64,000 bases of DNA from Adineta vaga. Lineage: Eukaryota; Animalia; Rotifera. The position numbers were made by a program, and so were the translations under genes. Under the pieces are notes generated by a model. It saw only the letters and a list, made by a program, of their open reading frames with translations. It ran no database searches and had not been told where the DNA came from. The first letter of the stretch is position 1, and every line of letters begins with the position of its first letter. Below, one piece after another: positions 1 through 64,000 of the stretch. The DNA lies in the NCBI GenBank assembly GCA_021613535.1, contig CP075497.1, forward strand, positions 6,386,001 to 6,450,000, written 5' to 3'.

Positions 1-1647
1 ACTATTCATGTCATTGATGATAATCAATGGGAACCAGATGAAACATTTTTTGTCAAAATATCATTACCAGAAGGTGAAGAAACACGAGCTAGACTAGGCT
101 CGAAAACGATTGCACTTGTAACAATTATCAATGATGATGGTAAATTATTTCCTTAAAGAAATAGCAACAATCATTAGAGATAAACTTGATTTTGTTTGTA
201 TTCTTATAGAACCGGGTATGATCGAATTTGAAGAACCAATTACATTAGTTAAAGAAAGTGTTGGCAAAGCCGAAATTAAATTAGTGCGTGTCAATGGTGC
301 TGACGGACGTGTTAGTGTTCATTATCGAACAAAAGATATCGATGCAATTGCCACAAGAGATTATGAACGTAAGTGATTGATATCAAAGACAAAAACATTT
401 CGAGTCAGTCAGTATTCTAATAGAAGGAACAAGCTTAATGAATAGAAATGAAAGGATGTCTTTGACTGTTCTTTTTTTTCCTTCTTTCTAGCTGCTCAGA
501 GTGAAATTATATTTGAACATGGTGAAATATCAAAAATAATTGCTATACCAATTACAAATGATCTTGAAGCTGAAAAAGATGAAAGTTTTGCAGTAGAAAT
601 TTATGATCCAACGGGTGGTGCACAATTAGGAAAACATACTAAAACTGTCGTAACTATAATAAATGATGATGGTAAGATAATTTCTCTGGAGAAATGTTTC
701 GAAGATTTTTTTAATTAGATTATAAAACAATGGCAAATAAAATGGCGTCACTCGTGCAAGTTGATATGGACAAATTAAGTGTTACGAAAACTTCTTGGGG
801 ACAACAATTTCAAGATGCAATGAATGTCAATGGTGGTGATTTAGAAACAGCAAAAATCGGTCATTATATTGGTCATGCACTAGCATTCTTCTGGAAGGTA
901 ACATATGATGATGGAAAAAAAATCCACTTTTCTATTCAAATGAAACTTCATTCTTTTTAGGTACTCTTTGCTTTTGTTCCTCCAACAGCAATGGCTGGTG
1001 GTTGGTTAACATTCTTTGTATCACTCTTTTTCATCGCTCTTCTAACAGCTGTCGTTGGTGATGTTGCTGCAATATTTGGTTGTTTAGTTGGATTAAAAGA
1101 TAGTATAACAGCTATATCTTTCGTTGCACTTGGTACATCTTTACCAGATACATTTGCATCAATGATTGCAGCAAAAAATTCGAAAACAGCTGATGATGCT
1201 ATTGGTAATGTAACTGGATCGAATAGTGTTAATGTTTTTCTTGGTCTTGGACTTCCATGGCTTGTAGCTGCTATCTATTGGGAATCCAAAGTAAGATAAT
1301 ATGAAATGAATAAGGTCTTTTCTTTCAAAGATATCATTTGTAGAATCTACCATTTACCGTCAAAGCTGGCGATCTCTCATTTAGTGTATTAGTCTTTTCT
1401 GTTTGTTGTATTCTTGGTATGACTGTACTTATTCTACGACGATATCTAGGTGTATTTGGCAAAGCAGAACTTGGTAAGAGAATATAGTTTTATTGTCAAG
1501 CAATGGTATTTGATAATTTCAAATCGTTTTTTAGGTGGACCAAAAATTCCAAAATATTTGTGTTCAATCTTTTTTGTCTTACTTTGGATTGTATATCTTA
1601 CATTATCAAGTCTTCAAGCCTATGGACATATTAAATGGCAGAGTTAA
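1..1647 (+). CDS. NCX: Na+/Ca2+ exchanger (NCX/SLC8), 3' part, multi-exon, 5' truncated by window edge
   Basis: Spliced translation gives Calx-beta domains ([16 protein letters not shown]...VTIINDD; [16 protein letters not shown]...VTIINDDD) and the alpha-2 repeat [12 protein letters not shown]...[16 protein letters not shown]. It also has ELGGP and a final TM helix, with the stop at 1645-1647. Confidence 0.95.
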
Positions 1648-4600
1648 ATAATCGAATTCTGTATAATATTCATAAATATGTTCTCAAGAAAAGACATCAA
1701 GTGAAATACTTTCATCATACGGTTCTTTTGTTTTTTCTTTCGTTTTTTTCGTTAAATTCTCCATTTAAACCTCTCTAATACTCAGTTTTGTTTCTGGCGT
1801 TGCGCATCTGTGATTAATGAAATACACATAGAAGAAAAGGAAAAGAAATAATGAGGAAAAAAATGTATTTCTTCTTAGGAAATTAATCTTTTCAAATGAT
1901 TGCTTTGAGTTAGTTTAGATCAAAAAAATATATCTATATATAAAGGGAAAAGAGATAAATCTATCTAAGAGATCAACTCAGGATGATCGTAATTCTTAAA
2001 AATAGAACTAATTTATCGTTTTCTTCTCTTTTTTTTTCACTCCTCGCATATATCTTGCTATATATATTTGCACACATTTAGCAGACTATTCTATTAGATA
2101 TAAACCTGTTTTATTTTCTTTTGTTTTTGTTATTCAATTGATGAGATGAGACAATTCATTTCCTTCAAAGCTCTATATGTATGTACTATTGTGCCTGTGT
2201 TTATGATTATCTCGCTTGATTTTTCACTTCTATATTTCGTTTTTCTCTTCACATTATGCTTTATTCTACGATGGACTTACAGTAAACTATGGGATATTAA
2301 GAACAGTAGTTACTGGAATGGCTTTTTTAAATAAATAAATAAATAAATATATATATATTTCTATTTAAAAAGATATTTTGTGCAAATCTAACGCATCATT
2401 TATTATCGTTCTTAAAAATCTTTACGCTATTTTCCATTTCCGATCGCGTTCGAGGACGAAAAATTGTATTGAATCGAGGAAATGAATTACTAATAAGCGT
2501 ATATAATTATCACAGGAACTTGAGAATAGGTTTTTGATTACAAGAAAGAATCTGAAAAGAATTACTGATTGAAAATGAATTACACAAAATGTCATGGTGA
2601 TATTTATGAGGTTTCATTCTATGAAATTTCATTGTATTCGTCGTGCAAACATAAGAAATGTTGTCGTCTCGAAATGACGATGAGAATTACAAGTAGAAAT
2701 GTTCGTACATCGGAAAAACAGCTCTTTATTAAATTATGATACTATATCAATCTGTAATGTAGATTGATGGAAAACATATGTCGATACTTACTTCAAATCA
2801 TCGATTAATCAAATTTTGGCATCGATTTCATATTTATTTAGTAGATAACGTGTTGAACATCGTATGTAGACTCAAACTTCAGAAATTCATGTTCGTAAAA
2901 TCAAATTAGGATCATTTTTCAATGACATTATAAGTTATCTATATTTGATAAATTTATGAGTATAAAAATGAAATATAAATATTCATCTGTTTTCATTCTT
3001 ACATAACTCATCAAGTATTGAACACGTAGTATGATCTGTTAATTATTCAAACCAATCAAGTAAATTTTGATGAAGGTCATCTATTTCTTTTAAATTCAAC
3101 AGCCGATATGAATCATGAATGATTAGCATAGATAAAATACAATAATCGCGTCCAATAAAAAAGTAATTTATCATCAAAATACAAGGTTACTGTTAATCGT
3201 TCTCTGAATAATAAAAAAATCAGTTCTAATCATGGAGTTTAACACCATTTTCCTAATAAAATCATTTGTTTCGAAAGGTTTGTTAGAATCAAAATGTCGT
3301 AGATTAATCTCCAGAGACATCTTGCAAATAAAAGAATAGTAATTTTTTGATTATTCTACATGGTAATGATATTTATCAAAAGATTAAATTCTTCGATACG
3401 ATAAAACTCGTAGATTGTTATCATTCATTTATTTGCAATACAATCTTTTTTTTTAGCAATATGCAGTCGTAGAATAAAAATATTCTGTACATTTAAAGAT
3501 CAAATCTCACAATGGGGCATACACATATTGTATATACTCTAAAAATTCATTGATTAGATATCACTTTCTATTACGGGACAAATTCTATTCATCTACTTTC
3601 GAACGTTGTTGAAAGTGTAAAGGAAAATAGATGACATTAATATACCATTTTTTTTCCATAACTAGTATGATCCTTGACCTAACCTTCTTTGCTATCCGCT
3701 ATCTAAAAGACTGTCATTTGTTAAATAAAGCTCTTGATTGTAAGAGTCTTATCAAACACGCAATCTCCTATTTAGTCATATGCATTAGAAATGTATTGGA
3801 CAATTTAATGAGGTAGGTTAGCAGGTGCTGTTACAAACTACACGCATTGCCCATCTCTTGTATTTAGTCAATGTGCATACAGAATATTTATAAATGAATG
3901 AAAAAATTTACAAGTGTCACGATAAGTGGATAGAATTCTTTCAAATTTTCTTCTGTACACATAGTGTACTTCAAGTACGCCTTGAAGAACTATGAAAAGA
4001 CGTCTCGGTGTGTATTCTTTGGATAGAAAAGTAGTGCTATTAATATTCAAAAACTAAATCATCACTCTTTTTTCCTCTCATGTACGATAATTATTTCAAA
4101 GGATACAATATGTGTACCCATTTTTATTCATGCGTAATTGTTTCTGGCAGCATCAATGATGAATACATGAAATGAAAAAAGATTCGTTCGCTCTTCTTTT
4201 TTTTTTGTTCGTCAACATACAATATTGGTCTAACATTAGACTTACTTTTTCAGTAGGAGCTGTTCTTTTGCGTTCTCTCTCTCTCTCTTTTTCTCTTCTA
4301 TTCGTGCTTTTTTTCGATTTCTTAGTATACTTGCCAATGTATGACCATTTTGTTTCATTTCTGCTCGTTACGTTTGTACACTAGAAGTATTGGATCACCT
4401 CTCTCCCTCGTTTTGATTTATTCTGTACCTTTCATCAATAGTTTTCTCTTCTCATTCATTTCTTTTTTTTCACGCTTAAATAAAAAAAAACCGATCGATG
4501 TTCTATGCTGCGGTTATGACTATTGTAAGTATATAACTCTTTTTCTCTTCTTTTCTAAAGCATTACAAATCACTAGTGATTAGTTTAAGTTCAAAACTAG

Positions 4601-4858
4601 AACGATTTTCTTTTGATTAATAACGAAATAAATACAATCTAATGATCTTCCTTTTGAAATAATATAAACAGATGTGTTGGGCATCTTATCTCGTTACCAT
4701 TCTGATTACATCACCAAAAGTTGATGGCGACATGCTGTGTATATCTGTTAACCTTTTTTTTTGTATGTATGTATGTCTTCTGATGAAGTGAGTTGTAAGA
4801 TCTGTTGTAGACGAACAATCATTCATATGAACAAGAAGAATAATATTGATTTAAATCA

Positions 4859-6174
4859 ATGGATTTTACTGCTGTCATTGAAAGTGCAAAACGATTCGCT
4901 GGAGGCGAACGAACTGATTATACGTACGATGATCGATTAGTAGATCGTCTTCATAATCGTTACACTGTTGCTGTCTTAGTTTGTTTTTGTATTGCTATTT
5001 CAAGTTATCAATACATTGGTAAGATGAATAGAAACATTTTGTAGAAAAGAGGAGGAGGTAATGAAACTTTTCTTTTTTTTTATAGGCGATCCATTACGTT
5101 GTTGGGTACCAGCTCAATTTAATGGAAACTATGAATCATATACGAATCGATTGTGTTATATTCAAAATACCTATCATGTTCCAAAAAATCAAGTAGTTCC
5201 AAAAGATTATAATTTACGACGTGAAAGAACACTTAAATATTATCAATGGATCAATTTGGTTCTTCTTTTACAAGCACTTTTCTTCAGTTTACCACGTATT
5301 ATTTGGCAATCATTCAATGATAAGATTGGATTATCACTAGGAAATCTTGTTGATGCCGCTAATAAATATGATACATTTGATAGTAGAGATGATCGAGGAA
5401 CAGGTAATGTACAAAAGTATCTATTGAAATGTTTTGTTAAATATTGATTTTCGATTGATATAATTAGTTGTGCAATATATTGCTGATTGTTTACACCGTT
5501 ATGAAGAGTATATCAATCCCCCAAAGCGAGAAAGAGCATCTTTGATACATCGTATGAATCGTCAATGTCGTTTATTTTGTCAAGGTCGAACCGGCGCTTC
5601 GCTTGTTTGTTTTTATTTTGTTGTTAAATTTCTCTATATGATCAATTTAATTCTACAAATTTTATTTCTTCAATATTTTCTCAGTTACTATGAAATGAAT
5701 TATCTTCAATATGGTATTAATGTATTAGGTACATTATTGTCTGGTTTTACATTACCAGAAAGTAAACTCTTTCCACGCATCACATTATGTGATTTTCAAA
5801 TACGTGAATTAGGTGAACAACATCATTATACAGTCGAATGTATTCTTGTTATAAATATATTCATTGAGAAAATGTATTTTATTTTATGGATATGGTTTTG
5901 GGTTTTACTATTAATAACAATTATTGATACAATACGTTCTATCTATCGAATATTTATACGACATTCTCGTAATATTTTTATTACACAACATCTAGAATTA
6001 ATCGTTAGAAATCGTGTCTCCAAAGAAACACTATTTCGACATTTTTTGCGTTACTTTCCTATTGATAATCTTTTTGCTTTGTGGATTGTGGGACTGAATT
6101 CCAATTCATTGATTGTCGCTGAAATTCTCGATGAATTATTTTCTCGTAAATTAAATCATGGTTCTGATGTGTAA
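4859..6174 (+). CDS. Innexin (gap junction protein); exons 4859-5018, 5086-5403, 5468-6174
   Basis: Innexin motifs: DDRLVDRLH, GDPLRCWVP, YTNRLCY, YYQW, FPRITLCDF, ECILVINIFIEKMY..LWIW. GT-AG junctions keep the frame. Confidence 0.95.
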
Positions 6175-8011
6175 GATAGCTCTGCGAATTAACATACATT
6201 TCTTTCGATGTTATAAATAGAGGAGAAAATCAAAATATCTTTTTGTTAATAAACGATACTTTGCATAATATCGTTTTGTTTTTTAACTTGATAAATAAAA
6301 TGGTAGTATATAATGAATAAGGATGAAGAGTAGATGTTTTGGGAATTAGCAAATATGAGATATCATGCAATTATGTGAAGAATATTGTGATTTAATCAAA
6401 GATAAACAAACAGTAGATAACGATGTAAGACAAGCTTTCGTTCTATATAGTTAAAACATGAGCTTTTTTCTCCATGATACTCAGAGAATTCATCACAAAA
6501 AAAGATTCATTGAAGTTTTCAACTGATAGTAGATTAAGATATATTCTAACAAAGTTGAACAATTTCTTACAACTATCAGAAACGATAATTTGTAATACTT
6601 TTATCGAAATCCTCAACTTCTTCTTCCCCGCAAAAGTTGATGTCAGTGTAGGTACGTTCCAATAGATATAGTCTCATTTCGCAGAGATGTGGACCAAAAC
6701 CAAAGAGTCGAAGATAGCTGATTTGACATCCCATATTCCTCTATTCACGTTCATCTTTTGTATCTAATTTTTCTTCATTTGAGAGAGTGTATCAAGGTTC
6801 AGAACATGATGAAGTTTTTGTTTTTCAATTCTTAATTCTTAAGTGAAGAAGAGGAATAATAAGTTCAACAACTCCACTAACTCTTAGTAAATAGGTAGTT
6901 ACTGATATAAGTATCTGCATACGCACATAATACAAACAATTGTTAATTCGAAAAAAAATACCATCATACCAGCATCTTGACATGCATTTTCAAACGAAGA
7001 AAAATTAAGTATGAAGAATGAGCTTAGACATTTGCTAGCTTTTAAGAGAATAATCATCATTACTGAAAGACTTGAAGACGGACCATCTTGTTTATGCGTT
7101 TATCTCAAATTTAAAACTCTTAACTAAAATTAACTTTTTTGTTTTTAGGAGAGAGGGAGTTCTTAACAAATAAAATCCACGATTTTCAATGTTTTATTTA
7201 GATATATAAGAAATATTTCAAAACTTTGTTAATTAAATAGAAAACAACAATTATTGTATTTTTTACAGTTAGAATTTAGAACTCATCTAGGAACGAAAAA
7301 AGTAATGCACGCGTAACTCCTATCAAATATTCTTTTGTACTTGAATCTCATGATACGGTAAGATACGATAATATTTTACTATGTAATCACGACATCAACT
7401 ATCTATCACACGTTTTCTACAACTCAAGACTCTCGAACAAATTTTGTCAAAAATCATTTTACATTCGATTTTGTTATAGTTGATTCTTTTCATATGTTCT
7501 AAATATTCGTTACTGTACATACCCTATCGAAGAACAATTTGATGAAATAAGAAATGACGAAAGAATAATTTTATCTCTTCTATAATTAATTCATCAACAT
7601 ATTCATTTATATTTCATCATCAAATTAGAAGGAAATATTCTTTCAATAATTCATTATTATTATTACCGTCAAAGTCATCAAAATATTTCTCTACAGACAT
7701 ACCATCTTCGTTTACTTTTATTTATATCTGTGTATGATTATACACTTCCAATCTTCAATAAAACAAATTTTTGTTAAAAAACTTCATTTTTATTTTAATC
7801 TTGAGAATCGAAAGAAAAAGAATGAATCAACTAACAATACATTATCAGCTTGGTTTCACATAGGAAAATAACAAAAAAAAACTACTTATGTGTGTATATC
7901 TATAAAGAACACGGTCGGTGTTAATTCACCGAGAACGAGAAAAAGACTAGCAAATGCAAGATGAAAAGTTTTTAGAAAGAACACAAAAATATATATATAT
8001 ATATATCTGGT

Positions 8012-11000
8012 TTACTTGGAAATCACAGGTTGAAATAATTTCAATATATCTCTAAAATAAAATCAAGAAAATTCAAACGAGTCTTTTCATACACACACAC
8101 ACACGTACTTATGCATATACATAACACCATAAGCATCGGGAGCTAAATTTTTGAGAACACGTTCTTGTGTGCATGATGTAACTGATGTATCATCATAAGT
8201 CCACCATGTATCTCCTTTTGCATCATATACTGTTGATGTATAATGTCCTAGAAAAGTATTTTGAAAGAAAACAAAATCAAAAGTCTAATTTCTTACCAAC
8301 ATCGCTTGAGCCACCATGATGATTAATAACCGCAAAAAGACAATAATCAGCATGTGTCGCAATCGTATTTTCTGTTTCATCGACATTCTAAATATGATCG
8401 TCACATTTATTAACAAATTCTCATTTCTTTCTAATGAATAAATCTCCAAGGATTCTCAGTATGTTCTAAATTATTCATACCGTATTTTCTGAATCAATGT
8501 CTTCGAGTCGTGCTCGTTTTGGTTCATTAATGTTGAGTATATCTTCACGTTGTTGAAATAAATCTTTTAAATTAGGTAATTCTTCGACATAATTCAACAT
8601 CGATGGTTGTAAAGTTTTTGTTGAACAAAATGGTGAAACATCAATTTCAAGTGAACAATCAATTGGATGATCTTCTTTCGAAACTGATTGAAGTTCACCA
8701 TTAGAATTCTTTGTAATATGCCATCGTTTCAAATAAAATATAAAAATACTAAAAGAAATTTTCCAGTTTTGACTATTTTCTTTTCTAATTACCGAGGTAA
8801 TCTTTCAAGACTATATTTAATCGATTTTCGTTGATTTGATTGACAATCATCACAATAACAACCATCCATTGATTCCGGTGCAAAATAGTTCGTTAATAAA
8901 TCAGTTAATGAATTGGTTTTTGTTGTTTTAGATTCTTCATCAGTTACATGAATAAGTAATGCGGTATGAATTTCGGTTTTAATTGTTGACATACCGCAGC
9001 TAGTGTGAAAGAGAAGAAAAAAAAGGAAATATTAGATTCATAAAATAACCTTCAGGAATATTTTGATTGTTAGATATATAGTTTCCTTTTTTTTCGGGAA
9101 AAAAACCTCTTTTGTTCATGAAAGGAGAAAAAAACACCTAAGTTTGCTCAATTTACTGATACAACTTAGAAAATAGTCACTTTGACAACTCTTGAAAATA
9201 AATATATATTTTTCTTAATTTTATATTGGAAAGAGGATTGCTTTTAAGCAAAGTAAAATGATATAGAGGCTTTTTTTTCTTCCTTTCTTTGATTTTCTTA
9301 CGTACATTTCACAACAACGTTCAGTCGCTAAACAAAATTGGAAATTATTCGTTGTTGGATCGACTATTTTATGTGTATATACTAATGATTGTTCTTTAAT
9401 TTGTGTTTTAATTGCATCAATTTCATCAGTTATTAAAGAAATAACAAGATTAAGAAATTCATGTGAATCCTAGAAAGAGAAAGAAAGAGGAAATCAAATA
9501 ATACTCATGGATTTATTTTTGATTGATCGTTAGAAAACTAGCAATAATCCTCTTTCTCTATTTTGATCAATTGTTAAAAAAATATCTAAGAACAAAACAA
9601 AACAAAACAAATGATCAACTGATGTTATTCATTTTCTCAACGGCAGTATGACTGCCTGAGGTTATCTAATTGCGTGTTCCCTCGGTCGTTCTTCCTTCCC
9701 GCTTTTCTCGTTTTCTTTTTTTTTTTCATCAGTATACTTTCGACATTCAGTAAGAAAAGAACACGATAATAGAATGAACATGTTCGCACTCATATTTACA
9801 AGAAAGAAGTGTTTTATACGCATGAAAGATGTTCAAAGAACAGCAACTTAAACGATTAAATTTGGATTCATCAAATTCGAATTGTGATTTTCAAATCATT
9901 CCCAATCGTCTTGAAATGTTACCAACAACAACTACAACAGCATCGACAACAATTAAACCAAATCATACAACAGTTCCTTTATTAAATGTACAAAAACTAA
10001 AACGAATGCCAACAAATCTAACGGTTGAACGGTGCTGTTTTCTTTTAATTCATGTTCTTTTCTATGCTATTATTCTAACAATTGTCTATGTAAGACTGGA
10101 ACAATTTACTGATAAACAAGAAAAGATGATTCTTGAGTTTCGTATGAATGATAATTTAACTCTTCATCAAGAACTCCATCGTCGTTTACTTAATTACAAT
10201 CAGTAAGTTGTTGACGAAAACTAAACAATCTCTCAAATGTGTAATATCGTAATACATTAACAAAATTGAAAAATCTGTCACTTTCACTTAGTAGATGATG
10301 AATCGTTTTACATCAGTAAATCATTTTATCACTTAGTAAGAAAATTGTTAGATACAGCTATAAAGAGAGCGAAAATGACTTCAAATAGATGCCGTAAAAT
10401 TATTATTATTTCTTTTTCTTTTCTTCTTTTTCAAACTAGTTCACATTCTGAAAACAATGTCGATTGTTCTCATCAACTTCCTCCGCATCCTCGACGAAAT
10501 CGTACGACACGCTGTTTACAATTACGTGTTGGATTAACTGAAGTTGTTGAGAATATTTTCTGTCCCAATGATGAATATCCTCAATGGTTAATTATTCAAA
10601 ATCGTGAAACGAATTCGATCGATTTTAATCGAACATGGATTGAATATCGACGAGGTTTTGGTAATATTCGTAATCGAACTGATTTTTGGATTGGAAATGA
10701 AAATCTCTATTGGTTATCAACGACTTACGCATGTCGATTAAAAATTGAACTAACAGATTGGTATAACGAAACTCGAACAGCAACATATGAAATCTTTCGA
10801 ATTGCTAATCAACAAGATGGTTATCGAATACAAATCGGTGAATATCATGGAGATATGGAATTTTCAAATAAAATTGATAGTACGTAAAAGTTCTTTTTTT
10901 GATATTAACATGTATGTGTTAATCAAAAGAAAAACAAAAGGAAATGATTTAATAAAGTAAAAATAATGGCATGTATTTTTTGTTTCTTAATAGGTTTTTC

Positions 11001-12880
11001 TCGTTGGCATCATAATGCACGTTTCTCTACTCATGATCATTATGCCACAAATATAAATTGTCCTCAAAAACATGGCGGAGGTGGATGGTGGTATCATTCC
11101 GGTGTTGAATGTGCACATGTACAACTCAATGGTCATTTTGCAACACATTCCGATGGATTAGTTCCCTTCAATACTGGTATTCTCTGGATAGGATGGAAAA
11201 GTGATCGACATTATTCCTTTCAACGTGTTAATATGGCCATTCAACCGAAATCAAAGCATCCTCGTCTAGTCTATCGATCGTAATATGACACTTACTTGTT
11301 GACGTGAACCAAGAAAAACACCGGAATGTTTTTCTACTGCTTTTTTCAAATTAATTAACGCTTGTGATTCAACTATTCGTTCATCGTCAGTTAATTGAGT
11401 TGTTGTACTATTTTGTGATTGTGTTAATTGACGATCTTGTAATAGAGAAAGAATTCGTAAAACACAACTAAAGAAAAAGAAAAATAGAAGCATATACATA
11501 TATATATATATATATCTGTTTTTTTTGTATTTGTGTGATAGATTAATATATAAAGAAAAGAATTACTTACAGATAGATTGTATTTTCTTCAAGTAATGAT
11601 GATGTTATCAATTCGGAATTTGTAACCATTATATCGTAACGAAATGGATCGATATTTAATAAACATTGAAGAATAGAATTCATATAACATGTAGCACCGA
11701 TATTTTTCAAACTAGAAGAACAAGTATTTTGTTTCTAGAATAAGAATTACAAAGTAATTTACCCTTTTTTTCGTAAACTCATTGTTGTTGTAACTGCTTT
11801 TGATAATGATATATCAGGTGATGTAGAATTTTCTCCTCGTTTTGTTGTATATGGTGAATCACGCCAATCATATAAATAATTGTCATCATCATCATCCCAA
11901 AGACGTGTATTATTAAGTGGTTTGGAATGAATATTTTTCAATGGACTAATACGAGATTCTCCATTCGATAAATGTCGTTTTATTCTATTATCTGTTCGTT
12001 GAAAGAAATAAGGTGATGAAGAATTCGTTGCATGTTCAAAACGAATTGTTGAATTTGTTGATTGATTTGTACTTGTTCGTTTTCGACTAGAAAAAGTTTC
12101 AAGAAATTCTTCTTTTTATTCTTATTCTCATGAACATACCATTGTTGTTGACTTTGACTAGAATACTCGGTATTTTCATCAATAGAATTATGTTGTGAAT
12201 GAGGATAAAAATTCGAAGCACTAGATAAATAAAACAAAATATGAAATTATCACTCTGATGATTTTCCTGATAGATATAAACTTTACCTAGGTAAAGTATT
12301 TTTCTTTTTTTCATTGCTTTTTGATGAATTCGGTTGTGAATTTTCATCATTTTCAAAAAATTCATTTGCATGTTTCATTTTATCGATTTTCGATGTTTTT
12401 TTCTGAATTGTTTCTGATGGTACATCGGAATTAACATGATTTGTTTTGACGATTGAATTCCGTGATGTATTACTTGAATTTCCTGATATCTGACGAAATT
12501 TTTTAACATTATTTTCATAAGCTAAAGAAAACAAGATTGCTCTTATTAAATAAACTTATCTTTCTTTCCATACCTGATAGATCTTCATTCAACAAAGACT
12601 CTAAAATACATTTTAATTCATATAGTTTATTCGCTGGTAGAGCTGATAATTTAATTTGTTTCTTTTCTTTAAATGTAATCACAAATAAATCATTATATAA
12701 CATTGCTGCTGATATTGTGTCTTTACTTAATGTATATGCCATAATATTTACATTTTGTGCACTTACAGTTAAACATAAAGAATTCGGTGCAAAAATAAAT
12801 TCGAGTAAAGCTTCTTTTTTCTTTTGTAATTTTCCATGTGTAGAATCAATTAAACATCCTTTACATTTATAGTCAGTCAT
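8012..12880 (-). CDS. Ubiquitin carboxyl-terminal hydrolase, USP37/USP29/USP26-like, multi-exon
   Basis: ATG at 12880 (MTDYKCKG..., possible PH-like N-domain). Cys box FENIGATCYMNSILQCL at ~11710-11660. QQ|DSHEFL is joined across intron 11295-9470. His box GHYTSTVYD...WWTYDD at ~8250-8190, then YMHK|DILKLFQPVISK*. A further splice could extend the C-terminus to 7886. Confidence 0.88.
9829..11283 (+). CDS. Fibrinogen-related domain (FReD) protein with N-terminal TM segment; exons 9829-10202, 10440-10879, 10994-11283; nested in USP intron
   Basis: FReD motifs WLIIQNR..SIDFNRTWIEYRRGFG..DFWIGNENL, FSTHDH, GGWWY..C...LNG, ILWIGW. A hydrophobic segment CCFLLIHVLFYAIILTIVYV lies in exon 1. Confidence 0.9.
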
Positions 12881-12917
12881 ATTTACATTGATCTTAAAAA
12901 GAAGATAGACAAACAAA

Positions 12918-13736
12918 TCAGTGAAGTTTTTTCTTACAATCTTCGGTTTTCGTCATTTGGTTTAACAAAGTTAAACCAGTTATAATTAAATAGAAAGTCA
13001 TATATATAGAAAATAGAAAAAAGATTGCAAGACATCCAGTTAATATAGGATAGTTTACAAATGAATAAACAAGACCGGTTAAATCACATATATGAAAATG
13101 TAGTGAACATTGATCGAGTTCAAATGATGGTGGAATGATATTCAATTGAATTTTTTCGACAAAACTTTTCGATTGATCACCATTTGTTAAACGTTCGAGA
13201 AGAATTTGTTGTAAATACCATCGATCATAATCAATATTAAAAATGGAAAATGGTAAGAAGATTAATGTGCGAATTATACGAACAATTTCCGATTGATAGG
13301 GATACAAAATTAAACGTGAACGTTCGATAATAAGTTGATCTGTTGTTGAATGTAAAATTATTTGAACAAAAAACGAACCAGTTTGACGATTACGATATGA
13401 ACGTGGCGAATGACAGACAAGTTCAATTGTATATGGATGCCGAGAAATATCAAGAGGTGATTGATTATACAATGTATCACTTAAATTTATATAACTGACT
13501 AGATAGGGCGGAAAATGAGTGGATGATTTGGAAGAGTCGATATCCATTTTTGGATCAAAATCTTTTGGCAAACCAAGAGATATTGGTATAACAAGATGTG
13601 ATACTGGTATTAAATGTTTTTTTAAAGTAAAATAAGTTAGTAATGAAAGTAAAAATAAACATATACTGACAAAAATAAATGTTAGTATGGATTGAAAACA
13701 CCGGATGAAACTAGGAGTACTATAAATTGTACGCAT
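12918..13736 (-). CDS. BSCL2: Seipin (BSCL2-like), single exon, 272 aa
   Basis: Two TM segments flank a lumenal domain with PYTIEL...PRSYRNRQTGSFFV, LYPYQSEIVRIIRTLIFLP and LTGLVYSFVNYPIL, which is seipin architecture. Confidence 0.8.
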   Translation of the reverse strand: MRTIYSTPSFIRCFQSILTFIFVSICLFLLSLLTYFTLKKHLIPVSHLVIPISLGLPKDFDPKMDIDSSKSSTHFPPYLVSYINLSDTLYNQSPLDISRHPYTIELVCHSPRSYRNRQTGSFFVQIILHSTTDQLIIERSRLILYPYQSEIVRIIRTLIFLPFSIFNIDYDRWYLQQILLERLTNGDQSKSFVEKIQLNIIPPSFELDQCSLHFHICDLTGLVYSFVNYPILTGCLAIFFLFSIYMTFYLIITGLTLLNQMTKTEDCKKKLH

Positions 13737-13934
13737 AATCTAAGACGAAACAAAAAAGGAAAACATTGATCTATTATTCATATCGACATATTATTCATCT
13801 TTTTTTTTCGAAATTAACAAAACAAACAAACAACGTATATTTTTGTTATTAAGCAACAAATGAAACAGTAAAATAAAGTATCGATGGTATGGTACGTAAT
13901 AATTATTTTCTATATAAAATTGTGGTTAACATAC

Positions 13935-14745
13935 CGAGTCCAAGCATAGCAAATTTATTGATTGTGAATAATTCATTTTCAATTAAATCCTGTGGAAAAA
14001 TTAATTTAATCGATACATCAAATAATTTCACTACGGTAATCATTACTGAAATCAAAACATAGTCTTCTTTAGCGAAACAATCAAAGAATATGAACTTACT
14101 GTTTGTTCTAAAAATCCAAAATAGATCATAAATAAAGAGACCACTCGACAAAACAACTAGTATAAAACTCTATTAAACAAAATGAAAATTTCATCAACAT
14201 TTCCAGTTAATTGAAATCTAAATGCACTAAATATTCTGCATCTATTTCTCTTTCCGTTGATTGATTTGTTAATGGTTTATTTTCGAATAATGTTACATGC
14301 AATTGTCGTTCATACAGTTTATCCAATGCTGGTAAATGAACACGTTTAACAATTGGATGTATTGTTCGAACGACTGTAAATGCCAAATAAAGATCCACTA
14401 GCAATAAATGGAAACATTGCCGCTAGAGAAAAAAAAATGAGATTATTCGTTTATTCTTTTTGACAAAGATGAAGCTTTAAAACACTTACCATCTTTTTTC
14501 GCTGTGAGAACATCGGGTATTTTACCAGATTGGATTTGTTTATCATTATGTGTTATCGATCGATAAGAACCAACATAGACAGATTAAAGTGTCGAAAGAA
14601 GAAGCAATGAATAGGATAAAAGCATTCCTTCAATACTAGCAGCGAAAATGTCTTTCTGTGTTGTATTTGTTCCATTTGTTTGATTAAGAATATCAATGGT
14701 ATCAGATAATGGTGATAATGTTGTGTTTTCATCTGTTGCAGCCAT
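13935..14745 (-). pseudogene. HM13: Signal peptide peptidase (HM13-like) pseudogene
   Basis: ATG at 14745, with an in-frame TAA after ...LLLSTL in exon 1. AAMFPFIASGSLFGIY is followed by a deletion or frameshift. GLFIYDLFWIF and KLIFPQDL...FAMLGLG are retained, but the catalytic GxGD Asp and QPALLY exons are absent before seipin begins. Confidence 0.85.
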
Positions 14746-15937
14746 TTTTAGATGTAAGAATAAATAGAGTTGTTGAAATATCTGAAAAAATGTCTGTTAA
14801 TTTTTAAAACTACGACTACGATACGAAGATATAATATAAAGGGTTGATTCGAGTACGGAATTTAACCAATCATCAACAAGACAGATGTCATCATACTGAT
14901 GAATTAAGACTAGTGCTCCAATGCTCTTTCAATAGTTACAATCTCTATACTATACTTTTACATTCATAAAATATACTATAACTTTTATCAAATCATTAGT
15001 ATATATATATATCTCCTATTTTATTCAGTTTGCTTGATTATAACGTATATTATATATTTTCTCTGCCACATGTCATTCACTTGGAAGGTTTGTAGTTGAA
15101 CTTATACTAGTAACTATAGTTTATATAAGAAGGGCTATTGAATAGACATTGATTGGATACTATTATCGAAGATATATAAGACGATGACGAAAAACGAGTC
15201 CTTTATTTCTTTCACATGACATCGCTATCGATATATCAAAAGTATAAGTCACCCACGATGAGATCGTTGAAACTAATAAGAACATACTTAAATAATCCTT
15301 TGTAAAGTTCATTTATTCGTAATGTAATTTACTCTTCGGAAAAGGAGATTCGATATTTTCTATAGATGATAGAATCAGTGTGTGTTTCTTATTCCATTCA
15401 TCTCATACAACATAGTTGAAAGAAGTCAACATTTGCATCTTTTTATCCGACTTCTTCCGTTTCAAATTATATTTATTCAAAAAATGAATAAATCTTCTCA
15501 CAATGATTCATTTTCATCGATAGAAGAATCATCAAACAGAAAGAAAAACTTATGAAGGCAAAGAACATTTGTTTCATAAGTTTGAAACTATGATACGTAA
15601 CCAAATCTAGTTTGAGTTATTTATCTGACCAATCATTTGTCAGGACAGATGGCATAATCAACGGTGATCATTGGTTCTTAAAAAAGTATAAATACCGACA
15701 AGAAAAGAAGAAGACGATGATGATGATGAAGAACAGTCACATGTAAAACGAACAAATGAAAATGTCATTAACTCTATTTAGATAGTGTACTCATTAGAGA
15801 CATTGATCATCGATAAATAACATTTGGATCGAAAATTAGCGATCTATAGAATGATATTTGGATTCAAGCATTTTATCCAGACGAGAAATCAGTTAGAACT
15901 AGTGAATTTTTTTCTCTAGACTGAAAATAAAAACCAA

Positions 15938-18900
15938 ATGGATTTATCACCCGATGAAACACAATTAAATGACGAAACAAATGAAAATGATGATGAAGAT
16001 GATCTTTTTTCAATGGCAGTTAAAGAATTATCAGAAACAAACCGTCAAGCAGATGAAATTGCGCGTGTAAGCATTCATTTTCTTTCTTTTTAATTAATCA
16101 ATTTATTTATTTATTGAAATCACTTCAATTATCTTAGCAACGTTCCACACAGTCTGAACCTCCTGTAACATCGATACCACTACCAACACCTAAACCACAA
16201 TCATTTTCTAATTTACCAATACTTTCACCTTCACCAATCACAATACCACGACCTATCATTTTACATGGTCTTCATGCGCCTGTACAAAGTCCACAAATTA
16301 TTCGTTTACAACGTCCAATTACGATTCCATCGGGTTTGTATACATTACCTAAGACTGTACCACAATTATCACAGCAACCATCGTCATCATCATCGACGAT
16401 TGTTCATCAATTTATTCCAGCTTTAAGACCGACACTTTCGACTCCATCAGTATATTATTTGCATGGAAAAGTTGACATTACTTGTTTGTTTTTGTTTTTA
16501 TTTGCAGGATTTTCCAACAAAACTTCCAGCTCATCTCGAAACTGAAGATGAAGAAGAAGAAGAACAACAAAGTGCACAGGCAGCAGATACATATTCTGAC
16601 TATATGCCACTTAAATGTATGTTGCCATTTGACAAAAAATCAAATGATGAATTTCTTTTTTTATCCAGTACGATTGGGTGATCGTCATCCTGATCCTGTT
16701 GTTGAAACTTCGTCACTTGCTTCCGTTGAATTACCTGATATTACTTATCAATTGACAATTCCAAATGAAAAAATTCAACTGAATACACTATCAGCTTTAC
16801 AATTAGAAACTATTGTTTATGCTTCTCAACGTCATATGACATTTTTATCTGATGGAACGAGAGCTGGATTTCTTATCGGTATGGAACTTCCTGAGTAAAA
16901 AGTATTCCTATAATTTCAAGTTATTTAGGCGATGGAGCTGGTGTTGGCAAAGGTCGAACTATTGCTGGTCTGATTTATGAAAATTATTTACAAGGACGAC
17001 GGAAATCTCTATGGTATTTATTTTGTTTAAAATTGATTATTGAAAAGGAATGTTGACACTTTCTCTTTAATTAGGTTGAGTGTTTCGAATGATCTTAAAT
17101 ATGATTCACAACGTGATTTATATGATATTGGTGCTCAATTTATTGAAGTTCATGCATTAAATAAAGTATGAACGACATAAAAGATCGTAAAGAATCTTTT
17201 ATTCTTATGATTTCATCTAGTTAAAATATGCTAAAATATCTTCACCACAAAATGGTGGAATAAAACGTGGTGTCATCTTTGCAACTTATTCATCGTTAAT
17301 CAGTGAGAGTCAAAATGCTTCCACAAAAATTAAATATAACAGTCGACTCAAACAATTGATTCATTGGTTAGGTGGTGAGGAATTCGATGGTGTTGTAAGT
17401 ATTTTCTTATTCATCATATTAAACTTCCACCTGTGTTATTTCTCAAGATTGTTTTCGATGAATGCCATAAAGCAAAAAATCTTGCACCAAGTCCAACAGC
17501 TAAATCATCAAAAACTGGTTTAGCTGTTCTTGATCTTCAGGCTCGTTTACCTAATGCACGTATTATTTATGCATCAGCAACAGGCGCATCTGAACCAAGA
17601 AATATGGCTTACATGACAAGACTTGGTTTATGGGGAGCTGGTACTTCATTCACTGATTTCAATCATTTCATTCAAGCTATTGAACAACGTGGTGTTGGTG
17701 CTATGGAACTTGTTGCAATGGATATGAAACTTCGAGGAATGTATATTGCACGACAATTAAGTTTTTCTGGTGTACATTTTTCTATTCTTGATGTTTCATT
17801 ATCCAATGAATATCTTCAAACCTATGATCGATCTGTTCAATTAGTAAATATTTGATAGTATTGACTCTATGCATATTTAGAATTTGTTTCTTTTCTTTTC
17901 TAGTGGATTGATATCAAAGAAAAACTTCTACAAGCATTTGATTTAGCTGATACATCGAATATGACGCGCAATCATGTTATTGCACGTTACTGGTTAAGTC
18001 ATCAACGTTTTTTTAAATACTTATGTATTGCTTGTAAAGTCTCGAAAATTGTGGAATTATCTCGACAAGCGATTCGAGATGGCAAAGTACCTATTTTGAT
18101 TTTGTATATTTTTCATAATGAATCGTTTGTTCTAGTGTGTTGTTATTGGCCTACAATCAACAGGTGAAGCAAAAACATTAGAACAATTGGAAGAATTAGG
18201 AGAATTAAATGACTTTGTATCTACAGCAAAGTAATGAGTTATGAAGATGAATGATTATTATATAATATAAGATTTTGTTTTACTATAGAGGTGTTCTTCA
18301 GAGTTTTGTTGAAAAACATTTTCCAACTGGTATTGAACAACCAAAAGCAATGTCATTATTTGATTTAATATCGAAGCCTGAAGAAGAAAAAAATCGTACA
18401 ACGAAAAAACGTAAATCAACACATCGTCGTACAACAAAACATTCGATATCATGTGATTCAAATGAAAGTTCTGATGATTCAGATATCGAATGTTATTCAT
18501 CATTTGTTCAAACAAATAAACGGCGTGCTACAACAAAACATCGAGATCAAAATAATAATCATCAACTTGGTGAAATTCATAATAGTGATAATGAAAATAG
18601 TTGTGAAAGTCTATTAATTGAAGAAGATTATCCACAACAAAAACATACATTTGCTGACATTACCGGACAAACAGATACCGATAGTGGATTACCAGTTAAA
18701 AGAATTCAAAAAAAAGAAATTCCAACCAATGCACAGAATTGTAAGTAATATAACTGTAAGAAGGAGAAAGAATCTCTAGTTAGACTTTTGCTTCATTTTT
18801 CTTTGAATACATTTCGAGAATTGTAAACTCTTGTTTTTTAAAGATGATAAACGTCGAATGACAACGAATGAAATTATTGATGCTTTATTTAATATGAAAG

Positions 18901-21066
18901 CAGATTTATCAAATAGTATTGAAGCACTTGGAAGAAGTTTACCACCAAATACATTAGATGAATTAATCGATCAACTTGGTGGACCATCTCAGGTGGCTGA
19001 GGTTTGTTGAATCGCCTTTGATTATATAGAAACTAATTGTATGTCATATGTATATAGATGACAGGTCGTAAAGGTCGTATTGTTCAACATGCAGATGGAC
19101 AGATTGGTTATGAATCACGATCAGAAGCGGATGTTCCATTGGAAATTTTAAATATATCTGAACGTGAACGATTTATGCGTGGTGAAAAATTTGTTGCTAT
19201 TATATCCGAAGCAGCTAGTAGCGGTATTTCTCTGCAAGCTGATCGACGATGTCAAAATACTCGTCGTCGTGTTCATGTGACACTTGAATTACCATGGTCA
19301 GCTGATCGAGCTGTTCAACAATTCGGTATATTGAATATCTTTTTTTCTTTTTTTCAAATAATTCTTCTTTTTAAATAGGACGAACACATCGATCAAATCA
19401 AGTTTCTGCACCGGAATATGTTTTTGTTATATCTGAACTTGCAGGAGAGAAACGTTTTGCATCAACGTATGTTTTTCCTTTGATAAAATTTTGTTTTCTA
19501 ATGTTTTTGATTTCTTTTTTTTTTCTTCTATAGAGTGGCAAAACGATTAGAATGTTTAGGTGCATTGACTCATGGTGATCGACGTGCCACTGAAACACGT
19601 GATTTAAGTCGATTTAATATTGACAATAAATATGGTCGACAAGCACTTGAAAATGTTATTCGATCCATATGTAATTTAGAACGTCCATGGGCACCATTTC
19701 CAAAACTGATTAATAATGAAGTGAAATTTGATTTTGTAACTGAAGCACGAAAATCTTTAATTAATGTTGGTCTTATATCACGTATGACAAGTGGTCAACA
19801 AGTACTTTATGTTGCAGAAAAAGGTAATATTTGATTGGATTTTTTTCTGAAAAAGAACGAACAACAAAGAATTCTTCGAATTAGATTACAATAGTATGAG
19901 TCGATTTCTGAATCGTATACTTGGAATTCGTGTTCAAATGCAAAACTTATTATTTCGTTTTTTTTCTGATGTACTCAATGCTGTTATTGTTGATGCACGA
20001 CGAAGTGGTTCATGGGATTTGGGAATTCTTGGTAATCATCTCTTTTAAATCAAGTTTTATTTCTAAAAAAAAAACGTTTTTGTAGATCTTGGTACAGGCG
20101 AAGAAACAGTCTCTGTAGAAAAAACTCAAGTATTTGTTTTAAATACAGTACAATCGAATACAATTCCTCTTCAAGTTGAATTGCATCAAGTAATTTCTTT
20201 TTTTTGTTAGCAACAAGAAATAAAAAGAACTTTCGTTTTGTTTCAAGATTGTGGTTGAACGTGGTTTAGCATTTAGTAAAGCTGTTCAATTGAAAGAACA
20301 ATCATACAATATCGATGATGGATTTTATATGTCGAATGAAGGTCGTCCCTATTGTCGTTTACCTATACTTGCATTATCGACGACATCCAATGTTACCGTT
20401 GGAAATATGCGAAAAAGTGAACTGTTATTTCGTATCTATCGTCCGAATACTGGTTTACAACAACGACATGAAACATTAGAAAGTCTAAGAAAAAAATATG
20501 AAAAAGTATGAAGTTTTGATTTAATATTTCTTTCTATACTCACATAGCTATTCTCATAAGCATGATTTCACTTCTCTATGTGCTGTTTCGAATAATGATG
20601 CATAAAAAGCATGTACTCAATATTTGATTTTTATAGATAAAGCCGTTACAAGCACAATCGTATTGGGACGAATTATATAATAAAGCTGCATTATCATGTA
20701 TTCATTTCATTCGGTAACTAGAAGTACAAATTCGATTTGTAATGCAAAACTATTCAATTTACATTTAGACAAGGTCATTGTCCAGTTTCAGCAGCGAACC
20801 GTCAACAAATATGTGAAGTTGGTTTACGTTCACGTCGATTTTATGTTCTTTCGGGTAGTGTTCTTGCTCTTTGGTCTCAAATGGAACGAATATTACCTGA
20901 AGGAAAAATTCAAATGATACGAATCAAAACGACACCGATCAATAATCTTAATAATCAATCAATGCCACTTAAAATAGTTGGCTGTATTATTCCAAGACGA
21001 TGTTTACCTGAATTGGTGCATTTGCTTGAAAAGTCATCATTACATCCTTATTCGAAATCAGCCTAG
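15938..21066 (+). CDS. SBNO1: Strawberry notch homolog (SBNO), multi-exon
   Basis: Motifs [95 protein letters not shown] and [22 protein letters not shown]. Confidence 0.96.
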
Positions 21067-21641
21067 TCTTTTTTCTGTTCATATATAAATATCTTTCTTG
21101 TAGCCGTCCAAACCAAGAGGACAAAAAAATGCTTCGTTCTTTTGTTCAGTTTATTCGATTGCATTTTTTTTGTACTTTGTGTGCGTGCGTGTGTGTGTGT
21201 GTTTTGTAGATGACAGCTATGCATACTTAGTTAGCTGTTCAGATCTTGTTTTGCTTTTCTTTCATTTCAAAATTTGTTTACTCTGTGTTTTCGTTGTGTT
21301 CTATAGTACGGTGATGTGACTTATTGTTTATTTAGTAAAACAAGACAACAGAGATATGACAGTTGTATCTATAACCTCACGTACATTTCATAAAAGAAGT
21401 CATTGATGTGTCAAAACAGTTTTCTCTTCGAAGATTTATCATCTGAAATTCCTTTATGACAGAACATTCTTCCAGATAATGAAATTTTTCGTACTAGTAT
21501 GAATTAAAGCATTTATTCTCTTTGAAACATGTATATTTGTATATATATAAACATAAATATTTTGACAAATCACCAGAAAAAGAACGCACGAATATTATTA
21601 AACATAAATAACTATTTGCACACAATTCATTTAGTTGATGT

Positions 21642-22518
21642 TTAATATTCATAGGGTGGTGGTTCACCGATTCGATCATTTGATAATGGTGTACGTGGTG
21701 CCATAACAAGTCGATGCCAACCTGGTTGATAATTTTCATCTGTTAATTGTCTGAGAAGATCTTTTTCAGCTTCATTTGATTTGATTTCAATCATTTTTTT
21801 CCATAATAATGTAACAATAATTATGATTAAACAAACAGTTGATAGAAATGTTGCTAAAATATTCGGATAGATTTCATTATGCAAAAGAAAGATCGAGTTT
21901 TCATTACTTACCAAAACTAGCATAGAGTAAACCATGACCAGAACGAAAATAAAGATGATCGGAATTAATTACAAATCTTCCAGGAGAATAGAATTGTGTT
22001 AATGCTATTAATAACATTGCTATTATTAGAACAATAGTACAGACTAATGTTAACAGCAAAAGAATCCAAATAAAGCCAACAATATGACGAATATAACGAT
22101 TATTTGTATTATAGAGAATAAGAATTGATGCACCCCATGATGGAAAAACGGTTAAATTGGAAAGAAATAATGCACATGTAATTAAAACAATAATCACATT
22201 AAAATAATGAGGTCGACTTTCTCTGGTCCATAGATCACATTTGACAATTGGATCATTATAATGACTATTACATATCGTCCATAATCCTAATGAACCATAC
22301 TCAATTAATGGAGAATATGTTGGTGAATTTGATGTTATAATAGATGTATTATCAGAATGTATTAATTCATACGTAAACCATGAATCCGACCGAAAACTTA
22401 ATAGAAGAATAAAAGCTAATAATGTTGTTAATAAACTGGCAAATGTTAATGGCCATTTTAAATTTGAATATTCATTTACACTACCAATCATTGACGTCAT
22501 TCTTCCCCATCGCATCAT
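21642..22518 (-). CDS. Claudin/PMP22-superfamily tetraspan membrane protein with C-terminal PY motif; exons 22518-21912, 21853-21642
   Basis: Four hydrophobic helices, a W...GLW..C...C first-loop signature (SDSWF...LGLWTIC...VKC) and a C-terminal PPPYEY. Confidence 0.75.
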
Positions 22519-23296
22519 CGTTGTATACAAATGAATTTCAATTGTATCACATTATGCTTTTATACTAAAATAATCAAGTAAAACGTAAACATATGTTTCT
22601 GATTTTTCTTACGTCAAATGACGCCATAGTAACGTTTAGACATACGAAAAAAAAACATCAAAACAATAAATTATTTATTACATATTTCATGAAATGAAAC
22701 AACTGCGCAAAAATTAGGGCCGAAAAGCAAAAAAAAGAAAGGATAAATGTAAATGGCGTTGTATAATATGTATACATTTATTAACACATCTACATCTATC
22801 CTTGCACAAACATCCATCCATACACAGGTTTTTCGTCCTTCTCTATGGTTATTTCTTTCTTTCTTTCTCTTTCTCTTTCTTTAAGACGATGTATGGATAT
22901 TCGAGCAAAAGCAGAGTAAAAATGACATCAATGGCAATTGGTTTAAGCAATATATCGGAATAAATATCTACTCATGTCTGATAAAAAAAGAACAGAAGAA
23001 AGAGAAAGACATTATTCGTTTCGTATTTATAATCAATGTGTACACCCACATTATGTCTCACACAATTTATTCTGATTTAACGAGCAATCTGACACTTTCT
23101 TTTCTTTAAACTTAGTCGTTTGCATCAAAGATTTTTATGACATAGATCAGTAACAACATGTATACTTGTATTCGAAAGAATTCAATAGATGTCTTTCGAT
23201 TTCGATAAGATAACTTCCATAGTTTACCGATTTGGATGTGATTACTCCATATCGACTGATTTCAACATAGATAATCTGTTCAGAATGTTAATCTAT

Positions 23297-23600
23297 GACT
23301 GGAAAGCGCGGCGTCTTTCTGTAACCAGGGCTACTTCTGGGGTCGGGTTGTGTGAATGACTTGCGGGCGGGAGTCCTGTTTGTCGTTGTTCTATGTTGAT
23401 CGAGCGTCCGCACGAAGCTCGGTATCGACATGGTGGAAGCTGAGGAATCTCTTCTTCCAGGGCGTCTAAGGAAGGTTGAACCGGCTGAGGCGCGAATATG
23501 CGAGCAAGTCAAAGACCTCATGTCGAGCAGTCGTGGGATAGCGCTTGTGAATAGACAACGGCAGGCAGCCCGTCCAATATAGTTGGACCATAATCTGTTT
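23297..23600 (+). ncRNA. RN7SL: 7SL / signal recognition particle RNA (Pol III)
   Basis: GC-rich ~300 nt island starting GACTGGAA. It has the Alu-domain UGUAA motif, CGTCCGCAC.AAGCT, a helix 6 GGAA loop, CTAAGGA.G.TGAACCGG, a helix 8 GAGG/AGCA internal loop and CAGT.GTGGGATAGCG. The 3' end is GTTGGACCA.AATC plus a T run. It is colinear with insect 7SL as I recall it. Confidence 0.93.
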
Positions 23601-23606
23601 TTTTTT
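23598..23606 (+). terminator. Pol III oligo-T terminator of 7SL
   Basis: T9 run immediately after the 7SL 3' stem. Confidence 0.85.
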
Positions 23607-24050
23607 GTTCGTATTAAAAATATAACAAATCTTACAAAAAAGAAATACTTCAGTGAGTACATGTTTACATCGATTTATATTTTTATGTTGATCAAACATG
23701 ACTTCATCATGTTATATACGTATGAAAACACTCCAAAGTCATGCTTACATTTGTTTATATCATTTTTACATTTCATTCAATATTACAAAAGAAATAAATT
23801 TTTCACCAAAGTACTCATGTTTTTCATTGGTTTTTAACTACAAAGTATCAATATTGAATGTAAATATTTTCATATTTATATATGTCAGATTTAGAACGAC
23901 CTCATGTAAGATTCTATTCATCATCGATGTATATACAGTTTCTATAAAACTTTATAGAACAAAAGTCGAGTATAGTCAATATCGGTTGATATTCACTTAT
24001 TGAGTTACCATTCATATATCTATTTGTCTAACAGTTCATTTGGAATCAAT

Positions 24051-25700
24051 ATGGTAAACGAAACCATTAAAAATATTACAAATGTATTTAAAGTTGATGC
24101 TGAACTATTGGAAACAAGTTCAAAGCCTCGGCGGGCTGCTTCAATTATCAAAGAATTCAGTTTAAATACATCTACTCATGGTATACCCGGTATTGCTCGT
24201 AGTGAAAGTAGAGCAAATCGAATATTTTGGTCTATTTCCTTGCTTATCTTCACTGGTGTTATGACTTATTTTATTACTCAATCGATTCGTGCATATTTTG
24301 AATATCCATCTCAAACATCTGTATCTGTTGTGACTGAATGGCCTCAAGCTTTTCCTGCAGTAACTATATGTAATCATTCTCCATTACGATATGATACATT
24401 TATTGAACCATTTTTAAACTATACAAATACATATAAATCAACAAACACAACATACATGAAAAATTTTACAAGTGAACACGCTTCATATGTTCATGATTAT
24501 TTAGTTTATAAACTTAATCGAAATGAATCGTTACTTGAATATTTTTATTCACTCGAATCGATGCTGATGTCTTGTTCTTACAATAGAATGGCATGTACAG
24601 CAGCCAATTTTACTTGGTTTATGTCACCACAATTTGGTCTATGTTATACATTTAATGCGAAATTAAAAGATACATTCAATCGTTCTTTGAAATATAATGC
24701 AGATAATGGAGCGGATGGTTTACTTGAACTTCGTCTATATATTCATCAACATCAATATGTGCCTTATTTATCAAATGGTAAGATTAAGATTATTATTTTG
24801 ATATCATATATTTATAGACGATTTCTATAGGTATTGGTGTGGCAGTATTAGTTCATGACAACGAACAAATACCACTCATTGAAATGACTGCAATGAAACT
24901 GGGTCCTGGTCGACATCATAAATTAGGTTATGTGAAAAAAATTAGTACCTTCCTACCAGCACCATATACAAGCTGTGGCACAGTAATTACTCCTGGAATG
25001 GAAGCTATGTATAGCGAGTATCATGACACGGATTATGGATATTTTGAATTGCCATGCTATTATGCTTGTATACAGTCTTATGTGTTAGTAGATTTTATTT
25101 ATTTGATGTTGATTTGTAATCAAAATGTTTTACTTTAGTTATAGCAAATGTAATTGCGGAAGTCCTCATCGTTGGGCTGCACGTTTTATTGTGCCTCCTG
25201 GTGTTGATAAACCAATCCATATACCGCTTTGTAATCTTAGTGATTCATGCTATACTGAAGCAACTTCAGAGATCAGGAATACACAAAATATTTGGACTTC
25301 GTATTGTGCGACCTGTGACCAAGAATGCACCTACAATGATTTTATAATACGACCAACTTCGCTTTTAGCACCACCTACTTATTTATTGAACGATATTAAA
25401 CAATTTGTTGAATCAACAACAATACCATTGCCACACAATTGGTCAACATCATGGGTTACAGATATTCAATCAAGTTATGTTTCTTTAGAAGTTGCTTATG
25501 AAACAACGCGAACTGAAGTCTATTCTCAGCAGGCTACAATCAGTCCAGTTGATGTTATATCAAATGTTGGTGGACATACAGGTCTTTGGATTGGAATTAG
25601 TTTTCTTTCATTAATGGAAATTGCTGAAATGATCTTTCGACTTTGTAATTCACAATGTCATCGACTTCGAATGAATGTAAAAAAGAAATTGAGAAGATAA
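24051..25700 (+). CDS. DEG/ENaC amiloride-sensitive sodium channel subunit, 3 exons
   Basis: TSTHG motif, TM1, FPAVTICN, GLCYTFN, Cys-rich thumb and TM2 ISNVGGHTGLWIGISFLS. Confidence 0.95.
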
Positions 25701-26263
25701 AACATGAATCGCTACTTATTTTTTTCTGAATTATTGTTATGAACAATGATATTGCCTATTTTTACATCACTTTTCTGATTTCTGAATGATTAATAAAATC
25801 CTTCGTTTTTCATTTATCGAAATCATGTTTTTAACGTCTTAAAAATTGTCCACCTAATTGTAAATATTATTCATACTGAAAATTATGCTATTTTCAATGG
25901 TTTCAATTCTATTTATCTTGCACTCATTATTCAGAGCCTATGGTTATTCTGATTTTGAATGGTAATATACATTGTATGGTTATACTTAACGGTAAACAAT
26001 CGAAGCATTATAAAATATTTCAAAACGAAGTTGGATTAACAGAAGTTTGTAACGAATATTGCAAATTTTTATAACGCTAAGCAAGTACAACTATCTTGAA
26101 ACTAAAACGTATATTTTTATTTCCATTTATATGTTATAATATATGTTAATTAACATCAATGAAAAGAGAAGTAGAATCGTTGCTGGTTATATAGATTATA
26201 CAACATATATTTATAATACAAGAACATTCAAGAAATAGTTATGTAGTATTACAACACAACAGT

Positions 26264-27349
26264 TTATTTTTCAATACCTTCAACTCGTTCATCAATAGTA
26301 TTGAAAATGCGATCAAAAATTCTTGTTTGTTTACCATAGTTTTTACCACTTTTTCCATATCTATGATGTAAATCATGATCTTCAATCGTTAAATCCATTC
26401 CAAATGGTCGTAATACTTCACCAACCAATGGATGAGTCCAAAAAGCTCGTACACCACTATGACCCATTCCTTCAATATACATGAGAATACATTGTGCAAT
26501 CCAGAATTCATGTGCTGATAAAGGCATAACTAATGATGCAAATAATGGAATGAGAAGTATTTCAATAATTTCTTGAATATCATCAGCAAGAATTGATTGC
26601 AGTGGTGTTGGATGTTTTGTAGAATGATGTTTGCTATGATATTTCCAAAGAAAAGGAATTGTATGAACGGTACGATGATAGGTATAGAAGAAGAAATCTA
26701 ATGAAATTAACCAAAGACCAATTTTAATTGGAAAAAGCCACGAAATCGAATGGCCAAGTGATGGTGGACTATGACGGTCATATCCACCTAGAATGAGACC
26801 ACCACCTGTGCGTGCCAATGTATAAATAAGAACACTTATAACTAATCGAGGTACATATTTATCAGGAACATAATCACGTGGTCGATTATGTTCATCGAAT
26901 GTACCATAAACATCCATGTAATAAGTAAGATGTTTAATTAGAGTGATCGTAAATGCAACAAATGCTAAATGATAGAAAATAAATGCAACAATAGGATGCC
27001 ATGTATGGAAATTATTCGTTTCAGGTATAATATAATACCAAAGTGCTTGAATAATTAACGCTGGTGCAATTGCAAGAGTTAACCATAAACGTTCACGCCA
27101 AACACTAAGATTAGGTGGTGGTTTGGGATTTTGTGGTTGAACAACATAACATTTGTCACTTGCCAGATCGAGTGTAGCAAGACGTTCCCAAAAACTTCGT
27201 TTCGAATATGGTTTTTTTACCCAATTGGCTGTTGCTCGAAGTTTATAGCTAACAGTTGAGAAGGGTACACGTTCAAAATCGGTACCTAGTTCATCGTTTG
27301 TTGGTTTTTCGTAAGTTGTTTCGGTCATCGTTGGTGTTGCTGGGGGCAT
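26264..27349 (-). CDS. Fatty acid hydroxylase / sterol desaturase family protein, intronless, fungal-like
   Basis: His boxes DFFFYTYHRTVH, HSKHH, GHSG and HDLHH, plus NYGKQTRIFDRIFNT. The first true ATG is at 27349, downstream of a TATA box. Confidence 0.9.
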   Translation of the reverse strand: MPPATPTMTETTYEKPTNDELGTDFERVPFSTVSYKLRATANWVKKPYSKRSFWERLATLDLASDKCYVVQPQNPKPPPNLSVWRERLWLTLAIAPALIIQALWYYIIPETNNFHTWHPIVAFIFYHLAFVAFTITLIKHLTYYMDVYGTFDEHNRPRDYVPDKYVPRLVISVLIYTLARTGGGLILGGYDRHSPPSLGHSISWLFPIKIGLWLISLDFFFYTYHRTVHTIPFLWKYHSKHHSTKHPTPLQSILADDIQEIIEILLIPLFASLVMPLSAHEFWIAQCILMYIEGMGHSGVRAFWTHPLVGEVLRPFGMDLTIEDHDLHHRYGKSGKNYGKQTRIFDRIFNTIDERVEGIEK

Positions 27350-27415
27350 GCTTTCTTTTTCAATAATGTTTTCAAAATGCAAAAGAAAAGTGTCAACAAA
27401 AATGTTTATGTTCTT

Positions 27416-27548
27416 ATTTATAATGCGTCTAGTTGTGTGAGTCACCTTATCAATTCTAGTATTTTCTCTTTGGAAACACTCCAGTGTTGTGACTCATGTT
27501 TCTTCCTTTTTCTTTGCTTGCCATCGAAAAGACTAGAAAAATGAGTCA
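27416..27548 (-). promoter_or_regulatory. TATA box plus three AP-1-type TGA(G/C)TCA sites upstream of the hydroxylase
   Basis: TATAAAT on the minus strand at ~27416-27422. TGAGTCA at 27438, TGACTCA at 27490 and TGAGTCA at 27542. Confidence 0.6.
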
Positions 27549-28091
27549 TCAAAATCTACATTGCAAAGAGAATGTATTTGATAAAAACATGTTGTAAATA
27601 GATATAAATAGTTTATTCTTATCTTCGGTACGAACTTTTTTCTTTGAGTATTTTGTGAGAATTGACCTCACCTTGTTCGATACATAGTTACACGTTCTCG
27701 TGATGAATGAAAGAAAAAGAAAAGTCTTAATAAAAAAAAATTTATTCTATGAGATAGTTGAAGAAATGAAATCAAACAATTCATATTTAGTTGGTTCGGG
27801 GTCAATTCTCTTTATTCAAACGAGAACATTTTCCTAATCACACACACACAAAGACAAAAGCAAGTGATTTAGATATAGTTAGAAAAAAAAACCGTACAAA
27901 TTGTGCAAAAATAGTGCAATATATCGTGTGTGATCGTAGAAAAAGAGCAGACAAACAAACAAACATATATAAAGTAGTCTCTTTGTCGTTAGCCATTCGG
28001 TATCGATGAGGAGAAAAAGAGAAAAAAATAGCACCTTGCCATACGAAGAAAAACAATCACCGGTGAGGCTCATAAATTATCATAAATCTTG

Positions 28092-31000
28092 TTAACTTTC
28101 TGTTGATGCCGCTCCACCGCCTCCCGGTTCATACTGACGTCGAAAACAATCACCAACAGGAAAAAAGTCCCATTTACGGCTTTGATACATTTCCCAAACA
28201 TAACTTTCCTAGAAAAACAAACAATCAAAAAAATTCGAATCCAATCGAGAAAAATGCAACCTGTCCAGTATGTTCTGTATCCGGTTTATTCAAAAGATGC
28301 GTTAGAAAGAACATATAATTTGCAAAGTTATGTTCTGCTGTTGTATGTGTCTAAAAATCAAAGCAATTTATTTTTGTAAAAAAAAAGAAGAATTGTATCT
28401 TACTTCAAACCCATGCGGTTCTTTATCGAAATAATCTTGCCCTATTCCACAAATGAAACATTTCGACTAGAATAAAAAAATATCAATATCATGAATTGAA
28501 TAATAGCCGATTTTACTTCAAGTGTTTCTTTCACAGAATCTAACTGTTCTCGAAGATCACCAAATGCATCAATAATTAAACCTTGAATAATAGCAAGAAG
28601 AATAACGATAATAAAAAAGAAGAATGTTATGTCGAAAATAATTCGATATAATTCCAGTGGATCACCATTTGGTGATTCAAGTTCATCACCAATACCACCA
28701 CCAGCTCGTATACCCGAATACAGATGAAATTTGAAACACTAGAAACAAGAAATCAATCATTTCTTTCAAAGATCAAATCTTTTTATTGAACATACAGTGA
28801 ACATATCTTTACAATTTTCTTCTTTTTCTTCATCTTCTTCTTTCGTATAAAATTTACGAAAGAAATTAAATGCAATAACTGTATAAAGATACACAAGAAC
28901 AGCCATTAACATAATTGTTAACAGTAACTGAATAAATCGAAAGAATTTGAATTATTTGAATAAGATTTTGTAAGTATTTACCTGTCGACCATTGTGCGTA
29001 ATCGATTTTAAAATCGTGCTTAATGCTTTAACACTAATTGCAACATCAAGTAAATGAATTGCAAAGACAAAAAATGAAAAATTGCCAATAACAGAAAATA
29101 AAAAGTAGAAGAATACATAAAGAAATGACTAGAGAAAATATACAAATCAGATATTTTTCTTGAATATTCAAACATCAATCTAACTTACATTATCCGTAAA
29201 TATAACACCCCATTTCCAAACTTGATAACGTATATCAATCGATTGGATTCTAAATATCAATCAATAAAAACTAGTTTTCTATAGCGCGATAACAGTTTAC
29301 ATACTTTCCCCATAGACCCGTTTCAACAGGTTTAACAATTTCAAATTTTCCCGGTGTGTCATTTTTTTCCATACCCAAAAATCGACTCAATTCATCATAA
29401 TCAAATTGATCGGAATATTTATTTCGAACTTTTTTCTTCACGAATTTATCCCAGTAGGAATCAGGAAAGGATTTCGAACTGATAACTAATTTATGCCATT
29501 CACGTGATAGATAGGATAATATCCAAGAATTATTTTCACTTGGTTGATCAAGTAACCAAGCACCTTCAAATTCTAATTTACGAGCTATTTCTTTTTCGCG
29601 TTTGAATATAACCAATGGAACCTAAGGAAGAAAGAAAATTTCGTTTTTTATATTCGAAAATAAATAAAGATTTGTCAATTATACTTTTAGTTTATAATAA
29701 CTAATCATCATGAGAAAGGCGATAAATGAATGTAGAAATGCACTTATTCGTAGTAAATAAACCATATAGAAATTTTTCGGATCCATCATTATAACTTCAT
29801 CGTCATCTTCATCAATGCGTTCAATTGCATCCGATGCTACTGGTTCACTAGCTGCAGCAGCTAATGGTAGAGCCTATAGTGAGAAAATAGTGTGAATGAA
29901 TAGATTTCAATCATGCGTATTACTTTATAGAAAAGCATAAGAAAATTAATGACAAAAGCAAGACATAAAGCCATAAATTTCAATTGATGGTAGTTTCGGG
30001 CTACTAATGCCTATTAGAATAAAAGAAAGATATTATTTTGTTCATTTTTTCTTCTATCAAACTCTGTATATACCAATATTTTCTTTCCATAATCTGTTCT
30101 TGCTGGTGGATCTGTTGGGATGAAATCGTCATCTTCCACAATTGTACCATTGGCATTTATTGTCGGAATTTTTTGTTGATATTCAGCTTGAATATTAACC
30201 TATAAACAAAATACAGATAAACAAGTCTTTCTTCTTTCAATAACATTATTCATTTACTTCAAGTGATTGTTTCGATTTTTCAATCATATTTGGTGACATA
30301 TGTATAGTTGTTGTCAATTGTGGTTGATGTGGTACAGAAGCTGTGATTGAATGTTGATGTTGAGTATGTTGTGTTGATGGAATAATATGTGCTGTAGTAC
30401 TAACTGAAGCTGGTATTGCGTGTCCATTTATTGAATCAATATTATTGACATACAAAGATTTCTGATCGGAATCAAATGTTTGAACGCCATCAAAATTAAG
30501 CGTATTGATTGATTCCTCATTTAGAGATATTCTAAATATTGAAGATGAATGTCACAATCTAATGAATATATAGTAAGTACTTATGTTTCGATGATGGATC
30601 AGAACTAAGACCAACACCAAAAGCATTCATTGGCGATGATTCTTCACCTGTACTGAAACCGACTTGTGAGATATTAACCGAAGCTAAAAACAAACAATTG
30701 ATTACAAATATATCTATTCATAGGCTATAACATACGTAAATGATGATCACGTCGTTTTGTAGGCGGTGGTAAAGCAACTCTTTCTACTTTAATCTCTTGT
30801 TGATCTTCTCCTACCATTAAATTCCATATACAATATGTTAATGTTCTATAGAAAAAAAGAAACAAAATTTAGGATCTGTATTTGTTCTATGAACTACACA
30901 ATAATAATACAGTTAGACATGCAAGACAAATACATTGAATAAGAAGCAACAAACCGATATCGTTTAGGATGTATATGTGAATCATTAGTTGATTGTTTTA

Positions 31001-34000
31001 GTCGTTGATAATTAGATAAATAAGATTTTTTCTCATGAAAAAAATAACGACTAACATTGCGATATTTTGAACTTGTTAATGAATGATTGTATTCACAATT
31101 TTTATGTCTTAATGCAACGTCAACGTTCAATAGATTGATAAGAAAACGGTTCAATATTCTACCCACACAATAATACCATCGTTTAGGTAGGAAGTATTTC
31201 ATTACGAAAAAAACATGCAAACTGAAGAGAAATATCAAACAACAAATGCATGCATCAAACGTATTCTATTTTTTCATACCTGAATGCATAGATTATGATT
31301 ATTAATAATAGATGAAGGAATTTAACAAATAAAGCAAATAGACTTTTAATCATATCTTTAAGAGTCATTTGACGAAATTGCTGATATCCATTTCGTATTG
31401 TTGATGGACGAAGTAAATGAAAGAGACCTTTAATACCAGACCATGTGTATGATAAGGCAAGTTTAACGGGTTCTTTTGTAGTTGGATGACCATTGCCTAG
31501 TTCTTCATCAGAAAATGTCGTTGTTGGAGTGACTTGATCATCTTCTTCACCGCTAAGCGCTACTGCATGTTGCATCTAAAAGATACAAATTAGACAATCA
31601 ATCACTTCAACATTCGCTCGATTCTTACTTCAAAGATCGTATCTTCACAGAAATTAATAAATTGTTCTAATTTCTCTTTATCATCTGTTTCATTGACAAC
31701 CAGATGTAAGAATGCTTTTTTTGATTCCTACAAAAAACAAACGACAAAAATCATCAATCCTACATGGAGTATTTCAACAAACTTTAATATGTGGTTTATT
31801 CCATTGTTCAATATTTGATTCAGTTATTTCAAAATAAACACGTTCAATATAACCAGCTCCACCCTTAATTTCAATTCTACCAAGATATTCTTGAAAATAC
31901 GATAGAAAACTTTTCGCTTTATCCATTAAACGTTGTAAACGTATATCATGTGGCATATGTTCTGAAAGATTAGTTAATAGAACAGCCATATTGAAACCAA
32001 TATCTTTAGCTGGATTATGAAAACGTTCAGTAAATTCCATAAAATCGATTTTTCCATCTTGATTGGTATCAACACACATTAAAATATAATCAATATCTTG
32101 TCTAAACATAACATAGATTATGAAAAATTTTTCTCTATTTTCTTTGAAATCAAGAATAATTCTTACGTAGTATACATTTTTTGTGCTTCCATTGCTCGAC
32201 GAAATTCTTTCGGTGAAATGAATCCATCTTTATTCGTATCGAATTCTTGAAATGCTTCGGATGTTGTTAAACCTTTCATTTTAAGAAAAATATCAAAGAA
32301 TTGAAGTAACAATTCAACATTCGATTGAGATTCAATTAATGTATCGACCATTTGTTTACCAACTAAAATAGATAATTAGATCAAAAAGTTTTTTCATGAT
32401 ATCAAATAATTTACTTGGCCCATTAAGAACATTGCCTAGAGAATAGGAAAAAAGAAACTTTTATTAAATCTTTGTAAAAATCAAATAAATTACCTTCGAG
32501 CATTGATAATAACATAATAATCATATCCTTTTGTAATTTCATCAATTCTCGTAATAATTCAATTTGCATTGGATCCTAAGAGAGCAAAACACTCATGATT
32601 GATGAATATGTTGAAAGCAATATTTACTTGTGATAATTTTCGTTGCATATGAGCAAAAATATAGAGAAAACCAGCGATAGCATCCCATAAACGACTGTTT
32701 GCTAAAGCCAATTGATTTTGTGGACATGGACCCTAAAAATACAATTAATCATATAAATCTACATCGATAATATGAATAACAAACTTGAATATATTCAGTA
32801 AGTGTATTAAACACTTGTTTAGCAACATTAATTGCACGACAAAAGTTTTCTTTTCCATGAGCATCGACAGTTTCTTTTCCAGAATAATGCCAATAGAAAT
32901 CCATTAATGATTCCTAAAGATTTTTTCAAATAAAATGTACCAGAAAGAAATTAAAATATTACTTGTAAACTAAGTAAATAATCTACAGTACAGATGATAA
33001 TATTCACATTTGTATTGCTTCCAGGTTGTGAACGAAGATAATTTTGAAATTCAAGATTATGTCCTTCACATAAAAGTTGACAAAAACGAAAGAGTGAAAT
33101 AGTAAAATCAGCATCATGTAAATTCTTTTCTCCAGCCATTCCATCAGCACCGACACCTATCACCAAACAAATACGGAATTTATTTTTATTCAATTTAGCA
33201 AATTCTAAATAATATACCGAGTACTTCTGCTTTAATACAACGTTCAAATGTATCGAGATCTAATACACTACAATTAGCCATTAGTGTTGCTAATGAAGTA
33301 AAACATCCGACATCTTTTGTTTCTTTTAAATAATCTAACATTCGCTAGAAAATGATTTAAAATGTTTTATAATCAACGAAACAAATTCAATTCATTTACT
33401 TTTTGAACTTCTCGATTACCACCGTGTAATAATGAAATACCGAGCTGTAATGTTCGTTGAAGCATTTCATTGTTTTCACCTAAATTATACAATAATCTCA
33501 TTTTTAAATGAAGAGAGAAAGATTTCGGATTAAACCTTTGCTTGCACTGATGTATAATAGTACAGTTTCGGCAGCACCTCGATTAGCTAAACGATTTTGT
33601 TCATAAAGTAATTTTTGTTTCTCCATTTCTTGTTCCTAATTATAAAACAATCAAATAGTTCTTCTCAATTCGTTCATTTCTTTTTCTTACTTGAAAAGAT
33701 TTCACTTCTTCTGCTCCACCATCATCATCATCTTCTTCGATAACACAACTCTATTTAGAATGAAAAAAAAACATTAGGACATTCTTCAGTTCATCTTCCT
33801 ATTAAAATATACTTTGCTCATAATAGTTGAATATGATAGATAAACAATATCTTCAGTTATCGAAAATAATTGAGCAGTTGTCGCAGCTCGATTTAAACAT
33901 TGTAATAATTGTCTTAATGGATCTGGTTTCATTGTCATTGTTAAAGTTAAAACTTCTGTTTCCGTTTCATTTTCTTCTTTAATTGTTGTTACTTCTTGAT

Positions 34001-37000
34001 CATTAATTTCCAGATATTCCTCCTTATAAAAAAAAACATTGAAAAATCAAAGAAAAATAAGAGCAATTATATTTACACAAAGTTGTTCAATTAGACGAGC
34101 ACGTGTATCTTCTTCTGCTTCAAGCCATAATTCTCGATAAGCACGTAAAAACATATTCATTGCTCGATGTCGTGGAACAGAATGTAATGGTGCCATACGA
34201 AAACAAGCCATAATGGCCTTTTTTCGTTGCGATGATACTAATTTTCTCCATGTTCCACGACGATGTGTTGGAGGATGATCAACAAGATTTAAACCAAATA
34301 AAACTTTCGCCATTTTCAACATATTTTTTATTGATGTTGCTTGAGAATGAATGATACCAGTTTGATGAGATTTTGAACCGATCTTTCGATACAAAGCACT
34401 TTGCCAATTATTTCTATTGACAACTTCGCCCTATTCAGTAATAGATATGGAAATGAAAACCAAGAAATATATGAATTTACCTGTTCTTGAGCAAAAAAGA
34501 TATCGCGAAGAAATTCTTCGATACTTTCTTCTTGATCGGTCTATTGATAAGTAAAACAGAATAGTCTAATGAAAGAAAAAGATATTGATTTAAACAAACC
34601 GTTAAATCTAAAATCATTTGTTCTTCAGTCGGATTTTCAATTTTTTCATCATGTGCAATTTTTGTCTACGAAAATCCAAAACAACATAAAAAATAATCGA
34701 AAACTTGCTTACTAACCTCAATCATTTTATGTTTTGCTAATTGAACTAGTTCTTGTTCACGTCCACCGAATGTATTCATTCCAACAGGTAGCAATCGTTT
34801 GATACAAGCAACACTTAATGATGTAAATTTCTCTTTATCTAATCGACGTTTCTTTCGTTTTTGTTTTCCTCCTGATGCTCCACCATTTGACACCTGAACT
34901 TTTCATTGCTGAACCATCGGATGGATTAGTTGAACCCGCATTGGATTGATTTGTACTACTTGGCATTAACATACTCGTATTATCAATTTCATGTTGACTA
35001 ACAAAATTAAGCTCTTCACGTTTAAAATACTAAAGAAAGAAAATGTTTTGATTCGTCTTGATTTCTTCTTTTGACTTTACTTTTGATTTACACCATGTTG
35101 AAAATACTTCAGCCATATTATTAAATAATTGATCAGCACATATATCACCATTTTTTAACCAATATGATCGATGAATATCGACATACTTGATTAATAATGG
35201 TCCAAACGCATAAAGATCACGAACAAGAATTTCATAATTCTGAAAAAAAACCGACAAATAATTTTTGAGAATCATCTTTAATATTTATTCTTTATTGAAC
35301 TTACTTTCATTAGATTCGCTTCGAGATCTTCACGTTCAGATGATTCTAAACGTGTTGCATGTTTAAGTGATTGTTCTTGGGCAAATAAATCTTCACATTT
35401 AGCTTTCAATCGTTGTGATACTGGTAAAAAGTATGGTTCTAATAGACTTGTCGATGAATTAAGAATTATTCCTTGTGTATAACCTATCAAAACATCTTAT
35501 AACTTGACAAATCTTCTGAAAATCATCTCTACCTGCAATACGTTTCATCCATGGTGCTTCCGGTGCATCAATATTATTATTAACTAATTTCAATACACTG
35601 CCCAATACTGAATTCATATGTTCTACGGTAACATTTGTTACTTTTGGTCTACGCAAAAACGACAGAACAATGACATATTTAATACGAAATCAAATCGAAA
35701 CAAATCTGACATACTCATTCGATTGTTTTGCTTTTTGTGGTCCAACTGACCACCAATATGGTAAATACGAACATACACATGGAAGAATGACTTCAATCGC
35801 ATGAGGTGCATCTTCGTATTTAATACGTGATTCTGAATGTTCTTCAATATCAGCAATAACTTTTGTTAAATGTGGAATCGTTCGTGTTATATTTGTCATA
35901 ACATCTATGATTAGAACATTCAACATGCATGAAATGATTTTATTTGATAATCATGAAAAATTATACCGTTTGCTTCTGGCGATAATTGTGAAATATTGGA
36001 TGCATGTTTATTATTTCCATTGAATTCAGGTTCAAAAAATGCAATTGGAAAACAGGAAGCAAATGAACTCAAACAATCACCAAGTAATGGACGATGACGA
36101 TTTAATTCTTCAATAATCCATTCACTAGAAGCACAAATCATAATGAAAACCAACGCAATGACATGATAGAATGAAATTTACCGATCAACAAATCTTGTTC
36201 CTTGAGTGCCAATGATCCACAATGCATTTAAAATCTTATAACCAGCTAATTGAATTTCATTTTCTATAAAAAAAAAGAAAAAGAAAACAAATCCCAATCA
36301 TTACAAATAGACTATGCGTCAAGTCAATATTCGAATGGTAACTTACCGAAAACATCGATTCCGTAGTTATTCTTTCCCAAATGATCCAACATTGATGCAA
36401 GTACAGGCAAAAGAACCATATGTACATAAGCAAGACTAGTTGTTCCACGTTGTAATGTACCTTTAATATGACTGAAACGTTTTTGTTCAAGATTTTGAAC
36501 GGTTTGATTTAAATCTTCGGCAATATTATTAAACAATGGTAATAATGAAGCACGAACCATTTCCTGACTATTTTTCATCACTGAACTAAAATTTCAAGGA
36601 TTTATTTGAACATCAAACTTTTTCATAGTATTCTTTTACAATCTTACCTAACATCAATAGCACGTACAAGTACTTTTAAGCAACGAACTGATATATTCAC
36701 TTCATTTCCGAAAGCACTAAACTTTTGTCGAAGTAAAAATGCCAATTTACAGAAAAGACTGCAACTCATTTCTTTTTCTTTCACTGTTGCATAACCACTA
36801 CCAGTTTTTAATGACGATGGTGTAATAAAATAATCTCGATGAGCTTGAAAATATTTTTCAACAAGTGGTAAAACAACCTAAAGAAATTTCGCATGAAAAT
36901 AAAAACACGAAAGATTGCTTTGATTTACTTTTCCGAAAAATTTCACATCTTTGGTTGATAGACGATAACTTTCGTGTAAGGAAAATTTCGAACTTTCTTT

Positions 37001-40000
37001 ATAATTTTGCATTGTTGATGAAGCACGTTCGACATATTCAAGTAATTTCTCCAATAAACTATACGCAAAACGCTTTTCACTCATTTGAGATGTAGTTACC
37101 GCTGTTAATGATGATGTCGATGAAACAAGTGCAGCTACAGCATTATTGGCTGTGTCATCTTCCAAAGTTTTTCTAAGAAAAAAAAGGAAATTGAATTTGA
37201 AAAATTATTTTGGGATAAAGTTTTTATTTACTTGACAACTCGATAACCGAAAATATTCAAATATTTGACAAGATCTTGATAGAATTTCAGATCTTTTTGT
37301 TTTTCTTTATCAGTTAATAAATCGTATGGTACAAGGCGAGAATGAAGACCACCACCTAAATGAAATAAACTAGGAGAATGAAAATTGAGTGAAATTTACT
37401 GACCAATTGCAGCAAGACGATTCTTCAGTTGTCGTGCCCAAATTTCATGAGCATTTTTAGCTAATGCTTCAGATAATTGCTACAGAGAAAAGAAATACAG
37501 ATATTTCTTTAGTTTCTTTCTGTCATAGACTTGAACTGAATCGTATTTTATTACCTGCATTTCACGATTTATAGTAACACTTGCAAAATCCATTGATTTT
37601 GGTATATAATCCGGTGCAGTTTTGTCTTTCTGTTTCTTTCTTTGTAATGGTTTCGTTGCGATACGTGTTACACCAGTATCAGTTTTTTCTAAGTGAAATT
37701 GTAATTTTTCAATCGATTTCAATGCTTCACGAATGGGATCTTCCAATTTTGCCGTATCCTAAATAAGATATTATAAGATGAACGATATATAAAAGCAAAA
37801 TATTAACTTTTCGATCAAGTTGTTTGTAAGGTTTCAAATTTGGATGTTGTCGATATTTATCATTGATCTGTTCACCACAAGTCCAGCCTTGTTCCATCTA
37901 AATAGAAAACTTTCGTTAATTAAAACAATAGATTTCATCTATCGATTTACTTTAGCATATGACCATTGATCATGTACACTTTCTCCATAAGCTTTGACAA
38001 ATTCTTCCAATTCAGGAGTCAATACCACACTAGAACACTTTCGATATGAATTTATCGAGAAATTTTTCTCTACAAACTTCGATGTATCAGCTGGATTGGG
38101 TTCATACATACGAGACATTTCTATTTTTTCTTGTTCTTGATCCAAATAATCTTGTTGACTCAATGCATATGAATAATCAGGCGATAGGGCACTACCGATA
38201 GCTATCGAAAAAAGAATACATATTGTATCTTAATTATCAATTTATATATTAACATTACCAGTTAAACATGGAAGAGCTTTACCAAACAATTCAGGATCAT
38301 AAGCCTAACATTAGATGAACATTTTCTCGTTTCATTAAAGAAAATCAATTCCGAAAAAAAAACATACTCGCGACGCAAGTGCATCAAAAATCTTTTGAAA
38401 AAGTAACATAGTTAACCGTTTTTCCTCTTCTGTCGCTGCTACACTATAATAACGACTACATCGTTCATACCATTGTGTTAACATCTACAATAGAAAAGAA
38501 TATTTCAAATGATGAATGACAAGAATATGAACGCTTACTCTTAATGGTACAATTGTTTGATCAGTTAATTCTGGTACATCATGAACAAGTTTTATTAACA
38601 ATGGTGTCATCATCGATGGTTTCAATTGACTAAATGATATGTATTTTTTATCGAAATAGTGAAATAAATAACTATTTACCTTGCAAAAGCAAGTAGAAAA
38701 TCACAAATAACATCAAGTTGATTTTTAGTTAATGAACGACATTTAGATAAACGATAGATCGTATGTAATGTTGATTCCAAAAGTGATGAACGATGTTCAC
38801 AATCATCAAAATATTGTGAATGAGATGTCATTAATGGTATCACACTATTACATAAATAACGATTTAATGCTAATGCCATATCACTTTCTGCTATTGCAGC
38901 CTATTGGAAAAAGTCACATTTATCTCAATGAATAGTTTATGAAAACGAAATGTTTTGGTTTACCATGTCGAGAATAGTAGCAGCACGAATATCAGGAAGA
39001 AATGCATCTTCAACCAGACGAAAGAATGTTTCTTGATCAGGAATACCATAGACACGTTCTAGAAACAATATAATCGACATTTTATGTGCAGGTTGAAGAC
39101 CTGGTGGCATTGAATTGTCATCTAAGAAAAAAACGAAGATTCTTCTGATTTCTTTGTATGTTACTCAAAAAATAAATAATCTACTTGGTAGAAGAAATTT
39201 AAGACCAAGAACACCTTCGAGATCGTGCATAGAAACAAGACTTTTAAGAATAGATTTTGCTCGAACAGCATTTGGTTTGCCCATTTTAATTGTTTCTTCG
39301 GATGGTGCACAACGTCCTAATAATTCCACTAGAATAGCATAGAATGATAATTCAGCTGACCCAAGTCAATATATTCTTCATCATCTTCATATGGTAAACG
39401 AACTTGAAGACGATCACTAGAATTAGACGAGAACAAAAACAAAAATGAGTAGATTTATGAAATAGAAAGAAATCAAATCGTTGTTTGGTTTATGTGAACA
39501 ACAAAAGGAATATTTTTTTAAAATGAGACAGGCATGCAATTGAACGACTACAACATTGAAAATAGAAGAGAAAACGACGACTAAACGGTCGACATTTATA
39601 TACTTTTTTATATATGTGCTTAGGAGGTCTAGTGAGATAGACAATTTGTGACTTGACACTTACGCTTCAGCCATACTTCTTGGTATCCAACGACTGCTAC
39701 AAAAATAGTCAGTGCATGTGCAACGAAACTCGAGTGAAATATGTAAGAATATTCAAATGAATGATAATAACAAAAACTATTTAACGTAACAAGATGAAAA
39801 CTAATTTTGTTTTCGATAAAACAAACTTCTTATCTTCATAGAATGGTTTCTATTGAGATTCTCGAATCTATTTTTCATAGATCAGTGACTGATATCAAAA
39901 GCAACAGTATCAATATTGGAACAAATAAAAGCTTTGTATGAAACTTGATATTTTGACTTCTTAACAATCAAAACAAAACTTACTATTCTTCGTTTAAATT

Positions 40001-43000
40001 ATGCATGCTTTCATCATCGATGATTTCTTGATAGGCAGCTTGTATAACTGGATCATCAGAATTTTGTCGTCGAGCAATATAAAGTGATTGCGCAATACCT
40101 TCTCGTATTGCTTTAAGTAAACCTCCACCTTCACCTCGTAATGCCGGACCTAAACAATCCGGTCGACGGATAAGAAGACGAACAACTAAATCTGCATTTT
40201 CTTCCACCGTATCACCTAAAAAAAAGAAACAAACTCGTTTATTCATTATCAATTTCAAACATTCCTCTTACCATTAACCCAAACGCAAAATTTCAAGAAA
40301 TCAAGAAATCTAATATAACATACGATTAATTGCAAGAGAAGAAAATCAAATAGAAAACGAACCGTTCACCATCAACAGGATCCCAGCCAATATCATGATA
40401 ACCTTGTAGAAATAATTCTTCATTTCTTGTCGTACCACAACGTGATAAATATGATGCTATTTTTTCTAAATGTGATTCACGTAAAGCTAAAGCTAATTCA
40501 TTATTATCCATAACACTAGCACTTGCTACATCTAATGGTGCTGAACCACGAAGTGATGGACGAGCTGAAAGAAAGAATACATATATGTATGAAAATCATT
40601 TTAAGAAAAATTCAAATAGTCAACATACAAAGTAACATAGAACTATTTTCCAATAGATAACTTAAATGTTCAAACATCGCACGTTGATTATGACGTGATG
40701 TACGACAGAAATATGATAAAAATTTACAACATGTTGTAACAAGTTCAACTTTATCTTCCTAAAAGAAAAACAAATCAAAAGATCCAACTGATTAATTTGA
40801 TAATTTACTTTAACTGGATGAATTTCTTGATTTTCTCCAGCTTCATTCGTTTGAGTAAGACCATCCATATCATTCATTGATGACATTGATGTTTGTTCTT
40901 GTTTACTTTTATTTAATCGATTTACCATAATTGCCATTACTGCTTCATGTACACAAAGTGTACGCATCAAATCTGGATGTTGATAAAAGACACGATTATC
41001 CATAATATCACTAAAGATCGATCAATTAGTTGTTCTAGTTTTCTCAGAATACTAAATGAAAATATTACTTTAAACATGCTATCATCATTTCTTCTTCATC
41101 CGAATCCATTTGTACAGTAAGAAGAGCACGAACGATACTTAATTTTCGCAATAATAATTTGATATCTGGTACTGATTTTTCATTGATAATATAAGCTCGT
41201 TCGATACATCGAGATACCTAAATTTAGTGAATGATATAACTAAGAATAGATTGATGCAAAATTATTACCTCTCCAATACCATCATATTGATTATAGATTA
41301 ATTTAAACATTTCTCGAATTAAATTTGGATCAGCAATATGTGTTCCACGGCCCCATTTAATAACAGTTGATTTAATAACTTCACAAAGAGTTTCTATAAA
41401 TGAACGAAAAATAAAACAATCAATCATAAAAATCGACATGGTTTCATAGATTTTACTTCCTGGTTTCCACATCAATTGATTATTGAAATTATTCATTGAT
41501 TTATTATCATTTTTCTTTAAAGCATGTCGTATAAGAATTTCAAGTAATCGTGAAAATAGAGAAATTTGTTCAGCATGATCCATCTCATTAGTTTTCGATA
41601 GTTTTGTTGCATTAGAAAAATCATCATTTGCCTAAAGAATAATCGTCAAAAACGAAAAACAAGTAATCAGTCAATCAAACCTCAACCACCTGTTGTAAAA
41701 TAAGTAAATTTGAATGGAAAGTTTTCAACATATCCTTGATTTCTTCTTGAATATCTTCATTTCCAACTGCTTCTTCTTCTGATTCACGTTTAAAATCCAT
41801 CAACGCTTGCATCTATAGAAAATAAAATTCTTCTCAAAAAAACATGTGTAAATAATAAGATTCAATCTACTTGATCTTTCGGTGGACAACGAAATTCTCG
41901 AGTTTTCTTTGCCATTAATGCCGGTGGTAAACTTGATTCTTTTAATACATTATATCGCCGTTTTTGATCCTAAAAAATATTCTTTTCATTTCGAAAGAAA
42001 TTCTATTCGTAACATACTGCTTGTAATCTTCCAACAAATTCTTCTGAAAATGCGACACAAGCTTCAATACGATATTGTAATTGATAATTACATAAATGTT
42101 GCAGAACAAAACATAATTGAAGTTTAACTGGTTCATCTAATTTCATTTGAAGTAAACCTTCATCTAAATGTTTATCAGAATCTAATCCAAATGATGCTGG
42201 ATCAATTAAGTGTAATAATTGCTGAATGTCATTCACTTCTAAATTAAATTTCAATGAATGAGAAAAAGAAGAACAGAATATTTTTCGTATCTTGTTACCT
42301 AATAAACCCATGACAAGAAGTGAATCAACTAATTGAAGTAATGGTCTAAAATCAAGGAAAAATTGAATGTAGAAAAATAGATATATAACTATTTCGATTA
42401 TTTACACGAGCCAATTCGAATAAGTACCACCCACTGGATCTCGAAGATGACTTGAATTTTTACCAATGGCATCAGTTAAAGAATTCATTATATATTCTTT
42501 AAGACTGAGAACATTGAATAGGGGTGGAACAAGTAATTTTCGTTCACGTTCGATTTTAAAACTATGATAATGAAAGAATAACAAATGAAAGTTTTTCAAC
42601 AATGACTTACTCTTCTTCTTTGATTAATTTTGGTCTTACTGATAGGAAATTTTCCATGGCTGGTATATACGTTGTTGTTGCATACATGTGTTGTTGTTCT
42701 GCTGAATTTTGTGAATGTAATACAGTATTCTTTCGAAGTAAACTTGATAATGGAATAATGAATTCATGTGAAGTTAAACTTCTGTAAAAGAAACAGAAAA
42801 CTCATTACAAAACTATCAACTAATTTATTCAAATTGCAGTACCGAGCTTTAACATGTGTTTCAAAATGTAAAGCAATTAGTAAATTATGAATACCAATTC
42901 GAATAGGTCCACATAGATCTAAATCAAATCATACAATTTGAATTTTAATGAGTGAAAATTCAAATCGATTTTTTAATTTACATGGATTTTTGACACAATA

Positions 43001-46000
43001 CATCAATTGTTTTTCATCAACTAATTTGCATATTTCATGTGATACACGATTATTTCCTTGTGCACAAATAGCATTGTATAAAGTTAATGTATTCGAACAG
43101 AAACTAAAGATTTCAGAAGACAAATCGAATAAAAAATGAAAATTTCATATCAATACTTGAGATTATCTTCATCTTCGACTAAATTTAATATATCCGTGCA
43201 TCGATCATCTTCAGGAATATAAACAGCTTCCATTTGAACTATGAAAAAGAAGAATATGAAAGAGAAATTTAGTTGTTCTAGATTGATTTACCAGGATCTT
43301 CCACGAAAACACTCCATCCACGAACATCCGATAATTTCAATTGTTGACAACGAAGATTTGTATTTGGTACACGTGACCAATGACAACGAATAAGTGATTG
43401 TAAATTTAAACGAGATGGTAATTGAGGAAGAAAACGTTCTTCACGATTTAAACTTGGAAATAAAGCAGCAGTCAATGGTAAACAATTCTAGTACAAAGAA
43501 AATCAATAATTTGAATCAGTTTTTTATAGTCTTACTTTGATACGTCCCAATTCAAATTGTAAAACTTCTTTTACAGTTGGTTCAACAAATACAGCTGGAT
43601 ATAGTTTTGTACTTGGTTCAACCTGAAAAAGTCGTAGAATTCATCCTGAATTAAAGTCATAAATTTTAACTATGAAAGCAATATATGTACAAAATACTAC
43701 AATAGTATTTATATGTCAACAAATTAATTGAGTCATTAATCAAATTGAATTTATATTTAATCGGAATTTCAGAGAATATTGTACAATATACCGAATATAA
43801 ACTTGTTATCGAAAAAATCTGATTATTTGGATTAGCTCTGTTTAGTTAGACTTGTAAAGGTTATGAAAATATTTTTTATCATTCGAAAAGAGCAATTCTG
43901 TGCGTGACCTCTTCATACATTTTCCGGATGTTTCTATATCTACAGCTGTTGATTTCTAATAAGGAAAGATCTTTTCCTATTATATTTATTCAATTCATAC
44001 CTCAAGTTTTTGTGCTGATTCTTTTCCATTAACATAAAAAGTTAATTGACCTGTTGACACGTCACATAAACATCCAATTAAGAGTCCATTAACAACGCGT
44101 CGTGCAACAGCTTCTTGATCCGGCATATTGTCTAATAAATCACTAGCACAAAACATATAAGCATCTTGTCGACTAGCACTTTCTAATATTGAACCATCTT
44201 CTCCTGTTTGTGTAATTGTACAACGTCGAATTAATTTCGATAATTTACTTGCTGATGTTGTTGATGTATCATCTGGAAGACTTTCCTTTAATAAAATAGG
44301 TTTGAATCTTGATGTTACCCAACCGATAAATACTGAACGAGGATTTTGGCCAGGTAATATTCTTACTGCATAATAGAATTCATAAACATGTTCATTAATA
44401 GCACGAATTTCATCATGTTCAAAATCGTTTGCTTGATCATTAAGTTCAGCTTCATTTTCTGTGAAGGATCGTCTAGTATTTATATTATTTAATTGTTTCG
44501 TTGGTATGCCTCCGGATGTTGATGAAGAATTTATTGTTGGAACTTTTAAAACAGATTGTGGTTGATTTTGTGCACTTCCACTTGTTGAACTAGTTCCACT
44601 AACTTTTACTGTACGTTTTGATACTTTTGGTTGCTGTTCATTTGGACCTTGAGGTTCTTTCGAGAAACGTTGAAAAAAATTATTGATTTTACTTGTTGAT
44701 CCTTTTGGATTGGTTTTACTCAAACGATCAATAGATTCATTTGTTGATGAACCATTCATTAAACCTCCTTGTCCAGTTCCATTCGCCATTGATGGTGATG
44801 GTGATGGTCCTTTCTTTGAAGTATTTGAATCACGAAATTTAACAAGTAAATTAGTTGGATTACGTCCTGATTTATTTGTAATCGAATCTGGTGAAAGAAA
44901 ATTTGGATTCGTATCAGTTTGATTAGTTAAATGTGAATCGATTGTATCAGATGTTCCATGTGAAAATGATTTTGTTCGACTAGCCGAACCTGATGTTGGT
45001 GGAAAAGCAAATGCACGTTTTTCTTCTTGTGAATCAATATATTCTTGTAAAGCTAATTGTCGTCGTTCAAGAGTCACTTGTCTACAAAAAACAAAATACA
45101 ATGAATAGATTGATTAAATTAACTAAATTGCTTATACTTTGGTGTGAATTTATCATGACAACAAAGAGGTAATGAGAGACGAAGAAATTCGAATTCAACT
45201 TTATCTAATGTTCCAAGTAATCGTGATTGAAGTTTGATTAATGGCGGATTATCTCGACTATATTAGAAAATAAAATGCAAAAGATAAAAAACCATTTTGT
45301 TAAACAAATACTGAAATACCTGGCACCAATTCGAGTTACTTCAAATGAAGATGAATCGGACTTAAGTGTTTCAAAACGAGGAATAAAATTTGAATACCAA
45401 AATGTTAAACTTCGTGTCATATTTCTAAAAGATTCCAATAGTATTTCGAACACAATCTTTCAAATACTTACACACAAAATGGTTCATATCCTTCTTGTAA
45501 ACCACAAGATGTAAAATATTTCAATGTATTAACATCTTGTCCAAAATTTAATCGTGCTTTTTGGCCACTGAATGATGTTAAAGCAGGAACATATCCGAGA
45601 CCATCAACTTCTAATCCATCAAAAGCAGTTTCATTACCAAAATTATCCAACATTAATTCTCCATTTAATGAAAAACTAATTGTTTTATCATGTAAATCAA
45701 TCATACAACCAACGACATCATTTTTTGACCATTGTTTACCAAAACCTTCGAATAAATTATGATGATAACGTCGAGCATTTAAACCATCAAATGCATATCC
45801 ATATCCATGTGAATCTGTTCCCAGAGGATAGGCTGCATCAAGTTTAGATACTTGTGCCCAACCAATTAACATTCGACCAGGTGTTAATAATTCAACTTCA
45901 TAATACCATTTACCTCGTGAAACTGCAAATGTTTGTTCAGCACGATATGTACGATAATTTGAAATATGTTCACACCTTGCTGAATTAGCTGCTTCTTTAT

Positions 46001-49000
46001 TATGACGATTGAGATCTTCAGCATCACCGGTCGGTGATTCAATTGTATAACCATATGCAAGAAGAGTTTTAACAGTTTCACTTGCTGTATCACGATTGAT
46101 CTTTTTTATACTATCATCAACAATAGCGTAAGGTATTAAATGAGGACTTCGTTTTTGACGTGGATTCTAAAAAGAATTTATTGAATTAGAGCACATGTCA
46201 TTTAGTCGATATTAGATTAGAAGAAACTTAACAGATATTTACAATATCAACAATAATAATCGATTTATCAGATTTCTTGTATATAGTACATCTAGACATG
46301 AATCTCAATTGCTAACTTAAATTTCTTTCGAGTTCCTTATTATTGATCATAGCAACTTGATCATTGAATATATATATATTAGAAATAAAAACTTGTAATC
46401 GGATATCATCAAAAACGCATGTAATTATAGAATCGAACAAGATCAAGTTACGGACTGTAAATATGTCGCACCCTGCAGGTTTTCATATGGAACTAGAGAT
46501 GAGTCTCGCCTTCTGAAATCAATCGAATGAATGCAAGATGAATCCTCATAAAGATTCGAAGTTGTTCTGACCTATACACTCACTCAAGAGAATCTCATCA
46601 AAGTCTGACAAAGATACTATCATATAATCAAGTATTAGCCTAGACAAGAGTAAGTACTTACATCAGCTACTCCATATGTAAATCCATCTTTAATTCTTCC
46701 AGCTGCCCAAACATTATGCGTATTTTCCGCTAGTGTTTCAATTAATTCTTCCATTTTTGTTGATAAAACAATATTTGACAGATCTAGTGGTTGTGGTTTA
46801 TAACCATTCGCTTGTACATATGTATTTGGTAATTTAACATATTTCAATCGACGATCATCAGTTTTTATTTCAACACCAATATGATAACCAAGAGCTAATA
46901 AACTCCTAAGAAAAAGAAATGTAAAAAATAAATCATTTTTCTCTATGAATTTACTTCAAATTTTCCATAGCTGTCGTTGTATGATATTGTTTTTCAGCGA
47001 GTGGAAGACGATCAAATGTTGTGAGACAAGGATGCATTTTCTGTGAATCATCTCGAAACTAAATAGAAGAGTAGTACATTTAATATTTGTAGAAAGCGTA
47101 AACTTACTTCACCGAAACGCCAACCACTGGATATTTTATTCATTGACCACATTTCATGAATATTTTCTGCTAATCGATCACGAACATTTTCCAGATGTAC
47201 AGGTAAAACAATATGAGTTGTTCGAACTGGTTGAGGAGTAAATGCAATATGATGTTGAAATTGTGTTGGACCATCCAAACGATTACGTTCAATATTACCA
47301 AATGAAAAACATGGTTCAATAGAAACTTTTTGTTTAGTTAACATTGCTTCATAAAGTGGAGCAGCTCCTTCAGGTGGTCGATGAATAAAACGACCATGTT
47401 CAGCACCAAATATAAATCGACAACTAGAGGAAGAAAGATATGCAATGTGAATTCGTTTCGAAAGAATTCTTTCGCATTTACCTAACACGAGATGATAGAG
47501 AAATTGCTGGATAAAACATTCCAGTTAAATTAAATTCTCTGAAAAGACCTTTAACAGGTAAACCATTTAATGAAAACCACATTTCCGGAATATTTAAATC
47601 TAATAAACATCCAATAACATCATTCTTCTTAAAACCAATATGTTGCATATTATCTGTTGGTAAAACAACTCGATTTGATACATCATAGGCTCGTCCAGCA
47701 AACCATACATTTCGTCCATCAAATCCATATGAATACGTATTATCACCAATTCCATTCGATGAAAAACCATCACCATGACCTGGTGATGGTTGAAAATCAG
47801 TTGTTGCCCAACCAATACGTATATGTGGTTGAACATGTGTTACTTGTTCAATATGATCAATAACAACTTCGAAATACCATTTTTTGTACATTGAGTCACC
47901 ATCTTCAACTCCAACAAGAATATTTGGACGCATACTAGAATAAATTACATTGTTGTTTTCTTGTTCATTTTTAATGTATAATCTGACATAGCCTTGAAAT
48001 TAAGGTTAAATCCAAGGCTTTTAGCATGGATAAATTCCTCTCTCAAGATACAGAAAAGCAGAAACGACCTTTCCTAACCATCTTGATAATTTTAATTCAT
48101 CATCGCTAATCAAGAACAGATTTAATAGAGTAATTATTTCTTTCGAAATTTTCTTCCTATTGTCTTATACTCTTTCACTTTCATCCGTCAATATAACCTT
48201 GACCTTTCTTAACCTATTACAACTTATCTTTTCTATCTACAAGATCTTAATCATTTGCAAGATATAGATCTATTTTCTCACCATGCTACATGATCAACTA
48301 AAGCAGTTTGTAGAAGAAGATCACGTCGTTGTAAAATATTTTCACAGATCAAATTTTGATTTGCACGTACAGCAACACCATTATTAACACAAAGTGAACA
48401 AAGTACATCAAGTACTTTCGGATCACGACCATTTCGATCAAGTAAAGCAATAACTAAAAAGAAGAATTATTCCATAGAAGAAAATCAATTATCACTCTCT
48501 AACTTACTTGCAAGAATATGTGATTCTGTAATCATATTTAATACTTCAGGACTATCAACTAATACACTATGAAGAACTTCCAAAACGCCACCAGATGCTT
48601 GTTGTGATTGTAAACGATTAACAAGCCAATTTAATCGAGCAGTTTGAGCAAAATTTGAACAATTTGTACGATTACCTTTTATTAAAGCAGCCAATACCAC
48701 ATAAAGTTTATTTGTAATATTTTCGATTTTTTCTTCAACACCTTCGAGTAATAATGATTTATCTCTTCGTTCACTGAAAAAATTTATTGCAGCAATTAAT
48801 ATTCGAATCATTCCCTAAAATAAACAATTCCATAGAAATATGAATGAAAATTTTCCTTCTATTTAATTTCGTACTTCTTCTTGAAATAGATCTTGTCGAT
48901 TTTTTAAAACTTTTAAACGAAGTTGTCGTTCTTCATGATCGAGTGTAGGTGATGGTTGAGAAAAAAATCCAATTAAATCTTTTAATAAAGCTTGAACTAC

Positions 49001-51510
49001 ATCACTTTTACTCAAGAGATGATTAGCAGTTTCAGCATCAATTGACATAGGACTTAAGAAAACAATTAAACATCATTTACATGTCAAGAATCAAATATAA
49101 TTAACTCTCTCTCTTACTCAGTTCGATTAAATCTTCCTAGAATTGCATTGCATATTCGAATAACTAACGCCGTTTTTTGTTCTTGTTCTTGAGCTCGTAC
49201 AAGACGAAAACAATCATCCATATGACCTTCTACAGCTGGGATAATCTAATCAAATGAAAACCAATAAATTTAGTTACAAAAAGAACAATTTTCGAAATCT
49301 AACTCGTTTTTCTTCCACTTTGCCAATTCCTTTTATTGTTAATTCTAATGTCTCATAACTAATCCAAAGATCTGAATCAACATGACGAATAAAAACAATT
49401 GTATCACCATATTTTATTGTTGGTACACCGAGATTTTCTTGTTCGCTTATTTCTTCTGCTTGTTTTTCCTAATTAATTGAATATTATGCAAACCTTTGTC
49501 TTCAATTAATTTGACATACTTTTGACATTTTCATTTCGAATGTCACAGCAATTGCACTTGCATTCTTCTTCGATATACATGTTACTTTAGGACCTATTAT
49601 TTATTTTCAAAAAAATCAAATTAATCAATCGTCTATCGAAAGAGATTTTACCATTTTCATCACCAATAACAGCTAAATAAAGGCCGGATGTTACATGTCG
49701 AAGGCGAACTAATGAACTCCAACCGACAAAACCACTGTACCATCTAAATATATTCCAAAAGGATTTCAAATACTGATTTGAATTAAAATAAAATCTCGTA
49801 CTTTATTTTAAAACATTCAATGCGCCATAATGATCGAGCTTGTTGACAAGAAGCACCACTTTTAATGAAGAGACTAAAACAAATCAATTGATTAATATCT
49901 TGTAACTAAATATTATTCTATCGATCGATATATTATGCTCTTCTGTATTCATGTATTTATTTATTCAATCAATGACCTTCATCCTATTAGTATTATGATG
50001 ATTAATATGTGACAATTGACGAACAAACTCAAAAGATTCTTTTCGTGACAAAAGATTTATTTTCTTTGTAGAAGATTTCTCTTGAGAATTCGAACATGAT
50101 TTACAATCAACTTGATCAATCGATATATGAGTTGAAAACAACAACAAAATGTCTTCTCACCTTCCCGAATCATCAATAACTTGAGAATCTGGTGGTGGTG
50201 TCGTTATACAATGATCCATATTACCATGCATAATCCGAATGACATCACCACCGAGAACAAATCCTGGATTTTTGACGCGTGCTACCCCACTTGAAATTGG
50301 TACTAAACTCCATACTTGTTGACGAAATGATGCATTTACTCGGCCACGTTCACTGGTTGACATATATGCATGCTAGCAAAAGAAGATAATCAATCGAAAT
50401 AAATGTTTTTATCTTTCATACAAGATATCGTTCAGAAAACACGGAAACCAAGATTACATCATCATTGAAGCGCACTTTTTCACCTTCACTTCTTTGTTTC
50501 GATGCTGGATGAATAGTCCACCAACAAGATTCGCCTGAAAATTACATCATATGCTTGAAAAAATCCTATCTCTATTTTATATTTATCATAACAAACCTTG
50601 TGCATCTTCTTTTAAGCCTACATCAAACGCGAGCTTGTCATTTGAAGTACTTGTTGAAAGACAACTCAAGTACTAAAATTCAAAATATGTTTGTAAACAT
50701 GTTTTTATTTCCTCAATTTCCTTCATTACCATTTGACTATGATAATGTCGAAGAAGAACAGCATGACCGTACAATAATGTTCGAAATGTTGTTTGTCCCC
50801 CTTGGCTTGCCGAAGTCTAAAAATCAATGTAAGGTATGTTTTATTTGCATGAATGAAATGCAACAAAAGACAATTTCTATACCTGTTCGGTTGAAGTTGT
50901 ACTGACCATTTCTTGTAGAGCTCGAACTGATACAGCTTGTTCGAGTACGAATATACATGATGCCAGATCAGGACAACAAACCTGATATAATAAATCAAAA
51001 TAATTCTCGTGTATATGTGTATATATACAAACATATAAAACGTCAAAATATCATGACATCGAAAAGAAAATCGAAAGCTTATTCCATCGATATTCGAATC
51101 TGTTTTTATTTCTCGCTTCGGATATAAACATCAAAGCAGGAAGATCAAATGACATGCTAGAGAAAAGAGAAAAGAGAAAAGAACATAAACAACAAGCGTG
51201 ACATGCAGTAAAATAGCAAAGGTATAACAAAATTGATCAAAATGCTATGTAAGGATGTCCATTGATTTTTATCATCAAATATTTTCTACCTCATTTGATA
51301 TATCTTCAAGATAACACATCCGATTTCCAAATACTTCGCCCGATAGAGCCATCCGTTTTATAGCTGATACCGGTACACAACTTAAACAAAGACGATCTTC
51401 CTATAAAACACAAAACGCAATCAAACACACAATCCTAAAAAGAAATTAAATACCGTTCGCATAAACTGAACATCATCTTCTTCACCACCGACCATATGTT
51501 CGTCAGCCAT
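28092..51510 (-). CDS. RyR: Ryanodine receptor, complete, many short exons
   Basis: Starts [19 protein letters not shown]. Contains MIR, RIH, SPRY1-3, RyR repeats ([19 protein letters not shown]) and EF-hands ([13 protein letters not shown]; [13 protein letters not shown]). Pore motif [21 protein letters not shown] and KCFICG are present. The C-terminus is [26 protein letters not shown]. Confidence 0.97.
39664..39696 (-). other. 33-nt in-frame cassette microexon of RyR ([12 protein letters not shown])
   Basis: Flanked by TTTTTGTAG and GTAAG. Phase 2-2 matches the neighbouring exons and there is no stop. Confidence 0.7.
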
Positions 51511-52044
51511 GTTTAAGGGTTTTATTTATTCTTATTAAGTTTTTGTTTTTATTGTGATATATTTGTATGTTTCATCATCATGATAATCATTTCGATCTTT
51601 AAAAAACGAATAAGAAAGAAAAGCAAAAATATAAATTGTCACTTCCTCTATTTTTTAATATCTCGAATCAATTGAGCGCATATATTACAACTCGATGATT
51701 GAATGAACCGGATGTGTTTTGTCTCTCTGTAGATCTCTCTTTCCTTCTTCTTCTTTTTATATCTATCAGTCGCTCTTTCTCATGCTTGCTTTCGTGGATA
51801 TAATAAAATCACGAGTATGTGTGTATGTTGCCGACCAGCGATGACAAAGGATGAGAAAAGAGACATAGGCAAGACTTCAAGGGCAGATGGATGCTATATA
51901 AAAAGACAAGATGATAGTAAGCTCTATCTACACCGCGCGCGCTCTCTCTCTCTCTCGCTATCACTAATAGTTTTAGATGATCGACGATATGCACAAAAGA
52001 GTAGCGGCAACAGAAAAAGAACATGCTGGTAGCCTACTATGTCC

Positions 52045-52152
52045 TTATATATATATATATATATATATAACAGCATTATCAGAAGGAAACAACAATTACA
52101 CTCCTCTCGTCTGCGATAGAAGAAGTAGAAAAGAAAGAGAGAGAGAGAGAGA
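52045..52152. repeat. (TA)n and (GA)n microsatellites upstream of RyR
   Basis: (TA)~11 at ~52046-52068 and (GA)~8 at ~52136-52151. Confidence 0.8.
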
Positions 52153-53308
52153 AAGAAAAAAAACTAAAAAAGAAAAATATCATCATAAATCAATGCTAAT
52201 AACGTAACTTTACTTGAGCATTTTACGAAAAAAAGAAACTAAATTATGGAAATGATTAATCTTTATCATCATATTAACAGTAGACGAGATAGTCACTTGA
52301 AAATAGACTTGATAGAAAGAGAACGAAAGAGAGAGAAATGGATTAGAAAGATCAAATCGAACAATGGCATCTGACGAGAAGAGTTATCTCATAGGAATAG
52401 AATTGATAGTCAATGATGGAGAGATACCATTGTGTATCTATTCGACCTTTTTCCTCTGTTAATACGTAGAAAAGAAGAAAGAGATATCTTTTCGAGACTT
52501 ATGCGTGTATATGTGTATGTTTGCGTGTATTGCCATCGATAAGAAGAAGGCCAAAAGAGAGTGCCAGAGTAAGGAGAAAGAAGAGAGATCTGGGCCGAAT
52601 TGATGAGAGAGAATCAACAGAAGAAGAAGAACAGGAACAAGAAGCAGAAAAAGAAGAAGAAGCAGAATCCACTAACATCGCTAACCATCTTTTATCTGTC
52701 CATATGCTGAAGCATAAAGAACAGGATATGGTGACAACAGTTGTTGTTTCCAACATTGTTGATATTGCTTGGCCTAAAGAATGTAACGCATAGGAATTCA
52801 CACTACCGTCATCAGAACAACACACACATACAGACACGCAATAAATTGCTGATAATCAATGTTGAAAGTACCTGAGAAAAAGAAAAAAAATTACTAAAAA
52901 TGAAGAGGATTAAATGTTTCTTCGGCCGTCTATATCGATCACACACGCACATTATTGTCAATGTTAGTTGTTAGTTCGTTACATTCATTTCCGTTTGATA
53001 ATGACGAGTGCAAACAAAACACTCCATACACATTCATCTCTTGAGAACGACTTGTGAACATATACCATCTCATTCTTTAAAAATATTGATTTTAAAGAAG
53101 AAGAAGAAGAACTGAGTCTGAAATCATGCGTGGGTTTTCTCTTTCATTATTGTTAAATATTGATTGATTTCAATCACTCGTTTTGATTGACAGAATAAAT
53201 ATAAGTAAATGTCAGAAAACGGATTTTTCTATTTCAGATTAGTAACATATCCGGTTTCCTTCTGATTATTCAAAGAGGTCACTACAATCTATCTCACTTA
53301 ATTCAATT

Positions 53309-54196
53309 CTAGTTTTGATTATTTTCATGAATACGTTGAATTAATCCAATAAATCCTGCATAACTCATGGTTAACAAATTCATGTAAGTTTTTTCCGATG
53401 AAAGATTTGAATTAACTAATTGTTGTTGATTTTGTAAAGAAAATGTATGAAAACGTGTTTGAGAAATAAGAAATGAAAAATAATTCAAAAGATCTTTGTC
53501 ATCTTCAATTTGTAATGTTGTTAATGTTTTGAAAAGTTTTTCATAATCACCTGTCTGTATCGCTATTGTTCTCCAAAATTTTGGAATATAGAATAATTCT
53601 TTATTTTCTTTTCTTGAATCATTCTCAATCATCAAATGAAGATCACTTTCTTCAATTTCTCTATCACTATCATCCATTTGCCATATAGTCGAAGTTTTTT
53701 CGACTTGAATACGATCTAAAAGATTTTTTTCATTGCTTATCATCTGAAGATATTTTGTAATTTTGTCACTAGTTATTTGATCGAGACGAGTGAGAATTTT
53801 ATCCGGAAGATCGATTCGTGGATATTTCATTTCATAGATTGACCAATGTTGAATAAAAGTTGATGGGTGTTCTTTATGATGATTACGAATTTCGATTTCA
53901 ATTTTATATGGAGTGAGTTTTTCAAGATAATGAATTTTCAAACAAACATCCGTCGTTTCTAAAGGATAATAATGATCAACATATGTTATTTGTTTCGAAT
54001 GTTTCTCATCGACAACGGATAACATATTTAATTTTGTAATTAATGTAAATGGTGAAATTGAAAACGTTTTTTCTGATTGAATATTCATGTCATTCGATGT
54101 AAGTGGGTAAAATAGTCTCCATTCGAAATATTCTTTTTCAAACATATTTTCTTCTCCAATCAAAGAATGAGAGCAAAGAGCGCAAAATTTCTTCAT
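53309..54196 (-). CDS. Hypothetical 295 aa protein, intronless, CYTH/triphosphate-tunnel-like pattern
   Basis: Long ATG-initiated ORF in AT-rich DNA. The motif order EYFEWRLF, VDHYY, CLKI, IEIEI, VEKT, EIEESD, WRTIAIQ, MSYAGF resembles CYTH-fold proteins. Confidence 0.7.
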   Translation of the reverse strand: MKKFCALCSHSLIGEENMFEKEYFEWRLFYPLTSNDMNIQSEKTFSISPFTLITKLNMLSVVDEKHSKQITYVDHYYPLETTDVCLKIHYLEKLTPYKIEIEIRNHHKEHPSTFIQHWSIYEMKYPRIDLPDKILTRLDQITSDKITKYLQMISNEKNLLDRIQVEKTSTIWQMDDSDREIEESDLHLMIENDSRKENKELFYIPKFWRTIAIQTGDYEKLFKTLTTLQIEDDKDLLNYFSFLISQTRFHTFSLQNQQQLVNSNLSSEKTYMNLLTMSYAGFIGLIQRIHENNQN

Positions 54197-54589
54197 TTAT
54201 TCAAAAGAATGTTTGACATAAAGAAAACTAATCAATAATAAATAGCACTTGATTTTAATAATTAATAAGAAAATATCTTACATCGATTTCAAGGTGATTA
54301 CATCATGAAAAATTATTCGAATGGAGGAGTTGCTTGCTATTCTTTTTCTCTTTCTTCTTTTCCTCTTCAATTGCCTATCAATCATAAAAATCGTCTTTAA
54401 GTATACAAATACTAAACACATATTACCTATGAAACATTCATTTCTTCCTCCATATATATTGACCTATGCACACGATAAAGTGATGATTATTTTGTTTTTC
54501 TTTTTCTTTTATACAGAAATCAAAATATCGTATTTGTCTTAAGTTTTCTTTCAGATATTTTCTTGATTTTTTATTATTATCGAGTGATT

Positions 54590-55444
54590 ATGGGTAACGT
54601 TAACAAGTCGATATGTGGAGCGTAATATATTTGTTTGATTTTATAAAAACAAAATGTGTTTGTTCGTTGATTTTATAGAGTCGATACAATAACAGACGCC
54701 ATACGTCGTAGAAGGAAACCGAAACATGTCAATGCAATATTAATTGTCGATGTGCAATATGATTTTATTGAAGGTTCACTAGCTCTTAAAAATTGTCCCA
54801 GTCAACATCAAGGAGAACAAGTGATACCTCTGATAAATAAACTATTACAAGATTCAAGTTTTGATGTTGTTGTTTATACGCAAGATTGGCATACACCTGA
54901 TCATATCTCATTTTATGATAATTTACCTTTACGAGCGCATTTACTTGCTAAAGATTCGAAACCAGCACATGAATTGAAATTATTTGATACAGCAATATTT
55001 TCACTAGACGACGGTAAACTAGCTCGTGTTGAACAAATTCTTTGGCCTGCTCATTGTATACAACACACGCATGGTGCAGAATTACATCGCGACTTATCCT
55101 TATTAAAAGCAAATAAAAAACGGCAAATAATCAATCTACTGAAAGGTTTTGATAGTGATATTGATTCTTATTCAGCTTTTTGGGATAATATGAAAATTCG
55201 TGAAACGACATTACATGCTAAATTAAAAGAATTCAATGTAACACAAGTTTTTATCGTTGGAATTGCAACAGATGTTTGTGTTTATTCAACAGCATTACAT
55301 GCACTTGAAAATGGTTATAAAACTCATATTATAAAAGATGCATGTCGTGGTGTTGATGAAAACAACATTAATCTACGTCTTGATGAATTGATTGCGCATA
55401 ATTGTTCAGTGATACAGGCAGCTGATGTGAAAGACTTACTATGA
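54590..55444 (+). CDS. Nicotinamidase (PncA/isochorismatase family); exons 54590-54621, 54679-55444
   Basis: ILIVDVQYDF, YTQDWH, LWPAHCIQ, KG.DS.IDSYSAFWDN and GIATDVCV supply the catalytic D/K/C and metal-binding D/H/H residues. A 57-nt intron links an upstream ATG in frame. Confidence 0.93.
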
Positions 55445-55645
55445 ATGTATGAAGAAGAAAAAAACAGTTGTTTTATTTTATTTGAAAAGTGTTTCGTGAG
55501 TAAATAAGTGACAAAAACAGAATTATTAGAATGATTAAGATTAAATGGGACAGAAAAAAATTAAAGAGAAAAAAAACCATAGAGAAGAAAGAGAGAACCA
55601 AAAACTTTAAGGAACGAAAAAGAAAAAGATAAGCGAGGAACACGA

Positions 55646-56317
55646 TTACATAAGAAGACAGCCAGCATGTTTGTTGATAAGACGATGACCTGATTGATAA
55701 TTTTGAAGGAATTCTAATTGACGAACATTAAATGATCCACGGCGTCGTGAACGAACAAAATCAATTGATTCTTGTCGATTCATTCCAGCCTCACGTAAGG
55801 CCATTGCAACAAGAACAGGTGATCTAAATATCAACGAATATATATGATAAAAACTTCTAAAAATTAAATGTAGAATAAACTAACCGTCCAAGACCATGAA
55901 CACAATGAACAAGAATACAACCATTTTTATTTTCTTTAACAATATTAAACCATTTTTCACGAACAATTGAATCAGGTGTACTTCCGTCAGGATATTCAAG
56001 ATTCTAAAATATGAAATTTAAAATTCATTGAATTCATTCTACGAAATAAGTACATACGTAAACTTTAATACCGGCTGCTTCAATTGGTTTTGTATCATAA
56101 GTTTTTTCTGAAACACGAACTAATGTTGTGACGCCATATTTTAAACAAGTCTAGTAAAAAAATCAATAAAAATATATATGATCATAAGATGTTTTCAAGA
56201 ATCTCTTACTTCAATGAATGATTGAAGATTTTCGTCAGCTGGACTGTCCGTAATTAAAAAGCGAAGATGTTTATAACGAAGTTCTGTCATTGTTGGATTA
56301 TTTAATGGTGAAGGCAT
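55646..56317 (-). CDS. PRL-1: PRL-type protein tyrosine phosphatase (PTP4A), 4 coding exons, CaaX prenylation
   Basis: LRFLITDSP, KYGVTTLVRV, HCVHGLGR|SPVLVA, VRSRRRGSFN..QLEFL and C-terminal CLLM. Confidence 0.93.
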
Positions 56318-56500
56318 GATTTTCTTAGTAATAATAATTATGTTCCTTGTGAAATAAAGTCAAGAAAACTTTTGTTTTTTTGTTGAATATTTTAATTAAT
56401 TTCTAATTTTGGTTGAAACAAGGCACCAATCAAATTTATTTGGACGATATCGATATGGATAATATCGATAGGAGATGGATAGAGGATTTTGGCGTACTAG

Positions 56501-56654
56501 TCAATATTGCGCTCGGCAGAATTCGCCCGAGAGCGTGCAATCGCGCACGTATTCGGTCTAAAAATAGTGAACATCAAATATCTTTCATTCAATAATCAAA
56601 TCGAAATCTTACCGCTTGGTTAGGCGTATATTCACCGGCAACAGTTGTCCTCAT
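56501..56654 (-). promoter_or_regulatory. Spliced upstream ORF (32 aa) in the PRL 5' leader
   Basis: ATG at 56654 gives 14 codons to 56613. A 55-nt GTAAG...TTTTTAG intron spans 56612-56558, then 18 codons and TGA at 56503-56501. Peptide: MRTTVAGEYTPNQATEYVRDCTLSGEFCRAQY. Confidence 0.7.
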
Positions 56655-59006
56655 CGAATAATAGCAAAACGTGATCGTCGAAACTTCCAAACAGAAGCTG
56701 GACAAAATAAATATAATCTAGAAAATAATATTATACTTTATGAATGTTTCACAAGTAAAGAATATGAGAAGTGAGAGAGAAAAAACGAAACATTTCTAAT
56801 GCTTGTGCACACCCACATATACGTATATATATATATGTATGTGCGCTTCAAGGCTTGAATACATGTCCGCACATCTACATACATATATTCTTTGAAAAGA
56901 AGAGAAAAAAATCACAAACATTTCGACGACGATGATTACAATAAGAAGAAAAAAAGAAAGCAACGAAATAGAATCAATCGTTTTGGGTATATATAGACTA
57001 TTTCGAAAGCGATGGAAAAGAGAAAACATGTTATTAAAAAATGACGTCATATTAAACTTTAGACGAGATTTCGGATGATGGCACGAGTTATCGGAGTTAT
57101 ATAAAATATTTTTTATGATGATGCAAACGAGATTTTATTATTAATTATGTTAGTAAAATAAACGAGAGAAAAGAAAGGTTAGCAGTCGTCAATAAAAGAT
57201 TATTATTCTTATCGGTTCGATACAGATGCGACAAGCAAATCAAATCGAAGGCTTAGATTCTTTCATTTTTTTTTTGGAGTGTATATATATATATATCTTC
57301 GAGTGCACACGACTACTCTATGTTAAGCGAAAGAAAAAGAAAAAGAGACAAAAAAGAACGCTACAGCTATTACTCTCATATCAGTAACAAATCCAGAAAG
57401 AACATATAGAGAATCTATAGAGAGCTATTTTCTTCGTAAAAGTGCGTGAGATGTCAAAGAACAAATCATAAGAGACACAAAGGTCTTTAAGACAAATTCG
57501 AGTATGGAATGATCATTTGCTGTTCTCATCAAAACAGATGAGAAAAACTTGATGACACGTTTAACGTCACTGTCAAAATTAATTGATCGATTCAGAAAGA
57601 AAAGACATACGCAATAAACACATAAATAAATGATTGGAAATATCTACATATTACCTTTCAATAAAATACAAAAAGAAAAACAAACTTTTACTAGACTTGT
57701 ATTTATAGCAACCATAGTAACTACGTCGTTCGGTAATGTTGAAATAACGTAACAATAAACATAATGAATCATTCAATAAAATTTCATTTACAAGAAAAAA
57801 AAGGAAACATGATGTCATGTTTTATCTCGCACGATTACATTTGTCATAAATCCCTCCCCAGATTAAAAGACTCCACAAAATAGAAGACTCCTTCCTGTCA
57901 CAAGACCCTTTTTAGATTTTTATACAGGGACATCATAGAAGACCACGGGGAGGGAGAAGTTATATAGAATTAAAACTAAACCTTCTAGTATTACTGATTT
58001 TTCATCGATGAAATAAATAAATATATAAAAAAAATCAAATGTCTATGTTTTCCATTCATTTAATTACATAAATAGTGCATAAGATTGTTACACTATTCTA
58101 TTCTATCTAAAAGCAATTAGATGCTTATTAATCATAATCTCTCTTATCTAATAATAAACTTTTTATTATTTAACGTAAGGTTATATTCAAAATGAAGATA
58201 AAGATCATATAATCATACTATATTGACAAAAGTCAACATCAAAAACATGCAAATGAATGAAAGATGTTTTCTAAGCTATTTTGTTAGATAAAAGATTGAT
58301 GTACGAAGAAATATATTATTAACGCCTCTTCTGTTAACCTCGGTTACCCATACTAATCATCAAAAAAATGATGATAAACACAATTTTCTATCTCACATAA
58401 AAAAACCTATAAATCAAAAACGATTCCTGTCGTACACAAACATCTGCATATATTTGAGAATAATTTCTGAATAGGAAATAAGAAAATCATATATTTCCGA
58501 TCAACAAAAAGAAACACACATACAAATGAAGTTTTCTAAGTTACCTATATTATTTGACGTAAACTAAACGTTTTTCATCAAGACTTTACCCATCATATGA
58601 TTTCCAGTAGATTAAATTAGAAAAAGAAAACAATTTTATGCGATAGAATAAACAAGAATTTCATTTCCGATTCAAGTCGCAAATGAATGAATGAACTTTT
58701 CAACAACAACAACGTGCTGATTGGATGAAATGGTTAGCAAATGAGAATAAATTGAAATATGAAATAAAGCGAAGAAATTGAAAACAGAAAAAGAAATTAA
58801 TTTCAAAAGATGATTTTTTGGATATTTTATTTGAAATTCCTATGGAAAATCGTTATTGATCCGTTAAATAATTTGTCATTGGTCGAAATTCGTGCTCTTT
58901 TTTGTTCTTTGTCAGCGAACGTCTTGCTCTTGCTCGAAGCGAAGAAAAGAAGAACGCGGGAATATGTTTTATGTATATTAATTATTTGTCTTAAACTGTC
59001 ATAGTT

Positions 59007-62000
59007 ATGGAAGAAATTCAAAAAACTCAAAATGATGAATCATCTTCATCCGAAGATTGGAGTAAAGAATAGTTTTTCTTAGAAAACAAGAACTATTTTT
59101 TGATTATTATTATTCTTTTCATTTAGCAATTACATTTTGTGTTATTGGAAAAGCTTGTTCCAATACTCGTTTACTTGCTTCACTTGAAGATCGCTATGCT
59201 TATGATTGTTTGACTGATGAAGATCATGTCCTTCGCACATTATCCGAAACGAAACAATTACTAACGAAACGTCAATTACGAATCTATGTTATTGAATCAT
59301 TTGATGAAAATCTATTTTATAGCTTGAAAGAGGATGAGAATATTTATATAATCAGTGCGGAACTAGTTTTAACATGTGCAGAAAAGAAAATAGTATAGTT
59401 TTATTTGATTAATTGATTGATTGAAAAGAAAAACGTTCGTTTCTTTTATAGGATATTCCAGTACCACGAAGAAATCGTCCATTGTATTCTCAACATTTGG
59501 TATCAGCAGTTATTTGTTTTGTTGGTGGTACTCGTCGTGAAATACATGTAAATCATTTTCTATCTTTACGTTCGTTCTAGAATATAAAATTGATTTTATT
59601 TTCTAGACAAAATTTAGTGACATTGTACATTATCTTGGTGGATCAGTTCGAAAAGATTATAGTGATCAAGTTACACATGTTGTATCATTTGCTAATCTAG
59701 GCGAAAAATATCTTGTAAGAATCATGATAATTTCAATTTAGAAATATCGTTTGATTTCATGTTCTTCTTATAGACAGCTTTTAATATGGAACGAAGTGAA
59801 ATTCTTACAGAAGATTGGTTATTAGAATGTTGGAAAGAAAAAGATAATCGAAATTTCGATGCATTAAACACAGATTTTATTCGAACATATCGAGCGAAAC
59901 CATTACATAATTTGAATCTCTTCTTTTTTGGTGCTGCAGATGACACAGAACGACGACATTTAAATACCCTGACAGTTGATAATGGTAAGATTTGAACTAT
60001 TTGTTTTTCAGTGGGAGTAGATTAAATTGGCCTGATGAAAGAAACGGATTTTCAATGACATTACCAGTCAGTCTTTGTCAAGATTTTGAAAGTTTTCTGC
60101 TAACTCAAATGATAATAACCAGATGTTTTTTTTTCAAAAAGTTTGTTCTTATCCAGAGAATCGTCTTATTTATAAAGAGAAGGTGAAAGGTACATGAATA
60201 GTGTTATTTCAGATAGTTTCTTCATCAAATAACATCATTTCAATCTATTTTACTTTCAGGTGGTTATACTACAAATGAAATATCTGATGCTACACATATT
60301 GTCTTTTGTAATGGAATGGATGCTAATACTTTTCTCTCAACTTATCCATCCTACAAACGAAAACATCGTCAACATATTGTTAATGTTCAAGTAAGCATTC
60401 AATTTTCTTTTTAATTTTAACATAAGAACTTTCTTTTCTAGTGGTTTTGGGAATGTTTATGTTTGATGGGTAAAGCAGATGAATCAAGTTACTCAATAAA
60501 ATTACCTGGTATGAATGAAACAACAACACCAGATTCTCCTCGATCTACATTGCTTTCTTTATCAACTTTATCACCTTTGTCAACTTCGATCAATGATTCC
60601 AATTATATGCAACAACATAATGCGACAGCATCAGTCAAACGAAAACGACGAAAAGAATCGAATACTACTACAGAAAATAATACAACACCAAATAATAAAC
60701 GTTTCAATAGTAATAATGAAAATGAAAGTGTTCTTGATGATGATATGTTAACAGAAAATTTCGATAAACAAAAAACACCGAATATAAAAAAAGATAATAG
60801 ATATTTGATTGGAATGGAAATTCGAGAAACAGAAAGAAATTATGTTACAATGTTATCAAATATTATTCGTGTAAGTAATAAGAAAGTACTAATTGATTTG
60901 ATTTCGATTTCTTTTTTACATTTTAGTTTTTCAAAACAGAAATGGAAAAGGATGACCGTCGAAATGGACCAATTTTAACAAAAGTTGAAAGTGCACAAAT
61001 CTTTGGTAATATTGAAGAAATCTATCATTTACATTTGACAATTGCTGAACAACTTGATCGAGCTCTCAATGAAGATGCTTGTATTGGTTCCGTCTTCTTA
61101 GCTAATGTAAGTTTATTGTTAGTTATTTAATTCAATATACTTACATCATTTAACGCAACGATTTGAGTTTATAATTCTAATCTTCCAGGTTGAATATTAG
61201 TATCAAAAGTATGAGTTCTTTTGAAAGTAATTACTTATTTTTATAGTTTTTCATCAAATCAATGTCAATAAGTTGAAGAAATCTTACAAATCTTCGAAGA
61301 TTATTTTGAATCTAAACAAATTTTGATTACATAGTAATTTGTATCATCTTTTAGGCAGCTGAACTTTTACGTGTTTATCAACCCTATACGAAATTCTATG
61401 ACAAAACAATTCAAGCAATTCATTCACTTGAAAAAAATAATTCACGTTTCTACGCTTATCTCAAAGTAATTCATACATCTATATGATCATTTTAAATTTG
61501 GTGTTTTTCTTCTTCTTCTTCTTCTCTAATGAATAGATTTGTGAACATAAATCAGAATTAGGCAAACAACATTTAGCTGATCTTATGATTCGACCTATTC
61601 AACGTTTACCAAGTGTTTTATTGCTTTTAGAACGTTTACTTAAATATACACCAAATACACATGCAGATCATCAACAATTAACTAATGCAATGGATAAATT
61701 ACGTGAAGTAGCTAAGAAATTAAATGAAGAACGAGGAAAAACAGAAAAACATCTTTCATTATTCAGTATTGTTAATAGTATTGACAATTGTCCAGTAAGT
61801 TATTACAATTTGTTTCTTTATCAGAAATTGATTTTCGAAATTCGTTTAGCCTGAATTACTTGCAGCACATCGAGATTATATACAAAAATTCAATCTAATG
61901 GAACTTTCACAAGAATTAACTGGCAAACGAACACATTTAACACTTTTCCTCTTCTCCGATTGTATCGAAGTAAATATAATTTAATCAGGAAATCTTACTT

Positions 62001-63089
62001 ACTTATTGATGGTGTAGAGAGCATCGTCATATCATACTTGCGTAGAATTCTTCTTCTTTTTTAAATCTAAGAATTTCTATTTAGATTACAAAATTACGTG
62101 TGAATACATGGAAAACACCAGGTGTTAAATCAACGAAATTGTACAAACATGTCGCTCTAATTCAACTTAGTGATATACGTAGTTTATTTGATATTGCAGC
62201 ATCATCATGTGATGGTAAATATACCAGAAACGAATTATATATACATATATCACTAATTCGTTGTTGTTTGTTTTTTCAGAAAATGAACAGTTCGGAATGC
62301 TCTGTTCAATTGATGGTCAAGCTCGTCAATTAATATTTCGTGTTGCTGATAATCATATGTCTATATCACGTTCACATTTAACCGATTCGATGACATCCTT
62401 AACATCTCTATCAACTGTTTCAAGTGTCAATCAAACAAGTAAAACAGAAGTTCTCCAACATTTAGCTAAAGCAATTGCCGAAGAACGATGTCTTCTTGAT
62501 AAAGTAAAAAAAAGAAACAAAACCCAAGAGAAATAGTTTTTAAATAAATGTATTCATTAACTTTTTAGACATCATTGATCGAAAATGTTGGACCAGAAAA
62601 TGGAGCATTTACACCTCTATCATCAATGGATTTTATGAGTGATAATGATACTCTATCGACACATTCAACAATGAGTGCAACAACAACTAGTGGATTAAAT
62701 TCTGTTGGAAGTGCATTACGAACGTATGAAAGTCAACTTTTGTGTTTTCTCCAATAGAAAAATCTTTGTTTTGTTGCTTTTAGTGGTTTATATAAAGCAA
62801 AAAATCGTCTAAGTCGAACATTTTCTTTCAGTCCAATTTCATCGAAAAATCGTCTGAAGAAAATGCTTACATCAAATAGTTCATTATTACAGTTAAATGA
62901 CAAAGATAATAATAATTTCAATACAATGAAACGTTTAAGTGTACCATCTCGACAAGATTCATTTACGAGTGAACGTAATTTTCCTCAATCACCGTCGAGA
63001 TTTATGCATTCAATACAAGAATGTAAGTTCAAATAGACTTTGTTTTCTCGTACAAAACAACCGTATTCATCATTTCTATTTTAGATTGA
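59007..63089 (+). CDS. ECT2: ECT2/pebble Rho guanine nucleotide exchange factor, multi-exon
   Basis: BRCT repeats (RPLYSQHL, VHYLGGSVRKD, EDWLLECW, QWFWECL) and a DH domain (EIRETERNYV, IFGNIEEIY, LMIRPIQRLPS..LLL). Also CPPELLAAHR, a PH domain (LFLFSDCIE) and C-terminal RLSRTFSF. Confidence 0.93.
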
Positions 63090-64000
63090 TCTTTTGTCAT
63101 GAGATTTCTTTCATTTTCATATCAACATCTTTATTTCCTTTTGTCTAATCGAGTTTTTTTTTCTTCTTTCTTTTTATGTCTCTTTTGCTCTTCAAGAGCA
63201 TGTACAGGCTGTGTAAAAGAATAAATATACATAGATTTTACATTATTCAATTATAGGAAAAAGAAAACTGATAAAAAAGTCTGACGTCAACTCGTTTATG
63301 AAGCAGAATAAGTTTATATAATTAGTTCTTCCTTGATATTTTTAAAAATTTATAAGAAGAAAAGAAATGTCAAAACCAATAGTGTGTTCAAACGGAATCG
63401 GAAACGGAATTTGCTTTCAATAGAGAACAGTATTTGTTATTCTTTTTAATGTTCTCCAAAGAAATTTACTTCGATTTTATGAATATGTTGAAAAATAGAA
63501 AAAAAGGAAAAATGTTTAGAACAATTAACAAAAAAATAGAAAAACTTGACGGAACTATGCGATTGAGTTTTATCAATGTAATTTTCTCTAGATCACAATG
63601 AAATAAACAGTAACACATTGTCAAACTGTTTTCCATTTCCTGTCTACTTAATAGCTAAGCCTTGATATTTTTTTTCGAATTATCATTGATAGAAACAGGA
63701 TATGGTAAAGCTTCGCTGATTGCAAAATCCAATCTTTTATCGATAAAAAATATAGCTTAATAACTTGTCGAAAAAAAACAAAAGATATATCGACATTGTA
63801 TTGTTCTTCACATTGGAATCAGTTAAGTGGAAGACATCGTTAACGTTTCTTCTCTGATGTTGAAGTATTTTCAAGTTTATATCTTTACATTATCAAAATA
63901 AATGTTTGTTTCGAGTATTGAAAGCTAAATGATAATGATGACAGAGGAAGAGAGGAAAGGAAAGTCATTATGTTGTCACTATTCGATCGGTATTCTTTTC

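What the first reader, a model, noticed from the sequence alone, without database searches (positions are those of the whole stretch)
56317..56717. Spliced, GC-rich 32-codon uORF in the PRL phosphatase leader: candidate Mg2+-sensing translational switch outside vertebrates
Seen: the PRL leader contains two unusually GC-rich blocks separated by a clean 55-nt AT-rich intron. Spliced, they give ATG...TGA = MRTTVAGEYTPNQATEYVRDCTLSGEFCRAQY*, ending 183 nt before the PRL ATG. The ORF track misses it because it is short and split. Known: mammalian PRL-1/2 (PTP4A1/2) translation is controlled by a conserved uORF that responds to Mg2+, and PRLs regulate CNNM Mg2+ transporters. Inference: this could be an ancient or convergent peptide-dependent Mg2+ feedback element in a lophotrochozoan. 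The 3' block (GCTCTCGGGC...GCCGAGC) could also form a hairpin.
Basis: partly seen in the sequence, partly recalled or inferred. Interest (0 to 1): 0.85.

Follow-up and report, generated by a model that had tools for sequence, protein, structure and literature searches.

The report
Ancient PRL leader ORF, leaky stop
The leader of a bdelloid rotifer PRL phosphatase mRNA carries a small upstream reading frame that matches the upstream frame in the leader of shark and teleost PTP4A1 genes (probably the magnesium-responsive one described in mammals), and in rotifers it ends at a leaky stop followed by a second, strongly conserved peptide that was probably made by reading through that stop.

Summary
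Spliced RNA contigs from 3 studies remove the 55-nt intron, and one contig links both GC-rich blocks to the whole PRL coding sequence. The mRNA is trans-spliced to the bdelloid spliced leader at 56717, and the uORF AUG is the only AUG in the 345-nt leader.

All 20 rotifer PRL loci with upstream DNA keep the uORF. That includes the ohnolog on another chromosome, Rotaria, and both Didymodactylos copies.

Its C-terminal core, SG[DE][FY]C.AQ[HY], recurs in the leader ORF of shark and teleost PTP4A1, beside a mollusc PRL gene, and in two invertebrate PRL transcripts. The family is therefore probably old, not convergent.

New here: the rotifer stop is UGA-CUAG, the classic readthrough context. The frame stays open for 24-34 more codons, and length changes come in whole codons. 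It ends in ..NKFDWCLISTKIRD*, which evolves like protein (omega 0.03, 2dlnL 110). The uORF itself gives omega 0.6-0.8, not significant.

The most likely reading is a regulatory uORF with programmed readthrough that controls PRL translation. Magnesium sensing is untested. The proposed hairpin is not supported by covariation.

The parts
56718..56719 (-). AG acceptor for spliced-leader trans-splicing; the mature mRNA body starts at 56717
   Evidence: run X6 record 16 runs on beyond 56719 with 11 letters whose reverse complement is AACTTACCAAG; transcript contig L005 begins CAAGAG|ATTATATTT. AACTTACCAAGAG followed by GT occurs 53 times in the genome and 0 times in the control. (PMC1925144): bdelloids trans-splice a 23-nt leader onto more than 50% of their mRNAs.
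56613..56717 (-). First exon of the PRL leader (105 nt), holding the uORF start
56652..56654 (-). uORF AUG in a conserved weak context, TATTC[GC]ATG[AC], with T at -3; the only AUG in the leader
   Evidence: context in 19 loci; no other ATG in the leaders
56613..56654 (-). uORF codons 1-14 (MRTTVAGEYTPNQA), the variable N-terminal half
56558..56612 (-). 55-nt phase-0 intron inside the uORF (GTAAG..TAG)
   Evidence: the joint appears in 4 runs; the same intron phase, 50-65 nt long, in all genomic loci.
56501..56557 (-). uORF codons 15-32 plus TGA (TEYVRDCTLSGEFCRAQY*); this part holds the conserved core SGEFCRAQY
   Evidence: 12 of the 18 codons are rare in this genome.
56495..56503 (-). Stop context TGA-CTA-GTA, that is UGA CUAG, the readthrough-prone context
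   Evidence: TGACTAG in 17 of 21 listed loci. TGACTAG in the second D. carnosus copy L041 as well, giving 18 of 22 loci. (PMC5133446): UGA CUA(G) is the consensus for high readthrough in mammals.
56396..56500 (-). In-frame extension of 34 codons plus TAA (LVRQNPLSISYRYYPYRYRPNKFDWCLVSTKIRN*); the last 16 codons lie at 56399-56446
   Evidence: open in frame in all lineages that keep UGA-CUA; lengths of 34/33/29/25/24 codons; omega 0.03 with 2dlnL 110; 7/4/12 variable columns by codon position.
56318..56395 (-). 78-nt AUG-free, poorly conserved spacer between the extension stop and the PRL AUG
   Evidence: identity 0.36 against 0.84 just upstream
56210..56317 (-). PRL CDS exon 1 (start ATG at 56317-56315)
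56058..56150 (-). PRL CDS exon 2
   Evidence: joints
55885..56003 (-). PRL CDS exon 3 (first part of the HCVHGLGR active-site motif)
55646..55823 (-). PRL CDS exon 4, ending in the CAAX box CLLM and the stop codon
55459..55465 (-). Poly(A) addition sites of the PRL mRNA
   Evidence: table 7: run X6 has loose ends of T runs on the + strand

Best explanation
This is the rotifer version of the conserved-peptide uORF of PRL/PTP4A phosphatase mRNAs, and in bdelloids it has gained a programmed stop-codon readthrough module.

Shown:
- The PRL mRNA is trans-spliced to the spliced leader.
- Its leader holds a single AUG, in a conserved weak context.
- That AUG opens a 32-codon ORF split by a phase-0 intron.
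- The ORF's C-terminal core, SG[ED][FY]C[RQK]AQ[YH], is shared with the leader ORF of shark and teleost PTP4A1 and of invertebrate PRL transcripts.
- The ORF ends at UGA-CUAG.
- The same frame stays open for 24-34 further codons and ends in a peptide under strong purifying selection.

Inferred:
- Part of the scanning ribosomes start at the uAUG. The others leak past it to the PRL AUG.
- At the UGA, helped by the conserved nascent peptide and a run of rare codons, ribosomes take one of two routes. They may terminate, leaving 183 nt in which to re-initiate at the PRL AUG. Or they may read through.
- Ribosomes that read through finish only 30-82 nt from the PRL AUG after a 67-codon ORF. They are then unlikely to re-initiate, or they stall on the conserved ..KFDWCLISTKIRD end.
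- The ratio of termination to readthrough would therefore set PRL output.
- By analogy with the vertebrate element, the signal may be Mg2+, which is known to loosen decoding accuracy. This last step is conjecture.
For: Transcript structure:
- all four introns are spliced out in 3-4 runs, and one contig joins the uORF exons to the CDS.
- spliced leader at the 5' end of the mRNA.

Conservation among rotifers:
- the ohnolog is 73% identical and keeps the uORF.
- 20 of 20 rotifer PRL loci with upstream DNA keep it, including both D. carnosus copies.
- the uAUG context is conserved.
- there are no other AUGs in the leaders.

Homology outside rotifers:
- the motif is present in shark, teleost, Elysia and two invertebrate transcripts.
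- the motif pattern hits nothing else in about 159 kb read in six frames.

Readthrough:
- the stop context is UGA-CUAG, and the open extension varies in length only by whole codons.
- UGA CUA(G) is the high-readthrough consensus.
- omega 0.26 in frame, against 0.99 and 2.72 in the other two frames, which also hold stops.
- maximum-likelihood omega 0.03, with 2dlnL 110 against omega = 1.
- identity drops from 0.84 to 0.36 at the extension stop, and variation is richest at third codon positions.
- the one lineage with a UAA stop has no extension.

Physiological context:
- CNNM genes are present in this genome.
- Mg2+ affects decoding accuracy (PMC5814885, abstract only).
Against: - There is no ribosome profiling, peptide or reporter evidence, so translation of the uORF and of the extension is inferred from evolution alone.
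- Within bdelloids the uORF proper has omega 0.6-0.8, not significantly below 1. Its conservation is as much at the nucleotide level as at the peptide level.
- The codon alignments are tiny (16-31 codons), and the tree was estimated from the same data.
- In D. carnosus the extension is open and equal in length in both copies, but it lacks the KFDWC motif.
- I could not read Hardy et al. 2019, so I infer rather than verify that the shark and teleost leader ORF is the published Mg2+-sensitive uORF.
- The Elysia copy lies on the strand opposite to the PRL gene model, beside an assembly gap.
- Readthrough at UGA-CUAG in mammals is only a few per cent.
Confidence: 0.6

Rival explanations
1. A plain 32-codon regulatory uORF that always ends at the TGA. 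On this view the conserved block downstream is a non-coding RNA element, such as a protein-binding site or a structure that acts on re-initiation.
For: - Nucleotide conservation is high right across the stop (TGCCGAGCGCAAYATTGACTAGTACG is almost invariant).
- Short palindromes (ATATCGATAT, CAAAT..ATTTG) lie in the downstream block.
Against: - The block evolves like protein: omega 0.03, and variation is richest at third codon positions (7/4/12).
- Frames 1 and 2 hold stops and give omega of about 1 or more.
- All length changes are whole codons.
- There is no covariation and no fold better than shuffles.
- No Rfam family matches.
Confidence: 0.15
2. The extension is translated, but not by readthrough. 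Instead ribosomes start it on their own at a non-AUG codon, or a rare alternative splice joins it in frame.
For: - Non-AUG uORFs are common in animals (PMC9082881).
- Contigs drop rare splice variants, so a minor form cannot be excluded (tool notes).
Against: - There is no AUG in the extension in any of the 19 loci.
- The first in-frame codons after the stop (CTA GTA CGC) are not near-cognate start codons.
- Whole-codon length changes lie directly after the stop, so translation must begin at or before it.
- The extension shares the uORF frame in every lineage, and it is absent in the one lineage whose stop is TAA.
- Only one splice joint is seen in the leader.
Confidence: 0.1
3. The UGA encodes selenocysteine, and the whole 67-codon frame is a small selenoprotein.
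For: An in-frame UGA with conserved coding sequence on both sides is how selenoprotein genes look.
Against: - No SECIS-like match on the mRNA, 3' UTR included, at E up to 1.
- The L010 lineage has TAA there and no extension.
- No homolog has a Cys codon at that place. Other animals have D, G, L, F or K there.
- The UGA-CUAG context is typical of readthrough.
Confidence: 0.03
4. The likeness to the vertebrate PTP4A leader ORF is convergent or due to chance, and the rotifer uORF arose on its own.
For: - Only about 9 residues align, and only C, A and Q are invariant.
- The intron sits 9 codons before the SG in rotifers, whereas the acceptor is 16 codons before it in shark.
Against: - The host gene family and the location are the same.
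- The motif pattern occurs nowhere else in the window, in 71 kb of other loci, or in 23.6 kb of shark DNA read in six frames.
- Intermediate forms exist in a mollusc and in two other invertebrate PRL leaders.
Confidence: 0.1

Closest known systems
Mg2+-sensitive conserved uORF of vertebrate PTP4A1/PTP4A2 (PRL-1/2) mRNAs (Hardy et al. 2019, as described in PMC11855589, PMC10083557 and PMC7530721)
   Same: - It is an AUG uORF in the 5' leader of a PRL phosphatase mRNA.
- It shares the peptide core SG[DE][FY]C.AQ[HY] with the leader ORF read here from shark and teleost PTP4A1 DNA.
- The published element acts through its peptide sequence, and its partner family CNNM is present in this genome.
   Different: - In rotifers the frame stops directly after AQ[YH], at UGA-CUAG. 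Vertebrates have 6 more codons (D/G-I/V-Y-A-D/E-K) before their stop.
- Rotifers add a conserved in-frame extension of 24-34 codons.
- The uORF is split by a short intron and sits on a trans-spliced mRNA.
- A response to Mg2+ is untested.
Programmed stop-codon readthrough at UGA CUA(G), as in MDH1x, LDHBx, AQP4 and many Drosophila genes (PMC5133446, PMC3840789)
   Same: - The stop context is identical.
- An open in-frame extension follows and evolves like coding sequence.
   Different: The known cases extend main proteins at their C-terminus. Here the stop that is read through belongs to a regulatory uORF, so the likely output is control of the downstream ORF rather than a protein isoform.
AMD1 (AdoMetDC) mRNA: uORF MAGDIS with metabolite-dependent stalling at termination, plus stalling after readthrough beyond the main stop
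   Same: It combines a small conserved peptide that acts at termination with a conserved peptide after a stop that is read through, which may arrest ribosomes.
   Different: In AMD1 the two elements lie at opposite ends of the mRNA. Here both would lie within one leader.
GCN4/ATF4-type control by re-initiation after short uORFs (PMC4793210, PMC4748822)
   Same: - The uORF is short, and a long AUG-free spacer leads to the main AUG.
- UGA-C is the leakiest stop tetranucleotide.
   Different: There is a single uORF with a conserved peptide. No second inhibitory uORF is present, and the extension could play that role.

Membership tests
PTP4A/PRL conserved-peptide uORF | Lies in the 5' leader of a PRL/PTP4A mRNA, upstream of the main AUG and not overlapping it | tested here: met
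   one contig joins the uORF exons to the PRL CDS; the PRL identity of the CDS (HCVHGLGR motif, CAAX box, 80-90% identity to rotifer proteins annotated as protein tyrosine phosphatase type IVA 3).
PTP4A/PRL conserved-peptide uORF | Shared peptide core with the vertebrate element | tested here: met
   window LSGEFCRAQY against shark and teleost GSGDYCQAQH. C, A and Q are invariant in 12 sequences, and the pattern gives no false hits in about 159 kb read in six frames. Caveat: I infer, and have not verified, that the shark and teleost ORF is the published one.
PTP4A/PRL conserved-peptide uORF | Purifying selection on the encoded peptide | tested here: inconclusive
   omega 0.80 (whole uORF) and 0.61 (C-terminal half) within bdelloids, with 2dlnL 0.8 and 1.8. 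The core is nearly invariant at both the amino-acid and the nucleotide level.
PTP4A/PRL conserved-peptide uORF | Represses the main ORF in a peptide-sequence-dependent way | not testable with these tools
   Needs reporters with frameshifted uORFs, as in PMC7530721.
PTP4A/PRL conserved-peptide uORF | Translation of PRL responds to intracellular Mg2+ | not testable with these tools
   Only context is available: CNNM genes are present.
Programmed stop-codon readthrough | Leaky stop context (UGA followed by CUA(G)) | tested here: met
   TGACTAG in 17 of 21 listed loci; also in L041, giving 18 of 22 loci. L042 has TGACTAT. One search gives the consensus.
Programmed stop-codon readthrough | Open in-frame extension with protein-like evolution and whole-codon length changes | tested here: met
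Programmed stop-codon readthrough | Direct detection of ribosomes or of product beyond the stop | not testable with these tools
   No ribosome profiling or proteomics is on hand. The RNA runs are kept as contigs only.
Selenoprotein gene | SECIS element on the mRNA | tested here: not met
   no SECIS family matches window 55300-56900 at E up to 1.
Selenoprotein gene | Homologs with Cys in place of Sec | tested here: not met
   that position holds TAA in the L010 lineage and D, G, L, F or K in other animals.
SL trans-spliced bdelloid mRNA | Spliced-leader sequence joined at an AG acceptor | tested here: met
   the 5 pairs show 0 changes on both sides and a covariation term of -0.11. The helix is broken in L042, and searches show the 5' arm lost in D. 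carnosus; z-score -0.9.

The most novel reading that the evidence does not exclude
The leader is a readthrough-based Mg2+ gauge. Free Mg2+ would set how often the uORF's UGA-CUAG is decoded by a near-cognate tRNA. Ribosomes that terminate can re-initiate on PRL. Ribosomes that read through are spent on, or arrested by, the conserved ..KFDWCLISTKIRD peptide. High Mg2+ would therefore lower PRL and low Mg2+ would raise it, closing the PRL-CNNM feedback loop by a mechanism not described for any uORF.
Probability: 0.15. Interest if true: 0.9.

Novelty: new variant of a known kind. Interest (0 to 1): 0.72.

Why it matters
PRL phosphatases control cellular magnesium through CNNM proteins. In mammals they are themselves controlled by a small upstream reading frame whose mechanism is still unclear.

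If the same peptide core sits in the PRL leader of rotifers, a mollusc, other invertebrates, sharks and teleosts, the switch would date back to early bilaterians. That also narrows the essential part to about nine residues ending in C.AQ[HY], which is a concrete target for mutagenesis and ribosome structures.

The rotifer form adds something not described for this element, and to my knowledge (literature only partly searched) not for any conserved uORF. It has a conserved leaky stop with a strongly constrained peptide behind it. If readthrough is confirmed, it would be a natural case where the choice between termination and readthrough in a leader sets the output of the main gene, and it offers a simple physical route by which an ion could be sensed.

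Whether conservation outside vertebrates is already listed in the supplements of Takahashi et al. 2020 or in Hardy et al. 2019 could not be checked here.

Tried and rejected
Literature that could not be reached:
- Hardy et al. 2019 (PMC6386685) is not held.
- The supplements of Takahashi et al. 2020 are not held.
- A full-text search for the vertebrate peptide string found nothing.
- Mackowiak et al. 2015 does not mention PTP4A.
- The published peptide and its reported taxonomic range therefore remain unverified.

Hypotheses tested and rejected or left open:
- Rfam gave no SECIS and no other family. The only hits were weak mir-297 and mir-3149 matches upstream, far below the gathering scores.
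- Consensus RNA structure around the stop has no covariation. The single-sequence fold is no better than shuffles.
- dN/dS of the uORF proper does not differ significantly from 1.

Searches that gave nothing useful:
- P0004, the first full-length-looking hit for the last PRL exon, turned out to be a mis-predicted protein.
- No uORF motif was found in the leader of P0196 (L053).
- Elysia: the motif lies on the strand opposite to the PRL model, beside a run of N, so linkage to the PRL mRNA is not shown.
- The search of earlier findings held nothing on this element apart from the finding itself.

Procedure:
It was rerun with a reference to the window.
- The spliced uORF and the spliced PRL model were never sent to a search tool. 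Searches used single exons by reference.
Human and other mammalian PTP4A records listed were not fetched.
Full report
**1. What is in the window**

- The uORF ATG is at 56654-56652, followed by 14 codons up to 56613.
- A 55-nt GT..AG intron lies at 56612-56558.
- 18 more codons follow, then TGA at 56503-56501.
- After 183 nt comes the ATG of a four-exon PRL gene: 56317-56210, 56150-56058, 56003-55885 and 55823-55646.
- The PRL protein has the active-site motif HCVHGLGR and the CAAX end CLLM.

The two uORF parts have GC 0.50 and 0.56. This compares with 0.24 in the intron, 0.27 in the rest of the leader, 0.35 in the PRL CDS and 0.31 in the window. The high GC comes from codons that are rare here. 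12 of the 18 codons of the second part make up 18% or less of their synonymous family in the long open frames of the window.

**2. Genome**

The assembly has 100.8 Mb in 6 contigs. A second PRL copy on contig 3 encodes the first 38 residues of P0170, named Adineta vaga I4U23_013802, exactly. The window is therefore from A. vaga or a very close relative.

**3. Transcript evidence**

- Contigs of 4 runs from 3 studies carry the joint 56557|56613. At least 3 of these runs also carry each of the three CDS introns.
- One 720-nt contig (run X2, record 7) runs from 55760 to 56708 with all four introns removed. This links the uORF exons to the PRL CDS.
- No other joint occurs in the leader.
- Poly(A) tails start at about 55459-55465.

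At the 5' end, one contig continues beyond 56719 with letters whose reverse complement is AACTTACCAAG. A metatranscriptome contig of a related species begins CAAGAG|ATTATATTT. AACTTACCAAGAG followed by GT occurs 53 times in the genome, mostly in head-to-head pairs, and 0 times in the control. Bdelloids are known to trans-splice a 23-nt leader onto more than half of their mRNAs (PMC1925144).

The mature leader is therefore the spliced leader plus 56717-56613 plus 56557-56318. The uAUG is its only AUG, where shuffles give 5.5 on average (P = 0.02).

**4. Conservation among rotifers**

I searched with the last PRL exon by reference. I then searched with full-length rotifer proteins that the tools returned and with their alignment against metagenome contigs. 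Loci were fetched.

Two PRL lineages exist, and both occur in Adineta and in Rotaria. The window belongs to one lineage and the contig-3 copy to the other.

Every rotifer locus with upstream DNA has the element: 18 loci, L042, L040 and L041. Across these loci:
- The uORF has 32 codons. It has 33 in L042, 33 in L041 (15 + 18 codons) and 34 in the L010 lineage.
- The phase-0 intron sits after codon 14, 50-65 nt long in the window's close relatives; in the divergent L042, L010 and L041 it follows codon 15 or 16, and in L041 it is longer.
- The uAUG context TATTC[GC]ATG[AC] is the same.
- There is no other AUG anywhere in the leader.
- The N-terminal half varies. The C-terminal half reads TE[YF]V..CT[LIV][SLA]GE[FY]CR[AG]Q[YH].

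Within bdelloids, codon models give omega 0.80 for the uORF and 0.61 for its C-terminal half. Neither differs significantly from 1 (2dlnL 0.8 and 1.8). Variable columns are spread evenly over the codon positions. The last six codons, the stop and the next eight bases are almost invariant as nucleotides, even in Didymodactylos.

**5. Link to other animals**

A shark PTP4A1 gene model (P0220) has an N-terminal extension that contains GSGDYCQAQH. I read the underlying DNA in several species.

| Source | Locus | Peptide |
|---|---|---|
| Shark | L044 | QFCGVLGRTFMEFLKGSGDYCQAQHDIYADK* |
| Teleost Prochilodus | L052 | ..MEFLKGSGDYCQAQHGVYAEK* |
| Mollusc Elysia | L045 | ..MEFVTNSGDYCQAQHLGGVREE* |
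| Unnamed invertebrate PRL transcript | L046 | MELLKSSGEFCKAQYFFAK* |
| Unnamed invertebrate PRL transcript | L047 | ..EARYCPAQHK* |

- The shark ORF lies in a leader exon about 300 nt before the PTP4A1 start.
- The Elysia ORF lies about 1 kb from the PRL gene model, but on the other strand and beside an assembly gap.

In the alignment of 12 sequences, C, A and Q are invariant and the core is [SG][GA][DE][FY]C.AQ[HY]. A pattern for this core hits only these uORFs in the 64-kb window, in 71 kb of other loci and in 23.6 kb of shark DNA, each read in six frames. Homology is thus much more likely than chance.

The published Mg2+-sensitive uORF of PTP4A1/2 represses translation in a peptide-dependent way (PMC11855589; PMC7530721; PMC10083557). 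I could not read the original paper. That the shark and teleost ORF is that element is therefore an inference.

**6.

In 18 of 22 loci the stop is TGA followed by CTAG. L042 has TGA CTAT. UGA CUA(G) is the consensus for high readthrough in mammals (PMC5133446).

In every lineage that keeps this context, the uORF frame stays open for 34, 33, 29, 25 or 24 more codons, so all length changes are whole codons. In most lineages it ends in [SA][ND]KFDWC[LY][IV]S[ST]K[IL]R[NDES]*. In the window this is 56500-56396, LVRQNPLSISYRYYPYRYRPNKFDWCLVSTKIRN*, ending 78 nt before the PRL AUG.

Evidence that the last 16 codons evolve as protein:
- A spanning-tree count gives 18 synonymous and 21 non-synonymous changes, omega 0.26. 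Frames 1 and 2 give 0.99 and 2.72, and both hold stops.
- A maximum-likelihood codon model gives omega 0.03, with 2dlnL 110 against omega = 1.
- Variable columns number 7, 4 and 12 at codon positions 1, 2 and 3.
- Mean pairwise identity falls from 0.84 to 0.36 at the extension stop.

Further points bearing on how the extension is translated:
- It has no AUG, and the first in-frame codons after the stop are not near-cognate starts.
- The one lineage whose uORF ends in TAA (L010, L011, L013) has no extension. Its uORF stop lies 51 nt from the PRL AUG.
- Both Didymodactylos copies keep UGA-CUAG and an open 29-codon extension of equal length ending in TAA TAA, but with a different sequence.
- No SECIS or other Rfam family is present.

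**7. Reading**

Shown:
- An expressed, trans-spliced PRL mRNA whose leader holds one conserved uORF that is homologous to the PTP4A leader ORF of other animals.
- A conserved in-frame segment that evolves as protein, behind a readthrough-type stop.

Inferred:
- The uAUG's conserved weak context lets part of the ribosomes leak through to the PRL AUG.
- Those that translate the uORF meet a slow or leaky termination site.
- Termination leaves 183 nt in which to re-initiate.
- Readthrough produces a 67-codon product ending 30-82 nt from the PRL AUG, which should prevent re-initiation or arrest the ribosome.

Conjecture:
- Mg2+ sets this ratio. It is known to lower decoding accuracy (PMC5814885, abstract only).
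- CNNM genes, the known partners of PRL, are present in the genome.

Rivals and my weights:
- An RNA element instead of a translated extension: 0.15.
- Independent initiation or a rare splice form: 0.1.
- Selenocysteine: 0.03.
- Convergence with the vertebrate uORF: 0.1.

**8. Novelty**

The uORF itself is a new member of a known family. Its presence outside vertebrates may already be listed in supplements I could not read. A conserved readthrough extension on a regulatory uORF is, to my knowledge, not described, so I class the whole as a new variant of a known kind.

**9. Limits**

- The codon alignments are short, and their trees come from the same data.
- The metagenome loci are unnamed species, and some may be close relatives of each other.
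- There is no translation data.
- The spliced models were never sent to search tools. Joins were made only inside scripts.

Noticed in passing
G000 genome-wide, e.g. C6:6374731-6374911 (11 kb before the window); loci L049-L051: There are 53 copies of the spliced-leader 3' end followed by GT, mostly in head-to-head pairs about 166 nt apart. These are presumably the SL RNA genes, arranged as inverted pairs.
   Followed up: partly
window 54752-55444 (+): An isochorismatase/nicotinamidase-like ORF lies tail to tail with PRL. The same neighbour follows PRL in Rotaria sordida (L003, L004) and in Didymodactylos carnosus (L040), so this gene pair has stayed together throughout the bdelloids.
   Followed up: partly
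window about 56666-56683 (-): A leader stretch before the uAUG, TTTCGACGA.CACGT, is conserved in Adineta, in Rotaria and in the transcript contigs, although the frame there does not look coding. It is unexplained.
   Followed up: no
window 56807-56888: An imperfect palindrome of alternating purines and pyrimidines lies just upstream of the trans-splice acceptor. It gives weak mir-297 and mir-3149 matches (the mir-297 match on both strands; E 0.16-0.55, scores far below gathering). This is probably chance.
   Followed up: partly
L010, L011, L013 (metagenome contigs), about 1030-1200 in L010: One rotifer lineage keeps a 34-codon uORF with a TAA stop but has lost the whole extension. Its uORF stop lies 51 nt from the PRL AUG. 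This is a natural deletion variant, useful for comparison.
   Followed up: partly
L044:13590-13610 (shark), L045 about 5011-5020 (-) (Elysia): In shark and mollusc the leader ORF exon starts at an acceptor site, and the codons before the Met are conserved (F.G..G[RH]TF|MEF). That ORF may therefore also begin in an upstream exon, as the rotifer one does. The acceptor is 16 codons before the SG, against 9 in rotifers.
   Followed up: no
window 56930-57182: A low-depth contig (4.4) of run X1 covers the region upstream of the trans-splice site. It could be outron or precursor RNA, or an upstream transcript.
   Followed up: no
L041 (D. carnosus, GCA_905249995.1), 3001-5693: The 181-residue PRL gene model starts about 660 nt upstream of the uORF's second exon and so runs through the uORF. 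The real PRL start (MPVKRFLNPTHTEIKYK...) lies downstream of the uORF, so the model's N-terminus looks mis-predicted.
   Followed up: partly
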